Positions 1 through 64,000 of a stretch of DNA of 64,000 nt are shown piece after piece. Positions within the stretch are counted from its first letter, which is position 1. Every line of letters begins with the position of its first letter. The DNA lies in assembly GCA_041615815.1 (NCBI GenBank), contig JBFJCP010000001.1, forward strand, positions 128,001 through 192,000, read 5' to 3'. A program made the position numbers and the translations under genes. Source of the DNA: Gemmatimonadales bacterium (GTDB taxonomy: Bacteria; Gemmatimonadota; Gemmatimonadetes; Gemmatimonadales; GWC2-71-9). The notes beneath the pieces are model-generated. The model saw nothing but the letters and a program-made list of their open reading frames with translations, was not told the DNA's origin and made no database searches.

Positions 1-873
1 TCAGGAGGACTTTTTGGCTGGCCATTCGTAGAACCCCTTACCTGTTTTCTTTCCGAGTTCACCCGCGGCCACCTTCGACTGCAGGATGGCGGGCGGAGCG
101 TAGTGCGGTTCGTCGAGCTCACGATGCAGATGCTCGGCAATGGCGAGGCGCACGTCGAGACCCACGAGATCGCTCACCTTGAGTGGCCCCATGGGGTGGC
201 CGTACCCCAGCTCCATCGCCTTATCGATATCCTCCGCGCAGGCCACACCCTGTTCCACCATCCGCATCGCTTCTAGCCCGAGCACGACACCCAGGCGGGA
301 TGATGCGAAGCCCGGCGAATCGCGAACGATGATGGGCTCCTTGCCCATGCGGAGCGTCACGTCGCGCACCAGCGCCACCGCCTGCGGGTCGGCGCCGTCC
401 GGAACCACCAACTCGACGAGCTTCATGATATGCACGGGATTGAAGAAGTGCATCCCCACGACCCGTGCGGGCGCGGTGGCAGCCTCCGCAATGGCCGTCA
501 CCGAGAGGGCGGAGGTGTTCGTCGCCAGGACACAGGCGGGAGACACGAGTCCGGCCAGCGTACGAAACAGTGTCCGCTTGGCGTCCAAGTCTTCCACGAT
601 GGCCTCGATGACCAGGTCCGCCCCCGCGGCCGCCTCTGCCAGGTCGGCCGCGGCGGTCAGTCGCCCGAGCGTGGCCTCGGCCGCATGCGCTGTCATTTTT
701 CCGCGCGCGATCCCTCCGTCGAGATTCTGTCGGACCCTGGCGAGGGCCGCGGGCAGAGCATCCGGGCGACTGTCGGTGAGCGCAACGGTGAAGCCGGCCG
801 CGGCAGCGACCTGTGCGATCCCATGCCCCATGGTGCCGGCACCGATCACCGCGAGCTTCTCGATATCACTCAT
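1..873 (-). CDS. 3-hydroxyacyl-CoA dehydrogenase (PaaH/Hbd-like)
   Basis: Rossmann motif VIGAGTMGHGIA, plus LATNTS, GMHFFNP and GHPMGPL. Start trimmed to ATG at 873, which overlaps the stop of the upstream gene. Confidence 0.92.
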   Translation of the reverse strand: MSDIEKLAVIGAGTMGHGIAQVAAAAGFTVALTDSRPDALPAALARVRQNLDGGIARGKMTAHAAEATLGRLTAAADLAEAAAGADLVIEAIVEDLDAKRTLFRTLAGLVSPACVLATNTSALSVTAIAEAATAPARVVGMHFFNPVHIMKLVELVVPDGADPQAVALVRDVTLRMGKEPIIVRDSPGFASSRLGVVLGLEAMRMVEQGVACAEDIDKAMELGYGHPMGPLKVSDLVGLDVRLAIAEHLHRELDEPHYAPPAILQSKVAAGELGKKTGKGFYEWPAKKSS

Positions 874-1544
874 CGAGCTCCGACGACCGTGCGAGCGACG
901 TCGGGCACATTGGTGCAGAGGCCATCGATGCCCAAGGACTGGAGATCGCGCATGCGGGGCGCGTGATCCACCGTCCACGCGTACACCCGGACGCCGCGCT
1001 CGTGGGCGCCGCTCACCAGGGCTCGGTCGATGAGGTCTTCCCCCTGCCAAAGCTCGGTGGCGCCGATTTCCGCGAGAGGGCCAAAGGGATCGACGGGATA
1101 CGAGGAGGAGAGTGCGCCATACACGAGACGTGGCCGCTGCTTCTGGAGCCGCTGAATGATGCGATGGTCGAACCCATGGACGTGATACTGCTCGGGCGCC
1201 GGACCGGCGTCCAGCTCGGCGAAGAGCGCTGCATCCCGGTGGGCTGGGAGCGTCTTGACCTCGACGAACACCGTGAGTTGGTCGAGAACGCCGAGCGCCT
1301 CGGCGAGGGTGGGCAGCGGCTCGCCGTTGGCAAGCCGGTACTCACGAACGCGCGTTAGGGGGACCTCCGGGATCGTTACGGCACCGATGTGCGGATCGTG
1401 ATACAGGACGAAGTGCCCATCCATGGTGGTCTGCACGTCGAGCTCGACGGCGTCGGCGCCGAGGTCTCTCGCCGCCCGGAAGGCGGCGAGAGAATTCTCG
1501 GGTTCGTAAGCGGAAGCACCGCGGTGGGCGATGACGAGGGTCAA
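870..1544 (-). CDS. glycerophosphodiester phosphodiesterase family protein
   Basis: IAHRGAS..PENSLAAF, VELDV, HD and VYAWTVD motifs. Probable TTG start at 1544 overlapping the stop of the oxygenase gene. Confidence 0.88.
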   Translation of the reverse strand: MTLVIAHRGASAYEPENSLAAFRAARDLGADAVELDVQTTMDGHFVLYHDPHIGAVTIPEVPLTRVREYRLANGEPLPTLAEALGVLDQLTVFVEVKTLPAHRDAALFAELDAGPAPEQYHVHGFDHRIIQRLQKQRPRLVYGALSSSYPVDPFGPLAEIGATELWQGEDLIDRALVSGAHERGVRVYAWTVDHAPRMRDLQSLGIDGLCTNVPDVARTVVGAR

Positions 1545-2653
1545 TTGACCGAGGCCTGACGATGCTCGATCCAATCCCGGTCTTTCATGAGGTCGTCAAG
1601 GAGATCATAGTCCGCCTTGCTGGGCAACACGGACTCGAGGTACTGCTCGTAGCGCTCTGGGCTCACCTCGTTCCCATCCACGTCATAGCACTGGTGCGCG
1701 TAGAGGCCGATCCTTCGGTTGAACTTGACGTGCGGCAACTTGAGCCACCGGTCTTGCTCGGGAATGTACCGATTGAGCCGATCCACGAGTCGGGCACACT
1801 CCTGACGGTACAACTGGCGCGACGCCTCGTTGAGACTCGCCTGGTCCGCCGGTTCCGGGTTGTCCCGCTCATCGAACCGCCCTTTGAGCCCCCAGACATA
1901 GGCCCAGTGGGCCGACGACGAGTTGTCCGTGCCAAAAAGATCGAAGGCAGTGGGAACCCATTTGTTGAAGAACCGCTGCATCACCTCGGGGGGAACGCGG
2001 CCGGCCTTCAGGATCCGCATGAGGCCGTTATTGCCCGTACCGAGATGGTAGCTCTCTTCCTTGAGCATCGGTCCCATGGAGCGGGCGAGGGGGTGGAACG
2101 ACGATACCGAGAGCATCTTCAACTGAAACTTCCCATCCCGATCGATGAATTGCGTATAGGTGAAGAAATCGAGCCAGTTGTCGACGATCTCGTTGAAACT
2201 ACCGAGCAGCCGCTCGCCCTCTTCCGCCCGGCGCTCGAGCAGCTTCTGGGCCTCTCGGCGCCCCTCGTCGCCGAAGTGTTCACACAGCAGGTACGACATC
2301 TGCCAACCGTGGCGCATTTCCTCAGCCATGACCCGCATGATGGAGAGGAGGTCGTAGCTCGAAGGGGGATTGACCAACAGGTTGCGCTGCTGCTCCACGG
2401 AGGCGAACTCCGTGTCGCCCTGATAGACGATGAGGTTCATCAGGGCGTCGCGAATGCGCTGGTCGGGAATGTGCATCAGCGTGGGCCATTTGCGCTGTCC
2501 CTTGTAATGCCCGAACTCGATCTCCTCGACTTCGGGCTCGCCGAACAGCACACCAAACTCGAAGTTCTTGAGCTCCTTGCGATCGAGGCCGATCGAGTCC
2601 TGCCAATAATAGAAGTAGTCGATCCACTCGTCCCAGTTATGCACCTTGCGCAT
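1541..2653 (-). CDS. BoxB/PaaA-like ferritin-fold di-iron aromatic acyl-CoA epoxidase subunit (370 aa)
   Basis: QGDTEFASVEQQR, EEMRH, DRDGKFQL and EESYH di-iron ligand pattern typical of BoxB. Start trimmed to ATG 2653. Confidence 0.85.
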   Translation of the reverse strand: MRKVHNWDEWIDYFYYWQDSIGLDRKELKNFEFGVLFGEPEVEEIEFGHYKGQRKWPTLMHIPDQRIRDALMNLIVYQGDTEFASVEQQRNLLVNPPSSYDLLSIMRVMAEEMRHGWQMSYLLCEHFGDEGRREAQKLLERRAEEGERLLGSFNEIVDNWLDFFTYTQFIDRDGKFQLKMLSVSSFHPLARSMGPMLKEESYHLGTGNNGLMRILKAGRVPPEVMQRFFNKWVPTAFDLFGTDNSSSAHWAYVWGLKGRFDERDNPEPADQASLNEASRQLYRQECARLVDRLNRYIPEQDRWLKLPHVKFNRRIGLYAHQCYDVDGNEVSPERYEQYLESVLPSKADYDLLDDLMKDRDWIEHRQASVN

Positions 2654-2663
2654 CGTCACCCCC

Positions 2664-3455
2664 CTATCTGCCTTGGTAGGCTGGTTCCCGCTTTTCGAGA
2701 AACGCCGTGAGTCCTTCTCTGGCATCGTCCGTTGTGAAGCACTGCAGCTGGTGATCCAGCTCCATGTCGAGCATGGCGGTGAGATCACTCGCCTCGCTCG
2801 CATAGAGCGCTCGCTTGGCGAGCGCGAGCGCCACCGGTGGCTTGGCGGCCAGCATTCGCGCAAACGCCTGCGTTTCCGCTTCCAGGCGATCGTGCTCGAC
2901 CACACGATTGAAGATGCCGAGCCGCAGTGCCTCGTCCGCCGGCAGCATGTCGGCCGTGAAGACCAGCTCGAGCGCCTTACTGACGCCCACGAGGCGGGGT
3001 AAGAAGTAGGTGCCGCCCCAATCGGGGTGCAGCCCGATCCGGTTGAAGGTCTGCCCAATCGAGGCCCGGGTGGACGCAATCCGCAGATCGCACGCGAGCG
3101 CCAGGTTGGCGCCCCCCCCGGCCGCTGCACCATTGACGCACGCGATCACCGGCTTTGGCGTGGACCGAATGGTGGTCACCACCGCGCGCCCAGCCTCAAC
3201 CAGTGCCCGGAAGGCCTCGTGGTCTTGCGCGTCCAACAACTCGCGCATGTAGCCGATATCCGCTCCCGCGCAGAATGCGCGGCCGGCCCCGGTGATCACC
3301 AAGACCTTCACCGAGGTATCGGCGGCCATCGCGCGCACGGCGTCCCCTACTTCCTGCCGCATACGACCGGCAAACGCGTTGAGCTTGTCCGGACGGTTGA
3401 GTGTGATCGTCCCGATCCCGTCCGTCTCCTCCACCAACACGTGGTCGAAGCTCAC
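2664..3455 (-). CDS. enoyl-CoA hydratase/isomerase, PaaG-like
   Basis: [23 protein letters not shown] and [20 protein letters not shown] start overlaps the thiolase stop. Confidence 0.88.
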
Positions 3456-4648
3456 GTTCGCTCCACGATCATCGCGATTCCCTGACCCACGCCAATACAC
3501 ATCGTCGCGAGCCCGTAGCGTCCCCCCGTGCGGCGCAGCGCGTGCACCAGCGTTGTCAGGATCTTGGCGCCGGACGCCCCCAGCGGATGACCGAGGGCAA
3601 TGGCCCCGCCATAGACATTGACGCGCCGCTGATCGAGCTTGAGCTCGCGAATACACGCCAGCGACTGGGCGGCGAACGCCTCGTTCAGCTCCACGAGATC
3701 CAAATCGTCCACGGACAGCCCGGCGCGCTGGAGTGCCTTGCGCGTGGCGGGGATGGGCCCCAGCCCCATATACGCAGGGTCGACACCGGCCACGGCCGTT
3801 GTGACGATGCGCGCCAGCGGCTCCATGTGCTCCGTGCCAGCAGCGCCCTGGCGAATGACCAGGAGCGCGGCCGCGCCGTCGTTGATGCCGCTCGTGTTGC
3901 CGGCCGTGACCGTGCCTTCCACCGCGAACGCCGGAGCCAGCGTCCCCAGCTTGGCTCTCGTGACGTCCGGCCGGGGATGCTCGTCGCGTTCGACCGTTAT
4001 CGTGGAGCCTTTGGGCCCCGGCACGGTCACCGACACGAGTTCGTCCTGGAAAACGCATCGTTCCATCGCCGTCTTGGCCCGCTGCTGGCTTTCGAATGCG
4101 AAGGCGTCCTGGTCCTCACGGGTGATCCCGTACCGGCGGGCCACGAGCTCTGCGGTTTGCCCCAGGGGAATCGTCCAGTCCTTGGGCATCCGCGGGTTCA
4201 CGAAGCGCCACCCCACGGTCGTATCCGCCATCTCCGGCGCCCGTCGATCCCACGCCGACCCTCGCTTGAGCATGACGTACGGGGCCCGCGTCATGCTCTC
4301 CACGCCGCCCGCCACGAACGCGCTTCCCTCGCCGGCTTTGATGGCTTGTCCGGCGCTGGCCACCGCCTGCAGGCCGGATCCGCAGAGCCGGTTCACGGTC
4401 TGGCCGGGAACGTCCACGGGGAAACCCGCGAGCAACGCAGCCATGCGGCCCACGTTGCGGTTGTCTTCACCCGCCTGATTGGCACAGCCGAGGATCACGT
4501 CATCGAGACGCGTTGGGTCGAACCCCGCACGGTCCACAGCCGCCTGCACCACCGTGGCCGCCAGATCGTCGGGGCGCACGTCAGCCAACGCGCCGCCGTG
4601 GCGCCCCACCGGTGTCCGGACAGCGGATACGATCAGGGGGTCGCTCAT
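3452..4648 (-). CDS. acetyl-CoA C-acyltransferase (3-oxoadipyl-CoA thiolase, PaaJ/PcaF-like)
   Basis: [33 protein letters not shown] and CIGVGQG thiolase motifs. Confidence 0.93.
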
Positions 4649-6078
4649 CCCAAGCCCATCCAGACCGTCTTGGTCTCGGTGTACCCATCCAGCGCCTCGC
4701 GGCCGAGATCGCGCCCGAAACCGCTGGCCTTGTATCCCCCAAACGGTGCCGCGGAGTCATACAGGTTGTAGGTGTTCACCCAGACGGTTCCCGCGCGCAC
4801 CGATCGTGCGACTCGGAACGCTTTTTGGATGTCCCTGGTCCAGATCCCGGCGGCGAGCCCGTACTGTGTCTCGTTCGCCAGGTGGATTCCCTCTTCCACG
4901 TCGTCGAAGGTCAAGACGGAGAGGACCGGACCAAAGATTTCCTCGTCGACGATCTTCATGCCGGGCTTGGCCTCGTCGAACACCGTTGCTTCAACGAAGT
5001 AGCCCTTGCCATTCACCGTCGCGGGTTTTCCCCCCGCCACGAGCTTGGCTTCGCGTTTCCCGGCCTCGATATAGCTGAGGACGGTTTCCTGTTGCCGCTT
5101 CGACACCACGGCGCCGAGACGGGTGGCGTTGTCAAAGGGATCGCCGGGGACGAGGCGTGCGGCACGTTGGGCAAGCTCTTCAATGACGTGATCGTGCACG
5201 GATCGCTCGACGAGCAAACGGGACCCCGCGGCACACACTTCACCCTTACCGTAGAAGATGCCATTCTGGGCACCCCGGACGGCCGCTTTGAGATCGGCGT
5301 CGGCGAAGATGATGTTGGGGCTCTTTCCACCGAGCTCGAGTGTCACCCGCTTCACCGTATCCGCGGCAGTGCGCATGATTCCCTTGCCGACCTCGGTGGA
5401 TCCGGTGAACGCGATCTTGTCGACACCGGGATGCTTCACGAGCGCAGCGCCCACCGTGGATCCACCGCCAAGGAGGACGTTGAAGGCTCCCGCCGGGAAG
5501 CCGGCCTCGGCCATGATCTCCGCCATGGCCAGCGCCGTGAGCGGCGTCTCGGAGGCGGGCTTGAGGATGACCGTACACCCCACCGCGAGGGCGGGGGAGA
5601 ACTTCCACCCCGCCAGGTTGAGCGGAAAATTCCACGGCACGATGGCACCGACGACCCCCACTGGCTCGCGGGTCGTGTAGACGAAATCCCCGCGCCCCAC
5701 CGGGAGGACCGTACCGGTCAGTTTGTCCGCCCACCCGGCGTAGTACTTCAAGGTGTCGACCGTCATGGCAATGTCGATCTTCGATTCGAAGAACGGCTTG
5801 CCGTTTTGCAGCGTTTCGAGCTTGGCGACATCGTTGCGTCGCTCGTGGAGCAGCTCCCCGGCTCGATACAGCATCTCCCCGCGGCGGCGGGCATCCAGCC
5901 CACGCCACTCGTCGCTTTCGAAACAGGTCCGAGCGGCGGTGACCGCCGCGTCCACGTCCTCGTCCGCCGCCTGCGCCACCGATGCGACGACCTCTTCGGT
6001 AGCCGGATTGATGACGGGGGCGGTGGCGCCGGAGGTGGCCCCCCGCCACTCGTTGTCGATGAAGAGCTCGGTGCGCAC
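4645..6078 (-). CDS. NAD(P)-dependent aldehyde dehydrogenase
   Basis: [24 protein letters not shown] and EEIFGPV. GTG start at 6078 shares a base with the upstream stop. Confidence 0.93.
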
Positions 6079-6905
6079 TACTGGCCCTTGAACGCGGCCA
6101 TGCGCTTTTCGACGTAGGCGCTCAGGCCTTCCTTGGCATCGTCGCTCTGGAAGAGCTGTTGCTGGAGCTCCCGCTCGATCGCCAAACCACTCTCGAACGG
6201 CACCTCGAGGCCCGAGCACACCGCGCGTTTGATGTTGCCAACCGCCTTGGCCGCCTTGTTGGGAGTGGTGAACTGCTTGGCATACATGACGACCTGATCC
6301 CAGAAGGTGTCCTTGGAGAACACCTCGTTCACGAGCCCGAGCTCCTGGCCCTTCTCGAAGGAAAACACCTCGCCCTTGATCATCACCTCCATGGCGCGCG
6401 CTTTCCCGATCAGCCGCGCGAGTCGCTGGGTTCCACCAGTTCCCGGCAACACGCCGAGATTGACCTCGGGCAGGCCGATCTTGCCCGCGTCCTGACAGGC
6501 GAGCCGGATGTCACACGCCATGGCGATCTCGAGTCCACCACCCACCGTGTGTCCGTTGAGCGCCGCGATGACGAGCTTGGGGGTATGCTCCAAGCGGTTC
6601 AAGGTCTCGTTGGCGTGGAGGCAGAAGAAGTACTTGAACCGCGGTGTGACGGACGAGAGCATCTTGATGTTGGCCCCGGCAGAGAAGAATTTCTTCCCCG
6701 CACCTCGCAGGATGATCACCTGCACGTCATCGTCCATCCGCGCGTCCAGGATGGCCTCGTCCAGTTGCCGCATCATTTCATAGGTGTAGGTATTGGCCGG
6801 TGGGTCGTTGAGCTCCATGATGCCCAAGCCGTCTTCCTTGCGGTACTCGACCAGGCGTTCGGTTTTCGCGGCTTTCTTCGATGCTGGAGTGGCAGTCGTG
6901 GCCAT
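6078..6905 (-). CDS. enoyl-CoA hydratase/isomerase (crotonase family)
   Basis: FFSAGAN, GGGLEIA and PEVNLGVLPGTGGTQRL; both catalytic Glu residues present. Confidence 0.9.
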   Translation of the reverse strand: MATTATPASKKAAKTERLVEYRKEDGLGIMELNDPPANTYTYEMMRQLDEAILDARMDDDVQVIILRGAGKKFFSAGANIKMLSSVTPRFKYFFCLHANETLNRLEHTPKLVIAALNGHTVGGGLEIAMACDIRLACQDAGKIGLPEVNLGVLPGTGGTQRLARLIGKARAMEVMIKGEVFSFEKGQELGLVNEVFSKDTFWDQVVMYAKQFTTPNKAAKAVGNIKRAVCSGLEVPFESGLAIERELQQQLFQSDDAKEGLSAYVEKRMAAFKGQ

Positions 6906-6911
6906 GGGACG

Positions 6912-7511
6912 TCATCCTCCCTGAGAGATCGTCGTGGGTGTCGGGACTACGCCGTGGAGAAACAGCTGGGTGAAGTGGTGCGCCAGCGCGTCGGGCGCCA
7001 CGGGTCCCGTTGGGTCGTACCAATTGTAGATCCAATTCATCATGCCGAACAGCGCGTACGCAGACACGCGGGCATCCGGTCCCCGGGTGTCGTCGACGGC
7101 CGCGATGAGGGCCTGAAGCATGTCGACGTACCGTCGTTTCAACCGATCGATGGCCGCGTGTCGCTCGCCGCGAAGCACGTCGGCCTCGTGCGACAGCACC
7201 TTCATTTCGCTCATGTGCTGCGCGAAAAACGTCACGTGGTGCGTTATGAACCGGCTGAGGCGATCGAGATCGTCCTCGCCCTCCGCAATGGCCGTGGTCG
7301 CCCCCTCGAGGACCCGCGTGAAGCAGCGTTCTTGAATCAAGAAGAGCAGCTCATCCTTGCCGCGAACGTAGTAGTACATTCCGGCCAGGCTCATCCCGGT
7401 GACCCGGGCAAGGTCCCGCATGGTGGTGGAGTGATAGCCCTTGGCCGCGAACACCTGGGCCGCAGTCTCCAAGAGCTGCTCGAGCCGGTCGTCGTAGGAG
7501 GTATTTGCCAT
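6912..7511 (-). CDS. TetR/AcrR family transcriptional repressor (PaaR/KstR2-like)
   Basis: N-terminal HTH (FAAKGYHSTTMRDLA..GMYYY..KDELL) and C-terminal GMMNWIYNWYDP. First gene of the operon. Confidence 0.9.
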   Translation of the reverse strand: MANTSYDDRLEQLLETAAQVFAAKGYHSTTMRDLARVTGMSLAGMYYYVRGKDELLFLIQERCFTRVLEGATTAIAEGEDDLDRLSRFITHHVTFFAQHMSEMKVLSHEADVLRGERHAAIDRLKRRYVDMLQALIAAVDDTRGPDARVSAYALFGMMNWIYNWYDPTGPVAPDALAHHFTQLFLHGVVPTPTTISQGG

Positions 7512-7512
7512 T

Positions 7513-7526
7513 CGAACGTTCGTTCG
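7513..7526. promoter_or_regulatory. putative PaaR-type TetR operator CGAACGTTCGTTCG
   Basis: Pseudo-palindrome matching CNAAC-N3-CGTTNG, lying between the -10 element and the ATG of the TetR gene. Confidence 0.7.
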
Positions 7527-7528
7527 GG

Positions 7529-7557
7529 AACTTAAGGGCGTGCTGTTGAGCGGTCAA
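7529..7557 (-). promoter_or_regulatory. sigma70-type promoter of the catabolic operon
   Basis: Minus strand TTGACC-N17-TAAGTT. Confidence 0.65.
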
Positions 7558-7679
7558 GACACCCTGCTGACTCGATCCGGCATAAACGCGGTACCGTGCA
7601 TTGCGTTGTCGCGACACTGGTTGCGGTCCTGCGATTGGCCGGAGGGCCAGGACCGAGAACTTCCGCGCGCCTGGGCGCT

Positions 7680-7704
7680 TAACGTCTCGGGGGTGCGGAC
7701 GTCA
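7680..7704 (+). promoter_or_regulatory. putative ECF-type (autoregulatory) promoter
   Basis: TAAC-N16-CGTCA ending 8 nt before the GTG of the ECF sigma gene. Confidence 0.45.
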
Positions 7705-7712
7705 TACATGGC

Positions 7713-8261
7713 GTGAGCGCGCCAGAGCCCACGGGAGCACCGCCGGATGCCGTGCTCATTCGAGCGTGGCGGGAGGGCGAGGAGACCGCGGCGGCCGAGC
7801 TCGTACGCAGGCATGCGAGAGCGCTGGCGCGGTATCTGAGCGCGGGTGGGGCGGGGGACGACGTGGACGACTTGGTCCAAGAGACGTTCTTCCGCGCGTT
7901 CCGCCGCATCGAGACCTTTCGGGGGGAGGCGAGCTTTCGCGGATGGTTGCTGGCCATCGGCTCCAACGCCCTGAAGGACTACCGCCGCCGGCTGAAGCGT
8001 CGGCAGGTGCTGCCGTTGGAAGACCGCGAGATCGTGGACGAGGGCAGCGATCCCCACATGCACGCGCGCGAGCGGGACCTGCTGGAGCAACTACAGGCCG
8101 GGGTCGAGCGGTTGCCACCCATGCAGCGCGACGTGTTCTTGATGCGGGCACAGCAGGGGCTGGAGTACGGGGCGATCGCGGAGGCGTTGGAGACGAGCGT
8201 GGGCGCCGCGCGGGTCCATTATCATCACGCGGTCAAACGGTTGAAGCAGATTCTGCAGTGA
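7713..8261 (+). CDS. ECF RNA polymerase sigma factor
   Basis: DLVQETF..AFR, FRGEASFRGWL..I..N and region 4 HTH (LEYGAIAEALETSVGAARVH). Confidence 0.92.
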   Translation: MSAPEPTGAPPDAVLIRAWREGEETAAAELVRRHARALARYLSAGGAGDDVDDLVQETFFRAFRRIETFRGEASFRGWLLAIGSNALKDYRRRLKRRQVLPLEDREIVDEGSDPHMHARERDLLEQLQAGVERLPPMQRDVFLMRAQQGLEYGAIAEALETSVGAARVHYHHAVKRLKQILQ

Positions 8262-8271
8262 GGGTGACGCG

Positions 8272-8676
8272 ATGATCGACGAACGCGATCTCGAGAAGCT
8301 GGCGCCCCGATTGGGCGATCGAGCCGCGGAGCGGATCGACCCAAACCAGGTGGCGAGCGACGTGCTGGCGCGTCTCGCGGCCGAGGCGGAGCCAATCCGC
8401 TGGTGGCGACGCCCCGCACTGCTGCGGATCGCGGCGGCCGTGACGCTCGTGGCCGGAGCGAGTTTCTTCGCCCTGCGCGGTTTTTCGGGCGGTGCGGGTG
8501 TGGTGAACGAGGGTCTCCCGGCTCCCGTGGCCTTGGAGGAGTTGGGCGTGACCGAGCTCGCCGAACTCGTGGATTCGCTCGAGGTCGACGGTCCCGTCTA
8601 CCGGTTGGTGCCCGCGTCTTTGGACGACTTGTCGGAGCAGCAGCTCGAGCTGTTGCTGGAGGAGATGGAGGGATGA
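8272..8676 (+). CDS. putative membrane anti-sigma factor
   Basis: Directly follows the ECF sigma; WWRRP followed by one TM helix and an acidic C-terminus. Confidence 0.65.
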   Translation: MIDERDLEKLAPRLGDRAAERIDPNQVASDVLARLAAEAEPIRWWRRPALLRIAAAVTLVAGASFFALRGFSGGAGVVNEGLPAPVALEELGVTELAELVDSLEVDGPVYRLVPASLDDLSEQQLELLLEEMEG

Positions 8677-9167
8677 TGGTCCGCAGAGTCCTTGTGGTCG
8701 TGGCACTCCTCGTCGCGGGAACGGTGCCCTCGGTGGCCGCGCAGCAGCCGGATGCGCGGCGGCAGCAGCTGCGGCAGCAGGTGATGCAGCGTTTCCTCCA
8801 GAATTATCGCAATGCCGCCGGGCTCGACGAGGGGCAGTTTTCCCAGTTTCGGACGCTCGCCGAACGGGCTTTCGAGGCGCGCAACGAGCTTCAACGGCGG
8901 GAACGGTCGCTGTGGCAAGCGCTCGAGGGTCAGATGCGGCCGGGGGTCGCGGCCGATCCCGACAGCGTGACCGTACTGCTCGACGGATTGGTGGGTATCC
9001 AGACCGAACGGGTCGAGCTCCTGCGCTCCGAACAGGCCGAGTTTGCCGCGTTTTTGACACCGGTCCAGCGGGCCCAGCTCACCCTCTCACTGCGGCGGCT
9101 GCAGATGCAGATCGACCGTGTGATCGACGAGCGGATGCAGGGCAACCGCCCGCGCCGGCAGGAGTGA
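8673..9167 (+). CDS. secreted Spy/CpxP-like helical protein
   Basis: Signal peptide, Gln/Arg-rich helices, LDEGQ and LTPVQRA motifs. ATG overlaps the previous stop. Confidence 0.65.
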   Translation: MMVRRVLVVVALLVAGTVPSVAAQQPDARRQQLRQQVMQRFLQNYRNAAGLDEGQFSQFRTLAERAFEARNELQRRERSLWQALEGQMRPGVAADPDSVTVLLDGLVGIQTERVELLRSEQAEFAAFLTPVQRAQLTLSLRRLQMQIDRVIDERMQGNRPRRQE

Positions 9168-9188
9168 TCTGAGTGAGGAACGCGGAGA

Positions 9189-9217
9189 CCAGACGGCGGC
9201 CTGCGGCCGCCGTCTGG
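9189..9217. terminator. GC-rich hairpin between convergent genes
   Basis: CCAGACGGCGGCC-tgc-GGCCGCCGTCTGG, 13-bp perfect stem with no clear U-tract. Confidence 0.5.
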
Positions 9218-9272
9218 CGTTGATGCGTATCCGGTCTGGAATCAACCAACCCCGATCCGATGGTCCCCGCCG

Positions 9273-9644
9273 TCACGCCGGGGGGGAGCCCGCTGCCCGT
9301 GTATCCTTCAGAAAGGCCCGGGCCAGCGCCGCAAGGTGTTCGGAGTCCGTCCGTGCGACGAAATCCTGCAGTTGCCTCGTTTGACCCCAACGTCCAAGTG
9401 TCTGGATGGCATGAGCCCGAAGCGTATCGTGTGGTGATGCGGCATGGTGGTGTCCAGGATCATCTTCGTGTAGCTCGACCTCGCGGTCTTCGTCCAGAAG
9501 GTCGACGAGCAGATCGATGGATTCCGCGGTGGGCTGGCCACGAGCGATCTTCGTCACGGCATCGCGCATTCGGTTCCACGTTCCAGGCTGAGGGGTGTGA
9601 TCCCCACGAAGGACATCCCGCATAAAGTCGTGTTCGTCTGCCAT
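9273..9644 (-). CDS. hypothetical protein (helical, HEAT-like, His-rich patch)
   Basis: ORF starts 15 bp after the upstream gene's stop; protein-like composition. Confidence 0.55.
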   Translation of the reverse strand: MADEHDFMRDVLRGDHTPQPGTWNRMRDAVTKIARGQPTAESIDLLVDLLDEDREVELHEDDPGHHHAASPHDTLRAHAIQTLGRWGQTRQLQDFVARTDSEHLAALARAFLKDTRAAGSPPA

Positions 9645-9658
9645 GACCGTGACCCTCG

Positions 9659-11125
9659 CTAGGGACCCCAAAAGAACGTGATCGGCCGCGGGTCAGCCAC
9701 GCCCTGGAGCGACAATCCCTCCCCAGGCAGTGCGGTCGGGATACTCCGTGTCGGAACCGTCAGGCCGTTGACACTCGAGTCGACGGATTCGTACTGCCGC
9801 CCGCCGGCGCGCAGGCATCCCATCATGTGCTCCATCACATTCTGAAGGTACTGCTGCTTGAAATCACCCTGCTCGCTGACGGAGATCGAGCGGATACCCC
9901 CTTCCGTCACTTCGGGGCCATCCGTGTATCCCTCGTTCTGATAGTCCGACGGCGGAAGCTTCATGTCCACTACGACACCCCGATCGTTGAAGCAAGTGTC
10001 GTACAGGTACAACCGCCCGTCGTGCTCGAGGAAGTTGATACAATGGCCGCCCCCGTAGTTGAGCTGCTCGACCTGCCGGCCATCCTCCGTCTGGGGAGGC
10101 GCTGACCAGAACCGGTAGCGTTGCTGCTCGACGTCGTGGACGATGGATGTCGGCGTCAGCGGAAGCTCCGTGTCATGAAACTCGGACGCGTCTTCCTCCG
10201 GGACCTTCCGCCCGGTTCCCGGCTTCGCGATCACCACCGCGCACCACATGGCGTCGCCATCGTCTGCGACACGCCACTCGAGGAAAAAGCAGCGGCGATG
10301 GACCGCGACACCTTGGCATCCCGCCATGGCCTGGAACATCTTGTTCCACCCCCCACAGTAGCCGCCCTTTGCGAGAATCATCGCGCCGACGTGCCAAGCC
10401 CGAACCGCGTACTCCATCGAGGTGTTTTTGACGTTCGCAATGATCGCGTCACAGATGTCGACGGGACTGGAGAGTCCGGCGGCCCACTCGCACGTCCATT
10501 CCACGATCGGCAAGTACGTCCACTGCCCAACGGGAGAGGGTGTGTTACCCGGTGGTGCAGGGATGCCAAGCCAACGCCACGTGTCCGTGAGTGGTCCACC
10601 CGTCGTGTATACCGTGTGGGTGGAATCTCCGATGGCATCTGGGCCGCTGTCGCCTAAGGCGGACCACTCCCACCAGAGCTGTGTCTTGCCGATTTCGTTG
10701 GGTAGCGGAGCGTCGAGCGTAAACTCGATGGGCTGGGAGAGTCCTGAGGCATCGAAGGAAAGTGTCACATCCGTGCGCGGCGCCACACCGAGTTTGGATA
10801 CGGGGGGCTGCGCCTGCGGAGAAGGTCTGGCCTGAATGGTGAGCTTGCCACCTCCGCCCCCTTCGCCACGCCGGAATGTCACCTGAATCCGAGGCGTCGT
10901 GTTCTTGACATACGCCGCGGGCTCGGAACGCAGCCCCGCAATCCATTCCGGAGTCTTGCCGAGCAAATGATCGACCGGTGGGCGTTGCCATTTCTTCTGG
11001 TTGACCGTCGTCGCGGCCTTCAAGTCAACCCACGTCATGGGAGCGATCATATCGATCGCCCCAGCGTTGCCGGGAAAGGCGAAATGAATGCTATGCAGCG
11101 CGAGTTGTGGTGTACCAGCCGTCAC
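9659..11125 (-). CDS. hypothetical protein with transglutaminase/papain-like Cys-His-Asp core
   Basis: GGYCGGWNKMFQAMAGCQGV (Cys helix), then GHCINF and LYLYD. Order and spacing resemble the transglutaminase-like superfamily. Confidence 0.6.
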   Translation of the reverse strand: MTAGTPQLALHSIHFAFPGNAGAIDMIAPMTWVDLKAATTVNQKKWQRPPVDHLLGKTPEWIAGLRSEPAAYVKNTTPRIQVTFRRGEGGGGGKLTIQARPSPQAQPPVSKLGVAPRTDVTLSFDASGLSQPIEFTLDAPLPNEIGKTQLWWEWSALGDSGPDAIGDSTHTVYTTGGPLTDTWRWLGIPAPPGNTPSPVGQWTYLPIVEWTCEWAAGLSSPVDICDAIIANVKNTSMEYAVRAWHVGAMILAKGGYCGGWNKMFQAMAGCQGVAVHRRCFFLEWRVADDGDAMWCAVVIAKPGTGRKVPEEDASEFHDTELPLTPTSIVHDVEQQRYRFWSAPPQTEDGRQVEQLNYGGGHCINFLEHDGRLYLYDTCFNDRGVVVDMKLPPSDYQNEGYTDGPEVTEGGIRSISVSEQGDFKQQYLQNVMEHMMGCLRAGGRQYESVDSSVNGLTVPTRSIPTALPGEGLSLQGVADPRPITFFWGP

Positions 11126-11254
11126 GGCAACACCTCACGCTCTCTACTCGATCGGCGTCACGTCCTGGACCCACGCTCGGGCCCGGTGCCCGCGGTCTCC
11201 AAATAACGAGGCCATCACACGTTCGCAAGAGGACGAGATCGAGCATGGCACCCC

Positions 11255-11283
11255 TTGACGGTGCGTTGTTACATCCGTATATG
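11255..11283 (+). promoter_or_regulatory. putative sigma70 promoter of the RiPP operon
   Basis: TTGACG-N17-TATATG, 40 nt upstream of the precursor ATG. Confidence 0.45.
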
Positions 11284-11323
11284 GCATTTGGGAAACGTTT
11301 CTCTTCACTCAGGGGGATCAGTC

Positions 11324-11491
11324 ATGACCCGCTTCACCGGCAAGGACCTGATGGTCACCGTACTGCCCGAAAGGGGCTTCGCCGCGGACTGCGACAAGGC
11401 CTGCACGAATCCGGGTTCCGAACGTGTTCGACCCTTCCGAGCGGCGGATCTGGAGGCTCTTCGGCGCGACCTTCGGCTCAGGCTCCGCTGA
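11324..11491 (+). CDS. putative RiPP (lanthipeptide-like) precursor peptide, 55 aa
   Basis: AGGGGG RBS then ATG. Sequence MTRFTGKDLMVTVLPERGFAADCDKACTNPGSERVRPFRAADLEALRRDLRLRLR. First gene upstream of the lyase-like and kinase-LanC genes. Confidence 0.75.
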   Translation: MTRFTGKDLMVTVLPERGFAADCDKACTNPGSERVRPFRAADLEALRRDLRLRLR

Positions 11492-11509
11492 TCAACCCCA
11501 ACATCTGAT

Positions 11510-12754
11510 GTGGGTATTCGGGGGGTGACGGCGATCACCCCCTGGTGCCATGCGAGAACCCAGCGCGTACATGTGTCTGTAGTTCTTCGCCCCGGGTTAT
11601 TGACCCGCGCGTTTCGCGCACCCGCGCAGTACGATCTCGTCTCCGTGGAACGCCTCCCCGTCGACCAGCGACGCATTCTCGATGATCTCATCAGGGTTGG
11701 GTGTCCTGCCGTCCTGCTTCCCCGTGCCGAGAGTGGACACACGATCAAGATGCTGAGCCCGGAGACCACGGAGCTGGTCCGCGCGTTGAAGGAGCCCGGT
11801 CCGCTCCCACCAGGCGCGGTCGATCGCCTGGGCCGGCGGGCGGACGAGACCATTGCTCGGCTGGTCTTGGATGATATGCTCGAGATCGAGACGCACAGCG
11901 GCTTTGTGAGTGGCGTGGCAGCGAGTGAGGTCGTCCTGCAGATCGAGGACCCCGAGGCACCAGAAGGTCTCCTCAGCGAGCTGTCGTGGTCCGCCCTACA
12001 GTTTGGACAGGCGATGGAACTCGGTGAGCCTCTCGCCCTCGCCCGACGGCTGTACGGATACAACGCCGTTCCAGCGTCACCCCGCTACCGCCATCGTTTT
12101 CCAACGACCCGTGCCGTGGCCGAGTTTCTCGGTCTCGACGGCTTTGGCGCGAGCCTGCAACTCGTGGAGTCCGGTAGCGAACGCACCGTCGATTGGCGAC
12201 ACGGTGGCGCGTGGTGGTCCTGGTTGGCCGGCGACGCGGACGCGGTTCCGACCGGTCGACAGGTCTACAAGCTGTATGTGAGTCCTGAAGTCGAACAGTT
12301 GCGGGACGCGTTCCACACCGTCATCGGCACGATCGGGAAGGACGGCCCCTTCTGTTTCAAGGTCGGGCGGGATCTCCTCGGGATCTTGAGACCGGACAAA
12401 CTCGTGGCGTATTTCGCCCACCAGGAGCAACTCCAGGCGGCGTCCGAGAGGCTCAGCGACGAGCTCGACGGCATGCGCCCCCAGGGCGTCCCTTTCACGG
12501 CCGATGCCGGCGCCAACGGCCTGCTGTCGTGGGCCGTCGACCCTCCGCGCGACGACTGGTCACCGCAGTGGTACCGAGACCGGAGCTGGCGGATGTGGAT
12601 CACCCATCTGCTGGCTGCATCGCTGCATGCGGCACGAATGACCGCGCGGGCCCCGCTCCCGCCGTGGCACTTTGCGCAGGTGCGCGTGGCCCTTGAAGGC
12701 GTCAACCCCCAGACATGGGCCCCCACACCGGGGCCGTGGCATCTTGCGGCGTAG
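11510..12754 (+). CDS. HopA1/OspF-like phospho-Ser/Thr lyase (LanY-like) with putative N-terminal RRE
   Basis: YKLYVSP, CFKVG, RPDKLVAYF and GVPFT..GLLSWAVDPP..SWR motifs. Start uncertain (GTG 11510 or TTG 11600). Confidence 0.65.
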   Translation: MGIRGVTAITPWCHARTQRVHVSVVLRPGLLTRAFRAPAQYDLVSVERLPVDQRRILDDLIRVGCPAVLLPRAESGHTIKMLSPETTELVRALKEPGPLPPGAVDRLGRRADETIARLVLDDMLEIETHSGFVSGVAASEVVLQIEDPEAPEGLLSELSWSALQFGQAMELGEPLALARRLYGYNAVPASPRYRHRFPTTRAVAEFLGLDGFGASLQLVESGSERTVDWRHGGAWWSWLAGDADAVPTGRQVYKLYVSPEVEQLRDAFHTVIGTIGKDGPFCFKVGRDLLGILRPDKLVAYFAHQEQLQAASERLSDELDGMRPQGVPFTADAGANGLLSWAVDPPRDDWSPQWYRDRSWRMWITHLLAASLHAARMTARAPLPPWHFAQVRVALEGVNPQTWAPTPGPWHLAA

Positions 12755-12763
12755 GAAGGTGCC

Positions 12764-15166
12764 GTGCTAGTCGCGGAGCCGTTGATCTTGCCGGAGGACG
12801 TTCTGATCGTTCCCGTGGCGGATCTCGCGCCCGAGGCGCGACGGAAACTTCAGAGCGATCTCGGAAGGTTCGCGGTGACGCGGCCCCGCTCCCGAGCACC
12901 CTCGATGGTCGTCGACGAGGGAGCCGCGGATCTGTTGCAGATGTTTCGCTCGGCAAGTGCGATCAACGACGTCATCCTGCGGTACAGTCGCGCGCGGCAG
13001 CTCGATCCCGAAGAGGTACTCGAGGGCGTGTTCCCGATCCTCAGCGGCTGCATCGCTTCGCAGTTTCTCGTTCCAGCCAATACACCGGAAGCGGACCGAA
13101 TTCTCCCGATCCTGAACTTGGACAGTCACGCCGGCCCCTTCGAGTTGATCCGGTGCGTCCAAGTCTTCGAGGACACCGAGGTGTATCAGGTGAAGACGCG
13201 AGCCGGATCGCTGGCGGCGCTGAAACTGTCTCGATCCAAGGGCGTTGCGACGCGGCGGCTGCTCGAGCGTGAGGCCGCGATTCTGAATCGTCTCGATGGG
13301 ACTACGACACCCGCCGTGGTTGGCGCTGGTGCCGTGCATGACCACCCGTATTTGGCCATAGAATGGCGGAGTGGGGTATCGGCACTCGTTGCGGCCCACG
13401 AATACCGCAACGACCCGCCGAAGTACCGGTCAGACCTCTTGATGCGTCTGTGCCACGGCGTCCTTCGCGCCTACGAACATGTGCACCGGCAGGGCGTCGT
13501 GCATGCCGACGTCCATCCGGGGAACATCATGATCGGACCGGACGGACGCGTCACCCTGCTCGATTTCGGGCTCGCACGAGCGGATGACGGTCCTCCCCAG
13601 TGGCGCACCGCTCCGCGCGGTGGCGTGGCGCCCTTTTACGAGCCTGAATTTGCCAACGCGCGGCTCGCCGGCGGCACGCTTCCGCAGGCCACATTCGTGG
13701 GCGAGCAATACGTGCTCGCGGCGTTGCTCTATCTGCTCCTCACGGGCCACCACTACGTGGATTTCTCGCTGACCGCTGACGAAGCGTTTGCACAGATTGC
13801 CCGGCAGAATCCCTTGCCTTTTTCGGTGCAGGGGGTTCCGCCATGGCCAGACGTGGAGCGGGTGCTGAGCGCGGCCTTGGCCAAGGAGCCGCGCGCACGG
13901 TTTCCCACGGTACAGGCCTTTGCCGCGGCGCTGCGTGGGGCGATGGATGCGGCCGCTCCGATCGCACCCGTCCCCAGTCCAGCTCGGCGAAGCCCCACCG
14001 ACGTGTTACTCGATCGCGTCGCCCGGAAGCTGGACCCGGCAGCCAAGCCGTATGCGCGCGGTCTTCAGGCGCCCCCGCAGGCATCCATCACGTACGGAGC
14101 AAGCGGGTTGGCCATTGCGGCGTACCGCTTGGCATGCATCCGATCGGATCCTCGAGCGCTCGCGGTAGCCGATGCCTGGCACACGCGGGCGGTGAACGAC
14201 ATGCGCTCCAGCCGGGCGTTTTACAACGCAGCCATCGGCGTCACGCGGGAAATCGTTGGCGAGACGTCGCCGTATCATACGGCGAGCGGCGTGCACGCTG
14301 CCGGGGTCTTGATCGGTGTGCTCCGGGGAGATGTGGCCGCAGTCCACGAAAGCGTAAGAGGTTTTGTCAGTGCGTCCGAACCGCTCGCCGCCCGTATCGA
14401 CCTGACGCTGGGGCGCGCGGGCACCTTGCTGGCGTGCAGCCTCTTGCTCGATGCACTGCCGCCCGAGTTCGCGGACGAGCGCACCCTTATGATGCACTTG
14501 GGAGGCCGAACCGCACGGACCATTCGCGAAAGCCTCGCGTCGTATGGGCCCATTCCTGAGTGTGTTCAGCTGCGCAGCCTTGGGATGGCGCATGGGTGGG
14601 CGGGTGTCCTCTTCAGTCTGCTGCGGTGGTATCGGGTATCTTCCGCTGGCCCGCCCCCCGAATTCGAGGCTTGGCTCTCCGAGCTTGCGGCGCAGGGGGA
14701 ATTGGCGGGACGGGGAATGCGTTGGCGCATGCGGACCGAGGGCCCGGATCTGGATCACCGTTCGTATATGAACGGGTGGTGTAATGGATCGGCTGGCCAC
14801 CTCTATCTGTGGACGCTGGCTCACCGCATGTTCGGTGTCGACGAGCACGCGGCGTTGGCCGAGCAAGTGGCGTGGAACGTTTGGGAGGAGCGCGGGTCGA
14901 TACCGACGCTCTGCTGCGGATTGGGAGGACAGGCGTACGCACTCCTCAAGTACTACCAGCATACCGGCGACCGAAGATGGTTGGTGAAGGCGCAGCACTT
15001 AGCGAGCATGGCGGCTGAGGAGTGCTTGAAGGAACAGGCGGTACCGTGGGAACCGTACCGCATGAGCCTGTTCAAAGGCGAGGTCGGAGTCGCCGTGTTG
15101 GCGGCGGATATATCACGCCCCGAAGGGGCGTCGATGCCGTTCTTTGACGAGGAGGGATGGTCCTAG
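12764..15166 (+). CDS. RRE + Ser/Thr kinase + LanC-like cyclase fusion (lanthionine synthetase lacking a lyase domain)
   Basis: Kinase motifs AALK, HADVHPGN and DFG. LanC motifs YGASG, LGRAG, GMAHG, WCNG, LCCG and SLFKG. AGGAAGG RBS. Confidence 0.85.
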   Translation: MLVAEPLILPEDVLIVPVADLAPEARRKLQSDLGRFAVTRPRSRAPSMVVDEGAADLLQMFRSASAINDVILRYSRARQLDPEEVLEGVFPILSGCIASQFLVPANTPEADRILPILNLDSHAGPFELIRCVQVFEDTEVYQVKTRAGSLAALKLSRSKGVATRRLLEREAAILNRLDGTTTPAVVGAGAVHDHPYLAIEWRSGVSALVAAHEYRNDPPKYRSDLLMRLCHGVLRAYEHVHRQGVVHADVHPGNIMIGPDGRVTLLDFGLARADDGPPQWRTAPRGGVAPFYEPEFANARLAGGTLPQATFVGEQYVLAALLYLLLTGHHYVDFSLTADEAFAQIARQNPLPFSVQGVPPWPDVERVLSAALAKEPRARFPTVQAFAAALRGAMDAAAPIAPVPSPARRSPTDVLLDRVARKLDPAAKPYARGLQAPPQASITYGASGLAIAAYRLACIRSDPRALAVADAWHTRAVNDMRSSRAFYNAAIGVTREIVGETSPYHTASGVHAAGVLIGVLRGDVAAVHESVRGFVSASEPLAARIDLTLGRAGTLLACSLLLDALPPEFADERTLMMHLGGRTARTIRESLASYGPIPECVQLRSLGMAHGWAGVLFSLLRWYRVSSAGPPPEFEAWLSELAAQGELAGRGMRWRMRTEGPDLDHRSYMNGWCNGSAGHLYLWTLAHRMFGVDEHAALAEQVAWNVWEERGSIPTLCCGLGGQAYALLKYYQHTGDRRWLVKAQHLASMAAEECLKEQAVPWEPYRMSLFKGEVGVAVLAADISRPEGASMPFFDEEGWS

Positions 15167-15310
15167 CGACCGCACCATGTCCAAGCCCGAGCCGAAATCC
15201 CTCGAATGGATGCCGGAACCCGGGATTGGGTGTGATAGATCCTGCAATTGACTGAACCTATATTGAGCCGCGCTGTCGCTCCTCGCTCGGCAGCGTACTG
15301 AAACCTGCGG

Positions 15311-18280
15311 ATGCTCGAAACACTCCGAACGGCGCTGAAGGGTCGCTACGAAGTCGATCGCGAGCTTGGTCGCGGCGGCATGGCCACGGTCTTTTTGGCC
15401 AAGGACCTGCGGCACGACCGACCGGTGGCCATCAAAGTGCTGCGGAGCGAACTCGCGGCGGCGTTGGGTCCAGAGCGGTTCCAACAAGAAATACGAGTTG
15501 CTGCCGGGTTGTCCCACCCCAATATCCTTGCGCTGTACGACTCGGGGGAGGCCAACGGTCTCCTTTACTACGTGATGCCGTTCGTCGAAGGGGAAAGCCT
15601 CGGCGACCGGTTGGCCCGCGAGACCCAACTGTCGATCGACGAGGCGCTGGCGATCACGCGGCAGGTCGCGCAAGCGCTGCACTACGCGCACGAGCGTGGG
15701 ATCGTTCACCGGGACGTCAAGCCGGACAACATCATGCTGCAGGGCGATCAGGCTCTCGTCGCGGACTTTGGCATTGCCCGAGCCGTCGACTCCCTGTCTC
15801 AGACGCGTCTCACGTCGACCGGCATCGTGATGGGCACGCCCGCGTACATGAGCCCGGAACAAGCAGCCGCGGAGAGCGACCTCGATGCCCGCAGCGACGT
15901 GTACAGTCTGGCCTGTGTGCTGTACGAGATGCTGAGCGGGGAAACACCGTTCCGGGGGACAACCGCACGGGCGATGCTCGCGCGGCATGCAGTGGAGCCG
16001 CCGCCGAGTGTTCGCGTGGTCCGCCCCACAGTCCCGGACGCCGTACAGTTCGCGATCGTCAAAGCGATGGCCAAGCTGCCGGCAGACCGATACGCGACGG
16101 CGTACGAGTTTGCGGAAGCGTTGGCCGGACAGACGGGATCGTATGCCGTCAGCGGTCCCCGCCGTCGCGTCCCGAAGCGTATCGTGGCGAGTGCGGCCGC
16201 GGCGGCGCTGGCCGTCATCGCCATCACCACCGTCTTGATCACGGGTCGCAGCGCCGACGTCCCCCCGTCGGATTCCGACCTGATCGCCGTCATGCCATTC
16301 CAGACAGCGAGCGCGCTCGATCCGTCGCTCGGCGCACTCAGCGAAGGGATGCTCGAGTTGTTCTACACACGACTGGGTGGGGGAGGAGCGCTGCGTGCCG
16401 TTTCTCCCAGCAAAGCGCTCAGCGCGTTCCGTCGAGCCTTGGAGGCAGCGGATGAGGAACCGGAGGAGGCCGGCTTGCGCGCCGCCGCCGAGCTCGGTGC
16501 CGGGCGGCTGCTGACCGGTAACATCTCGAGCATCGGTGGGCGGCTGTTTCTTCGTGCCTCGTTGGTCGCTGTCCCAAGCGGCGAGCACATGATCGACGTG
16601 CAGGCAAACGGTGTCCCTGACAGTCTCCTCGCCCTCGTCGACCAACTTGCTGCGAGACTGCTCGTGCGGAGTGCTGGCGAATCCGATGTTCTGCTCAGTC
16701 AGCTGCTCACGACCGATCTGGGCGCGCTGCAGGATTACCTCGATGGTCAAGCGGCCTATAACCGCGGCGAGTACGTGCGAGCAGTGAGCTCGTATCGCGA
16801 TGCCATGGCCAAGGATTCCACATTCGCGCTGGCGGCGCTCGGCATGGCCGCAGCGGAAGATTTTCTTCCCGTCCTGCAGGCACAGGAAGGGCTGCCGCTC
16901 GCGTGGAGAGCGCGCGAGCGGCTGGGAGCCCGCGACGCCGCCTATCTGACGGCGCTCGCTGGGCCCCGCTACCCGGCGCACTCGTCGTTCGCGGAACAGA
17001 TCACGGCCTGGCAGCAGGCCACCCATCTACTCGCGGACCGGAAAGAACCCTGGTATCAAATGGGCAATCTGCTCCTCGAGTGGGGGGCGGCGGTGGGCCT
17101 GACGGACGCGCAGGAGCGGGCCCAAGAGGCTCTCGAACAGGCGGTGGAGCTCGACTCCGCGTTTACGCCGGCGCTGGGTCATCTGTTGGAGATCGCCGCC
17201 CGCCGCGGCGACACGGCGGCCGTGCGACGCATCGCACCGCGTGTGCTCGCCGGCGGGCACGGGGATCTGGACGACTACTATCGGTGGCGGGTCGCGCTGG
17301 CGCTGGGAGACTCTGCCACCCTCCGTGGCTTGCGCCTTCGGTTCGCCGAACTCGAACCTCGCGCCCTCGATCGCATTCTCGGGGTGGCTCAACTGGATGG
17401 TGTGGGCCTCGAAGATGCGCTGCCGGCGGCCGAGAGTTATCGCGCGCAAAGCCGGCGACCCAATGAAGTCCGCTGGGCTTCTGACAAGCTTCGGTCCTTG
17501 GCCCTGAATCGCGGCAGGCCACGGGAAGCCATGAAGTATGACAGCCTGATCGAGGAGATCCGAGTGCCCGAATGGGACCGCGGCCCGTTCGTCCAAGTGA
17601 TCCACGCCCTGTATTGGGGAGGCGACACCGCGCGGGCGCGGGCGAACGTCGAGCGGCGGGCTCCCATTGCCGACGCGGTTCAGGAACCGCGCGATCCGTT
17701 CGCACGAGAGTACTTCGACATTTGCGCCGTGAACCTCTGGCGCGTGTCACGGGGGGACCTGACCCCGGTCAGGCGGAGCATTCGTCGCTTGGTCGACGCG
17801 ATGACGGTGATGGACACGATGCCGCGGCAGCGCGGAGGACCACGTGGTGACCTCCAGATGGGCCATATCCCGATATGTTCTGCCCTGCTGGATGCCCAAC
17901 TGGCAGCGGCCGAGCGCTCGGATCGCGCGCCTGCAGCGCTCGCCCACCTGGATTCCCTGATGCGCTCCGGGCCCCAGGCCGTGAGTTGGATCACGGTCGC
18001 CGCGCACCTGTCCACCGCCTGGCTGTTCGAAGCACGCGGGGATATCCGGGCCGCACTGGCAGCCGTTCGGCGGCGTTCGTACCAGTTCGATCGGGGGACG
18101 ATCGGCCTCTCGACCTTCCTGCGCGAGGAAGGACGGTTGGCCGCGATGGTCGGCGACACGGCCGCGGCCATCCGCGCGTACGATCACTATCTCAGGTTAC
18201 GGGAGAAGCACGAACCGGCGGTGGCCCACGAGGTCGCGCAGGTGCGACAGGAATTGGCGGGACTGGTCCGCGAGCCCTAG
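15311..18280 (+). CDS. Hanks-type Ser/Thr protein kinase with TM helix and TolB-N/TPR-like extracytoplasmic region
   Basis: LGRGGMATV, AIK, HRDVKPDN, DFGIA and GTPAYMSPEQ; hydrophobic segment near aa 290-310; helical repeats follow. Confidence 0.9.
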   Translation: MLETLRTALKGRYEVDRELGRGGMATVFLAKDLRHDRPVAIKVLRSELAAALGPERFQQEIRVAAGLSHPNILALYDSGEANGLLYYVMPFVEGESLGDRLARETQLSIDEALAITRQVAQALHYAHERGIVHRDVKPDNIMLQGDQALVADFGIARAVDSLSQTRLTSTGIVMGTPAYMSPEQAAAESDLDARSDVYSLACVLYEMLSGETPFRGTTARAMLARHAVEPPPSVRVVRPTVPDAVQFAIVKAMAKLPADRYATAYEFAEALAGQTGSYAVSGPRRRVPKRIVASAAAAALAVIAITTVLITGRSADVPPSDSDLIAVMPFQTASALDPSLGALSEGMLELFYTRLGGGGALRAVSPSKALSAFRRALEAADEEPEEAGLRAAAELGAGRLLTGNISSIGGRLFLRASLVAVPSGEHMIDVQANGVPDSLLALVDQLAARLLVRSAGESDVLLSQLLTTDLGALQDYLDGQAAYNRGEYVRAVSSYRDAMAKDSTFALAALGMAAAEDFLPVLQAQEGLPLAWRARERLGARDAAYLTALAGPRYPAHSSFAEQITAWQQATHLLADRKEPWYQMGNLLLEWGAAVGLTDAQERAQEALEQAVELDSAFTPALGHLLEIAARRGDTAAVRRIAPRVLAGGHGDLDDYYRWRVALALGDSATLRGLRLRFAELEPRALDRILGVAQLDGVGLEDALPAAESYRAQSRRPNEVRWASDKLRSLALNRGRPREAMKYDSLIEEIRVPEWDRGPFVQVIHALYWGGDTARARANVERRAPIADAVQEPRDPFAREYFDICAVNLWRVSRGDLTPVRRSIRRLVDAMTVMDTMPRQRGGPRGDLQMGHIPICSALLDAQLAAAERSDRAPAALAHLDSLMRSGPQAVSWITVAAHLSTAWLFEARGDIRAALAAVRRRSYQFDRGTIGLSTFLREEGRLAAMVGDTAAAIRAYDHYLRLREKHEPAVAHEVAQVRQELAGLVREP

Positions 18281-18389
18281 ACGCGTGTTGGGGTTTCCAT
18301 CCACGGCCGCGCGCTGGTTCAGCCGCCTCGCCGATGCTCCCAGCACCGAGTGCCAAAGCTCCAGCACGTCATTAGATTCCGCCTCCCGA

Positions 18390-18472
18390 GCCCGAGTGGC
18401 GGAATGGCAGACGCGCCGGACTCAAAATCCGGTGGGGGCAACCCCGTGAGAGTTCGACTCTCTCCTCGGGCA
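18390..18472 (+). tRNA. tRNA-Leu (anticodon CAA)
   Basis: Acceptor GCCCGAG/CTCGGGC-A, D-loop GGAATGGCAGA, anticodon arm CCGGA-CTCAAAA-TCCGG, long variable arm, GTTCGA T-loop. CCA not encoded. Confidence 0.95.
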
Positions 18473-18484
18473 TTCACGAAAAGA

Positions 18485-18503
18485 GGGTAGCGCAGCGCTA
18501 CCC
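18485..18503 (+). terminator. hairpin downstream of tRNA-Leu
   Basis: GGGTAGCG-cag-CGCTACCC. Confidence 0.4.
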
Positions 18504-18541
18504 CCGTGAGCCTCAGCTAACGTTACCATCGTCCCTGGCCC

Positions 18542-18916
18542 CTAACCTCCGGACCCTAGCCCCAGCTGCACGGCCTCAGCCGCCTCGTCCAGCAGCCGCT
18601 CCCTCTCCTGGCCCGTGTACGCCTTGAGAATCGTCGTCCCCGGCGCCAATCCCATCAACGCGAGGTTCAGGTACTTCTGGGCTATCAGATGGGCGACCCC
18701 CCGATCCACATGGTATTTCTCCTGGATCCGATCGTCGAGGGTCGTGCCCGTCCACAGCCGAAACTCGTCTGCCACTGGATGGCTCCTGCCGGGGACCACA
18801 TTGTCGGGGACATATGAAGAGAACAGATTTCCCACGTGCGTTCTGTATCGCAGATCACGTCCGCCCTTGCAGTCAGCGCCCCAAGCGCGGCTACGACATA
18901 CCAACATCCCGTCCAC
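18542..18916 (-). CDS. hypothetical protein or gene remnant
   Basis: C-terminal half looks protein-like; start uncertain because it abuts a terminator hairpin. Confidence 0.35.
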   Translation of the reverse strand: MDGMLVCRSRAWGADCKGGRDLRYRTHVGNLFSSYVPDNVVPGRSHPVADEFRLWTGTTLDDRIQEKYHVDRGVAHLIAQKYLNLALMGLAPGTTILKAYTGQERERLLDEAAEAVQLGLGSGG

Positions 18917-18921
18917 ATGAG

Positions 18922-18946
18922 AAAGGCCGCTAACTGAGCGGCCTTT
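18922..18946. terminator. intrinsic terminator (possibly bidirectional)
   Basis: AAAGGCCGCT-aactg-AGCGGCCTTT, 30 bp downstream of the stop at 18976. Confidence 0.6.
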
Positions 18947-18975
18947 ATCTATGTTTTAGAACTACTTAGGCTTTC

Positions 18976-19428
18976 TCAGCTCGCGTGTTCTAGGAGGTCC
19001 AGTTGGCGCATGACGGCGATCTTGATCTCGGGTGCAGCGGCCTGGAGGCCTTTTCGGAGTAGCAGGGCCGTGGTGGCGTCGAACGTGGGTGCCAGGTGCG
19101 CCTGTGCTGCCAGCTTGATCTTCTCTGCCAGTTCGGCGGGGATCTGGACAGAGACCATGCGGCGCTCTGCGGCTGCAGGAACGCTCTTGGGCTTCCAGCT
19201 CGGCAGACCAATCCGCCTCCCGTTTGGCGTGGACAGAAAGGCCAGCTGGGGCCGGTTGTACGTCCCACTCCGGATGTTTTTCTCGATGGTGGAGGCAATG
19301 GACAGCTCCGGATCGGCAGCATTGCTCGCCACCATCCCGCGCTCCAAGGCACGCCGTCCCAGCTCGCGGGCGGAAAGCGGACGCCCTTCCTCCATCAGTA
19401 GTCGATACGCAGCCTCGTGCACCTTCAC
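18976..19428 (-). CDS. HARE-HTH (HB1/ASXL/restriction endonuclease) winged-helix protein with possible C-terminal ribbon-helix-helix
   Basis: GTG start; KVHEAAYRLLMEEGRPLSARELGRRALERGMV...PELSIASTI pattern; tail RMVSVQIPAELAEKIKLAA. Confidence 0.65.
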   Translation of the reverse strand: MKVHEAAYRLLMEEGRPLSARELGRRALERGMVASNAADPELSIASTIEKNIRSGTYNRPQLAFLSTPNGRRIGLPSWKPKSVPAAAERRMVSVQIPAELAEKIKLAAQAHLAPTFDATTALLLRKGLQAAAPEIKIAVMRQLDLLEHAS

Positions 19429-19702
19429 GGTCGTGCCTGCTTTCCGCGGTTTCCTGCAGAAAAGAAAACAAGAAGGACCAGGAAAAGTGCGGATCGCAGC
19501 AGAAAAATCAAGAAAGAAAAGGAAAGACCATCCTGTCTTCGCCTTTTCATCGGGCCGGGGGTGCTGGCGGGTAACGACCGGAGAGAAGACGCTACGAACG
19601 GCGTGGGCGCAACCGGAGCACGCGGTCAGGGAATTGGGTGACATGGGTGGCGTCAGGTGCACCGGGTAGGTGCCGCGGCATGAAGCAGCCACGTGCCACA
19701 GC

Positions 19703-20128
19703 CTAGGGAGGCGGAACCACCACCCAGCTTCCGGGCCGGAATTTGAAGTCGAGGAGGCCCACCGCGAGACCAATACCGGCACCAGCCGCGAGCGAGATCA
19801 CCACATCCTCGGTGCTGGCATCGTCCGAGGCGAGGGCTGCCGTGAGCGTGCCGGCGGCGAGCCCGCCCAGGAGCCATGTTCCCAGCACCCATTGCGGTCG
19901 CCGGCGCTCGAATCGCTCGAGCCGCTCGACCACGCGACGATTGAAGACCTCGACCCCCTGAGGTTCTCCCAGGACGAACTCTTGGTCGTTCGCGGCCAGG
20001 ATCCGGCCGTGGCGCCAGGCGGAATCGGGGGACACGCGGACGCGCACACTGTCTCCCGGCGTCTGGGCCCGCGCGGGGCCCGCTGCCAGGATCGATCCGA
20101 CCAGGGCGAGCGTCAGAATGCGTCTCAT
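19703..20128 (-). CDS. hypothetical secreted/membrane protein with glycine-zipper-like helices
   Basis: Signal peptide MRRILTLALVGSILAAGPARA and two Gly-rich hydrophobic segments. Confidence 0.65.
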   Translation of the reverse strand: MRRILTLALVGSILAAGPARAQTPGDSVRVRVSPDSAWRHGRILAANDQEFVLGEPQGVEVFNRRVVERLERFERRRPQWVLGTWLLGGLAAGTLTAALASDDASTEDVVISLAAGAGIGLAVGLLDFKFRPGSWVVVPPP

Positions 20129-20273
20129 GGGCCTTCGGTAACTAACAGCCGGCAGCGCCGAGACTCTTGCAAGCCAGCGTGAGGGAAGCCTCAGGCTCTC
20201 CTTCATGCATGAAACACGAGAGCCCCGGCAGGTGATCCCGCCGGGGCCCGGTGCCCTACGAAAGAAGGAAGAT

Positions 20274-21227
20274 CTAGTTGTTGGGCCAGCTCCCCCAAAT
20301 GCTGCAGTGGCCCGCGTTGTCGGTGCCCAACAGAGCCTGCTGGGGACCGGTGTAGCCGGCATTCATGACGGCGCGAGGTGCGAAGTGGAAGAATCCGTTC
20401 GCGTCCGTGCGGAACAGCTTGCCGAAGTGGGCCTGGCTCAAGCCGTGTCCCGCCTCGTGCAGGGCCACGGTCTCGACGTCGATGTTGCCGTTGATGGCCC
20501 AGGGGAAGCTCGGATCGTAATAGATCTCACGGAACGCGGCGTCCAGCTTCCCGTTGTTGTCGATATCGGTGAAGTTGCCGGCGCCATCGATGAAGCCAAA
20601 GGTGAACGTGGCGCCGATTACGCCGCCACCGAAGTTGATGTCCCGCCAACCGGCATGCATGACGTCGGCGACCACGAATGGGCTACCACCCAGGCCGAAG
20701 ATGAACGCGACGACGCCCAGGTCGAGTCCGAAATCGGGGTTCTGAACGATCGGAAGCGTGGAACAGTCTTGGCCGTGCCAGGTGCCCATGGCACTCTGAA
20801 TCGCTGCCGTCGTTTGAGCGGCCGAGAGCCCGCCAAATGGCGGGACTGCATCAAACGTCTGATCGATGGCATAGGTAATATCATCCATCGGTCCACCCGA
20901 CGGCCCACTCCACCCTCTGCGTCCGTCGAACGGCACGAAGTCGAACGCGAGCTGCTTGTTGCCCCGGTTGTTGAAGAAGATGGTCTGCCCCATCTCCTCC
21001 GACCCCGGTCCGGCCATCCATTCCACCATCTCCAGGCGGTAGTCTGCGCCCTCTTCCGCGAGACCCGCGTTCACGGTGGCCATCATGTCCGAGAATTCGT
21101 TCTCGATTGCCGAGACGGCGAAATTGGGCGGACTGATATCCTCGAGCGAAGTTGGCTCCGAACAGGCTGCTGTGCCCAGCGCGAGCAGGGCGGCGACGGC
21201 GGCGAGGGAACTGCGCCTACGGTCCAT
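20274..21227 (-). CDS. metzincin (matrixin/M10-like) zinc metalloprotease lipoprotein
   Basis: GGAGG RBS; lipobox TAAC; HEAGHGLSQAH zinc motif; AVMNA Met-turn. Confidence 0.8.
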   Translation of the reverse strand: MDRRRSSLAAVAALLALGTAACSEPTSLEDISPPNFAVSAIENEFSDMMATVNAGLAEEGADYRLEMVEWMAGPGSEEMGQTIFFNNRGNKQLAFDFVPFDGRRGWSGPSGGPMDDITYAIDQTFDAVPPFGGLSAAQTTAAIQSAMGTWHGQDCSTLPIVQNPDFGLDLGVVAFIFGLGGSPFVVADVMHAGWRDINFGGGVIGATFTFGFIDGAGNFTDIDNNGKLDAAFREIYYDPSFPWAINGNIDVETVALHEAGHGLSQAHFGKLFRTDANGFFHFAPRAVMNAGYTGPQQALLGTDNAGHCSIWGSWPNN

Positions 21228-21701
21228 TAGACGTGCCTCCAATTGAAATGAAAGAGCAAAGGGCGTGCCCCTCCGCAACGGCAGAAACCCGCGTGCGGGG
21301 ATGCGCCATCCATCACAGTGGCTGTCCGGGACTCGATCACACGATCCCGTCGGTCGGCGAATGAGCGGTAATTGTCGGGAAATCCAGCGTCGCACCTCAA
21401 CTAGGAGGGCGGTGCGGTGCCGGAGCGCTTACAAGCTAGGAAATGGCATCTCGCGGCGCCAGTCTCACTTTGCGATCTTCACGTTTGTACTGCCACCACC
21501 GAGTGTTGCACGGTCGCAACTACTTGCTTGGAAGGGGTCGCAAGTTCATAATCGCGCCGATTGCATATTCCCACCGCGTGGGCGAGCGCGTCGTGGTATC
21601 ACCAAACGGAGTTTCCGTTTGCCCCACCTCGCCACCCCGTGTGTCCACAATTCGGTTGTCAAGCCCGCTGAACGGCGGGTTGTCTCGTCTCTGTCCGGCA
21701 G

Positions 21702-23207
21702 GTGTCTATGACTTGGGCAAGGGTTGGAACGGAGTCGGTGGATCGTGGCAGGCTGGGGTGGAAGATCGCGACGCTGGCGGGCGTCGCGTGGATCGCCACG
21801 GCCTGTGTGGATGGGGCTTTGGCCCCCGATCCGGTGGTCGTCGCGCCGCCGGCATTTTCGGTGCTCGCCGCCGAGGGTGGTCAACTCCGCGATCACCTCG
21901 TGGTGCTGCGACGGGAAGGCGCACCGTCCCGGGGGCTCATTCGGCGGATCGAAGCGATGGGCGGGACGGTGGCACAGCGCCACGACGAGATCGGCGTGCT
22001 CGCCGTGAGCGGTCTCAATGACCTGGATGCGTCCGGCCTCGGTGAGTTCGCGGAGGTGGACGGCGTTGGGCGCGATCTCGATCTCCAATGGATTCCGCCG
22101 CTGGAGGAGCTCCAGCTGGTCCAGATGGATGCGGGGGCGGAGACCGATCAGAGCGACGCGTTCTTCTTCGATGCGTTCCAGTGGAACATGCGTCAGATCC
22201 AGGCCGACGACGCGTGGCTCGTGACCCCGCAGGGAGCGGGGGCGCTCGTGTGCGTCATGGACTCGGGACTCGACCCGAGCCACCAGGACCTGGCCGGCAA
22301 AGTCAACATGGCCGTGAGTAGATCGTTCTTCCCGGGCGAGCCTGATATCCTCGACCGGAACTTCCACGGCACGTTCGTGAGCGGGATCGTGAGCACCAAC
22401 GGCCTCGGTGTCGCCTCCGTCGCTCCGGATGCCGATCTCTGCATGATCAAGATCGCCGGCGCTCAAGGCTCGGCCCCGTTTGCGAGCATCATTAACGGAT
22501 TCATCTGGGCGGGACTGATCGGTGCCGATGCCGTGAACATCAGCTTCGGCCTGCTGATTCCCGTCGAGCTCCTGAAGGACCCCATCGTGGTGGCTATGCA
22601 GCGCGCCGTCAGCTTCGCGCAGAAGAAGGGCGTCCTCGTGGTGGCATCGGCAGGGAACGAAGGCGTGAAAATCGACTTCGGCTCGCCCTACGCGCACATC
22701 CCGTCACAGCTCGGTGGGGTGATTGGCGTCGGGGCCACCGCGCCAGTCAATCAACAGGACTTCGATCGCCTAGCGTCGTACACGAACTACGGCAGGGCGG
22801 GGGCGCAAGTCATGGCTCCCGGCGGCGACTTCGTTCCCGGAAGCGTCATCGCGGACCTCATCATGTCGCTCTGCAGCAGCGTAGCCTTTCCGGCTCCGTT
22901 TCCCAACGGTTGCGGCGGCGGAGCGGTGTACGTGTTCGCCGCGGGAACCAGTTTCGCGGCGCCGCACGTGACGGGGACCTCAGCGGTCGTCGAATCCGCC
23001 GCGAAGTTGGAGCAGGGGAGTTCTTACCTTCGGCAATGCATTTTCCAGGGAGCGGACAAGCTCGACGGCCGCATCCTGAGCCCGGTCTACGGTTACGGCC
23101 GTCTCAACGTGCTCGGATCGGTGGCCCCCGGTCCGTGTGGTGGCGTCGCTCCTCCACCAGACGATGGCGGAGACGAGCAGATCGTCGAGGAAGGAGCTAC
23201 GGACTAG
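21702..23207 (+). CDS. S8 subtilisin-like serine peptidase, probable lipoprotein
   Basis: Catalytic triad VMDSG / HGTFVSG / GTSFAAPHV; SAGN oxyanion motif; lipobox ATAC. Start GTG 21702 or ATG 21708. Confidence 0.9.
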   Translation: MSMTWARVGTESVDRGRLGWKIATLAGVAWIATACVDGALAPDPVVVAPPAFSVLAAEGGQLRDHLVVLRREGAPSRGLIRRIEAMGGTVAQRHDEIGVLAVSGLNDLDASGLGEFAEVDGVGRDLDLQWIPPLEELQLVQMDAGAETDQSDAFFFDAFQWNMRQIQADDAWLVTPQGAGALVCVMDSGLDPSHQDLAGKVNMAVSRSFFPGEPDILDRNFHGTFVSGIVSTNGLGVASVAPDADLCMIKIAGAQGSAPFASIINGFIWAGLIGADAVNISFGLLIPVELLKDPIVVAMQRAVSFAQKKGVLVVASAGNEGVKIDFGSPYAHIPSQLGGVIGVGATAPVNQQDFDRLASYTNYGRAGAQVMAPGGDFVPGSVIADLIMSLCSSVAFPAPFPNGCGGGAVYVFAAGTSFAAPHVTGTSAVVESAAKLEQGSSYLRQCIFQGADKLDGRILSPVYGYGRLNVLGSVAPGPCGGVAPPPDDGGDEQIVEEGATD

Positions 23208-23220
23208 ACAGAGCTCACCA

Positions 23221-23251
23221 TCCCCGGGAATGGCCGGTCCATTCCCGGGGA
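23221..23251. terminator. hairpin between convergent genes
   Basis: TCCCCGGGAATGG-ccggt-CCATTCCCGGGGA, 13-bp stem. Confidence 0.55.
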
Positions 23252-23270
23252 GTGGGTGGTCGCGGCGTCA

Positions 23271-23546
23271 TCATTCGCCGTTGCAGCGCACGTTCTGCGG
23301 CGGCTGATTCTGACAGGCGATGCTCTCGTTCATGCCGGCGGCCATCACCGCGCAGGCCGCCCGCTGTGCCGCCGCAATGGCGTCGGCGTCGTTCTCGCCG
23401 GAGCCGGTGCGGCACTGGACCTGCCCACGGAACTCCACGCACAATTCGCATTCGGCCTGGACCACGCGCATGCTCCCGTAGACCAGGTAGCCGAGGAAGA
23501 TTGCGACCACCGCGAGAAACACGGCAATTCGTCCCCAACGCTTCAT
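23271..23546 (-). CDS. small membrane-anchored protein with six Cys
   Basis: MKRWGR, a TM helix, then CELC..C..C..C..C; 91 aa. Confidence 0.7.
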   Translation of the reverse strand: MKRWGRIAVFLAVVAIFLGYLVYGSMRVVQAECELCVEFRGQVQCRTGSGENDADAIAAAQRAACAVMAAGMNESIACQNQPPQNVRCNGE

Positions 23547-23660
23547 GACTGAATACCCGAGAATGAGGTCGTACGCTGACGAACCGGAGGATTGTAACCT
23601 GCCGGCGGGCCGGGCGCGACGGGGTGGAACTTCTCGCGGACTCGCGCGCTTGAGACTCAC

Positions 23661-24392
23661 ATGACGATCAGCGACGGGACTCCCAATCTCGGGGTTCGGG
23701 CAATCCTGGTGGCACTGGGTCTCCTGCTCGGCGTGGCTCCCGCGCGCTCGCAGGACGGAGGACGCGTGCTCGAGCTGCTCTCGGTACTCGAGACCAGCGG
23801 ACTCGACTCCTGGACGGTGCAGCGGCTCGCTCGCCGACCCACTCGCTACCGGGTCGTGATCGAAGACGGCCGTCCGGTGGTCGAGGCCACGAGCGTGAAC
23901 GGCAATGCCGGGTTGTGGCGACGGGTAGGGGTACCGGCGGCCGACGCGCGCCAGCTGACGTGGCGTTGGCGGATTGCCGGCAGCATCGATGCGAACCGCC
24001 GAGAACGTGAACGGAGCGGCGACGACTTTGCGGCGCGCGTCTTCGCCATCTTCGACGCTCGTGAAGGACCTTGGTCGGGCCGGGCCCTCTGCTACGTGTG
24101 GAGTGCGCACCTGCCCGTTGATACGCTGTACCGCAGTCCGTATAGCGACGACGTGGCGATGATCGTCGTCGAGCAGGGGAATGCCCGCGCCAATCGTTGG
24201 ATGAGCGTGAGTCGGAATCTCCTGCGAGATTACCGACGCGCCTTCGGGACCGAACCAGACACGCTTGCCGCCGTTGCGCTGATGGTCGACACGGACAACA
24301 CTCGCCTTCGCGCCACGGCATGGTTCGATCGTTTGAGCATCGACCTTGGGGCCACCGGGGAGGGATCGCGCACTCCGTCCCGCAGACGCTAG
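23661..24392 (+). CDS. DUF3047-like exported protein
   Basis: LTWRWRI, GDDFAARV, LCYVW, RNLLRDYRRAFG and MVDTDNT. Confidence 0.75.
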   Translation: MTISDGTPNLGVRAILVALGLLLGVAPARSQDGGRVLELLSVLETSGLDSWTVQRLARRPTRYRVVIEDGRPVVEATSVNGNAGLWRRVGVPAADARQLTWRWRIAGSIDANRRERERSGDDFAARVFAIFDAREGPWSGRALCYVWSAHLPVDTLYRSPYSDDVAMIVVEQGNARANRWMSVSRNLLRDYRRAFGTEPDTLAAVALMVDTDNTRLRATAWFDRLSIDLGATGEGSRTPSRRR

Positions 24393-24437
24393 GAAACCGC
24401 CACGGTGTCTCGGCCGTAGGGTGCCGAGGAGGCGCCC

Positions 24438-25070
24438 ATGATTCAGGTCGTCCTGTGGTTGGCGAAATCGACGTTCATCGTGGTCTTGCCGTTCGCCGTG
24501 CTCTTGCGCACGGCCGTGCTCGCGTGGCGAGACGGCGGTTTCGCGGCGTGGGAAGCCGTGCTCGCAGGCGCGGCGCTGACGCTCCTGGTCGTTACCGGCT
24601 ATGCCGTCTGGGCCTCCATCAAGTTTACCGGACGTCTACACCTCCGCCGGATTGCCACGTGGATTGCCATGCCGCTGGTGGTGTTCTACTGTGGGTTCGC
24701 GGCGCTTCACCTTTCGCAGACGAATGCCAAGAGCGACTCGGTGCGCCGCCAGTACCGCAGCCTTCATCCGGTGCTGCGACTCGCGGTGGGCACGCTCGTC
24801 CTTGCGGATCCTGATGCACTGGTGACTGACGTCGGGCGCGTCACGGATGACTACGACCGCTTGGGCCTTCCCCCCCGCCACGATTCGCGACATTTCCTCC
24901 AGGCCGATGGCTACGTGCACGCCGTCGACTTTCGCACCCGTGGCCGCTCGAGACTTCGTAACGGCCTCGTGCGAGGCTATTTCCGCCTGCTCGGTTTCCG
25001 CACGCTGCGTCACGTTGGCACTGCGGACCACCTGCACGTGTCACTCCCCCAGCGTGCGATATCGCACTAG
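24438..25070 (+). CDS. membrane protein with C-terminal LAS/M15-like zinc peptidase motif
   Basis: Three TM helices, then SRH...HAVDF and DHLHVS. Confidence 0.6.
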   Translation: MIQVVLWLAKSTFIVVLPFAVLLRTAVLAWRDGGFAAWEAVLAGAALTLLVVTGYAVWASIKFTGRLHLRRIATWIAMPLVVFYCGFAALHLSQTNAKSDSVRRQYRSLHPVLRLAVGTLVLADPDALVTDVGRVTDDYDRLGLPPRHDSRHFLQADGYVHAVDFRTRGRSRLRNGLVRGYFRLLGFRTLRHVGTADHLHVSLPQRAISH

Positions 25071-25156
25071 CGGCCTCCGCCTGAAGTTTTAAGTTCCAGT
25101 GTTGGCAAACGCCGGCGCCCCGGCCCCCGTACTCGACAAATACGCAGCGCACGCTT

Positions 25157-25678
25157 ATGTGGACGCATACACGAACACGTTCTGGTAGAGTGTCTTCCAC
25201 CTCGTTTCGCCCTAACGACGGTTCGACCGAGCAGAGGTACACCCAGGCAGACTGGGACACCGAATGCTTTGTGAACTTCGGTGAGGGGCGTGACCCGGCA
25301 CCGTGTCCGGCCTGTCGCCGGACGGGATTCTACGGTCCCCGCTTCGAAGATCCAGACCGCCGCTATCGCGCATGCCGATTCTGCGGCTTCACCCAAGACG
25401 TCGACGGTCCACCATTGTGGTATCGATCCGTGGTCCATGGCTGCGCGCCCTGGCCCACCTGCGCCAAGGCGCCGTACATCTGGTGGGTGGCCCCAGGCGC
25501 GAAGACGTTCGAATGTCCGTTCTGCCGTGATACCGCGGAGGTCGTGCAGTTTGCCATCACGGCTCCCGGAGACGACCCGCACCATCCGTGGTGGAAGGTG
25601 CCGCAACGGCGCAAGCGCTCGTACTACGTGCGTTTCTGGGAGAATTGGGACCCCACCAAGGGGCGCGTCTACCTGTAG
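25157..25678 (+). CDS. hypothetical Cys/Trp-rich zinc-ribbon protein
   Basis: CPAC, CRFC, HxC..C and CPFC. Start uncertain. Confidence 0.55.
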   Translation: MWTHTRTRSGRVSSTSFRPNDGSTEQRYTQADWDTECFVNFGEGRDPAPCPACRRTGFYGPRFEDPDRRYRACRFCGFTQDVDGPPLWYRSVVHGCAPWPTCAKAPYIWWVAPGAKTFECPFCRDTAEVVQFAITAPGDDPHHPWWKVPQRRKRSYYVRFWENWDPTKGRVYL

Positions 25679-25957
25679 CCGGCGCCGCTGGCCCCGGTCA
25701 TCTTTGCCGTCCCCGAGCTCCGACACCGCCCGTGAAATTCGCGGGCGGTTCGTTGTGATCCTCCCTCCGCCCGAGCGAGCGCTGACCTTTTTTCGGCAAC
25801 TTGCCGCACCTCAGCCCCACGACTAACCTTAGGCGGCGCCGGCCCTGAGCCGCTGCTGGGGCGCGGTGTTTCGAGCCAGACCCCGCCTCAAGATCGCTAT
25901 GACTACCAACCGACGAACCGGCGTCCGGCGTCGATCGGACGAGAGTGGAGATTGCCG

Positions 25958-27175
25958 ATGAGTGGTGCCCGCATTCAATGGCAAAACGGGCGCTTCGTCG
26001 TTCCCGCGGATCCCATCATCCCGTTCATCGAAGGGGACGGCATTGGCCCGGATATCTGGCGGGCGGCGCAGCGCGTGTTCGACGCAGCGGTCGATGAAGT
26101 AGGCGGAGGCAAACGGCGGGTCCACTGGCTGGAAGTACTCGCTGGCGAGAAAGCCAACCGTGAGACCGGTGAGTGGCTGCCCCAGGCGACGCTCGATGCG
26201 ATTCGCGAACACCGGATTGCCATCAAAGGGCCCTTGACGACGCCCGTTGGCGGCGGGATCCGCTCATTAAACGTGACACTCCGCCAAGTGCTCGATCTGT
26301 ATGCGTGCGTCCGGCCCGTGCGGTACTACACCGGTGTCCCCTCGCCCATGCGCGATCCCGGCAAGCTCGACGTCGTCATCTTCCGGGAGAACATCGAGGA
26401 TGTGTACGCGGGCATCGAGTACCAGGCCGGTAGCCCAGAGGCGGACCGCGTTCGGCAGTTCTTGACCGAATCCTATGGCGCCTCCATCCGCGAGCAAAGC
26501 GCGATCGGCATCAAACCCATGAGTGCCTTCAACACCAAGCGGCTGGTGGCCAAGGCCATCCAGTACGCCCTGGACCGTGGCCGCGCGTCGGTCACACTGG
26601 TGCACAAGGGCAATATCATGAAGTTCACCGAAGGCGCGTTCCGAGACTGGGGATACGAGGTCGCGCGCGAGCGCTTTGGGAGCGACACCATCCCCGAAGC
26701 GGAGCTCAGCGGTGATGCCCGCGGGCGTGTGATCATGAAGGATCGCATTGCCGACGCCATGTTCCAGCAGATTCTGCTCCGGCCCGGTGAGTACGACGTC
26801 ATTGCGACTCCCAATCTGAACGGCGACTACCTATCCGATGCAGCGGCCGCCCAGGTGGGTGGTCTCGGCATGGCGCCGGGCGGTAACATGGGCGATGGAT
26901 ACGCGGTGTTCGAAGCGACCCACGGCACCGCACCGAAGTACGCGGGCCAAGACAAGGTGAACCCCAGTAGCGTGATGCTGTCCGGCGTCATGATGTTCGA
27001 GGAGCTGGGATGGCGCGACGTGGGCGAGGCGATCGTCAAAGGTCTCGAGGGAGCCATCACCGCCGGCACGGTCACGTATGATCTCGCACGACAATTACCC
27101 GGGTCCACCAAAGTCCCCACGTCAGGATTCGCCGATGCCGTGATCGCGCACATGACGAAGGCAGTCGCCGCGTGA
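25958..27175 (+). CDS. icd: isocitrate dehydrogenase (NADP-type)
   Basis: [49 protein letters not shown] and [10 protein letters not shown]. Confidence 0.97.
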
Positions 27176-28662
27176 AGTCGTCGGTCCGCGTCGTACCGCT
27201 CGAGCGGGTGCGGGCTCCGGTGCTGGCCGTGGCGATCGGCGAGCTCGGCAACCGGAAGGTCCCGACGACGTTGCTGAGCTTGGATCGCAACGCGGACGGG
27301 GATATCGGTCGAGCATTTGCCAGCGGGGACTTCACGGGCCGCCGCCACCAAACCCTGGTGGTGTATCCGCGCCGCGGCGCGGATCGCGTCCTACTGGTGG
27401 GGTTGGGCAAGCAAGAGGAGATCACCCGCGGCGCGATCCGCGGGGCGGCCACGGTGGCGGCCCGAAAGGCGATCGATCTCGAGGCCCCCGCGATGGCCTT
27501 TCACGTGGCCGCCGAGACCCATGGAGGCGTCAACGCAGAGGCCATTGGCCAGGTGGCCACCGAGGGCGCGGCACAGGGGGCGTGGCGATTCACCGATCTC
27601 AAAGCCACCGAGAAGAAAACCCGTCTGGGCCAGCTCGATCTGATCAGTACTAAGGAAGAGCGCGCGGCGATGGAGCGCGGCCGCAAGGTGGGCGCCGCCA
27701 CCGCCATCGGGCAGCGATTGGCCCGGAACCTCCAGATGTTGCCCTCCAACGTCTGCACCCCCACCTACTTGGCGGGGGTTGCCCGCGATCTGGGCAAGGC
27801 CTACGGCTACAAGGTCACCGCGCTCAACCGCACCAACATCGAGAAGGCCGGTATGAACGCGCTCCTGGCGGTCGCCCAGGGATCGGCACAGGAGCCGCGG
27901 TTCATCGTTCTCGAGTATCGCGGCGCGGGGGCGCGCCAGCAGCCGCTCTGTTTCGTCGGCAAGGGCGTCACCTTCGATTCCGGAGGCATCTCGATCAAGC
28001 CCGCCGACAAGATGGAAGAGATGAAGTACGATATGTCCGGCGCCGCGGCCGTGCTCGGTCTGTTCGAAACCTTGGCACACCTCAAACCCAAAGTGAATGT
28101 GGTCGGACTCGTGCCGGCGACGGAGAATCTCCCCTCCGGCACCGCCGTCAAGCCGGGAGACGTGATCCGAAGCCACTATGGCAAGACGATCGAGATCATC
28201 AACACCGACGCCGAAGGTCGCCTCATTCTGGCGGATGCCCTGTCCTACGCCCGACGCTTCAAGCCCGCGTGCGTGATCGACGCGGCAACACTCACGGGGG
28301 CGATCGTCATCGCGTTGGGGCATCACGCGGTTGGGTTGATGGGCAACGACGACCATCTGCTGGAAGAAGTGGCACACGCTGGCGCCCTCGCCGGCGAACG
28401 GTGCTGGGCGCTCCCGTTGTGGGACGAGTATCGGGAGCAACTCAAATCGGATGTGGCCGACGTCAAGAATACCGGCGGACGGCCGGGCAGCTCGATCACC
28501 GCAGGGTGGTTCCTCCGCGAGTTCGTCGCGTCGTTCCCCTGGGCCCATCTCGACATTGCCGGTACCGCCTATACGGACACCGACCGTCCGACCATGAGCA
28601 AGGGCCCGACTGGCGTGGGCGTGCGTCTGTTCACGGAATTCGTCCTCGGACGCGCGGGGTGA
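27172..28662 (+). CDS. pepA: leucyl aminopeptidase (M17)
   Basis: [17 protein letters not shown] and NTDAEGRL. Confidence 0.96.
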
Positions 28663-30437
28663 CGGGTTGCAGGCGAACGCTCTCGTTCGTCGCGCCGTTT
28701 CTCGTCGCCGTCCTCGTCTCCCGCGCTGCGAGCGCGCAGGATACGACGCTCGCGCAGGATACGCTCCTCCTCGATACCGTCCCGCCACGTCCCACGGCCG
28801 TCGCCATCAAAGCGCCCGAGACACCTGATGGACCACTGCCACCCGGCAGTCGCTACGTCTTCACTCGAGATTCCTTGGTTTGGTCCGGCGCTTGGACGCT
28901 CAGCGATCTCATGGGCGACATTCCCGGGGTGTACATCGCCCGGGCGGGCTTTCTCGGACTTCCGGAGTACGTCGCGTATGCGGGTCGTGGGGCGGACGCC
29001 GTCGAACTCTACTGGGACGGTCTCCGCATGGAGCCAGTCGGCACCGACACGCTCTTCGCGGATTTGACGCGGATCCCGCTCGCGCTCCTCCGTCGCGTCG
29101 AAATCGAAGTCTTGCCAACGAGTCTCCGCGTCTATCTGGTCAGCGAACGCCACGAGCGGCTGGCCCCCCGATCGGTGATCGGCGTGGGAAGCGGCAGGTT
29201 CTCGACAGCCGCCTTCACCGGCATGTTCCAACACCGCTGGGCCAGTGGTTTCGAGATCACCACTGCCGCGGATTTCTTGAGCACCAACGGCGTAGGCAAC
29301 CCCAACCGGAGCGACCAAGGCTTCGACATCTTCGCCAAGTTCGGCTGGATCCCCCGACCCAATCTGGGCGCCGAATACCAGATCCGGCGCCAGGATCACG
29401 ACCGGGACCCGCTCACCACCGACGCCGGGGTGCTCGGCGTGCCGGAACGCCGCGGCTCCCGCACCGATGTGCTGTTCACGATGTTCGCCGGCACCCGTGC
29501 GGACGGTCTGGGACTCCGCGTGGAAGGCGGTTTGGGCATCAGTGCATGGGATCCCGATTCCGGATCGGTCGTGTCGGATCAGCGGGTCCGCCGCGCGTAT
29601 CTCGAGACCGGTCACCGGGGCGCGACGTGGAACGTCTCGGTGCGTGGCACCGTGGGAGACGCCCGCACTCTGGGAAGCGTGGAGGGACGCGTGGGGTGGG
29701 TCCCACTTTCCGGTATCGTGCTCTCCGGCGACGGCCGTTGGGCGCGGCACGATGGCGATCGCACCTCCAGCCGGTTCCACGGCGCGGCCGGGATCTACTA
29801 CGGCCCGTTGTCCCTCGTCGGCGAGGTCAGTATCGCGGAGGCCGTCCAGGCGCCCGCACTGCTCGCGGATCCGGTGCAACGGACCGTGGATCGAGCGGTC
29901 AAACTGGCACTGAACACTCCCCGACTCGCCGGGCATGTGCGGGTGGTGCAGCGCGACGCCTACGCTCCGCTCGCCTTCCCGGATCTCCCGGCTGCGACGT
30001 TCGATCCCGCAGTCGAGACCACCGTGCTCACTGCGGCGCTGGAGCTCCGACCATTCACCCCCCTCACCATCAGTGGATGGTACGCCGACGCCGTCGACGG
30101 CGCGCTCGCCGACTTTGAACCGCCGCAGCATTGGCGCGGTGCCGTCACCTTCCGATCGAAGTTCTGGCCCACGTTCCGCAGCGGCACGTTCGATCTCAAG
30201 CTCGAGATAGCCCTGGAATCGTGGGGAGCGGGCATCGCCGGTCGGGATGCAAATGGAATCTCGATGGTGCTCCCAGCGGCAACCCTCCAACAACTCCTCC
30301 TCGAGTTTCAGCTGGGAGGCTTCACCGGCTTTTGGCAGATGCGCAATGCAGGGAATCAGACGACGCAGTACGTGCCGGGTTTCCCGTACCCGCTTTCGGC
30401 GCAGACCTTCGGCGTCAAGTGGGTCTTTGCCAACTAG
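28659..30437 (+). CDS. outer-membrane beta-barrel protein with TonB-dependent receptor plug-like N-terminus
   Basis: Signal peptide, LSDL..IPGV, YWDG and RVEI plug-like motifs, amphipathic strands, C-terminal FGVKWVF. GTG overlaps the pepA stop. Confidence 0.7.
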   Translation: MTGCRRTLSFVAPFLVAVLVSRAASAQDTTLAQDTLLLDTVPPRPTAVAIKAPETPDGPLPPGSRYVFTRDSLVWSGAWTLSDLMGDIPGVYIARAGFLGLPEYVAYAGRGADAVELYWDGLRMEPVGTDTLFADLTRIPLALLRRVEIEVLPTSLRVYLVSERHERLAPRSVIGVGSGRFSTAAFTGMFQHRWASGFEITTAADFLSTNGVGNPNRSDQGFDIFAKFGWIPRPNLGAEYQIRRQDHDRDPLTTDAGVLGVPERRGSRTDVLFTMFAGTRADGLGLRVEGGLGISAWDPDSGSVVSDQRVRRAYLETGHRGATWNVSVRGTVGDARTLGSVEGRVGWVPLSGIVLSGDGRWARHDGDRTSSRFHGAAGIYYGPLSLVGEVSIAEAVQAPALLADPVQRTVDRAVKLALNTPRLAGHVRVVQRDAYAPLAFPDLPAATFDPAVETTVLTAALELRPFTPLTISGWYADAVDGALADFEPPQHWRGAVTFRSKFWPTFRSGTFDLKLEIALESWGAGIAGRDANGISMVLPAATLQQLLLEFQLGGFTGFWQMRNAGNQTTQYVPGFPYPLSAQTFGVKWVFAN

Positions 30438-30444
30438 GCACGTT

Positions 30445-30473
30445 TTGACGGCTCTTCCGGGTCCCGCTAGCTT
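30445..30473 (+). promoter_or_regulatory. sigma70-type promoter upstream of yicC
   Basis: TTGACG-N17-TAGCTT followed by an AAGGAG RBS. Confidence 0.55.
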
Positions 30474-30500
30474 TGGCGGCCAGCGGGACGAAAGGAGCGA

Positions 30501-31382
30501 GTGACGGTGCCCAGGTCCATGACCGGCTACGGAGCAGTCGAGGGTCCGCTGGCCGGCGGCCACCTCGCCATTGAGATCCGCACCGTCAACCATCGGCACT
30601 TCAGCGCGCAGATCCGCGTGCCCCCCGCGCTGCAGTTTCTCGAACCGGAGCTGCGCAACCGTCTGCGACGACGGATCGAGCGAGGTCAGGTCTCGCTCAC
30701 CGCTCGCTGGACCGACGAGCCACCGGACGCCGCGCGGGTGCGCGTGAACATTCACCGCGCGCGGGCCATCGTACGCGCGCTGGAAGACCTGCAGGCCACG
30801 CTCGACCTTCCCGGTCAGATCGATCTCACGTTCGTCGCCCGCCAGCCCGACGTACTGACCACCGGCGAGCCGGCCGCAGTGGAAGTCGGCGAGGAGGACC
30901 TCAGCCGCCTGCTGGATCACGCCATCGACGAGCTCACCGATATGCGCGAGGGTGAGGGCAGGGCACTCGCGAACGAGTTGGAGCGACTCCTTACCGAGAT
31001 GGAGACTCACCTCGATCGTGTGACGGGACGGGCACCCGAGCGCCTTGGAGCGGAGCGGGAACGCCTGCGCCGGTCGGTGCGCGATCTCTTGGACGGAGCA
31101 TCGCCCAACGAGGAACGCCTGGCGCAGGAGATCGCCCTCCTCGCGGACAAGCTGGATATCACCGAGGAGCTCGTTCGGTTGCGAACACATATGCGCGCGT
31201 TTCGCACGATGCTGGAGGAGAACGGCGCCGTGGGTCGTCGGCTGGCGTTTCTCGGGCAAGAAATGCTTCGCGAGACGAACACGATCGGCTCCAAGGCCAA
31301 CGACGCCGAGATCACACAATCGGTCGTGGCGATCAAGGGGGAACTCGAAAAGCTTCGCGAGCAGGTGGAGAATCTCGAGTAA
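30501..31382 (+). CDS. yicC: YicC/YloC family endoribonuclease
   Basis: SMTGYG, EIRTVNHR, DITEELVRL, RETNTIGSK and REQVENLE; sits before gmk. Confidence 0.93.
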   Translation: MTVPRSMTGYGAVEGPLAGGHLAIEIRTVNHRHFSAQIRVPPALQFLEPELRNRLRRRIERGQVSLTARWTDEPPDAARVRVNIHRARAIVRALEDLQATLDLPGQIDLTFVARQPDVLTTGEPAAVEVGEEDLSRLLDHAIDELTDMREGEGRALANELERLLTEMETHLDRVTGRAPERLGAERERLRRSVRDLLDGASPNEERLAQEIALLADKLDITEELVRLRTHMRAFRTMLEENGAVGRRLAFLGQEMLRETNTIGSKANDAEITQSVVAIKGELEKLREQVENLE

Positions 31383-32023
31383 TGGCTTTCCTCGTCGTGC
31401 TCTCCGCTCCGTCCGGTGGGGGGAAAACCACCATCGCTCGGGCGCTCATCGCGCAGCGCACGGATGTGGGGTACAGCGTGTCGGCCACGACTCGCCCACT
31501 TCGGTCCGGCGAAACGGAGGGTGTCGACTATCACTACTTGTCGGGCACCGAGTTTCACCGGCGGGTCGAAGCGGGAGCGTTTCTCGAGTGGGCGCGGTAC
31601 GGAGGTCACCTCTACGGCACCCTGGAGAACGAGGTCAACCGGATTCTCGCCACCGGACGGCACGTGCTGCTGGATATCGAGGTCCAAGGTGCCAACCAAG
31701 TGCGGCAGCGCCGGGGCGACGTTGTGAGTATCTTTATCCTCCCTCCGACGGCTGACGTCCTGCTCCAGCGCCTTCGGGCCCGCAAACGGGAGGACGACGC
31801 GCAAATTCGGGAACGCCTGCTGCAGGCGATCGCCGAACTGAGCGAGGCTGGGAGCTACGATTTCGTGGTCGTCAACGACGAACTAGACGCAGCGGTGGCG
31901 GAGGTAGGGACCATCATCGACGCGGAAGCGAAACGGATTATGCGCGCGGCGGGGCTCGCCGAGCGCATTGCCACGTTACAACAGGGTCTACGGCGGGCCG
32001 CGGACGCTCTCGCGGTCACATAA
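31382..32023 (+). CDS. gmk: guanylate kinase
   Basis: SAPSGGGKTT, SVSATTR, GVDYHY and YGT. Confidence 0.96.
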   Translation: MAFLVVLSAPSGGGKTTIARALIAQRTDVGYSVSATTRPLRSGETEGVDYHYLSGTEFHRRVEAGAFLEWARYGGHLYGTLENEVNRILATGRHVLLDIEVQGANQVRQRRGDVVSIFILPPTADVLLQRLRARKREDDAQIRERLLQAIAELSEAGSYDFVVVNDELDAAVAEVGTIIDAEAKRIMRAAGLAERIATLQQGLRRAADALAVT

Positions 32024-32032
32024 GGAGTCTCG

Positions 32033-32245
32033 ATGCAGATCATCACCCCCACAGAAGTGGCGGACCAGGCTGGCAACAAGTACCTCGGGGTCCTGGTGGC
32101 GGCCAAGTTCGCCCGATATGTAAACGAGTTCCCCACAGATCCCATGTCCGGGACGGGCAAGAAGCTGACGACCCAGGCACTGGAGGAATTGGCATCCGCC
32201 AACCTCACCTATCGTCTCGTCCGCCGGCGGCGCCAGGAGACGTGA
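32033..32245 (+). CDS. rpoZ: RNA polymerase omega subunit
   Basis: NKYLGVLVAAK.AR and K....ALEE; conserved gmk-rpoZ-coaBC order. Confidence 0.85.
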   Translation: MQIITPTEVADQAGNKYLGVLVAAKFARYVNEFPTDPMSGTGKKLTTQALEELASANLTYRLVRRRRQET

Positions 32246-33435
32246 GCCTCTCCGGCCGGCGCGTGGTGCTCGGCGTGTCGGGCGGGATTGCGAGCTACAA
32301 AGCATGCACGGTCGCCCGACGCTTGACGGAAGCGGGCGCAGCCGTCGATGTCGTGTTGACCGCCGGCGGCGCGCAGTTCGTCGGGCCGGTGACCTTCGAG
32401 GCCCTAACCGGACGCCCGGTCCTCACCTCTCTGTGGGAGCGGGACCGGGCGCTCGCGCATGTGCACCTCGGCCACGATACCGATCTCATCGTGGTGGCGC
32501 CAGCCACGGCCCACCTCCTGGCGCGAGCGGCACTCGGCCTCGCCGACGACATCCTCACGGCCATACTGCTCGCCGCCCGCGTCCCCATCCTGATCGCCCC
32601 CGCGATGAACGACCACATGTTCGCCCACCCGGCCACGCAACAGAACCTCGAGATCCTGCGCCGGCGGGGATGGACAGTCGTGGGACCGGTCGTGGGCCCC
32701 CTGGCCGAGGGCCCGAGTGACCAGCGCGGCCGCATGGTCGAACCGGAAGTCCTGTTCGCGTTTGTCGAGCGCGCCCTTCGCGCGTCGACCAGCCGGCTGC
32801 GGGACCGCTGCGTCGTCATTACCGCGGGACCCACGCGGGAGCCGCTGGACGCGGTCCGCGTCATCACGAACCCGTCGAGTGGCAAAATGGGGTATGCGCT
32901 GGCCGAAGAGGCGTTTGCCCGCGGCGCTCGGGTGCTCCTCATCAGTGGGCCCACGATGCTGTCGCCACCGCCCGGAGTGGAGATCCGCCGGGTGCGTTCC
33001 ACTGACGACCTGCAGCAGGCCGTGGAAGACGCCTTGCCTGGTGCCGACGTCTTGGTGATGGCGGCGGCGCCGGCCGACTTTCGCTCCGCAGCACCGGAGC
33101 CGCACAAGCGCCCGCGACGCGAGGGGCAGATCACGCTCACGTTGACTCCCACCGCGGACGTTCTCGAGACCACGGTGGACGCGCGCCCACCGCACTGCGT
33201 GGTTGTCGGATTCGCCCTCGAGCTGGCGGACGGGACCCAGCGTGCGCGGGAAAAACTGCGCCTGAAGCAGCTGGATCTCATTGTCCTCAACTACGTCAAT
33301 GAAGCGGACGCGGGCTTTGAGGTCGACACCAACCGCGTCACCCTGATCACCCCAGACGGCGAGACAGTGCTCGACCTGATGCCCAAACGCGCCGTTGCCC
33401 AACACATCCTGGACGCCGTGGAAGCTCGAGTGTGA
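32242..33435 (+). CDS. coaBC: phosphopantothenoylcysteine decarboxylase/ligase
   Basis: GVSGGIASYK, APAMN, TAGPTRE..D.VR, SSGKMG and VGFALE. Confidence 0.95.
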   Translation: MSLSGRRVVLGVSGGIASYKACTVARRLTEAGAAVDVVLTAGGAQFVGPVTFEALTGRPVLTSLWERDRALAHVHLGHDTDLIVVAPATAHLLARAALGLADDILTAILLAARVPILIAPAMNDHMFAHPATQQNLEILRRRGWTVVGPVVGPLAEGPSDQRGRMVEPEVLFAFVERALRASTSRLRDRCVVITAGPTREPLDAVRVITNPSSGKMGYALAEEAFARGARVLLISGPTMLSPPPGVEIRRVRSTDDLQQAVEDALPGADVLVMAAAPADFRSAAPEPHKRPRREGQITLTLTPTADVLETTVDARPPHCVVVGFALELADGTQRAREKLRLKQLDLIVLNYVNEADAGFEVDTNRVTLITPDGETVLDLMPKRAVAQHILDAVEARV

Positions 33436-34256
33436 CGGATCCCAAGCCGCTCTTCGTGCGCTACCTACGCCAGCGGGCCGATGCGGGTGAGGGACCGTTG
33501 ATCACGGGCCGTCCATTCGAACCTCCCGCGCCTGACATCTCTGCACGACCCAAGGGGGCCCCGCGGGAATCGCTGCCGTCGACGCCCGGCGGTGTGGGCG
33601 CCAAAGCGGCCGCCAAGTGGCAGAAGGGCGCGCCACCCATTCCCCCGGCCGGTATCGTGGTGGCGCCTCCAACGCGCGATCTGTTTACGGGCGATCCCCT
33701 GACGGGCATGTCCCTGGACGAGATCGCGACCACGGTGCGCGATTGCACTCGCTGCCGGCTGTGCGAGCATCGCACACATGCCGTGCCCGGCGAGGGACCT
33801 GCGGGTGCGCGGGTGGTCGTGGTGGGGGAGGGTCCCGGCGCCAGGGAAGACGAGACCGGGCGGCCGTTTGTGGGCAGGGCAGGTGAGCTCCTCACCGACA
33901 TTCTCCGCGCGATCGGCTTACCGCGCGAGACCGTATTCATTTGCAACGTCGTGAAGTGCCGTCCTCCCAGCAATCGCAAGCCGCAGCACGAGGAAATCGA
34001 CGCTTGCGTCCCGTTCCTGCACCGCCAGCTTGAAATCATCAACCCAACGGTGATACTTGCGATGGGGGGAACGGCAGCCGAAACGCTGCTGGGTACCAAA
34101 CAATCTCTCGGTTCCCTACGGAACCGGGTTCACGAGTTTCGTGGGATTCCGCTCATTGTGACGTATCATCCCGCTGCCTTGCTGCGGAACCCCAACTGGA
34201 AGAAGCCGACCTGGGATGACGTTCGTATCGCACGCCAGCTCCTTGACCAGCACTGA
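33432..34256 (+). CDS. family 4 uracil-DNA glycosylase (Fe-S)
   Basis: CTRCRLC, GEGPG, GRPFVG, NVVKCRPP.NR and YHPAALLR. Confidence 0.93.
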   Translation: MTDPKPLFVRYLRQRADAGEGPLITGRPFEPPAPDISARPKGAPRESLPSTPGGVGAKAAAKWQKGAPPIPPAGIVVAPPTRDLFTGDPLTGMSLDEIATTVRDCTRCRLCEHRTHAVPGEGPAGARVVVVGEGPGAREDETGRPFVGRAGELLTDILRAIGLPRETVFICNVVKCRPPSNRKPQHEEIDACVPFLHRQLEIINPTVILAMGGTAAETLLGTKQSLGSLRNRVHEFRGIPLIVTYHPAALLRNPNWKKPTWDDVRIARQLLDQH

Positions 34257-35619
34257 GGCGGCCGCCAGCCGCCAGGCACCGTGGAGTCCGGAGGCCGAGC
34301 AGGCCGTGCTTGGCGCCATGTTGCTGGACCAGGACGCCGCCCTCAAAGCCGTCGAGCTCCTCGACGACCTGGCGTTTTACCGAGATGCGCACCGCCGCAT
34401 GTTTCGCGCGATGGCGCAGCTGCTGGATCGTGGGGATGTGGTGGATCCCCTGGTGCTGCGCGACGAGTTGGCGCGCAGGGGCGACCTCGAGGCGGCCGGC
34501 GGCATGGATTACGTTGCCGAACTGCTCGACGTGGTTCCCACGGCCGCCAACATCGAGTATCACGCTCGGATCGTCCGGGACAAATCCCTCCTGAGGCGGC
34601 TCATCGAGGCTGGGACGGACATCGTGCAGGCCGCATACGAAGGGCGCACGGATGTCGACGCGCTCATCGATACCGCCGAGCAACGGGTGTTCGAAGTCTC
34701 GTTCCAGCGGGGCACCCAGGAAGTCGTCCGCATCAAGGAACTGATGTGGAAGACCATGGAGCGCATCGAAGCGCGCCACCGAGGCGATGATTCGGTTCGA
34801 GGAGTACGAACCGGGTATGTAGACTTGGACGAAATGACGAATGGATTCCAGAGAAACGACTTGATCATCGTCGCCGCGCGGCCGTCAATGGGCAAGACCG
34901 CCTTCTGCCTCAACATGGCGGCCAACGCGGCCCTGGAAGCCAAGACGCCTGTCGCCATTTTCTCCTTGGAGATGTCGCGCGATCAGTTGGTGGAGCGACT
35001 TCTGGCGGCGGAGAGCTTTGTCGACTTGTCCCGGCTCCGCAGTGGGCGCCTGCGCGACGACGATTATCCCAAGATGTCTCGGGCCGCGGGGCTCCTGGGG
35101 ACCGCCCCGATCTGGATCGATGATACGCCGGCGCTCACGTTGCTGGAGCTCCGCTCGAAGGCTCGACGCATGAAAGCCGAGCACGATATCGGCCTCTTGG
35201 TGATCGATTATCTCCAGCTGCTGCGGGGACCCCGCACCGAGAGTCGGCAAGAAGAGATCAGCTTCATCTCCCGCTCGCTCAAAGCGCTGGCACGGGAAAT
35301 CGAGACACCGGTCATCGCCCTGTCTCAGTTGTCCCGCGCCCCCGAACAGCGCGGCGGGGACCGCCGTCCACTCCTGTCGGATCTCAGGGACTCGGGCGCC
35401 ATCGAGCAGGACGCCGATCTCGTGATGTTCATCTATCGCGCCGAGATGTACCCCAGCTTGTTGGAAACCAGCGACGCTGCGAGAGAAGGCATCGCCGAAC
35501 TGATTCTCTCCAAACACCGAAACGGGCCCACCGGCACGATCAAGCTTGCTTTCCACAAGCAGTACACCCGATTCGACAACTACAGCGAACGGGAGCCCAA
35601 TTCGCCGAATGGGGGCTGA
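34216..35619 (+). CDS. dnaB: replicative DNA helicase
   Basis: EAEQAVLG, AARPSMGKT, FSLEM, IDYLQL, LSQLSR and DLRDSGAIEQDAD; no intein. Confidence 0.97.
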   Translation: MTFVSHASSLTSTEAAASRQAPWSPEAEQAVLGAMLLDQDAALKAVELLDDLAFYRDAHRRMFRAMAQLLDRGDVVDPLVLRDELARRGDLEAAGGMDYVAELLDVVPTAANIEYHARIVRDKSLLRRLIEAGTDIVQAAYEGRTDVDALIDTAEQRVFEVSFQRGTQEVVRIKELMWKTMERIEARHRGDDSVRGVRTGYVDLDEMTNGFQRNDLIIVAARPSMGKTAFCLNMAANAALEAKTPVAIFSLEMSRDQLVERLLAAESFVDLSRLRSGRLRDDDYPKMSRAAGLLGTAPIWIDDTPALTLLELRSKARRMKAEHDIGLLVIDYLQLLRGPRTESRQEEISFISRSLKALAREIETPVIALSQLSRAPEQRGGDRRPLLSDLRDSGAIEQDADLVMFIYRAEMYPSLLETSDAAREGIAELILSKHRNGPTGTIKLAFHKQYTRFDNYSEREPNSPNGG

Positions 35620-36316
35620 TCGCGCCACCGACGGAGCGCCGGTGGGAGTCGTGATCGCGGCCGCCGGACGCAGCGAGCGGGCGGGACCCGGCGCGCCAAA
35701 GCAGTTTCGTCTCGTGGGCGGCGTGCCGATGCTGCTACGGTCCACACAGCCGTTTCTGGATCATCCTCGTGTCCACGACGTCATCATCACGTTGCCGCCG
35801 CACGTCGCGGCGGCTCCCCCACCGTGGCTGGAAGCACTCCGGCCCCGCGTGCGCCTGGTACCCGGCGGAGCCACACGAGCACTCTCGGTGAAGGCCGGAC
35901 TTGAGGCCCTCGAACCGACGTGCACCTTAGTGCTCGTGCACGATGCGGCGCGTCCGTTCGTGTCGCGCGAGACCATCGACGCCGTCATCGCCCTTGCAGC
36001 ACGTGGGGTGGGGGCCGTCCCAGCCGTGCGGGTGCGCGACACGCTCAAACGCGCGCAGAATGGAGCAATGCGCATCACGGAAACAGTGGATCGCACCGGG
36101 CTTTGGTGTGCGCATACACCGCAAGGCTTCCCCCGCGCGATGCTGGAAGCGGCCTATCGACGGGCCACGGGGTCGCTGGGACAAGGTGCCACGGACGAAG
36201 CCGCGCTGGTGGAGGCGGCAGGATACGACGTCGAGCTCGTGCCCGACCTCCCGAACAACATGAAGATCACGTCGCCCCAAGACTTCGTGCTCGCGCAGGC
36301 TATCGCCGCCACATGA
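35609..36316 (+). CDS. ispD: 2-C-methyl-D-erythritol 4-phosphate cytidylyltransferase
   Basis: AAGRSER..PKQF, LVHDAARP, TPQGF, TDEA and KIT..D. Confidence 0.92.
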   Translation: MGADRATDGAPVGVVIAAAGRSERAGPGAPKQFRLVGGVPMLLRSTQPFLDHPRVHDVIITLPPHVAAAPPPWLEALRPRVRLVPGGATRALSVKAGLEALEPTCTLVLVHDAARPFVSRETIDAVIALAARGVGAVPAVRVRDTLKRAQNGAMRITETVDRTGLWCAHTPQGFPRAMLEAAYRRATGSLGQGATDEAALVEAAGYDVELVPDLPNNMKITSPQDFVLAQAIAAT

Positions 36317-36966
36317 CGGTGCTCCCATTTCACGACGCCGCCGACGTGGCGGAGGCCGTGCCCACCGTGGCGGCGCATCTCGACGGCGGTGGGCTCCTCG
36401 CATATCCCACCGAGACCGTCTACGGGCTGGGCTCGCGACCCGTTACCGCCGATGTGGAAGCCTTGGGGCGGCTCAAGACGCGACCTCCGGGAAAACCGTT
36501 TCTCCTCCTGGTGGCGAGCCGACGCATGGCACTGGACTTCGGACTCGTCTTCACGCCCGCGGCCCGGGCACTGGCCGAGGAGTTCTGGCCGGGACCGTTG
36601 ACCCTCGTGCTGGCGGGCGGTGAAGGGCGGCTCCCCGACTCACTCCGGGGGCCCGAAGGCGGCATCGCGGTGCGGTGGACTTCGCATCCGGAGACAGCGA
36701 ACTTGATCGACGCGCTCGGCACACCCATCACCTCCACGTCCGCGAATCGCCCCGGGGGGCCAACGGCGCCAGGGGTGGCGGCGATCGTCGAGACGTTCAA
36801 GCCGGAAGTGGACCGCGGCGTGTTGCTCGTGCTGGACGGCGGCGTCCTGGGAAACGTTCCTCCCTCCACGCTCGTGGATTGCACTGGCTCGTCAGCCCGA
36901 CTCATTCGACTGGGCGCGATCCCAACCCGGGAGCTTCGTGCCCGCGTTGGGAGCTTCGCACCGTAA
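36313..36966 (+). CDS. tsaC: L-threonylcarbamoyladenylate synthase (YrdC/Sua5)
   Basis: YPTETVYGLG, K.R...KP, FWPGPLTLV and STSAN. Confidence 0.92.
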   Translation: MTVLPFHDAADVAEAVPTVAAHLDGGGLLAYPTETVYGLGSRPVTADVEALGRLKTRPPGKPFLLLVASRRMALDFGLVFTPAARALAEEFWPGPLTLVLAGGEGRLPDSLRGPEGGIAVRWTSHPETANLIDALGTPITSTSANRPGGPTAPGVAAIVETFKPEVDRGVLLVLDGGVLGNVPPSTLVDCTGSSARLIRLGAIPTRELRARVGSFAP

Positions 36967-37422
36967 TGCACGTCTTACTCGTCTGCACGGGTAACATTTG
37001 CCGCAGTCCCTTGGCAGAGGGACTGATGCGGCGCGAACTCGATTCGCGGGCGTTGGGAGTCATCACCGTGGCGTCCGCGGGTACCGGAGCCTGGGAAGGC
37101 GCACCGGCATCGGAAGGCGCGTACTTGGTGGCTCTCGAGCACGGCCTCGATCTTTCAGATCACCGAGCACAGCTCCTCACGAAGGACGTGGTGAAGGAAT
37201 CGCATCTTATCCTCACGATGGCCCGCCACCATCGGGTACGGGTCCAAGAGCTGGGTGGGGAGGGCCGCACCTTCGTGCTCGGCGAGTACGCCGGTCGCCG
37301 TGGCGAGCACGTTGAAGTCAGCGATCCGTTTGGCAGCGACCTCGAGGTCTATCGCAACACGTACCAGGAGTTGGAACAGCTGGTGCAGGCGGCCGTGGAC
37401 CGGCTGGCCAGTGAGCATCGCG

Positions 37423-37445
<23 letters not shown>
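36966..37445 (+). CDS. low-molecular-weight protein phosphatase (LMW-PTP/YwlE family)
   Basis: VCTGNICRSPLAE P-loop and DPFG. Confidence 0.9.
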
Positions 37446-41297
<3,852 letters not shown>

Positions 41298-41301
<4 letters not shown>

Positions 41302-42038
41302 AACGCATACTCGCAGCCAACTGGAAGATGCACTTAGGGCCGGGTGACGCCCGGGCTTTTCTCAAATCCTTCCTCAATCGATATCGTCCCTCGCCGGAGC
41401 AGGAAGTGTGGTTCTTCCCCTCGGCCGTGGCCCTCGAGGCCGTCGCGCAGCTCACGCGGGATCGCCGAGAGATCCGCGTCGGGGCCCAAAACGTCCATTG
41501 GGAGGCGAAGGGCGCATTCACCGGCGAGCTGAGCGTTGCCATGGCAGGCGACGCCGGTGCCCAGGCAGCGCTGGTCGGTCACTCGGAACGGCGGCACGTG
41601 TTCGGCGAGACCGACGAGGAGACCGGCCGAAAGGTCCGCGCCGTGTTGGACGGAGACCTGACACCGATGCTCTGTGTGGGCGAGACGATTGCCCAGCGCG
41701 ATGCCGGCGAGACCCTCCAGGTGGTCGATCGGCAACTCGACGTGCTGACCGGTCTCGACGCGGCCACGCTGGGCCAGATCGTCATCGCGTACGAACCGGT
41801 CTGGGCCATCGGTACCGGGCGGACCGCGACGCCAAACGACGCGGCGGAGGTGCATGCCCACATCCGACGCTGGATGGTCGGGCGGGGCGCCGCCCCACGC
41901 GCCATCCGCGTGCTCTATGGCGGCAGTGTCAAGCCCGGTAACGCCGCCGACCTACTGTCACAGCCGGACATCGATGGGGTCCTCGTGGGAGGGGCGTCCC
42001 TGGACCCCGAGTCCTGGAGTGCCATCGTCCACCGATGA
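41298..42038 (+). CDS. tpiA: triosephosphate isomerase
   Basis: NWKM, GHSERR, AYEPVWAIGTG and YGGSV. Confidence 0.97.
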
Positions 42039-42050
42039 TTGACCCAGCGA

Positions 42051-42080
42051 TTGACGCCGTCCGGGGGATCGGTGTATCTT
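42051..42080 (+). promoter_or_regulatory. sigma70-type promoter upstream of secG
   Basis: TTGACG-N18-TATCTT (same -10 as at groES), followed by an AGGAG RBS. Confidence 0.5.
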
Positions 42081-42101
42081 GCGGCCCGACAGGAGATTAG
42101 C

Positions 42102-42464
42102 ATGCTAGTTGGAATCTTGATTGCCATACTGTTGCTGGTCAGCATCCTCCTCATGGTCGTGGTTCTGCTGCAAGCGGGCACCGGTGGGGGACTCGCTGCT
42201 ATGGGAGGCGGTGCCTCCACGGACACGTTCTTTGGCGGCCGCCAGGCGGTGACGATCTTGACGAAGGCCTCCTGGTGGCTCGGTGGGATTTTCCTCTTTC
42301 TCGCGCTCGTCCTCGCCGGCCTGAGTGCCCGTGGATCGACCCCCACCTCAGTGTTGGATGCCGAGCCCGTCAGCGCACCCACGCCCGTGGCGCCACCCGC
42401 GCAACTGCCCTTGGACGTGGAACCCGCGCCCGCGGGCGAGGCCACACCTCCGCCTCAGCCGTAG
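42102..42464 (+). CDS. secG: preprotein translocase subunit SecG
   Basis: VLLQ..GGGL..GG...FG....L.K pattern, two TM helices, follows tpiA. Confidence 0.92.
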   Translation: MLVGILIAILLLVSILLMVVVLLQAGTGGGLAAMGGGASTDTFFGGRQAVTILTKASWWLGGIFLFLALVLAGLSARGSTPTSVLDAEPVSAPTPVAPPAQLPLDVEPAPAGEATPPPQP

Positions 42465-42475
42465 GGGGACGAGCC

Positions 42476-43588
42476 CTGCATCCGGCGTACATTCTTCTCG
42501 AAGACGGCGCGTGGTTCCCCGGGGCCACGCGCCGTCCCGTTGATCCCACCCCCGGCGAAGTCGTATTCACGACCAACCTGACCGGTTATCAGGAGGTCTT
42601 CACCGACCCCTCCTATTTGGGCCAGATCGTGGTCATGACGGCGCCGATGATCGGGAACTACGGCATCAATGAGGAAGACGTCGAATCCGAACGGCCCCAA
42701 GTGACCGGGGTCGTCGTGCGCGAGCTCGCACAGCGGCATTCGAATTGGCGGGCCAGCGGCTCCCTGGAGGACTGGCTCGAAGGTCGACGCGTTCCTCTCG
42801 TTGAGGGCGTGGACACGCGCCGACTCGCACGACACATCCGGTCGGCAGGCGCGATGCGTGGCATTATCGCCTCCGGAGCGGCGCCTTCGGACGGTATCCA
42901 GAAACAGCTCGAACAAAGTCCGCGCATGGAGGGGCTCGACCTCGCCTCGCGCGCCACCGTGGATCGGGAATACGGGGTGGGGGACAGCCCGGCACGCCAC
43001 CATGTCGTGGCGTATGACTTCGGGATGAAACGCAACATCGTTCGGATTCTGACATCGCTCGGGTGTCGCGTCACGGTCGTGCCCGCCGCCACGCCGGCGG
43101 CTCGGGTCCGAGAGCTGGAGCCCGACGGGCTGTTCCTCTCCAACGGCCCTGGCGATCCCGCAGCCGTGAGCTACGCCATTCCGGTCATCCGAGACCTCGC
43201 CGAATCGGGACTCCCAACCCTGGGGATTTGCCTGGGTCACCAGCTGCTTGCGCTGGCGTTCGACGGTCAGACGGCGAAGCTCCCGTACGGGCACCGGGGG
43301 GGTAACCATCCCGTGCGCGAGCTCGAGTCGGGACGAGTCCTCATCACCAGCCAGAATCACGGATTTGCTGTCGTGGGAAGGGGTAAGGATGTTTCAGGTG
43401 CTAAAGAACTGGAGGTTACGCACCGTAACCTCAATGACGACACGGTCGAAGGGCTCAGGCACCGCGAACTCCCGATTCTCGCCCTGCAATACCACCCTGA
43501 AGCGGCTCCGGGACCCCACGACGCCAGGGGGCACTTCGCCCAGTTCGTCCAAGCCCTTGACACACAACAGGTAAGCCGGTATTTATGA
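42476..43588 (+). CDS. carA: carbamoyl-phosphate synthase small subunit
   Basis: LLEDG, GEVVF.T..TGYQE, DPSY, LSNGPGDP, GICLGHQ and QYHPEAAPGP. Start inferred at a CTG codon. Confidence 0.93.
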   Translation: MHPAYILLEDGAWFPGATRRPVDPTPGEVVFTTNLTGYQEVFTDPSYLGQIVVMTAPMIGNYGINEEDVESERPQVTGVVVRELAQRHSNWRASGSLEDWLEGRRVPLVEGVDTRRLARHIRSAGAMRGIIASGAAPSDGIQKQLEQSPRMEGLDLASRATVDREYGVGDSPARHHVVAYDFGMKRNIVRILTSLGCRVTVVPAATPAARVRELEPDGLFLSNGPGDPAAVSYAIPVIRDLAESGLPTLGICLGHQLLALAFDGQTAKLPYGHRGGNHPVRELESGRVLITSQNHGFAVVGRGKDVSGAKELEVTHRNLNDDTVEGLRHRELPILALQYHPEAAPGPHDARGHFAQFVQALDTQQVSRYL

Positions 43589-43651
43589 CCGCCCGGCCCG
43601 CCGCCCCCGCGGCCGGCCATCGCCGGTTCAGGAACAGAGTAGAGAGGACGG

Positions 43652-43972
43652 ATGACCAAGGCGGATCTCGTCGAGAAAGTCACGGCCTCGATCGCCCGTA
43701 CGGCCGGACCGATGATCTCGAAGAAAGACTGCGCCCGCGTCGTTGATGCCTTCCTCGACGCGGTGAAAGACGCGCTCGCGGATCAGAACAACATCGAGAT
43801 CCGGGGCTTTGGGACGTTCAAGATCCGCATGCGGAAGACGCGGATGGCACGGAATCCGCGAACGGGCGAGCCGGTGGAAGTTGCGGCCCGGCCGGTCCCT
43901 GTCTTCAAGCCCTCCAAGGAGTTACGGGCGATGGTCGCGGAGAACGAAGAGGTCACGCAAGACCAGCCGTAG
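43652..43972 (+). CDS. HU/IHF family DNA-binding protein
   Basis: MTKADLV, IEIRGFGTF, ARNPRTGE and FKPSKEL. Confidence 0.95.
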   Translation: MTKADLVEKVTASIARTAGPMISKKDCARVVDAFLDAVKDALADQNNIEIRGFGTFKIRMRKTRMARNPRTGEPVEVAARPVPVFKPSKELRAMVAENEEVTQDQP

Positions 43973-44359
43973 TCTGGGCCCCACGACTGCTCGCGGGTCC
44001 ATTATCTCCCACCGGTGCTGTTCACGAGACTCCTCCGGAGACGGAGACTTGTCACGCCGTACCTGACCGGCGTTTCAACGTCAATGCGGCCAGAAATCCA
44101 CCCGGGAGCGCCGTTTGGACGCTCGGGCCTCACATTGAACGACGGCTTGCCACCGGACCTCGCGGTTCGAGGTTACCCCTGGCTGGTGCGTCTCGGCCAC
44201 GGCGGCAGCCAGCCCCACGCGAGACCAGGCACGCACAGAAAGACCGACGATGATGAATGGAGGCATCCGTCGGTATCGTCGCCGGTACCGCCATGCGACG
44301 AGGGGAACGGTCGCGGGGGCGTCGTCACAGGCATGGGCCTCCCTTATATTCCCTCCCGT

Positions 44360-44647
44360 ATGACGTCCTCTTCGCAGCGGACCCCCGTATCGGCCTCCAG
44401 CATCACGGTGTCGTGTCGATTCTTCGGCCGGTACGCGGAAGTGCTTGGCGTGGGGCAGCTGGAGCTCCAGTTGCCCGCCGAGGCTACGGCGGGTGATGCG
44501 GTTGCCGCACTGCGGACGCGCCACGACGCCCAGTCCCTCCTGCCCCAACGTCCATTGGTTGCGGTGAATCAAGAGCACGTTGCGCTCGACGCACCCTTAC
44601 ACGATGGGGATGAGCTTGCGCTGCTCCCTCCGCTCGCAGGCGGCTAG
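44360..44647 (+). CDS. moaD: molybdopterin synthase sulfur carrier subunit
   Basis: VAVNQE and GDELALLPPLAGG C-terminus. Start approximate. Confidence 0.88.
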   Translation: MTSSSQRTPVSASSITVSCRFFGRYAEVLGVGQLELQLPAEATAGDAVAALRTRHDAQSLLPQRPLVAVNQEHVALDAPLHDGDELALLPPLAGG

Positions 44648-45105
44648 TGAATCACGTTACGCACGATCCCATTCAGCTCGACCGTCTGATTGCCGAGGTG
44701 TCGGATCCCGGCCGGGGGGCGATCGTCGTGTTTCTCGGGACCGTGCGGCGTGGACCGGACGACGGTCCAGTACGGGAGATCGAGTATTCGGCGTATGAAG
44801 CAATGGCGGCTGGGGAGTTCCAGCGTATCGTCAACGAAGCGGCCGGGCAGAGCCACAACATCGAGGTGGCGGCACAGCACCGACTGGGCACGGTCCCCAC
44901 GGGCGACCCCAGCATCGCCGTGGTGGCGGCGGCACCGCACCGCGCTGAGGCGTTCACCGCGTGCCGCTACGTGATCGAGCAGGCGAAGCTCAGGCTTCCC
45001 GTCTGGAAGAAAGAACGGCTCGACGACGGGGGAACCCGCTGGCGCGAGAACCCAGACGGGTCCTCCACGCCGGGAGTGGCCCCGCCCGCGGATGGGGACC
45101 CCTGA
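44647..45105 (+). CDS. moaE: molybdopterin synthase catalytic subunit
   Basis: GAIVVFLGTVR, YSAY, HRLG, HRAEAF and PVWKKE. Confidence 0.93.
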   Translation: MNHVTHDPIQLDRLIAEVSDPGRGAIVVFLGTVRRGPDDGPVREIEYSAYEAMAAGEFQRIVNEAAGQSHNIEVAAQHRLGTVPTGDPSIAVVAAAPHRAEAFTACRYVIEQAKLRLPVWKKERLDDGGTRWRENPDGSSTPGVAPPADGDP

Positions 45106-45593
45106 TGGGATTGGGTATTGGCCTGATCGAACCACAGATCGCGCCAAACACTGGGAACATCGCACGTCTGTGCGCTGCCACCGATGCGGCGCTGCACCTC
45201 ATTGGGCCGTTGGGTTTCGAGCTCGATGACACCCAATTGAAGCGCGCCGGCCTCGATTACTGGGACCACGTCGACCTGTGGGTACACGCGCACTGGCGCG
45301 TCTTCCGGGAGGCGGTCGCGCGCGATCGGTGCCTCTACTTTTCCTCTCACGGTACGCAGCCTTTTGGCGATGCTCCGTACGCCCACAATTCAGTGCTGGT
45401 CTTCGGCAATGAGACCCACGGCATGCCCGAGCGCATACGCGAGAAGTATCCCGATCGGATCTTCCGTATCCCGATGCGCCCCGCGGTCCGCAGCCTGAAT
45501 CTCGCCACCTCCGCCGGTATCGTGTTGTACGAAGCCGTTCGACAGGTCGGCATCGAGTTAGACGCCGAGACGTCCGAGTCGGACGCCGCGTGA
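45105..45593 (+). CDS. trmL: tRNA (cytidine/uridine-34 2'-O)-methyltransferase
   Basis: PQIAPNTGNIARLC, RAGLDYW, FGNETHG and RSLNL. Confidence 0.93.
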   Translation: MGLGIGLIEPQIAPNTGNIARLCAATDAALHLIGPLGFELDDTQLKRAGLDYWDHVDLWVHAHWRVFREAVARDRCLYFSSHGTQPFGDAPYAHNSVLVFGNETHGMPERIREKYPDRIFRIPMRPAVRSLNLATSAGIVLYEAVRQVGIELDAETSESDAA

Positions 45594-45636
45594 GCACCCC
45601 ACATCCTTCTTACCGCTTTAACCATACGGATCGCAC

Positions 45637-46563
45637 ATGAACAAGATCACCATCGTAGGGGCAGGGAACGTCGGCGCCACGCTAGCACAGCGGGTTGCCG
45701 AAAAGGAGCTGGCGCGCCAGGTCGTGCTGGTGGATATCGTCGAAGGCATCCCTCAAGGGAAAGGCCTCGACCAGTGGGAGTCCGCGCCGATCGAGGGGTT
45801 CGATAGCCGCGTGATCGGCGCCAATGACTATAGCCCGACTGCGGGTAGCGAGATGGTGATCGTGACCGCCGGTATCGCCCGCAAACCCGGGATGAGTCGA
45901 GACGACTTGGTCAAGACGAACGCCGAGATCGTGAAAGCCGTGAGTCAGGAGATCAAGCGATCCTGTCCGGAGGCCATCGTGATCATGGTGTCCAACCCGC
46001 TGGACGTGATGTGTTGGGTCGCCAAGGAAGTCACCGGGTTTTCGAGACAGCGCGTGATCGGCATGGCCGGGGTCCTGGACACGGCACGGTACCGGAGCTT
46101 TCTAGCGGAGGCGATCGACGTTTCGGTGGAGGACATCCAAGCGATGGTTCTGGGTGGACACGGCGACACGATGGTCCCGCTCATCTCCTATACGACCGTG
46201 TCGGGGATTCCGGTAACCCAACTCATCGACCGCAAACAACTCGACGCCATCGTCGAGCGCACGCGAAAGGGTGGGGCCGAGATCGTGGGATACCTCAAGA
46301 CCGGGTCCGCCTACTATGCTCCCTCGGCGGCCGCCGCACAGATGGCCGAGGCCATCGTCAAAGACAAGAAGCGCATTCTTCCGTGTGCCGCGTGGTTGGA
46401 AGGTGAGTACGGAATGGACGGCATCTATCTTGGCGTACCCTGTAAGCTCGGCGCCCAGGGACTGGAGCAGATCGTGGAGGTCGAACTCAGTTCCAAAGAG
46501 CAAGTGGCGTTGCGGAAGTCCGCCGAGGCCGTGCGGAAGACGATGGCGACCGTGTCCTTGTGA
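45637..46563 (+). CDS. mdh: malate dehydrogenase (LDH-like)
   Basis: [27 protein letters not shown] and GSAYYAP. Confidence 0.96.
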
Positions 46564-46668
46564 TCGATTGCCGACCGTCGCGCCGTGTCGAGGGGGCCGC
46601 GGGGCCCCCTCTGGCCATTTGAACCCTGTGGTGTACCTTCTCAGCCGTCCTGCACTCCGGAGGCCGCC

Positions 46669-47232
46669 ATGGTCACCCTGGGATCGCTGTGGCTCCCCAT
46701 TCTGCTCTCGGCCGTGTTCGTCTGGATCGCTAGCGCGCTCATTTGGACGGTGATGCCACACCACAAGACGGATTGGAAAAAACTCCCCGACGAGGAAGCG
46801 CTCCGCGGAGCCCTCAAAGGACAGAACTTGGCACCGGCGCAGTACTCGTTCCCCCACGCGCCGGACTCCGCCGCCATGAAGGATCCTGAGGTTGTACGGA
46901 AGCTGCAGGAGGGGCCCGTGGGCGTGCTCACCATCTGGCCTTCGGGTATGCCCACCATGGGCGGGAAGATGGCGGCGTCGTTCGTGTACTACCTGGTGGT
47001 CGGCGCGATCGTCGCGTACCTGGCGGGACGAACGGTCGCGGCGGGGGCCGAGTATCTCGCGGTGTTCCGGGTCACGGGCACCGTGGCGTGGTTGGCCTAC
47101 GCGTTTGGCGGCATTCCCGACTCCATTTGGTTCGGGCGCCCCTGGAGCACAACCGTCAAGATCCTGATCGACGGGTTGGTCTACGCCTTGCTCACGGCCG
47201 GCGTCTTCGGCTGGCTGTGGCCGGGGGGCTGA
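46669..47232 (+). CDS. conserved hypothetical membrane protein
   Basis: GGAGG RBS; LWLPILLSAV..HHK.D motif; four TM segments. Confidence 0.8.
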   Translation: MVTLGSLWLPILLSAVFVWIASALIWTVMPHHKTDWKKLPDEEALRGALKGQNLAPAQYSFPHAPDSAAMKDPEVVRKLQEGPVGVLTIWPSGMPTMGGKMAASFVYYLVVGAIVAYLAGRTVAAGAEYLAVFRVTGTVAWLAYAFGGIPDSIWFGRPWSTTVKILIDGLVYALLTAGVFGWLWPGG

Positions 47233-47643
47233 TCATTTGCCGGCGTACTCCACATAGTTTCGGGGCGTCTCCCATAGCACGATCTTTTTGAGGCGGCCGG
47301 GGAGGCGCCCTTCGAGCAGGTGCCAGATCACCACGATCATGTTCTCGGTCGTGGGATTGAGATCACGAAACTCCTCCACGTCGAGATTCAGGTTCTTGTG
47401 GTCGAAGCGCGCCACGACCAGATCTTCGACGATCCGCTTGACTTCACCCAGGTCCGCCACAAACCCGGTGACGGGATCGATCTCCCCCTCCACCGATACG
47501 TCCAACTCATAGTTGTGCCCGTGGTAGTTGGGGTTGTTGCACAGCCCAAACGTTCGACGATTATCGGCATCCGACAGTGCTGGGCTGTGGAGACGATGCG
47601 CCGCGTTGAAGTGGACGCGTCGGGTGACCGTGACGGTTGCCAT
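47233..47643 (-). CDS. queD: 6-carboxytetrahydropterin / 6-pyruvoyl-tetrahydropterin synthase
   Basis: FNAAHRL, C....HGHNY, DHKNLN, PTTEN and ET. Confidence 0.88.
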   Translation of the reverse strand: MATVTVTRRVHFNAAHRLHSPALSDADNRRTFGLCNNPNYHGHNYELDVSVEGEIDPVTGFVADLGEVKRIVEDLVVARFDHKNLNLDVEEFRDLNPTTENMIVVIWHLLEGRLPGRLKKIVLWETPRNYVEYAGK

Positions 47644-47749
47644 CGGTGGGTAGTTACACGGAAAGGAAGGGGCGCGCAACGGCACGAACGCCACGCGCGC
47701 CCCAACAGTGAGGCACGCGTGGCGTTCCCTCCTGCGAGCCTCGAGCCAG

Positions 47750-49750
47750 CTAGAACGTCACGACCGCTTCATTCGAACAGATCGCGGTGCCAGCCTCACA
47801 GACCTGATAGACGAAACTGGTGGCGGACGTCGATCCGATACGATCGAAATAGCGCCCGTTATTGCTCGTCGTCGCAATCACGGCTCCATCTCGATAGATA
47901 TCCACGTTCGACGACGTTGCCCCGTCCCATGTCAGGCGCGCGCCCCGCGCGCTCCCAAACTGTCGTCCAGTCGCCTCGAGCGTAATCGTTGCACCGCTTC
48001 CGCCGTCGGTGACGGTGACACCCTGCGAGATCGTGTCGGAGCCACCCGCGTCATCGGTGACCGTGAGCGACACGGTATACGTGCCGGCAGCCGCGTAGGT
48101 ATGGCTCGGGTCCTGCTGGGTCGACGTATTACCGTCACCGAACTCCCAGCTCCACGACGTGATGGAGCCATCGCTGTCCGTGCTCGTGTCCGTGAACCCG
48201 CACGTCAGGTCCCCGCAGCTCCACGTGAACCCCGCTGTGGGGGGATCATTCTGACCACCGGGCTCGGTGACTGTAACCTGCTGCGTCTCAGTGTCGGTCT
48301 CCCCGTCGTCGTCCGTTACGGTGAGCATCACCGAGTACGTCCCCGCAGCGGCGTAACTGTGATTGGGATTCTGCCCGCTCGATGTGTTTCCGTCCCCAAA
48401 TTCCCAGTTCCACGCGGCAATCGACCCGTCCGAATCGCTGCTTTGATCCATGAACGAGCAATCGAGATCGGTACAACTCGCCTCAAACGCCGCTGTCGGC
48501 GGCGTGTTGGGCGGCGGTCCGCCGGGACTGCCAATGAAGCCCGTGTAGAGAAACCGGTTCGCCGTGCCAAAGCGCGAGCTGCGGTTGTGGAGGTCGATGG
48601 TACCCAAGGTGGCGTTGTTGGTGAGGCCGGCCGCGACCTCCGCCGGCGTGGCGCCGGGATTGGCCTCGAGGAACAGGGCAGCCGCGCCGGCGACGTGGGG
48701 TGTTGCCATGGACGTGCCGCTGAGGCTCGCGGTCGCGTTGTCGTTGGTCAACCACGTGGAGATGATGCTCACGCCGGGTGCCAGGAGATCAACGCACGAA
48801 CCGTAGTTCGAGAACGACGCTTCGTCGTCGTCCGACTCCGTGGCACCCACGGTAAGCGCGCTGGGGGCCCCGGCTGGACTCTGCGTGCAGGCATCCTGCG
48901 GGATGCCAAAGATATTGCCGTTCCCCGCAGCCACCGCGTAGTTCACACCCGACGCGACGGAGTTCCCTACCGCATCGCGGAGCGACTGCACGTTGCCGTA
49001 CCCAAGGCTCATGTTCACGACTGCCGGACGCTGCGCGTTTGCCGTCACCCAGTCGACGGCGGCAATGGCCATGCTGACATCACCAAAGCCGTCGCAGTCG
49101 ACGACCCTGGCGGCCCAGATATCCGCATCCTTCGCGACGCCATACGTGGCTGAGGCAGCGGTACCGGCGACGTGCGTGCCATGTCCATGGCAATCCTCCG
49201 CGCTCCCCCGCCCGTCACCCACGAAATCGCCGCTGGCGCCGTTGGGCACGAACTCGGCACGGCCGCCAAAGTCGTTGTGCGAGTCACGGACTCCGGTATC
49301 GAGCACGTAGATGTTGACCCCCGCGCCACTCGCTTGGTACGTGTACGCGTTATCCAGCGGAAGATCCCCTTGGTCCACGCGGTCGAGGCCCCATGAGGGC
49401 GGGTTGGTCTGCGTCACGAAGAGTTCGGCCTCACGGTCCGGTTCGACGTACGCGACGAGGGGGCTCGCTCGGAGTTCCTCCGCACGCCGCACGGACATTC
49501 GCGCTGCAAACCCTTTGAGGGCGAACTGATAGGTAAAGAGCACGCGACCGCTCGTTTCGTCGATGAGCGTACGCGCCGTCAGGGCTGGATTGGCCACGGC
49601 GTCGTGCAACACCACGATGTACTGATCTGGGATGGCCCTCGTCGTCGTGGGCGGCGGTGTGTCGAGATCGGTAGATGGTTGCGTCGTCTCGCCGCATCCA
49701 AAGAGCACGAGCAGGCTCGTACCGAGCAGCGCGCGAGTGGATCGTCGCAT
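47750..49750 (-). CDS. S8 proteinase K/aqualysin-like serine protease with I9 propeptide and two PKD domains; lipoprotein
   Basis: Lipobox LFGC; WGLDRVDQ, LDTG, HGTHVAG and GTSMATPHVAG; two W.WEFGDG..HTY..AGTY.V.LTVTDD repeats. Confidence 0.93.
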   Translation of the reverse strand: MRRSTRALLGTSLLVLFGCGETTQPSTDLDTPPPTTTRAIPDQYIVVLHDAVANPALTARTLIDETSGRVLFTYQFALKGFAARMSVRRAEELRASPLVAYVEPDREAELFVTQTNPPSWGLDRVDQGDLPLDNAYTYQASGAGVNIYVLDTGVRDSHNDFGGRAEFVPNGASGDFVGDGRGSAEDCHGHGTHVAGTAASATYGVAKDADIWAARVVDCDGFGDVSMAIAAVDWVTANAQRPAVVNMSLGYGNVQSLRDAVGNSVASGVNYAVAAGNGNIFGIPQDACTQSPAGAPSALTVGATESDDDEASFSNYGSCVDLLAPGVSIISTWLTNDNATASLSGTSMATPHVAGAAALFLEANPGATPAEVAAGLTNNATLGTIDLHNRSSRFGTANRFLYTGFIGSPGGPPPNTPPTAAFEASCTDLDCSFMDQSSDSDGSIAAWNWEFGDGNTSSGQNPNHSYAAAGTYSVMLTVTDDDGETDTETQQVTVTEPGGQNDPPTAGFTWSCGDLTCGFTDTSTDSDGSITSWSWEFGDGNTSTQQDPSHTYAAAGTYTVSLTVTDDAGGSDTISQGVTVTDGGSGATITLEATGRQFGSARGARLTWDGATSSNVDIYRDGAVIATTSNNGRYFDRIGSTSATSFVYQVCEAGTAICSNEAVVTF
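48010..48510 (-). repeat. tandem duplicated PKD-domain coding repeat (2 copies, about 255 bp each)
   Basis: PPTA.F..SC.DL.C.F.D.S.DSDGSI..W.WEFGDGNTS..Q.P.H.YAAAGTY.V.LTVTDD occurs twice. Boundaries approximate. Confidence 0.8.
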
Positions 49751-49936
49751 GACGTCTCCAGGTTGTCGTGTATGGGCGCGGCGTGGCAGCCCGGTCGGCA
49801 TGGGAGGAGCCAACCGGTCGCCATTGAATAGCATACGGGTCGTGGAGGGTCAAGCACGCCGTGAAGATCACAGGCCCGACGACATCGCCGGGCCTGTTGC
49901 ATCAGCGCCCCACACGGCACTCCGCATGGGGAGGGC

Positions 49937-51034
49937 TTACCGCGTGGCCGGATCCATCTTCCAGAAGCCAATCCCGCCTGGCTGATGCTGAACCGCGACG
50001 CTCGCCACCCGCCGCTTGTGCACGAGGTCGATGACATCCACGGTCCCGCGGGTCGCTCCAATTGCTTCGTTGGAAACGAACGCGTAGCGAGAATCCGGGG
50101 TGATCACAACACCGTGCGTCACCGGCTGCGTCGTCGCGACCCTGGTCTCCGTACCGGTTCGAAGATCGACGATCGCGACGCCCTGGTCGCCCTTGAGCGT
50201 CACGACGAGCCAGGCACCATCCGGGCTCACGTCCGCGTTATAGGGCCCCTTCCCAGTGGCAAACCTTCGGGTAACGGCCAAGCTCGTCGCGGAGATCTCG
50301 AGAATCAGCCCTCGCTGATTGCATGGGACGTACAGGAACCGATCGTCCGGCGATGGAACTACCCAGGTGGGACCGCATCGTTCAGCACCCGGTACGGGCG
50401 CTGGGGCGGGACTCGCCAGTACGCGCTCATTGCCCGGCGTGAGGTCCAAGATGCGGGCCACCTGAAGGGATCGAGTGGAGATCTCCACGAGTTGATCGCT
50501 CCCGACACAGACCGAGTAATGGGCCGTCCCGGACGTGTTGATACGACTTCCGTGTGGCTTCACACAGGTCTTGATCTGGGTGACCTCCTGCATGGTGGGC
50601 GTGAACAAGACCGAGACCGTGCTCGGCACCGCATCGCCGTGCAGGTTGAAATTGACGGCGAACAGCATGGACCCGTCAGGCGTCACAGCCATCGAGGCGG
50701 GGAACAGTCCAACCGTGGCCGTATCCGCGAGCCGGTCCGACCCGGTCGTGAACTTCCAGATCCGGCCGTAGGGCGTGCCGTGGGCGAGCGAGACGTACCA
50801 GTGCCTTCCGTCCGGCGATACCGTGAGTCCGTGCGCGCCGTCCAGATCGGCAGGCATGATGCCAACGGGAATGGTCGACTCCTCCACGAGTCCGTTGCGA
50901 TCCAAGCGAACTCGCGAGATCAGGTCCGACGACTCGTTCGCCACGTACACCCAGTATCGACCCGCGAGCTCTTGCGCGGCAGCGGGCGACACAGCCGTCA
51001 GGCACACCGCGAGGCTCCAGATCAGCTTCTTCAT
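49937..51034 (-). CDS. secreted YncE/YVTN-type beta-propeller protein
   Basis: Signal peptide; repeated SPDG/TPDG blades, YVANE and FVSNE. Confidence 0.85.
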   Translation of the reverse strand: MKKLIWSLAVCLTAVSPAAAQELAGRYWVYVANESSDLISRVRLDRNGLVEESTIPVGIMPADLDGAHGLTVSPDGRHWYVSLAHGTPYGRIWKFTTGSDRLADTATVGLFPASMAVTPDGSMLFAVNFNLHGDAVPSTVSVLFTPTMQEVTQIKTCVKPHGSRINTSGTAHYSVCVGSDQLVEISTRSLQVARILDLTPGNERVLASPAPAPVPGAERCGPTWVVPSPDDRFLYVPCNQRGLILEISATSLAVTRRFATGKGPYNADVSPDGAWLVVTLKGDQGVAIVDLRTGTETRVATTQPVTHGVVITPDSRYAFVSNEAIGATRGTVDVIDLVHKRRVASVAVQHQPGGIGFWKMDPATR

Positions 51035-53058
51035 GGAGAGAGCCGCTCTGAGCGTTCGTGATGCAACACCCACAACCCGCTGTTCATGTCGCTCACGAAG
51101 ATGTTGCCCTTGAAGGGCTGGGGACCCCACGCTAGCGGCGCGTTAGGCTGTAACACATCGCGTGGGGCGGCGGTATGGTACCAGCCGATCTGACGTCCCT
51201 GCGCGTAGAGATCGCCACGGAGTTCACCCGTCACGTCGACGATTCGCAACCCACCCTGATAATACGCGATGTACAAGAGGCCGTTCTCGACCCAGATGTT
51301 GTGGGCCCCGGCCTCGGGCACCTCGAACCGGGCCACCTCACGCGGCGCGTCGAGGTCAGAAACGTCCATCACATGAATGTATCCCCGCGGGCCGTTCACG
51401 CATTTGTCGCAACCGAAGATCTCGTCGCCAACGAAGACGTAATTCCCCTCGCGGTAGGCCGTGTGGGTGTTGCCCATCCCGTACGCAATACTGGAAACGA
51501 ACGCCGGCGCCGTGGGCGTCCCACCATGCGTCCCCGCGCCGATATCCAAAATCACGAGCCCATCGTCCCAATATGACAGATACGCATAGCGACCATCGGC
51601 CCACACGTCATGAAGCGATTTGTTCTCCTCGCCTGGCCGAATTTCCCACCGTCCGGCATGCCGCGGATTCGTAGGATCACTCAGGTCCAGGATGTTCATG
51701 GCATTGGTACCGTCGTTCACCGCGTACACCACATCGCCGTTGATCCAGACATTGTGGATCCCGGCGGTGAGGCTGTCAGTGAGTTCCGCGATGATGTCCG
51801 GATGGGCGGGATCGGTCAGGTCCAAGACCACAATCCCGTTGCGCCGCGTGCTCGCGCCTTCTCGCGTGATGATGGCCCAACTCGCGTCTCCGTTCACCTT
51901 CACATCGTTGACCACACGCGCGTCGACCAGCACCGAGTCCACCAGGACGATGTCCGATGGCTCCGTCACGTCCCACACATACATTCGCTGCCCACCACCT
52001 TGAGCATGCGTCCCCGTGTAGGCATAATCCCGCCCGTCCTTCCCTTCGAACACCCACAGATCGCTCGTCGCCACATCGGGCGGTCCCGCTCGGGCAACCA
52101 GCTCGACCGGGGTCGCCTTGACGCGGGGAATCACCTCCACAACCGCTTCGGCGCCGAGCTGCCCTGCCGTGGCAACGACTTTGTAGGCCCCCGGGTTTTC
52201 CGCGACGAACGCCCCGTCCTCGTACATGTCGGCACCCGCGGAGTCGAGGCCGTGGGCGGCATAGGAGAGGGCAAGGTCGCGGACCCGCTGCCCAGACCGG
52301 TCGAGCGCGGCCACGTCGAAGCGCACCACGTCTCCCGTTCGTGCGGTGGTCGCACGTGGGGTGATGACGAGCTGCTGCACGGGGTTCGGGAGCGCCTGGA
52401 AAGTGTGACGTGCCGCGACGCGGTCATCGGCCGTGGCCACGAGCGTGGCCGTCCCCGGCCGCGAGATCGTCACGACCCCGGTGGGGGTGACCAATGCCAC
52501 CGTCGGCGTTTCACTGCGCCACTGAATGCTGGCCAGCGCGTGCTCGGTCTCCCGATTGGTCATGGGGGTGGCGGTCATGCGAAACGTGGTACCAGCGTAT
52601 GGCGCGTAGCGCGGCTCGTGAATCTCGACGCTCGCCAATGGCCAGTCATCCACCTGTACGGTGGCCGTGCCAATGGGGTTCCAGCGGAACCCGCCGGAGT
52701 CGTTTGGAACCTGCACCAGGATCTGGAACGGCGCTTCGCCGGGCCGGGTGCCAACGATCAGGTAGGAATCCGGAACGGAATCCTTTATAGACTTGGCATT
52801 GAACACATCCGAACCCCATGAAATGGCGAACCGCGCTCCACGAACGCGGGCGCCTTCGCGATCGGTAAGCGCAATTGTCAACAGGACGGTATCACCGCGA
52901 ACAAGCGCGAGGGGATCCGGCGTGAGGCGGGCGCCGCGGACGCGCAGCCCCGCCGTCAGCTCTGCGGACGAGCCTTGGGGGATCTGCGCCTCGAGCGCTG
53001 GGGGTCCGAGCGTCAACACGGCAAGCAAGACCGCGCCGAGAGGGGCTCGTCGAGCCAT
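51031..53058 (-). CDS. secreted protein with Ig-like domains and LVIVD-repeat propeller
   Basis: Signal peptide; W.S..P.VA.V...G Ig-like motif; GIVVLD, GLVILD and GLRIVD repeats with a His in several blades. Confidence 0.8.
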   Translation of the reverse strand: MARRAPLGAVLLAVLTLGPPALEAQIPQGSSAELTAGLRVRGARLTPDPLALVRGDTVLLTIALTDREGARVRGARFAISWGSDVFNAKSIKDSVPDSYLIVGTRPGEAPFQILVQVPNDSGGFRWNPIGTATVQVDDWPLASVEIHEPRYAPYAGTTFRMTATPMTNRETEHALASIQWRSETPTVALVTPTGVVTISRPGTATLVATADDRVAARHTFQALPNPVQQLVITPRATTARTGDVVRFDVAALDRSGQRVRDLALSYAAHGLDSAGADMYEDGAFVAENPGAYKVVATAGQLGAEAVVEVIPRVKATPVELVARAGPPDVATSDLWVFEGKDGRDYAYTGTHAQGGGQRMYVWDVTEPSDIVLVDSVLVDARVVNDVKVNGDASWAIITREGASTRRNGIVVLDLTDPAHPDIIAELTDSLTAGIHNVWINGDVVYAVNDGTNAMNILDLSDPTNPRHAGRWEIRPGEENKSLHDVWADGRYAYLSYWDDGLVILDIGAGTHGGTPTAPAFVSSIAYGMGNTHTAYREGNYVFVGDEIFGCDKCVNGPRGYIHVMDVSDLDAPREVARFEVPEAGAHNIWVENGLLYIAYYQGGLRIVDVTGELRGDLYAQGRQIGWYHTAAPRDVLQPNAPLAWGPQPFKGNIFVSDMNSGLWVLHHERSERLSP

Positions 53059-53262
53059 ACGCTACACTCCTCGGTTGGCTGGGAGGCCGGCCGTCGAGAC
53101 GCTCACGAGGGTGCAGGGCGCCACGCCCGGCGTGTTAGCTACGTCACGGTCTATTTAGACGCCCAAAGGGCACTAATAGTTTCGCCCGGCGTACCACGGA
53201 ACCACCGCCAGCCCGAAGCGGCGGGACAGCCATTGGTCACAGAGAGGCGTTGACGGTAACCT

Positions 53263-54306
53263 ATGATGTTTCTACGTTTGGACTTAGACAACGTGTCACC
53301 ACGCATCGTCGGGCTCATCGTCGTCGCGGCCGCGCTGGCCGCTCCCCGCACCCTCGTCGCCCAAGGCTCGGCGGTCGAGTTCGCGTCGGGACCCTGGTGG
53401 TATGGCGAGAGTCCGGCGTTCTCCTACACGCTTGCCTACCACCAGCGCATTGCGGGACCTGTCGACTACGGCCTGGGGTTCGCTCACCTCGACGACGCCA
53501 GCACGGTGGACGATCGCACGCAAACCGGCGCCGTGGTGTCACTCGCCGTCAACCGCGCGGGTCCCGGCCCGTACGTTCGGGGCGCGTGGGGGCTCGGTCT
53601 CCGGCACACGGACCGGGACCCTGACGCCTTCTGGGCGTTGGGCCTGGGATACTCGCTCCGGCCCGCCACCTTCCTCTCGCTCGGACTGGAGGCACTCTAC
53701 CGGGTGGAGGACCAGAGTCTCGGCGGCTTCTGGCAATTGGATCCCACCGACCGGCGCGGGGTGCAGTTGCAGGGCCGGGTGGCCCTGGCCTTTGGCGGCC
53801 AGCCGCGACGGGCGCGCACGCCCCGGCGTGCACCCGCACGCCGTCCGTCAGCGACATCGACATCCGGGCCCAGCGACGACACCAGTCCTGCGGCGACGAC
53901 GGCCACGACGGCCGCCAACGAGCTGACGCTCGACGTCGTGGCCACCGCCCTCGAGGCCATGGGAGCGCCGTATCGGTGGGGTGGCAGCGATGCGAACGGG
54001 TACGACTGCTCGGGACTCATCCAGTACGCGTATGGCGAGCATGGCATTCTACTCCCGCGCCGCAGCCGTGATCAGGCGCGCACCGGTGACCTCGTCGATC
54101 CGGACGTCGTCGCCCTTCAGCCCGGCGATATTCTCGGATTCACCACCGGAGGCGGCGGGATCTCGCACGTCGGGCTCTACGTTGGCCACGGCGACTTCAT
54201 TCACAGTACGTCCGGCGGCGTGAAGATCTCGAGCCTGACCAGCGATGACCCCGACAGTCGGTGGTGGCAGGAGCGGTGGGTCAACGCGCGACGGGTTCTC
54301 CCGTAG
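53263..54306 (+). CDS. NlpC/P60 (C40) peptidase with N-terminal beta-barrel-like domain
   Basis: GAPYRWGG, DCSG, LPR, HVGLY and FIH; N-terminal amphipathic strands; Pro/Thr/Arg linker. Start may be about 30 bp downstream. Confidence 0.85.
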   Translation: MMFLRLDLDNVSPRIVGLIVVAAALAAPRTLVAQGSAVEFASGPWWYGESPAFSYTLAYHQRIAGPVDYGLGFAHLDDASTVDDRTQTGAVVSLAVNRAGPGPYVRGAWGLGLRHTDRDPDAFWALGLGYSLRPATFLSLGLEALYRVEDQSLGGFWQLDPTDRRGVQLQGRVALAFGGQPRRARTPRRAPARRPSATSTSGPSDDTSPAATTATTAANELTLDVVATALEAMGAPYRWGGSDANGYDCSGLIQYAYGEHGILLPRRSRDQARTGDLVDPDVVALQPGDILGFTTGGGGISHVGLYVGHGDFIHSTSGGVKISSLTSDDPDSRWWQERWVNARRVLP

Positions 54307-54310
54307 CGAC

Positions 54311-54865
54311 GTGGCCTGGATCGGGTGGATCGACGAGTCGGCGGTGACCGGTCCCCTCGCGGTACTCTATCGTCGTTATGCCGGTCCCACCGGGCTCGAT
54401 CACATTCTCAAGATTCACTCCCTCAACCCCGAATCGATGCGGGGACACTACGAACTCTATCGACATCTCATGCGCGGTCCCTCGGGATTGTCGCGTGCCG
54501 AGCGGGAGATGATCGCCGTCGCCGTCTCAGCCGAAAACGAATGTTTCTATTGACTGCGGCATCACGGAGCGGGACTCCGTCGGCTCGAGCGTGATGACGT
54601 AAAAGTCCGCGCGTTGGAACACGATTTTCGGACCGCACCACTGTCGCCACGCGAACGAGCGATCCTCGAGTACGCGGTCAAACTCACCGCGACTCCCAGC
54701 GCGATGAGCGAGCAGGACGTGATGGCACTTCGCGCCGTGGGTCTGTCCGACGGTGAAATCTTGGACGTGTGTCAGGTGACGGCGTACTACAATTACGTGA
54801 ACCGACTGGCTGATGGCTTGGGTGTCGAACTGGAACCCTATTGGGCCGAGGAGGACGAGACGTGA
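54311..54865 (+). CDS. AhpD/CMD-like peroxidase-related selenoprotein (CxxU; UGA at 54551-54553)
   Basis: Two track ORFs are in the same frame, joined by one TGA in LSRAEREMIAVAVSAENECFY-U-LRHH, where the family has CxYC. A hairpin follows. The C-terminal half has YNYVNRLADGLG. Confidence 0.85.
54554..54583 (+). promoter_or_regulatory. putative bacterial SECIS element
   Basis: ACGGAG-cggga-CTCCGT stem-loop starting 11 nt after the UGA, with a G-rich apical loop. Confidence 0.7.
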
Positions 54866-54875
54866 GGCTCGAGCG

Positions 54876-57071
54876 ATGAAGGCCGCCGTGCCAAGGACCA
54901 TCGGATCGAACCCGCGGCGGTGGTGCCGCGACGTGACACCGCGCGGTGTTGTGCGTTGGCTGGCAGCCACGCTCGTCGCCGCTCTGCTCAGCGCGACGTT
55001 CCCGTCGGATGCCCAGGCTCAGCAGTACACGGGCTACACACCGGCCACGACGGCCGCGCAGGCGGAATTCGAGACCGCGCTCCAGGACCTGATCGATACG
55101 AGCGCCGCGCGAACCTGGTCACGCATCCTGAGTGCCGAGCCGCGCATCGCGGGGACGTCCCGGCAGCGCTGGACCGCTGGCTTCGTGGACAGCCTCACCA
55201 CCGCGTGGGGACTCCGGTCCCGCCTCGATTCGTTCCTCGTGTATCTCCCACATCCGGTCTCCGTCAGCTTGGCGCGCGTGTCGCCTGACCCCCGAGAGCT
55301 GACGGTCACGGAGCCACGACTCCCGCAGGACCCGGCGACCCACGGCACCATCTTCCCAGCCTTCAACGGATATTCGGGACGGGGGGACGTGACGGCGGAG
55401 ATCGTCTACGTGAACTACGGCTTGATGGAGGACTACGCACAGCTCGAACAGCGCGGCGTCAGCGTGGCCGGCAAGATCGCGGTGGCGCGATATGGGCGGT
55501 CTTTTCGGGGCATCAAAGCGCGCGAAGCGGAGCGGCACGGCGCGATTGGACTCGTCCTCTATTCGGATCCAGCCGACGACGGGTACGTCCGCGGCGACGT
55601 ATATCCCAACGGCCCGTTTCGACCCGATTTTGGAGTCCAGCGTGGGAGTATCAAGAACGGACGCGGCGATCCCAGCACCCCCACCTGGGCGTCGACTTTT
55701 GATGCGCCGCGGATCGCGGAGAGCGAGATGGTGGGCATCGCGCGGATCCCCGTGCTGCCGGTTGGATACGCCAGCGCGGCCGAGCTGCTGCGGCTGCTCG
55801 GTGGAGCGGATCTCCCGGATCAGGGTTGGCAAGGCGGCCTTCCGTTTCGCTATCACGTCGGTCCCGGCCCGGTGACCGCCCGCCTCGCCGTGCGCACGGA
55901 GGCGCCGACCGCCGCACTACACCCCATCTACAACACGATTGCGGTGCTCGAAGGGCGCACGCGGCCCGACGAGTGGATCGTGGTGGGTGCCCACCGGGAT
56001 GCCTGGGGTCCCGGAGCCACCGACAACGCCAGCGGCACGGCCAGCGTCTTGGAAATGGCCCGTGCGTTTGCGACGCTGGCCGCCCGAGACCGGCGCCCCG
56101 AACGAACCATCGTCTTCGCGACGTGGGATGCCGAGGAATGGGGACTCATCGGATCGTGGGAATGGGTGGAGCAGTCTGCAGACGAACTCCGTGCGAAGGT
56201 CGTGGCATACGTGAACCAGGACGCCGTGGCCTCCGGATCTCGCTTTGGGGCGAGTGCCGCCGGCACCCTGAAGTCCCTGGTCCGCGAGACGATGGGAGCC
56301 GTGCCCGATCCGTTCGGCGAGTTCGCCACCGTCTACGAGCGATGGACCGCGCAACACCCCGAGCGCCCCGTTCCTCCGGTGGGTGATTTGGGCGGCGGGT
56401 CGGACTTTGCGGGGTTCTACAATCTCCTGGGCATCGGCGCGGTGAATCTCGGCTTCGGTGGACCCGGTGGCGTGTACCATTCTGCCTATGACTCGTATCG
56501 CTGGATGAGCGAGTTTGGTGATCCCGCCTACGCCGCCCACGTGGGGGCGGCGCGAGCCGCCGGCACCGTCGTGGCCCGTCTCGCCAACGCGGAGATCCTG
56601 CCGTTCGATTACGCTGGGTTCGCCGCGCAGCTTCGCGCATTGGTCGAAGACATCGACCATGACCTGGAAACCTTGGATTGGTCGGCGGATGTTGGTCCGC
56701 TCCTCCACGCCATCGAGGTGTTCGGGAACGTGGCCGAAGCGTTCAGCAGCGCCCGCGCCTCCGCGACGCGCAACAATGGCGACCCGCAGTGGGCGGCGCT
56801 GAACCGTGCCCTGCTCGAGGTTGAGAAGACCCTCACGCGCCCAACGGGTCTTCGAGACCGACCCTGGATGCGAAACCTCATGTTCGCCGCGGATCGGGAC
56901 AACGGATACGGCAACATGCCCTTGCCATCGATCCGCGAGCCGCTGCGAGACGGGGACGCCGCCACGGTCGAGGCAGAAATCCGGGATCTCGTAGCCCGGG
57001 TCGACCAGGCCGCAGACGCACTCCGGGCGGCGCTGGCACTGCTGCGAGACGCCGCAGCAGACGGGTCCTGA
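54876..57071 (+). CDS. M28 glutamate carboxypeptidase II-like peptidase (PA and TfR-dimerisation domains)
   Basis: YVNYG, RYG..FRG.K, VQRGS, GAHRDAW, GATDNASG, WDAEEWG, GSDF and YHS.YD. Start uncertain. Confidence 0.92.
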   Translation: MKAAVPRTIGSNPRRWCRDVTPRGVVRWLAATLVAALLSATFPSDAQAQQYTGYTPATTAAQAEFETALQDLIDTSAARTWSRILSAEPRIAGTSRQRWTAGFVDSLTTAWGLRSRLDSFLVYLPHPVSVSLARVSPDPRELTVTEPRLPQDPATHGTIFPAFNGYSGRGDVTAEIVYVNYGLMEDYAQLEQRGVSVAGKIAVARYGRSFRGIKAREAERHGAIGLVLYSDPADDGYVRGDVYPNGPFRPDFGVQRGSIKNGRGDPSTPTWASTFDAPRIAESEMVGIARIPVLPVGYASAAELLRLLGGADLPDQGWQGGLPFRYHVGPGPVTARLAVRTEAPTAALHPIYNTIAVLEGRTRPDEWIVVGAHRDAWGPGATDNASGTASVLEMARAFATLAARDRRPERTIVFATWDAEEWGLIGSWEWVEQSADELRAKVVAYVNQDAVASGSRFGASAAGTLKSLVRETMGAVPDPFGEFATVYERWTAQHPERPVPPVGDLGGGSDFAGFYNLLGIGAVNLGFGGPGGVYHSAYDSYRWMSEFGDPAYAAHVGAARAAGTVVARLANAEILPFDYAGFAAQLRALVEDIDHDLETLDWSADVGPLLHAIEVFGNVAEAFSSARASATRNNGDPQWAALNRALLEVEKTLTRPTGLRDRPWMRNLMFAADRDNGYGNMPLPSIREPLRDGDAATVEAEIRDLVARVDQAADALRAALALLRDAAADGS

Positions 57072-57103
57072 AGCCTTCGACCTCCACCCGCGACCCCATC
57101 CTC

Positions 57104-57131
57104 TTGACAGCCCATCGCAGCGGTCTATCTT
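57104..57131 (+). promoter_or_regulatory. sigma70 promoter of groESL
   Basis: TTGACA-N16-TATCTT immediately before the CIRCE element. Confidence 0.7.
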
Positions 57132-57138
57132 CATGTCG

Positions 57139-57165
57139 TTAGCACTCGACTGCACTGAGTGCTAA
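57139..57165. promoter_or_regulatory. CIRCE element (HrcA operator)
   Basis: Perfect TTAGCACTC-N9-GAGTGCTAA. Confidence 0.97.
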
Positions 57166-57225
57166 GGCTGTAGACAATCAAAACACCCTGTACCACAACA
57201 CTTTAGCCGTACGGAGGGCGCGGTT

Positions 57226-57540
57226 ATGGCCACTGCGACCAAGGGCAAGTCAAAGGTCAAAATCCAGCCGCTGGGAGACCGTGTGGTCATCCAGGCCTTG
57301 GAAGAGACCGAGGAGATGCGGGGCGGGCTGTACATCCCGGATACCGCCAAGGAAAAGCCACAGCAAGGCGAGATCGTGGCGGTGGGTCCTGGCCGGTTCG
57401 AGAAGGGGGAGCGCGTGCCGATGGAGTTGAAGGTCGGACAGCGCGTGCTCTACGGGAAGTACAGTGGAACCGAGGTCACGATTGACAGCCAAGAGTTTCT
57501 GATCGTGAAAGAATCCGACGTCCTAGCGGTCGTCGAGTAA
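57226..57540 (+). CDS. groES: co-chaperonin GroES
   Basis: PLGDRVV, GGLYIPDTAKEKPQ and KYSGTEV. Confidence 0.98.
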   Translation: MATATKGKSKVKIQPLGDRVVIQALEETEEMRGGLYIPDTAKEKPQQGEIVAVGPGRFEKGERVPMELKVGQRVLYGKYSGTEVTIDSQEFLIVKESDVLAVVE

Positions 57541-57556
57541 CGAGCGAGGGTAATGA

Positions 57557-59200
<1,644 letters not shown>

Positions 59201-59233
59201 TCCCCCGTCCCCAACGCCGGCTGCAGTCCACGC

Positions 59234-59267
59234 ACGCCCCGGAGAAACCTCCGGGGCGTTTGCGTTT
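59234..59267 (+). terminator. intrinsic terminator after groEL
   Basis: ACGCCCCGGAG-aaac-CTCCGGGGCGT followed by TTGCGTTT. Confidence 0.75.
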
Positions 59268-59347
59268 GCCCGTCTTCCCGATGCCCCCGACGGCGCCGTA
59301 TCTTGGAGGGGTCAATGCCATCCCGGCCGTTCACTCAGGAGCATCTC

Positions 59348-59710
59348 ATGATTTTTGGTCCTCTTCCGTGGCTGCTCGCCCTCGTGCTCGGCGGTGCGAG
59401 CCCCGATACGACGCCGGGCGATCCCCTCACAAACACCCACATCCAGTCCCAGTCCGACACGACGCTCATGATGGTACAGACGGTCGCCCCGGGAAGCCGC
59501 ACAATCCGTGGGATCACCGGCATCTCGCTCGCTCTGCGGAGCTATGAGTTCGAAGTCCCCGCGCAGTGTCCCATTACGCTCGGCGGGAATGACGCCGAGT
59601 TAGCGGACGTGCGCCGGGGCACCGTCGTGCGCATCGTCTACCGGACGGCGGGCAGCCGCATGATTGCCGATCGCATCGTAGGAATGCGCATGCCGGGAGG
59701 TGACCGATGA
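59348..59710 (+). CDS. hypothetical exported OB-fold-like protein
   Basis: AGGAG RBS; hydrophobic N-terminus; LADVRRGTVVRIVY; stop overlaps the next ATG. Confidence 0.6.
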   Translation: MIFGPLPWLLALVLGGASPDTTPGDPLTNTHIQSQSDTTLMMVQTVAPGSRTIRGITGISLALRSYEFEVPAQCPITLGGNDAELADVRRGTVVRIVYRTAGSRMIADRIVGMRMPGGDR

Positions 59711-60858
59711 GGGCCGCGGGGGGTTGGCTCGCCGCGCTCGCCGTCATCGTCGTCGCGTGCGCCCGTGCGCCGGAACCAGGCGATCCGTTGCGCAACCTGA
59801 CGCAGGCGGAGCGCGAGCGGTTCTTGCAGGGTCGAGCCGTGTTCGACAGCGTATTCAATCCCACCACGGGGCTGGGCCCGCTCTTCAACGCGCCCGGGTG
59901 TATTGCTTGCCACAACGGCCCGGTGGCGGGCGGGGGAAGCCCGGTAAGCGAGATTCACGCGAGTGCTTTCTCCACCGCAGACGGGTTCTGCGATCCCCTG
60001 GCGGCGCAGGGTGGACCGGTCTATCAGCTCCGGGTGACCGATGCGTTACGACAAGCGCTGGGCATCGAGCGGGAGCCCATTCCAGCCGCGGCCGACACGG
60101 CCGTTCGCACCACCCCTGACGTTTTCGGTTTCGGTCTCCTGGATGCTGTGCCGGAGGCCACCCTGATGGCCCTCGCCGACCCCAATGACGCCGACGGTGA
60201 CGGGATCTCGGGTCGGGTCAACCGCTTCTTCGATGGTCGCGTGGGACGCTTCGGGCGGAAAGCACTGGTGCCAACGCTGGCCGAGTTCAACGAGGGAGCT
60301 TTCCTGCTCGAACAAGGAGTCACGACGCCCAATGCCCCCGAGGAGAATTCCGTCGCTGGTGACCCCCTCCCACCGGGAGTGGACCCGGCACTCGATCCCG
60401 AAATCGGCGCCACCGCGCTCGCGCGGGTGAACGACTACGTGCGTTTCCTCGCGCCGCCCCGTGCCCGGGACCTCACCACCGTCGGCCAACGCGGGCAGAC
60501 GGTGTTCAACGAGATCGGCTGCGCCAAGTGTCACGTGCCCGAACTCCGAACCGGAGACCACCCGGTGCGGGCCATTGCCAACCAAACGGTGGCAGCCTAC
60601 ACCGATCTCCTGTTGCACGATATGGGACCCGAACTCGCGGACATTTGTCTCGGTCTCGTCGCCGTGCCCGGAGAGTTTCGCACGGAGCCGCTCATGGGAC
60701 TCCGGTTCGCGAGTCGGCTGCTCCATGATGGGCGCGCCGGCAGCATCGAGCAGGCCATCCAGTTTCACGGAGGCGAATCCGCAGCGTCCCGGAGTGCCTT
60801 CGACAGCCTCTCCGATGCAGACCGGACAGCGATCCTGGAGTTTCTCCGGTCGCTCTAG
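59707..60858 (+). CDS. di-heme oxidoreductase family lipoprotein (DHOR-like)
   Basis: GLGPLFNA, CIACH, DPNDADGDGISGR, CAKCH, YTDLLLHDMG and LHDGRA. Confidence 0.88.
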   Translation: MRAAGGWLAALAVIVVACARAPEPGDPLRNLTQAERERFLQGRAVFDSVFNPTTGLGPLFNAPGCIACHNGPVAGGGSPVSEIHASAFSTADGFCDPLAAQGGPVYQLRVTDALRQALGIEREPIPAAADTAVRTTPDVFGFGLLDAVPEATLMALADPNDADGDGISGRVNRFFDGRVGRFGRKALVPTLAEFNEGAFLLEQGVTTPNAPEENSVAGDPLPPGVDPALDPEIGATALARVNDYVRFLAPPRARDLTTVGQRGQTVFNEIGCAKCHVPELRTGDHPVRAIANQTVAAYTDLLLHDMGPELADICLGLVAVPGEFRTEPLMGLRFASRLLHDGRAGSIEQAIQFHGGESAASRSAFDSLSDADRTAILEFLRSL

Positions 60859-60932
60859 CAGCGAGGGGCGGGGAGCGGTTCAAAGGCTACGGTCGTTTCG
60901 GCATCTGTGTAGTCCCGCTTCCCGCTCCCGGT

Positions 60933-61928
60933 CTACCGTGCCACGGCATCAATGATCCGGTGGATCGTCACCGAGTCCGCGCTGAGCAATCCCGCGGCCG
61001 GTAACCGCCACAGGAGCTCCACCCAGCTTGTGTCTTGGGCAAACGCGCGAGCAAAGAAGGGCAGGGCGTCCGTGGTGCGGCCGAGATCCGTGAGAGTGAC
61101 CGCCTGCCAGTACACGAGTTCACCGTTCGTGGCGCTATCCGGCAGCATGGCCGCCGCCCGACCGTAGGCCGCCAAGGCCGAATCGATGTGCCCCGCCGTC
61201 ACGAAGTTGTCACCGTCGGTGGCAGCACGATACGCTCGCGCCACCGTGACCAGCCGGCGTAACTCGCCCAAGGGATCGGGCGAGTCCTCGACCCGCAAAT
61301 CGAACAGTTTCTCCCACGGTCGCACGCTGCGTTCGCCGGACACGACGACGAGAGCCGCGGACTGCTTGCCCCGAATGTCGCCGCCGGCCGCCTCGGCGGC
61401 CTCCAGCGCGGCCAGAAGTCGCGCGGCGAGATCGCCAGGCGTTCGTTCGAAGGCACGTTGCATGGCCGGCCACACGCGCGCATTCCGCATCAAGTTCGCT
61501 TGAACCGCGTATCCAGATCCCGTCGCATGGCCTGCAGCGGGGATGTTCCGGGAGCCCGTGTGCACCGCCACGCGGCCGGCGGCATCCACGATGGCGACCT
61601 GGCGAACCTGGCTGTCGGGATCCGCTCGCAGCAAGGCCGCCAAGACGGCTGGGGCGGGAAGTCCGGTTCGCAGGAGTGCGAGGGCTCGCGCGCCGTAAGC
61701 CGGCTCCACGAAGGATTGTGTTGCCACGGCGCCGACTCCCGGCTCGGCCCAAGGCACGATACTCCCCACGCTGAACCAGTGGGATTGGACGGCGACACCC
61801 AATGCCCCCGTGGCCGGGTCATGCGCCACAATCGAATAGGTGTGAACCGGTCGGAGCGGCGTCTGCGCCGTGAGGAAGCGGACGCAACCTGAGAGGAGGA
61901 TGCCGAGTACTAGGAGGCGGAGAACCAT
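60933..61928 (-). CDS. DUF1028 family (Ntn-hydrolase-like) exported protein with TPR-like tail
   Basis: HTYSIVA, GVAVQS, GAVATQ, GGDIRGKQSAAL and DLRVED. Confidence 0.85.
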   Translation of the reverse strand: MVLRLLVLGILLSGCVRFLTAQTPLRPVHTYSIVAHDPATGALGVAVQSHWFSVGSIVPWAEPGVGAVATQSFVEPAYGARALALLRTGLPAPAVLAALLRADPDSQVRQVAIVDAAGRVAVHTGSRNIPAAGHATGSGYAVQANLMRNARVWPAMQRAFERTPGDLAARLLAALEAAEAAGGDIRGKQSAALVVVSGERSVRPWEKLFDLRVEDSPDPLGELRRLVTVARAYRAATDGDNFVTAGHIDSALAAYGRAAAMLPDSATNGELVYWQAVTLTDLGRTTDALPFFARAFAQDTSWVELLWRLPAAGLLSADSVTIHRIIDAVAR

Positions 61929-62014
61929 GGAACGCTACTCCTGGATGATATCCGAATGGCTCAGTCGATCTTCGATCTGTGGCGCTGGAAGCACGCGCCT
62001 ACTAATTTCCGGCC

Positions 62015-62398
62015 ATGACGTTCCGCTGGCTACTACTGGTATCGCTCGTGGCGCTGCTACCCGGTCTGGGCCATGCCCAGAAGCGTACACCCACCGTCGC
62101 GGGCACGTGGAAAGTCGATACCCCGGATGGGCCCCAGGAACTGGTGGTCCGACCAGATTCCTCGGCCAGCTTCGGCGAGGAGACCGTGCGCTGGCGTCTC
62201 ATTGCCGATACGATGTTCATCGCCTTCGGCGACGAATGGGTTGGGTACAACTACCGGCTTCGCGGCGACACGTTGACGTTTACCGGTGGTGACCTCGAAG
62301 AGCCCATCTCCATGGTCCGCGTGGGGCCACCCACCCCGCGCCCGCCAGGCGTGCCACTCCCTCAGCCCCCGGCGCTCGCGCCGCGAACCGGTGGATAG
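62015..62398 (+). CDS. hypothetical secreted lipocalin-like protein
   Basis: Signal peptide, VAGTW, GDTL repeats and a Pro-rich tail. Confidence 0.6.
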   Translation: MTFRWLLLVSLVALLPGLGHAQKRTPTVAGTWKVDTPDGPQELVVRPDSSASFGEETVRWRLIADTMFIAFGDEWVGYNYRLRGDTLTFTGGDLEEPISMVRVGPPTPRPPGVPLPQPPALAPRTGG

Positions 62399-62440
62399 GA
62401 GCCTGCTCATCACGGCTCCGGGTCGTACCCGTCACTCAGC

Positions 62441-64000
62441 ATGAACTCGCCGTCCGACACCGGCGGTCCTCCGCGCGCCGAACAGGCCGCGCTCTCGCGA
62501 CAGCTTGGTGATTTTCTCATCGAGCTGTCGATATCCCTGCACAAGCATGCCATGTACCCCGACGGGCATCCGTCGTTGGCACCCGCCTGTGTTCAGGTCT
62601 CGCAGCGGCTCACCACCCTCCTACAGGATCGCCCGAGCATTTCGCTCGGGGTCGCCCGGACCCGCCTGGTGATCGAGGGTGTCGCCACGGACCCCAAAAA
62701 CCCCGTGCTGCGAGATCTCGCGAATCGGCTGCACAAACATCAGCTCGGGGCCGTGACGTTCCGACGCGGCGCCCCCGTCGAGGAGATCCGCAACTTCCTC
62801 CTGGCCGTTGCAGCGGAACCCGAACGCACGGGCGAGCCGCTGGGACCCACGTCCGTGAGCAAACCACCCCCGTGGTTCCACATTCGCGTCCATCCCATGT
62901 CCTATGAGCGTCTGGATTTTGCGGACCGGGAGGGGGACGTCGAAGCGGTGGCCCTGTCCCGGGCCGAACAACTCTGGATCGGTCTCGCCCAAGCTGCGCT
63001 CGCCACCGCCGAGACCCCGTTGGACGAGCAGGATGCCGCGCAAGCGGAGCCTTCCGTCGTGGCCCGTGCCATCGACGAGCACACGCGCGGCACCGCCTAT
63101 GATCAAGTGATCGTCGGCTACATGCTGCAGCTGGCCGAGGAGCTCCGCGGTACCGAGGGACGCGACGCTCTGTTGCTGAAGCGGCGCATGTCCGAGCTCG
63201 TGGCCAATCTGGATCGCCGCACGCTCAGTACGTTGATCGACATGGGAGGAGATCGGCAACAACAACGCCAGTTCCTGCTCAACGCATCGCACGCGCTTTC
63301 GGTGGACGCGGTGATCGATATTGTGACCGCGGCGGCGGACGAGCAACGCGATGAGCAGGGCATCTCACAGTCCTTCCTCCGCATGCTGCAGAAGCTCGCT
63401 CGCTATACGGAATCCGGCGAGCAACGCCGTCGGGTCGAAGCGGATCTCGCCATTCGTGAGCAGGTGACGGAGCTGATCCGCGAATGGAGCCTGAGCGATC
63501 CCAATCCCGATGCCTACCGGGAAGCGTTGGAGACCATGGCAGGGACCGAGCCCTTGTTCGCGGTCTCTCCGGATCAGCGGTTTCAAGTCGATGCCGAACG
63601 GATGGTGCAGATGGCGCTGGAAGCCGAGGCGGCGGGACAGCTCGTGGACCGGGCGGTGGAAACGCTCGTGGGGGACGGTCGCCTCCCATGGCTACTCGCG
63701 GCGTTGGAAGAGGTGGAAACCTCGCAGCTGGCCGTGTCGGGAACCGTCACCGCGATCAACGACCAGATCACCAGCGGTGAAACTCTCGACCTGCTCCTGC
63801 AACAAGAGCCGCTCGATATCGAAGCACTCGATCGGCTGCTTCCTCGGTTTGACGATGCGGGGACCGCAGCCATGCTCGATGCCTTGGCGGACGCGCAGTC
63901 CGGACGCACCCGCCGGGCCCTCCTCGACCGGCTCGTCCGTCTCGGCGAGCGCGTGGGTCCGCAGGCGCTGGAGCGTCTCACCGATCCGCGGTGGTTTGTC
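62441..64000 (+). CDS. large helical (HEAT-repeat-like) protein, truncated at the window end
   Basis: Frame from ATG 62441 appears to run off the window and is absent from the ORF track. Begins MNSPSD..FLIELSISLHKHAMYPDGHP and ends ..LERLTDPRWFV. Confidence 0.75.
   Translation, partial: MNSPSDTGGPPRAEQAALSRQLGDFLIELSISLHKHAMYPDGHPSLAPACVQVSQRLTTLLQDRPSISLGVARTRLVIEGVATDPKNPVLRDLANRLHKHQLGAVTFRRGAPVEEIRNFLLAVAAEPERTGEPLGPTSVSKPPPWFHIRVHPMSYERLDFADREGDVEAVALSRAEQLWIGLAQAALATAETPLDEQDAAQAEPSVVARAIDEHTRGTAYDQVIVGYMLQLAEELRGTEGRDALLLKRRMSELVANLDRRTLSTLIDMGGDRQQQRQFLLNASHALSVDAVIDIVTAAADEQRDEQGISQSFLRMLQKLARYTESGEQRRRVEADLAIREQVTELIREWSLSDPNPDAYREALETMAGTEPLFAVSPDQRFQVDAERMVQMALEAEAAGQLVDRAVETLVGDGRLPWLLAALEEVETSQLAVSGTVTAINDQITSGETLDLLLQQEPLDIEALDRLLPRFDDAGTAAMLDALADAQSGRTRRALLDRLVRLGERVGPQALERLTDPRWFV

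Follow-up and report, generated by a model that had tools for sequence, protein, structure and literature searches.

Enzyme architecture is the basis on which lanthipeptide synthetases are classified, and every class added has yielded novel ring chemistry and novel tools for peptide engineering. In class IV (LanL, model NF038150; VenL, SgbL and CuvL, the last in PDB 8car/8cav), a Ser/Thr kinase is fused to a zinc-ligand LanC cyclase, the lyase is part of the same polypeptide, dehydration proceeds via phosphorylation and elimination, and there is no dedicated protease gene. In class V (LanK/LanY; LxmKY, PDB 9dk1-3, and CaoK/CaoY), the HopA1-type lyase is a separate protein, the kinase is a stand-alone APH-type enzyme, and the cyclase is not of the LanC type. 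Class VI LanKCt, reportedly described by He and colleagues in Biochemistry in 2023, is said to be one polypeptide whose lyase domain is truncated. These LanKCt/LanKCb of streptococci are said, in the review PMC12328550, to be a shortened LanKC-type enzyme. LanKC itself, of class III (model NF038151; ThurKC, PDB 8sam; SalKC; PneKC), follows the same kinase/lyase/cyclase logic in one polypeptide; its cyclase is without zinc ligands, according to PMC8341899, and its helical leader is bound without an RRE, according to PMC10604976. The latter, a 2023 structural paper on ThurKC, describes the enzymes of classes II-V as having no identifiable RRE.

The window analyzed here is a stretch of 64,000 nucleotides (positions 128,001 to 192,000 of contig JBFJCP010000001.1, assembly GCA_041615815.1) from a Gemmatimonadales bacterium. 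As had been proposed, it carries three intact co-directional genes on the plus strand at 11324-15166, whose products are a peptide of 55 aa and proteins of 414 and 800 aa, in this order, and which are separated by gaps of 18 nt and 9 nt, respectively. The host is an uncultured soil bacterium, and the three genes are tightly packed. The main features are as follows.

11255..11283, plus strand: candidate promoter hexamers, TTGACG-17 nt-TATATG (read by eye; no site in the consensus scan)
11312..11317, plus strand: Shine-Dalgarno-like GGGGGA, 6 nt 5' of the precursor ATG (from the sequence)
11324..11491, plus strand: putative gene of the precursor peptide, 55 aa and a stop codon (codon-position GC, relative L005, leader-motif HMM)
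11510..12754, plus strand: predicted stand-alone phospho-Ser/Thr lyase gene, 414 aa (fold, invariant residues, codon-position GC)
12764..15166, plus strand: RRE-kinase-LanC fusion gene, 800 aa (Pfam, NCBIfam, invariant columns)

The original prediction also placed a promoter-like element in front of the genes. Its hexamers can be read by eye, yet the element is statistically unsupported, since a consensus scan of 10900-15500 found no sigma-70-type site, against 0.8 +/- 0.9 in shuffled sequences. Genes for LanD, LanT or LanP, which had been reported missing, indeed do not adjoin the three-gene unit, and no decarboxylase gene is present with the cassette. The lyase/kinase-LanC pair occurs as a single copy in the 4.19 Mb genome.

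All five motifs previously pointed out in the 414-aa translation (YKLYVSP, FKVG, RPDKLVAYF, GVPFT and WAVDPP) were found there. The protein had no Pfam or NCBIfam match; the Pfam HopA1 and RamC_N models specifically gave none at E<=10, and HopA1 matched just 2 of 43 members of the lyase family, weakly (best E 0.02). The AlphaFold model (pLDDT 87.7) was then compared with known structures. The eight structures that Foldseek returned at E<=0.001 were exclusively of LxmY (6.4e-7), HopA1 (3.2e-6) and the class IV synthetase CuvL. VIA-align gave the highest scores to HopA1 (Z 15.7 over 226 aligned residues) and LxmY (Z 15.6 over 230), both covering model residues 146-407, followed by CuvL (Z 13.5), ThurKC (12.5), SalKC (11.6) and SpvC (8.8). 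The two methods thus bear out the HopA1/OspF-like fold that had been suggested for 11510-12754, with LxmY and HopA1 as the closest structural matches. Two regions of the protein can be distinguished.

11594..11899, plus strand: winged-helix domain at the lyase N-terminus, aa 29-130, tentatively RRE-like (weak structural matches)
11945..12742, plus strand: HopA1/LanY-type lyase core, aa 146-411 (structural match to HopA1/LxmY, invariant columns)

The invariant residues of the core are K254, Y256, K284, R294, D296 and K297; the 43 lyase sequences show no variation at K254, K284 and R294, and at least 90% of them retain Y301. The spacing K284-10-R294-7-Y301 equals that of class V CaoY, K219-10-R229-7-Y236, in which K219 is the essential base according to PMC9486802. 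On this invariance and CaoY-like spacing, K284, R294 and Y301 are candidate catalytic residues of a fold (OspF/SpvC/HopA1) that uses a Lys as the base and an Arg to bind phosphate. By spacing, too, the first catalytic position in the cassette would be Lys (K254); PMC9486802 reports Lys at this position for OspF/LanL and Arg for CaoY. The N-terminal domain showed weak matches to RRE-bearing regions of MibB (Z 5.5), TigE (5.4) and TbtB (4.9), and hhalign paired it with the RRE of the 800-aa protein at E 4.4e-4 and a probability of 34%, so that a second RRE may tentatively be placed on the lyase. The lyase may in fact begin further downstream, with the GTG at 11525 or the one at 11573.

The kinase-LanC fusion that had been read from the 800-aa protein was evident from its Pfam matches, a Pkinase domain that covers residues 139-297 (E 1.8e-13) and a LANC_like domain that covers 444-794 (E 2e-24). 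The domains follow one another in this order.

12764..13078, plus strand: RRE (PqqD-like) domain, aa 1-105 (domain model, structural matches)
13136..14023, plus strand: Ser/Thr protein kinase domain, about aa 125-420 (Pfam Pkinase, NCBIfam kinase models, invariant columns)
14093..15145, plus strand: LanC-type cyclase domain, aa 444-794 (Pfam LANC_like, invariant columns)

The best family match of this protein was the LanL model NF038150 (E 1.5e-43), at 149 bits against a cut-off of 650 bits and limited to profile positions 230-812 of 851; since positions before 230 are unmatched, the protein is without a lyase domain. The LanKC model NF038151 scored 103 bits against its 575-bit cut-off, and the APH model matched a 35-residue stretch only. 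Pfam PqqD found no match at E<=0.01. It had been argued that the first ~105 residues are not a lyase, and residues 1-105 were indeed modeled (pLDDT 82.9) with the E-E-E-H-H-H order of a winged-helix RRE, i.e., three strands and three helices, the best structural matches being TigE (Z 9.8), PqqD (9.4) and the lasso-peptide RREs TbiB1 (9.1) and B1 (8.8), with MccB (8.6), MibB (7.9) and the PbtF RRE (7.7) further down. In alignment A2 (41 sequences), the kinase residues K154, H247, D249, N254 and D267 are invariant, and so are H610, W672-C673 and C717-C718-G719 of the LanC domain. The canonical LanC motif is CHG; here the third zinc-ligand position is Cys (CCG), not His.

The 55-aa open reading frame of the original prediction is present, at an internal ATG (11324) of a small ORF spanning 11255-11491, although its description as a Cys/Thr/Ser peptide was overstated, the composition being two Cys, four Thr and one Ser. 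GC by codon position in the small ORF (0.69/0.53/0.76) has the same pattern as in the lyase gene (0.72/0.50/0.76) and differs from that of the upstream spacer (0.64/0.56/0.56). The peptide shares 50% identity with the upstream peptide of the Gemmatimonadota relative L005, and is divided into three segments.

11324..11368, plus strand: conserved N-terminal leader motif, aa 1-15, MTRFTGKDLMVTVLP (alignment A4, 12-aa motif HMM)
11369..11443, plus strand: variable core, aa 16-40, with C23, C27, T28 and S32 (hypervariable, and Cys/Ser/Thr-rich in relatives)
11444..11488, plus strand: conserved C-terminal amphipathic helix ('follower'), aa 41-55 (alignment A4)

The upstream ORFs form a family with this same plan, in which the N-terminal motif and the C-terminal helix are conserved and the Cys/Ser/Thr core between them is hypervariable. 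In alignment A4, F4 and L9 of the leader and L50 of the follower are invariant, while V13 and L43 are nearly so, and the C-terminal pattern L..L..QL...L recurs in the peptides of relatives. Among 15,890 six-frame segments, the 12-aa leader-motif HMM had 36 matches at E<0.01, every one of which lay upstream of a lyase gene and shared its strand. At a loose cut-off, 59 of 81 units had a leader-motif ORF; 21 of the 81 were without a match by this HMM, and many of these still carry Cys-rich upstream ORFs with variant N-termini. The window's own peptide scored modestly (E 0.056 in the locus set, 0.25 genome-wide), although none of the 72,280 segments of the window's genome scored better. The shared N- and C-terminal motifs of the aligned sequences support the assignment of the small ORF to the unit. 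Substrates of relatives are often 150-255 aa long, with long, charged, coiled-coil-like C-terminal tails; the window's peptide is the minimal member of the family, the smallest of those examined, with only its two Cys.

Mining of other genomes showed that the arrangement is conserved. In 80 of 80 related loci, the kinase-LanC gene comes immediately 3' of the lyase gene and shares its strand, which agrees with the earlier suggestion that elimination is outsourced to the neighboring gene; in most loci, and across phyla, the position of the small leader-motif ORF is preserved as well. A conserved gene for a protease, an exporter or immunity was not found beside the unit. These loci are spread over about ten phyla and also occur in bins of ammonia-oxidizing archaea. 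At E<=1e-10, the lyase family of ~390 aa comprises 1,462 representatives at 50% identity, the best 150 of which span 358-474 aa, and 394 species-level genomes, most of them from uncultured soil phyla, contain a lyase relative. A longer, fused lyase-kinase-LanC form was not found, which is weak evidence for the split.

When set against the described classes, the cassette agrees with the earlier view that it fits none of classes I-V cleanly; indeed, its architecture fits none of classes I-VI. It shares with class IV the kinase domain with its catalytic residues, the zinc-binding LanC-like cyclase, the lack of a dedicated protease gene and, presumably, the route of dehydration, but differs in its separate lyase, the RRE at the N-terminus of the fusion, the CCG motif and a precursor conserved at both ends. 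With class V it shares the stand-alone lyase of HopA1-type fold, but this lyase has an extra N-terminal domain of ~130 aa and escapes the Pfam HopA1 model, a Pkinase-type domain fused to LanC takes the place of the APH-type kinase and non-LanC cyclase, and the decarboxylase gene is lacking. The lyase domains in ThurKC and SalKC, of class III, are structural relatives of the cassette's lyase; however, the LanC domain here has invariant zinc ligands, and LanKC is a single polypeptide with RRE-free leader binding. In contrast to class VI LanKCt, the N-terminal region is an RRE fold rather than a shortened lyase, and a full lyase is encoded next door. The CCG motif is held in common with ProcM-type class II synthetases, which differ in being single polypeptides with dehydratase domains unrelated to the kinase-plus-lyase route. 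According to PMC12328550, CCG in ProcM/SyncM-type enzymes is linked to relaxed substrate specificity, which would fit the hypervariable cores.

Overall, the cassette, with its observed folds, domain order, conserved catalytic and zinc-ligand residues, gene order and precursor family, is probably a lanthipeptide-type RiPP system whose synthetase is split over two proteins. We infer that the 55-aa precursor would dock by its conserved N-terminal motif (aa 1-15) onto the RRE of the 800-aa protein, and possibly also onto the related domain at the lyase N-terminus. The kinase domain would then phosphorylate Ser/Thr of the core, the candidates being T28 and S32; the free-standing HopA1/LanY-type lyase would beta-eliminate the phosphates to leave Dhb and Dha; and the zinc-type LanC domain would add the thiols of C23 and C27 to Dhb/Dha, forming up to two thioether rings. 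The docking step is weakly supported by a predicted RRE-precursor complex, which scored 0.38 against 0.00 for the best control. It passed the mark used for such predictions (runs agreeing in at least 37% of contacts, partner pLDDT at least 45), as did 116 of 157 solved complexes and 2 of 215 mismatches; at scores of 0.60 or below, however, just 18 of these 157 passed, together with both of the mismatches that did so. Since RRE-leader complexes have already been solved, the pass may also reflect likeness to them.

Three other explanations were considered. In the first, the enzymes cross-link a small protein that stays whole, thioether-stapled with its leader and C-terminal helix, in a cellular or surface role, rather than being cleaved or exported. 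Protease and exporter genes are not conserved beside the unit across related loci, many of the relatives' substrates are long and tailed as described, and conservation of both ends is unusual for a discarded leader. However, class III/IV clusters are mostly without a peptidase gene too and borrow general peptidases, according to PMC8341899; the window's substrate is just 55 aa; and a gene for a Peptidase_S8 subtilase is found 6.5 kb downstream (21702-23207). We consider this explanation unlikely. A much less probable one is that the two enzymes act on other cellular proteins as a signaling or protein-repair module, akin to irreversible dephosphorylation of the OspF type together with thiol addition of the LanCL type; in that case the small ORF would be an adaptor, a regulator or a non-substrate. 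The gene of a 989-aa Ser/Thr kinase adjoins the window's locus, extra kinase genes occur near several related loci, and the window's peptide is Cys-poor; against this, conservation of the extra kinases does not extend over the locus set, RiPP substrates are marked by just such a hypervariable Cys/Ser/Thr-rich core flanked by conserved ends, the enzyme carries a fused RRE fold, and the small ORF holds its position in most loci from phylum to phylum. Lastly, an ordinary class IV cluster with its synthetase gene split by frameshift or assembly error, which the best family match to LanL and the class IV label that antiSMASH-type rules would probably apply could suggest, is refuted by the same two-gene split in every related locus, the RRE in place of a lyase remnant and the distinct lyase family; the LanL score far under its cut-off and, weakly, the missing fused form also speak against it.

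The split-synthetase reading can be taken a step further, to a still undescribed class of lanthionine synthetase, which we hold possible but somewhat doubtful: two proteins, each with its own peptide-docking domain, would process three-part substrates (leader, core and follower) ranging from a 55-aa peptide to proteins of at least 240 aa, and what they yield may be intact small proteins with thioether staples, not cleaved antibiotics. A literature search found no description of this split-synthetase cassette. Automated mining probably files such loci as class IV; 73 'class IV' clusters are listed in a survey of peatland (PMC13642348).

The layout, which combines a free lyase of class V type with a kinase-cyclase of class IV type and an RRE, looks widespread yet undescribed. 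Since it is intact and has the smallest substrate of those examined, the window's copy is a simple first candidate for reconstitution. Substrate tolerance is the property that makes ProcM useful for peptide libraries, and the invariant CCG zinc motif together with the hypervariable cores suggests that the cyclase of this family, too, is substrate-tolerant and a possible engineering tool.

The three co-directional open reading frames of the original prediction are indeed present at 11255-15166 on the plus strand, and are laid out as follows.

11255-11491, plus strand: small ORF; its ATG at 11324, preceded by GGGGGA, gives a precursor peptide of 55 aa
11510-12754, plus strand: lyase ORF, 414 aa
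12764-15166, plus strand: kinase-LanC ORF, 800 aa

Since the intergenic gaps are just 18 nt and then 9 nt, the three genes most likely form one transcript. The GC content by codon position is 0.69/0.53/0.76 in the small ORF versus 0.72/0.50/0.76 in the lyase gene, i.e., the pattern of a real gene, which is absent from the upstream spacer. The promoter-like element that had also been proposed lacks statistical support: hexamers can be read at 11255-11283, yet a consensus scan returned no sigma-70-type site. A look-up of RNA holders for 11200-15200 listed none. The source genome, a bin of 4.19 Mb in 73 contigs (95.7% complete), carries a single copy of the lyase and a single copy of the kinase-LanC gene, and the loci nearest to this cassette are found in Gemmatimonadota bins.

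The 414-aa protein had no match in Pfam, NCBIfam or PADLOC, and the Pfam HopA1 and RamC_N models found nothing at E≤10 across the whole genome. It belongs to a large family, whose members are called hypothetical wherever a source gives a name. A word-based search gave 338 matches, and an exhaustive profile search, counted in cluster representatives, gave 1,603 (E≤0.001), 1,462 (E≤1e-10) and 1,161 (E≤1e-30). The best 150 representatives are all 358-474 aa long, and no fused lyase form was seen among proteins of 726-2070 aa, which is weak evidence. When 43 family members were compared with Pfam (E≤10), the signals were faint, namely RamC_N in 3 of the 43 (best E 0.0034) and HopA1 in 2 (best E 0.02). 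The sole match of the lyase-family alignment among PDB sequences, a GGDEF domain at E 0.086, was rejected as a chance match.

The AlphaFold model of the lyase (pLDDT 87.7, pTM 0.87) drew 8 Foldseek matches at E≤0.001, each of them to the class V lyase LxmY, to HopA1 or to the class IV synthetase CuvL, and VIA-align produced the alignments listed below. The protein encoded at 11510-12754 thus has the HopA1/OspF-type fold that had been proposed for it.

VIA-align comparison of the lyase model with known structures (Z score; residues aligned)
HopA1: Z 15.7; 226 residues
LxmY (class V lyase): Z 15.6; 230 residues
CuvL (class IV synthetase): Z 13.5; 164 residues
ThurKC (class III synthetase): Z 12.5; 155 residues
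SalKC (class III synthetase): Z 11.6; 156 residues
SpvC: Z 8.8; 130 residues

The conserved residues of the lyase could be placed tentatively, by their spacing, against a characterized enzyme. The invariant K254, Y256, K284, R294, D296 and K297, together with the nearly invariant Y301, all lie within the motifs quoted in the original prediction, and the spacing K284-10-R294-7-Y301 equals K219-10-R229-7-Y236 of the class V lyase CaoY. In CaoY, elimination was lost in the K219A mutant and impaired in R229Q (PMC9486802). Going by spacing, K254 would occupy the position held by Lys in OspF/LanL and by Arg in CaoY. In the model, residues 29-130 fold separately as a winged-helix domain, which showed weak structural matches to RRE-bearing parts of MibB (Z 5.5), TigE (Z 5.4) and TbtB (Z 4.9), and which a profile-profile comparison aligned with the 800-aa protein's RRE over 66 columns (E 4.4e-4, probability 34%). 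Because of these two likenesses, it is plausible that the N-terminal domain of the lyase is a second docking domain.

The 800-aa protein has two Pfam domains, Pkinase (residues 139-297) and LANC_like (444-794). The best NCBIfam match was the class IV LanL model (E 1.5e-43), at 149 bits against a cut-off of 650 bits and covering only profile positions 230-812 of 851. Since this match begins only at position 230, the 800-aa protein lacks a lyase domain. Alignment of 41 full-length homologues revealed invariant kinase residues (K154, H247, D249, N254 and D267) and invariant LanC residues (H610, W672-C673 and C717-C718); the Cys-Cys-Gly motif found here has been described for enzymes of the ProcM type, whose specificity is relaxed (PMC12328550). 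When residues 1-125 were folded using the family alignment, the model had a pLDDT of 82.9 and the order strand-strand-strand-helix-helix-helix, and the top structural matches in an all-against-all search were RRE/PqqD domains: TigE (Z 9.8), PqqD (9.4), TbiB1 with leader (9.1), lasso B1 (8.8), MccB (8.6), MibB (7.9) and the PbtF RRE (7.7). With these domains at the top of the search, and with the two Pfam domains, the proposed RRE-kinase-LanC fusion is supported. The PADLOC matches of this protein, to PD-T4-6 and mad6, are generic kinase matches that carry no information on defence.

The unit was then sought in other genomes, one per species, which yielded 394 relatives of the lyase, of which the best 80 loci were kept. 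In all 80, the lyase gene is followed directly, with no change of strand, by a gene for a homologue of the 800-aa protein; this gene is one uninterrupted full-length open frame in 55, the others running into contig ends or lying in pieces. By record titles, these best 80 of 394 come from Acidobacteriota (in many forms), Gemmatimonadota, Eremiobacterota/WPS-2, Chloroflexota, Actinomycetota, Nitrospirota, Planctomycetota, Alpha- and Betaproteobacteria, and two Bacillus isolates. The pair also occurs in two Nitrososphaerales archaeal bins (L061 and L063), where binning error is possible; the ORF upstream of it there has the leader motif as well as a long run of prolines.

Upstream ORFs of the related loci share a precursor plan of three parts: an N-terminal motif with the pattern M-x-F-x-x-K/R-D-L-M-x-x-V-L-P; a hypervariable, Cys/Ser/Thr-rich and often repetitive middle; and a C-terminal amphipathic stretch, L-x-x-L-x-x-Q-L-x-x-x-L, with a long charged helix extension in many loci. 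Searched against 15,890 six-frame segments, an HMM of 12 residues of the N-terminal motif made 36 matches at E<0.01, and these fell in 36 different loci, each upstream of the lyase and all on its strand. At a loose cut-off (E<10, only ORFs ending at most 450 nt upstream of the lyase), an ORF matching the motif was found in 59 of 81 units; 21 were without one, many of them having Cys-rich ORFs with variant N-termini, and one has no upstream sequence. The peptide of the window scored E 0.056 with this HMM in the locus set, ranked first (E 0.25) when all 72,280 segments of the genome it comes from were scanned, and shares 50% identity with its counterpart in a Gemmatimonadota locus (L005). It is a minimal member of the precursor family, its core holding C23, C27, T28 and S32. 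Across 40 cores, which contain 425 Cys, Ser/Thr follows Cys at +1 in 190 cases (86 expected) and at +4 in 210 (82 expected), counts that are inflated by repeats; the window core fits this spacing only in part, as C27-T28 is at +1 and the pairs C23-T28 and C27-S32 are at +5. At the other extreme, the precursors of six loci (L022, L041, L044, L001, L003 and L028) are 220-255 aa long with 18-33 Cys, far above the usual size of RiPP substrates, and that of L070 (Gemmatimonadota; 4807-5127) carries a nine-residue Cys/Ser/Thr unit five times in tandem.

From its fold, the RRE of the 800-aa protein would receive the leader motif as a docked strand; the kinase domain would then phosphorylate core Ser/Thr, the separate lyase would eliminate the phosphate, and the zinc LanC domain would close the thioether rings. 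Complex prediction of the RRE with the precursor scored 0.38 against 0.00 for the best control, which is weak support. At least 37% of contacts agreed between runs, and the partner's pLDDT was at least 45. Of 157 solved complexes, 116 came up to the mark, as did 2 of 215 mismatches; those that did so with a score of 0.60 or less were just 18 of the solved complexes plus both of the mismatches that passed. Because similar complexes have been solved, the pass may reflect likeness to these. Class III/IV enzymes are described as binding amphipathic leader helices with hydrophobic repeats, without an RRE (PMC12328550, PMC8341899). The C-terminal helix of the precursors is alike in kind and, speculatively, might serve the lyase or else the groove of the kinase.

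When the flanking ORFs of the 80 loci and the window were clustered, to ~3.5 kb past the kinase-LanC gene, nothing else proved to be widely shared, and no protease, transporter or immunity family occurred in more than 6 loci; a missing protease gene is normal in class III/IV clusters (PMC8341899). A Peptidase_S8 subtilase (21702-23207, plus strand, 501 aa, E 9.8e-35) is encoded 6.5 kb further downstream, with other genes between it and the cassette. LanP leader peptidases are subtilases, and the related loci, with their flanks of ~3.5 kb, end short of this distance. A Ser/Thr protein kinase of 989 aa, whose C-terminal region is long, begins 145 nt past the cassette (15311-18280, plus strand, Pkinase E 6.4e-50); extra kinase genes also lie near the cassette in several Thermoanaerobaculia relatives, but across the set as a whole this neighbour is not conserved. 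On the other side, a divergent 488-aa ORF (9659-11125, minus strand), without matches in Pfam, NCBIfam or PADLOC, was not seen beside related loci. At 7713-8676 (plus strand) lie the gene of an ECF-type sigma factor (Sigma70_r2, r4_2) and, immediately after it, a 134-aa ORF without a family match; the two look like a sigma/anti-sigma pair.

Overall, the three-gene cassette that was noticed is real, and its interpretation as a lanthipeptide-type system is supported. The kinase-cyclase half works like a class IV synthetase and the free lyase is like that of class V, but the system belongs to neither class. According to a structure paper of 2023, no RRE is identifiable in any class II-V enzyme (PMC10604976); the introduction of a 2026 paper names only classes I-V (PMC13504147), and class VI is mentioned in a review (PMC12328550). 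No description of an RRE-kinase-LanC fusion paired with a free lyase turned up in the literature searched, most subscription journals being outside its coverage. The system is probably a further architectural class of lanthionine synthetase, novel in the sense of not having been found in print; it is widespread, and the copy in the window is intact, with an unusually simple substrate.

Follow-up and report, generated by a model that had tools for sequence, protein, structure and literature searches.

We found that a 55-amino-acid peptide encoded in the genome of a Gemmatimonadales bacterium is likely to be the substrate of a split, class IV-like lanthipeptide synthetase, with two overlapping rings in which the Cys would lie N-terminal to its acceptor and with both ends of the peptide probably held by the enzymes. 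The gene lies at 11324..11491 (+) of the window, the 64,000-nucleotide stretch of DNA that we analyzed, directly ahead of genes for a stand-alone lyase and for a kinase fused to a LanC cyclase. In our judgment, it is almost certain that the lyase and kinase-cyclase act on this peptide and very likely that thioether rings form in it. The locus has the general features of a lanthipeptide system, namely, a short precursor with Cys and Ser/Thr in its core beside dehydration and cyclase enzymes. In sequences and structure models, the genes travel together, the ends of the peptide are conserved and its core is variable, and the catalytic residues of the enzymes are intact.

The precursor peptide and its gene

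Translation of 11324..11491 (+) gives a 55-residue peptide with an N-terminal F4-P15 segment (11333..11368, +), followed by D22-C23-D-K-A-C27-T28-N-P-G-S32 and, beyond S32, no Ser, Thr, or Cys. Within the core, C23-S32 (11390..11419, +), the distance from C23 to T28 and from C27 to S32 is five residues (+5), and that from C27 to T28 is one (+1). RGFAAD forms residues 17-22 and RPFRAAD forms residues 36-42, and the follower segment D42-R55 (11447..11488, +), which is conserved in the family, is a predicted helix with L43, L46, L50, and L54. Translation thus bears out the motifs and spacings that the initial annotation gave for this peptide. It had also placed the peptide within a longer open reading frame (ORF), and the ORF list does begin at TTG 11255; close relatives start at the position that corresponds to the ATG, which supports the shorter gene. 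A ribosome-binding-site-like GGGGGA (11312..11317, +) lies 6 nt before this ATG.

Using leader and follower position matrices from which the window peptide had been left out, we scored the 127,498 candidate starts in the genome. The 55-mer scored 47.6 bits and the next best candidate scored 8.1 bits, so the match is not a chance one. A genome-wide look found no second precursor and no second LanC. Between 11000 and 11700, there was no promoter or terminator consensus, and a 10-bp hairpin past the precursor stop (about 11519-11544) was rejected as being within chance (z of -1.0). The hydrophobic moment of the window follower was not above that of shuffles, 23% of which reach the same value. The precursor matched no named family in ESM Atlas, comparison of the precursor region with the DNA of 40 relatives gave zero matches, and a scan of the locus as a single sequence found nothing.

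A three-gene cassette with a patchy distribution

The lyase gene (11510..12754, +; 414 aa, start codon uncertain) is found 19 bases past the precursor and is followed by the gene for the 800-aa kinase-cyclase (12764..15166, +). Loci for comparison were chosen by the lyase alone; from a search with a lyase alignment, we kept the best 80 of 415 matches in GTDB contigs and the best 80 of at least 538 in metagenomes, the two sets partly overlapping. The kinase-cyclase directly follows the lyase in all 152 loci with at least 300 bases downstream, and a precursor lies upstream of the lyase in 141 of the 145 loci with at least 700 bases upstream (135 found by profile and 6 by motif; none in the remaining 4). 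The order peptide, stand-alone lyase, and kinase-LanC fusion therefore defines a three-gene cassette in which lyase and kinase-cyclase have ORFs of their own, both in the window and in the other loci examined. A 1138-aa open frame in genome G211, considered as a natural lyase-kinase-cyclase fusion, was discarded since the genes are in different frames.

At 50% identity, the clusters matched by the lyase profile number at least 1,166 (E up to 1e-30), and the best matches include members from Acidobacteriota, Gemmatimonadota, Chloroflexota, Eremiobacterota, Planctomycetota, Bacillus, Amaricoccus (among them the cultured Amaricoccus macauensis DSM 101730, L048), and Nitrososphaerales archaea. Judged by its closest homologues, the window probably comes from a member of Gemmatimonadota. 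The distribution is patchy, with the family present in 11 of 301 genomes of the order to which the window belongs. Transposase or resolvase genes flank the cassette in four loci (L010, L034, L047, and L052), and these flanking genes together with the patchy distribution suggest that the cassette is mobile.

The lyase and the kinase-cyclase

The window lyase had no Pfam or NCBIfam match, a PDB sequence search with it gave no match, and 1 of 47 family members matched the Pfam HopA1 family PF17914, with an E value of 0.23. The lyase model (pLDDT of 87) has the HopA1/LanY fold of pSer/pThr lyases, matching HopA1 (Z of 15.6, root mean square deviation [rmsd] of 4.0, 228 residues aligned), the class V lyase LxmY (Z of 15.4, rmsd of 3.8, 232 aligned), and CuvL (Z of 14.0, rmsd of 3.6, 165 aligned), and it also resembles the lyase domains of CuvL and ThurKC, as well as SpvC/OspF. 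An N-terminal RRE-like domain covers about residues 29-131, which align with MibB 191-287 (Z of 5.6) and TigE 4-86 (Z of 5.4), N-terminal-type domains that we take to be RREs; these are middling scores, under a Z of 8. In the alignment of 47 lyase homologues, K254, K284, and R294 are invariant and Y301 is nearly so. The K284-x9-R294-x6-Y301 spacing is identical to that of K219/R229/Y236 in CaoY, where K219 and R229 matter by mutation according to the available text of PMC9486802.

Pfam matches, alignment, and a structure model divide the kinase-cyclase into an RRE-like domain, a Hanks-type Ser/Thr kinase (K154, D249, N254, and D267), and a LanC cyclase (C673, C717, C718, and H610). The kinase and putative Zn-site residues are 97 to 100% conserved in 121 homologues (C673, C717, and C718, 99%; H610, 97%), and from NisC/ProcM we presume that the three Cys are Zn ligands and that H610 is the acid. 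The kinase part matches Pkinase over residues 139-297 (E of 1.8e-13) and APH only over 241-275, and it folds like PknB (Z of 27.7), while the cyclase is LanCL-like by fold. The top whole-protein fold match of the model was class IV CuvL, a wide fold search covered the model beyond its first 115 residues, and the best NCBIfam match was LanL (NF038150), at 149.3 bits against a cutoff of 650. The position of the LanL lyase is occupied by a strand-helix domain of roughly 110 residues that resembles the N-terminal domain of the stand-alone lyase (hhalign E of 1.5e-4, probability of 51%). An RRE is a winged helix with three strands and then three helices; the kinase-cyclase N-terminal domain has the strand-helix order, and 4 of 19 kinase N-terminal domains scanned have weak matches to ThcOx (E of 0.01 to 0.2).

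The precursor family has conserved ends and a variable core

We collected 157 peptides, of which 129 had a full start; 89 remained below about 62% identity, 87 of them with a follower by pattern. Dropping the L034 row, which had a mis-set start, left 86 nonredundant cores for the core statistics. The family leader reads F (95%), x3, D (70%), L (97%), M (67%), x2, V (58%), x, and P (61%), and the follower reads L (88%), xx, L (83%), [KR] (81%), x, Q (78%), L (95%), xxx, and L (81%). The core between these ends is 27 to 178 residues long with a median of 7 Cys (range, 1 to 35), Cys makes up 11.2% of core residues versus 0.2% of leader and follower residues, and Ser plus Thr at least equal Cys in number in 84 of the 86 cores. 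The tripartite precursor proposed in the initial annotation thus recurs across homologues, in which N-terminal F-x3-D-L and C-terminal L-xx-L-[KR]-x-Q-L-xxx-L are kept around a variable core of Cys, Ser, and Thr. The conservation of the ends was partly selected for, because the upstream profile was seeded with the window peptide, but this bias is countered by the presence of a precursor member in nearly all loci even though the loci were chosen by the lyase alone.

Several loci depart from a single short precursor. In L006, L007, L036, L042, L055, and L058, the precursors are 220 to 260 aa long and carry some 30 Cys or more, arranged in periodic CT-x-C or CT-xx-C repeats that would yield ladder-like multiring products. 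The archaeal (Nitrososphaerales) precursors are tandem, with two leader-follower units per ORF, the first lacking Cys (L079:1862-2599 and L080:3235-3972). Two differing precursors stand in tandem ahead of one enzyme pair in L030, L062, L078, L081, L093, L131, L147, and L150, which suggests that the enzymes tolerate varied cores. Near-exact internal repeats, for example, of CTPSP or CYASGGG units, form the cores in L003, L029, L043, L045, L051, L168, and L171, pointing to apparent growth through repeat expansion.

Core spacing supports rings with Cys N-terminal to the acceptor

Among the 86 cores, 733 of 816 Cys have a Ser or Thr at +3 to +5, compared with 357 in shuffles, which supports Cys-first rings, those with Cys N-terminal to the acceptor, throughout the family. 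By offset, an acceptor is found at +4 for 408 Cys, at +1 for 290, at +5 for 193, and at +3 for 169, where shuffles give about 145 at each offset. An acceptor follows the first Cys of the core in 79 of 86 cores and precedes it in 21; downstream, Ser/Thr lies at +4 in 40 of 85 and at +5 in 27 of 85, and upstream, it lies at -3 in 4 of 83, at -4 in 11 of 81, and at -5 in 7 of 81. Offsets of -3 to -5 are also enriched overall (491 versus 355 in shuffles), in long periodic cores, where rings of the canonical direction may therefore still form. Such an excess is what periodic cores would produce. In 58 of 86 cores, acceptors also lie upstream of the last Cys.

Further peptides gave a similar pattern. 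For the 48 of 71 new peptides that could be split by pattern, which come from a search with a related profile and are weighted toward one lineage, 181 of 193 Cys have a downstream acceptor at +3 to +5, versus 56 in shuffles; upstream, there is no excess (51 versus 56), and the first Cys has a downstream acceptor in 44 peptides and an upstream one in 1. In the 6 of 13 held-out locus peptides that could be split, the downstream count is 39 of 45 Cys, versus 21 in shuffles.

The ring direction in the initial annotation, with Cys N-terminal to the dehydro residue, therefore holds as a family-wide sequence rule. Its two rings, C23-T28 (methyllanthionine [MeLan]) and C27-S32 (lanthionine [Lan]), are still predictions; they are the sole pairs in the 55-mer that the +3 to +5 rule allows, but their +5 spacing is not the usual one, as the window peptide has zero pairs at +4, the commonest spacing in the family. 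Pairs at +5 are also found in L064, L009, and, in part, L002, and we favor this ring pattern with modest confidence.

An alternative is that the peptide is modified without these rings, through a link between the adjacent C27 and T28, a single ring, free dehydro residues, or Cys used for a disulfide or metal. Adjacent C-[ST] pairs are enriched (290 of 816, versus 148 in shuffles), C23-x3-C27 could chelate a metal, and some cores have one or very few Cys. The +3 to +5 rule, however, accounts for about 90% of Cys, the Zn site of the cyclase is intact, odd Cys counts (44 of 86 cores) are as common as even ones, and cores of the CP[QE]DT type have no +1 enrichment (15 of 193 versus 22), and we consider this alternative improbable.

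Proposed modification and fate of the peptide ends

By class III-V chemistry, the kinase would phosphorylate T28 and S32, the separate lyase would convert them to Dhb28 and Dha32 by eliminating the phosphate, and C23 and C27 would then be added to the dehydro residues by the Zn cyclase. The N-terminal F-x3-D-L-M-x-V would bind an RRE-like domain as a strand, and the C-terminal Leu helix would dock on the kinase or a kinase-lyase surface, in the role of the amphipathic leader helix of classes III and IV. ThurKC offers a precedent, since an amphipathic leader helix sits between the kinase and the lyase there (PMC10604976, available sections). Anchoring of the peptide from its C side could be the source of the reversed ring direction. 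We rate enzyme docking as the function of the follower at slightly better than even. Against a role in docking only, followers reach about 60 residues, and in 40 of 87 members a P-x-[TS] motif opens a predicted second helix, more than docking needs.

The initial annotation had proposed cleavage at the repeated AA/D sites that bracket the core, and the family does not sustain this. Of 86 cores, 3 have AA[DE] ahead of their first Cys and 2 have it at the follower junction; the window peptide is the one core of 86 with both, so the bracketing looks like chance. The D of the second AAD is the residue immediately ahead of the conserved helix. A cut after D22 is possible by analogy with one class III protease that cuts after QAAD (PMC10885120, available text). 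When 1,482 ORFs from the flanks (up to 4 kb upstream and some 1.5 kb past the cyclase) were clustered, no protease or exporter family recurred except MacB/FtsX-type permeases in 8 loci. In a Pfam scan of 134 of 183 flanking ORFs, there were no C39 or S9 domains and scattered S8 (2), M64 (2, one lineage), trypsin (1), and CHAT (1) domains. The window genome has one C39 domain, on a different contig from the cassette.

One or both ends may be trimmed by a protease encoded elsewhere or, in loci with short precursors, by a Cys-His-Asp protein encoded divergently from the precursor. In the window, this 488-aa protein (9659..11125, -), a member of an unannotated family, is transglutaminase/papain-like, with Cys257-His361-Asp376 conserved in an alignment of homologues. 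Besides the window, five short-precursor loci have the gene next to the cassette, and the divergent arrangement is recorded for six short-precursor loci (L064, L108, L164/L173, L165/L176, L167/L174, and L175); the gene is present in 5 of 301 genomes of the order, beside the cassette in 4 of them. The protein is thus a candidate protease for the short-precursor subgroup only. In G279, the gene is present with no cassette seen. The 132-aa gene that follows it in the window (9273-9671, weak HEAT match) also has a match in L064. We put removal of both ends at a little below an even chance.

The same rings could instead be made in a product that keeps its C-terminal helix or helical hairpin, an uncut stapled mini-protein in which the helix would serve assembly or target binding, possibly with the neighboring Ser/Thr kinases. 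The long follower of 40 of 87 members agrees with such a product, as do the lack of a conserved cut motif on either side of the core and of a protease or exporter conserved across the family, but short members retain just the first 14 to 16 follower residues, and class III/IV clusters commonly rely on proteases encoded elsewhere (available text of PMC10885120). Of 55 fully flanked GTDB loci, 26 have flanking PknB-like kinases with PD40 or TPR-like domains, often on both sides of the cassette in Thermoanaerobaculia, compared with 7.6% of random, somewhat shorter stretches, a control made in the window genome alone. These neighbors are inherited within a few lineages, however, so the 26 loci are not independent. 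A kept helix is the main alternative, but it seems unlikely to us.

In the window, the corresponding gene (15311..18280, +) encodes a PknB-like Ser/Thr kinase that contains a hydrophobic stretch, is TPR-like in its C-terminal region, and has a below-cutoff match to TIGR04510, "peptide modification system cyclase." It is a possible partner of the cassette, in a genome with 58 kinase-domain matches. A small protein with a HARE-HTH domain (PF05066) is encoded at 18976-19782 (-).

Kinase neighbors, the OspF/SpvC fold of the lyase, and the LanCL-like cyclase would also fit a signaling switch in which the lyase strips phosphate from the neighboring Ser/Thr kinases, as OspF does, and the cyclase couples the peptide Cys to the dehydro residues so formed, as LanCL couples glutathione. 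The cassette has its own kinase, though, each Cys has a Ser/Thr of the peptide itself at a fixed spacing, and no such kinase is seen in the examined flanks of Bacillus, Chloroflexota, and archaeal loci. We regard this switch as very improbable, and modification of the 55-mer by the cassette as the preferred reading.

Relationship to known lanthipeptide classes

The cassette would work like a split class IV enzyme or like a class Vb set whose kinase and cyclase are fused. It lacks defining features of class IV, class Va, and class V generally. With class IV LanL (CuvL, PDB 8CAV/8CAR) it shares a Hanks-type kinase followed by a Zn-type LanC, with the Zn-binding cyclase residues as assigned above, and an OspF-fold lyase. 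In LanL, however, lyase, kinase, and cyclase form one polypeptide, whereas the cassette lyase has its own gene, both cassette enzymes open with an RRE-like domain, the precursor has a conserved C-terminal follower, and the LanL score is 149 bits against the cutoff of 650. Class II-V enzymes are described as having no identifiable RRE in the available sections of PMC10604976, where lanthipeptide precursors are a leader plus a C-terminal core.

A stand-alone HopA1-like lyase, recognized here by fold and catalytic spacing without reaching PF17914 itself, is a class V feature. The class V kinase LanK, in contrast, is a separate APH-family protein, and the cassette kinase is Hanks-type and fused to LanC. 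Class Vb (LanK, LanY, and LanC; product mSmoA) shares the stand-alone LanY-fold lyase, a LanC, and overlapping rings, which are predicted in the cassette, but its LanC is a dedicated protein beside LanK and LanY. In addition, mSmoA ends in a C-terminal Lan (PMC11186320 and PMC12328550, available portions), compared with a Cys-free helix past the cassette core. Class Va (cacaoidin, lexapeptide, pristinin, and triantimycin) shares the LanY fold, as in the LxmY match at a Z of 15.4, and the CaoY catalytic spacing. Unlike class Va, the cassette has a LanC and lacks a decarboxylase, LanX, and a methyltransferase; genes for LanD or LanX do not recur in the flanks, and the C-terminal AviMeCys of class Va has no counterpart in the window peptide, which lacks Cys after residue 27.

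Individual rings with Cys N-terminal to the dehydro residue occur in cinnamycin/duramycin and in ring A of mersacidin, which are class II products with mixed ring directions; in the cassette family, by comparison, the Cys-first direction appears to be a family-wide rule. Follower peptides are found in cyanobactins. A conserved C-terminal segment beyond the core is also shared with bottromycin (PMC10885120, available text), but the chemistry of these follower-containing peptides is different, and bottromycin lacks a leader, while the cassette precursors conserve both ends.

In the literature covered, which took in few subscription papers, we found no description of the cassette or of a lanthipeptide family with both leader and follower; the cluster list of Pei et al. 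2022 may include such loci. The available portions of PMC7794033, PMC12710340, PMC11186320, PMC12328550, PMC11855644, and PMC10373908 do not describe the cassette, and a survey of HopA1 proteins, in its available text, reports HopA1 near or fused to LanC and not the arrangement of peptide, lyase, and kinase-LanC (PMC8153245). A more far-reaching proposal is a new lanthipeptide class with a two-protein synthetase, an RRE in each half, an N-strand and C-helix clamp on the precursor, Cys-first rings in cores with up to 35 Cys, and an uncut stapled product that signals via adjacent Ser/Thr receptor kinases and is not an exported antibiotic; as a whole, this proposal is speculative and rather unlikely.

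The chemistry of the cassette is probably familiar, and it is the substrate logic that appears new: both ends seem to be used, each enzyme has an RRE-like domain, and the rings would run in the reverse direction. The family is easily missed in genome mining, since the lyase and the precursors have no meaningful Pfam or NCBIfam match. The window 55-mer, with two Cys and two core acceptors, is near the simplest test case of the family. If the proposed reading is true, the cassette would provide a tolerant enzyme with which long peptides could be stapled, and the determinants of ring direction could be tested directly.
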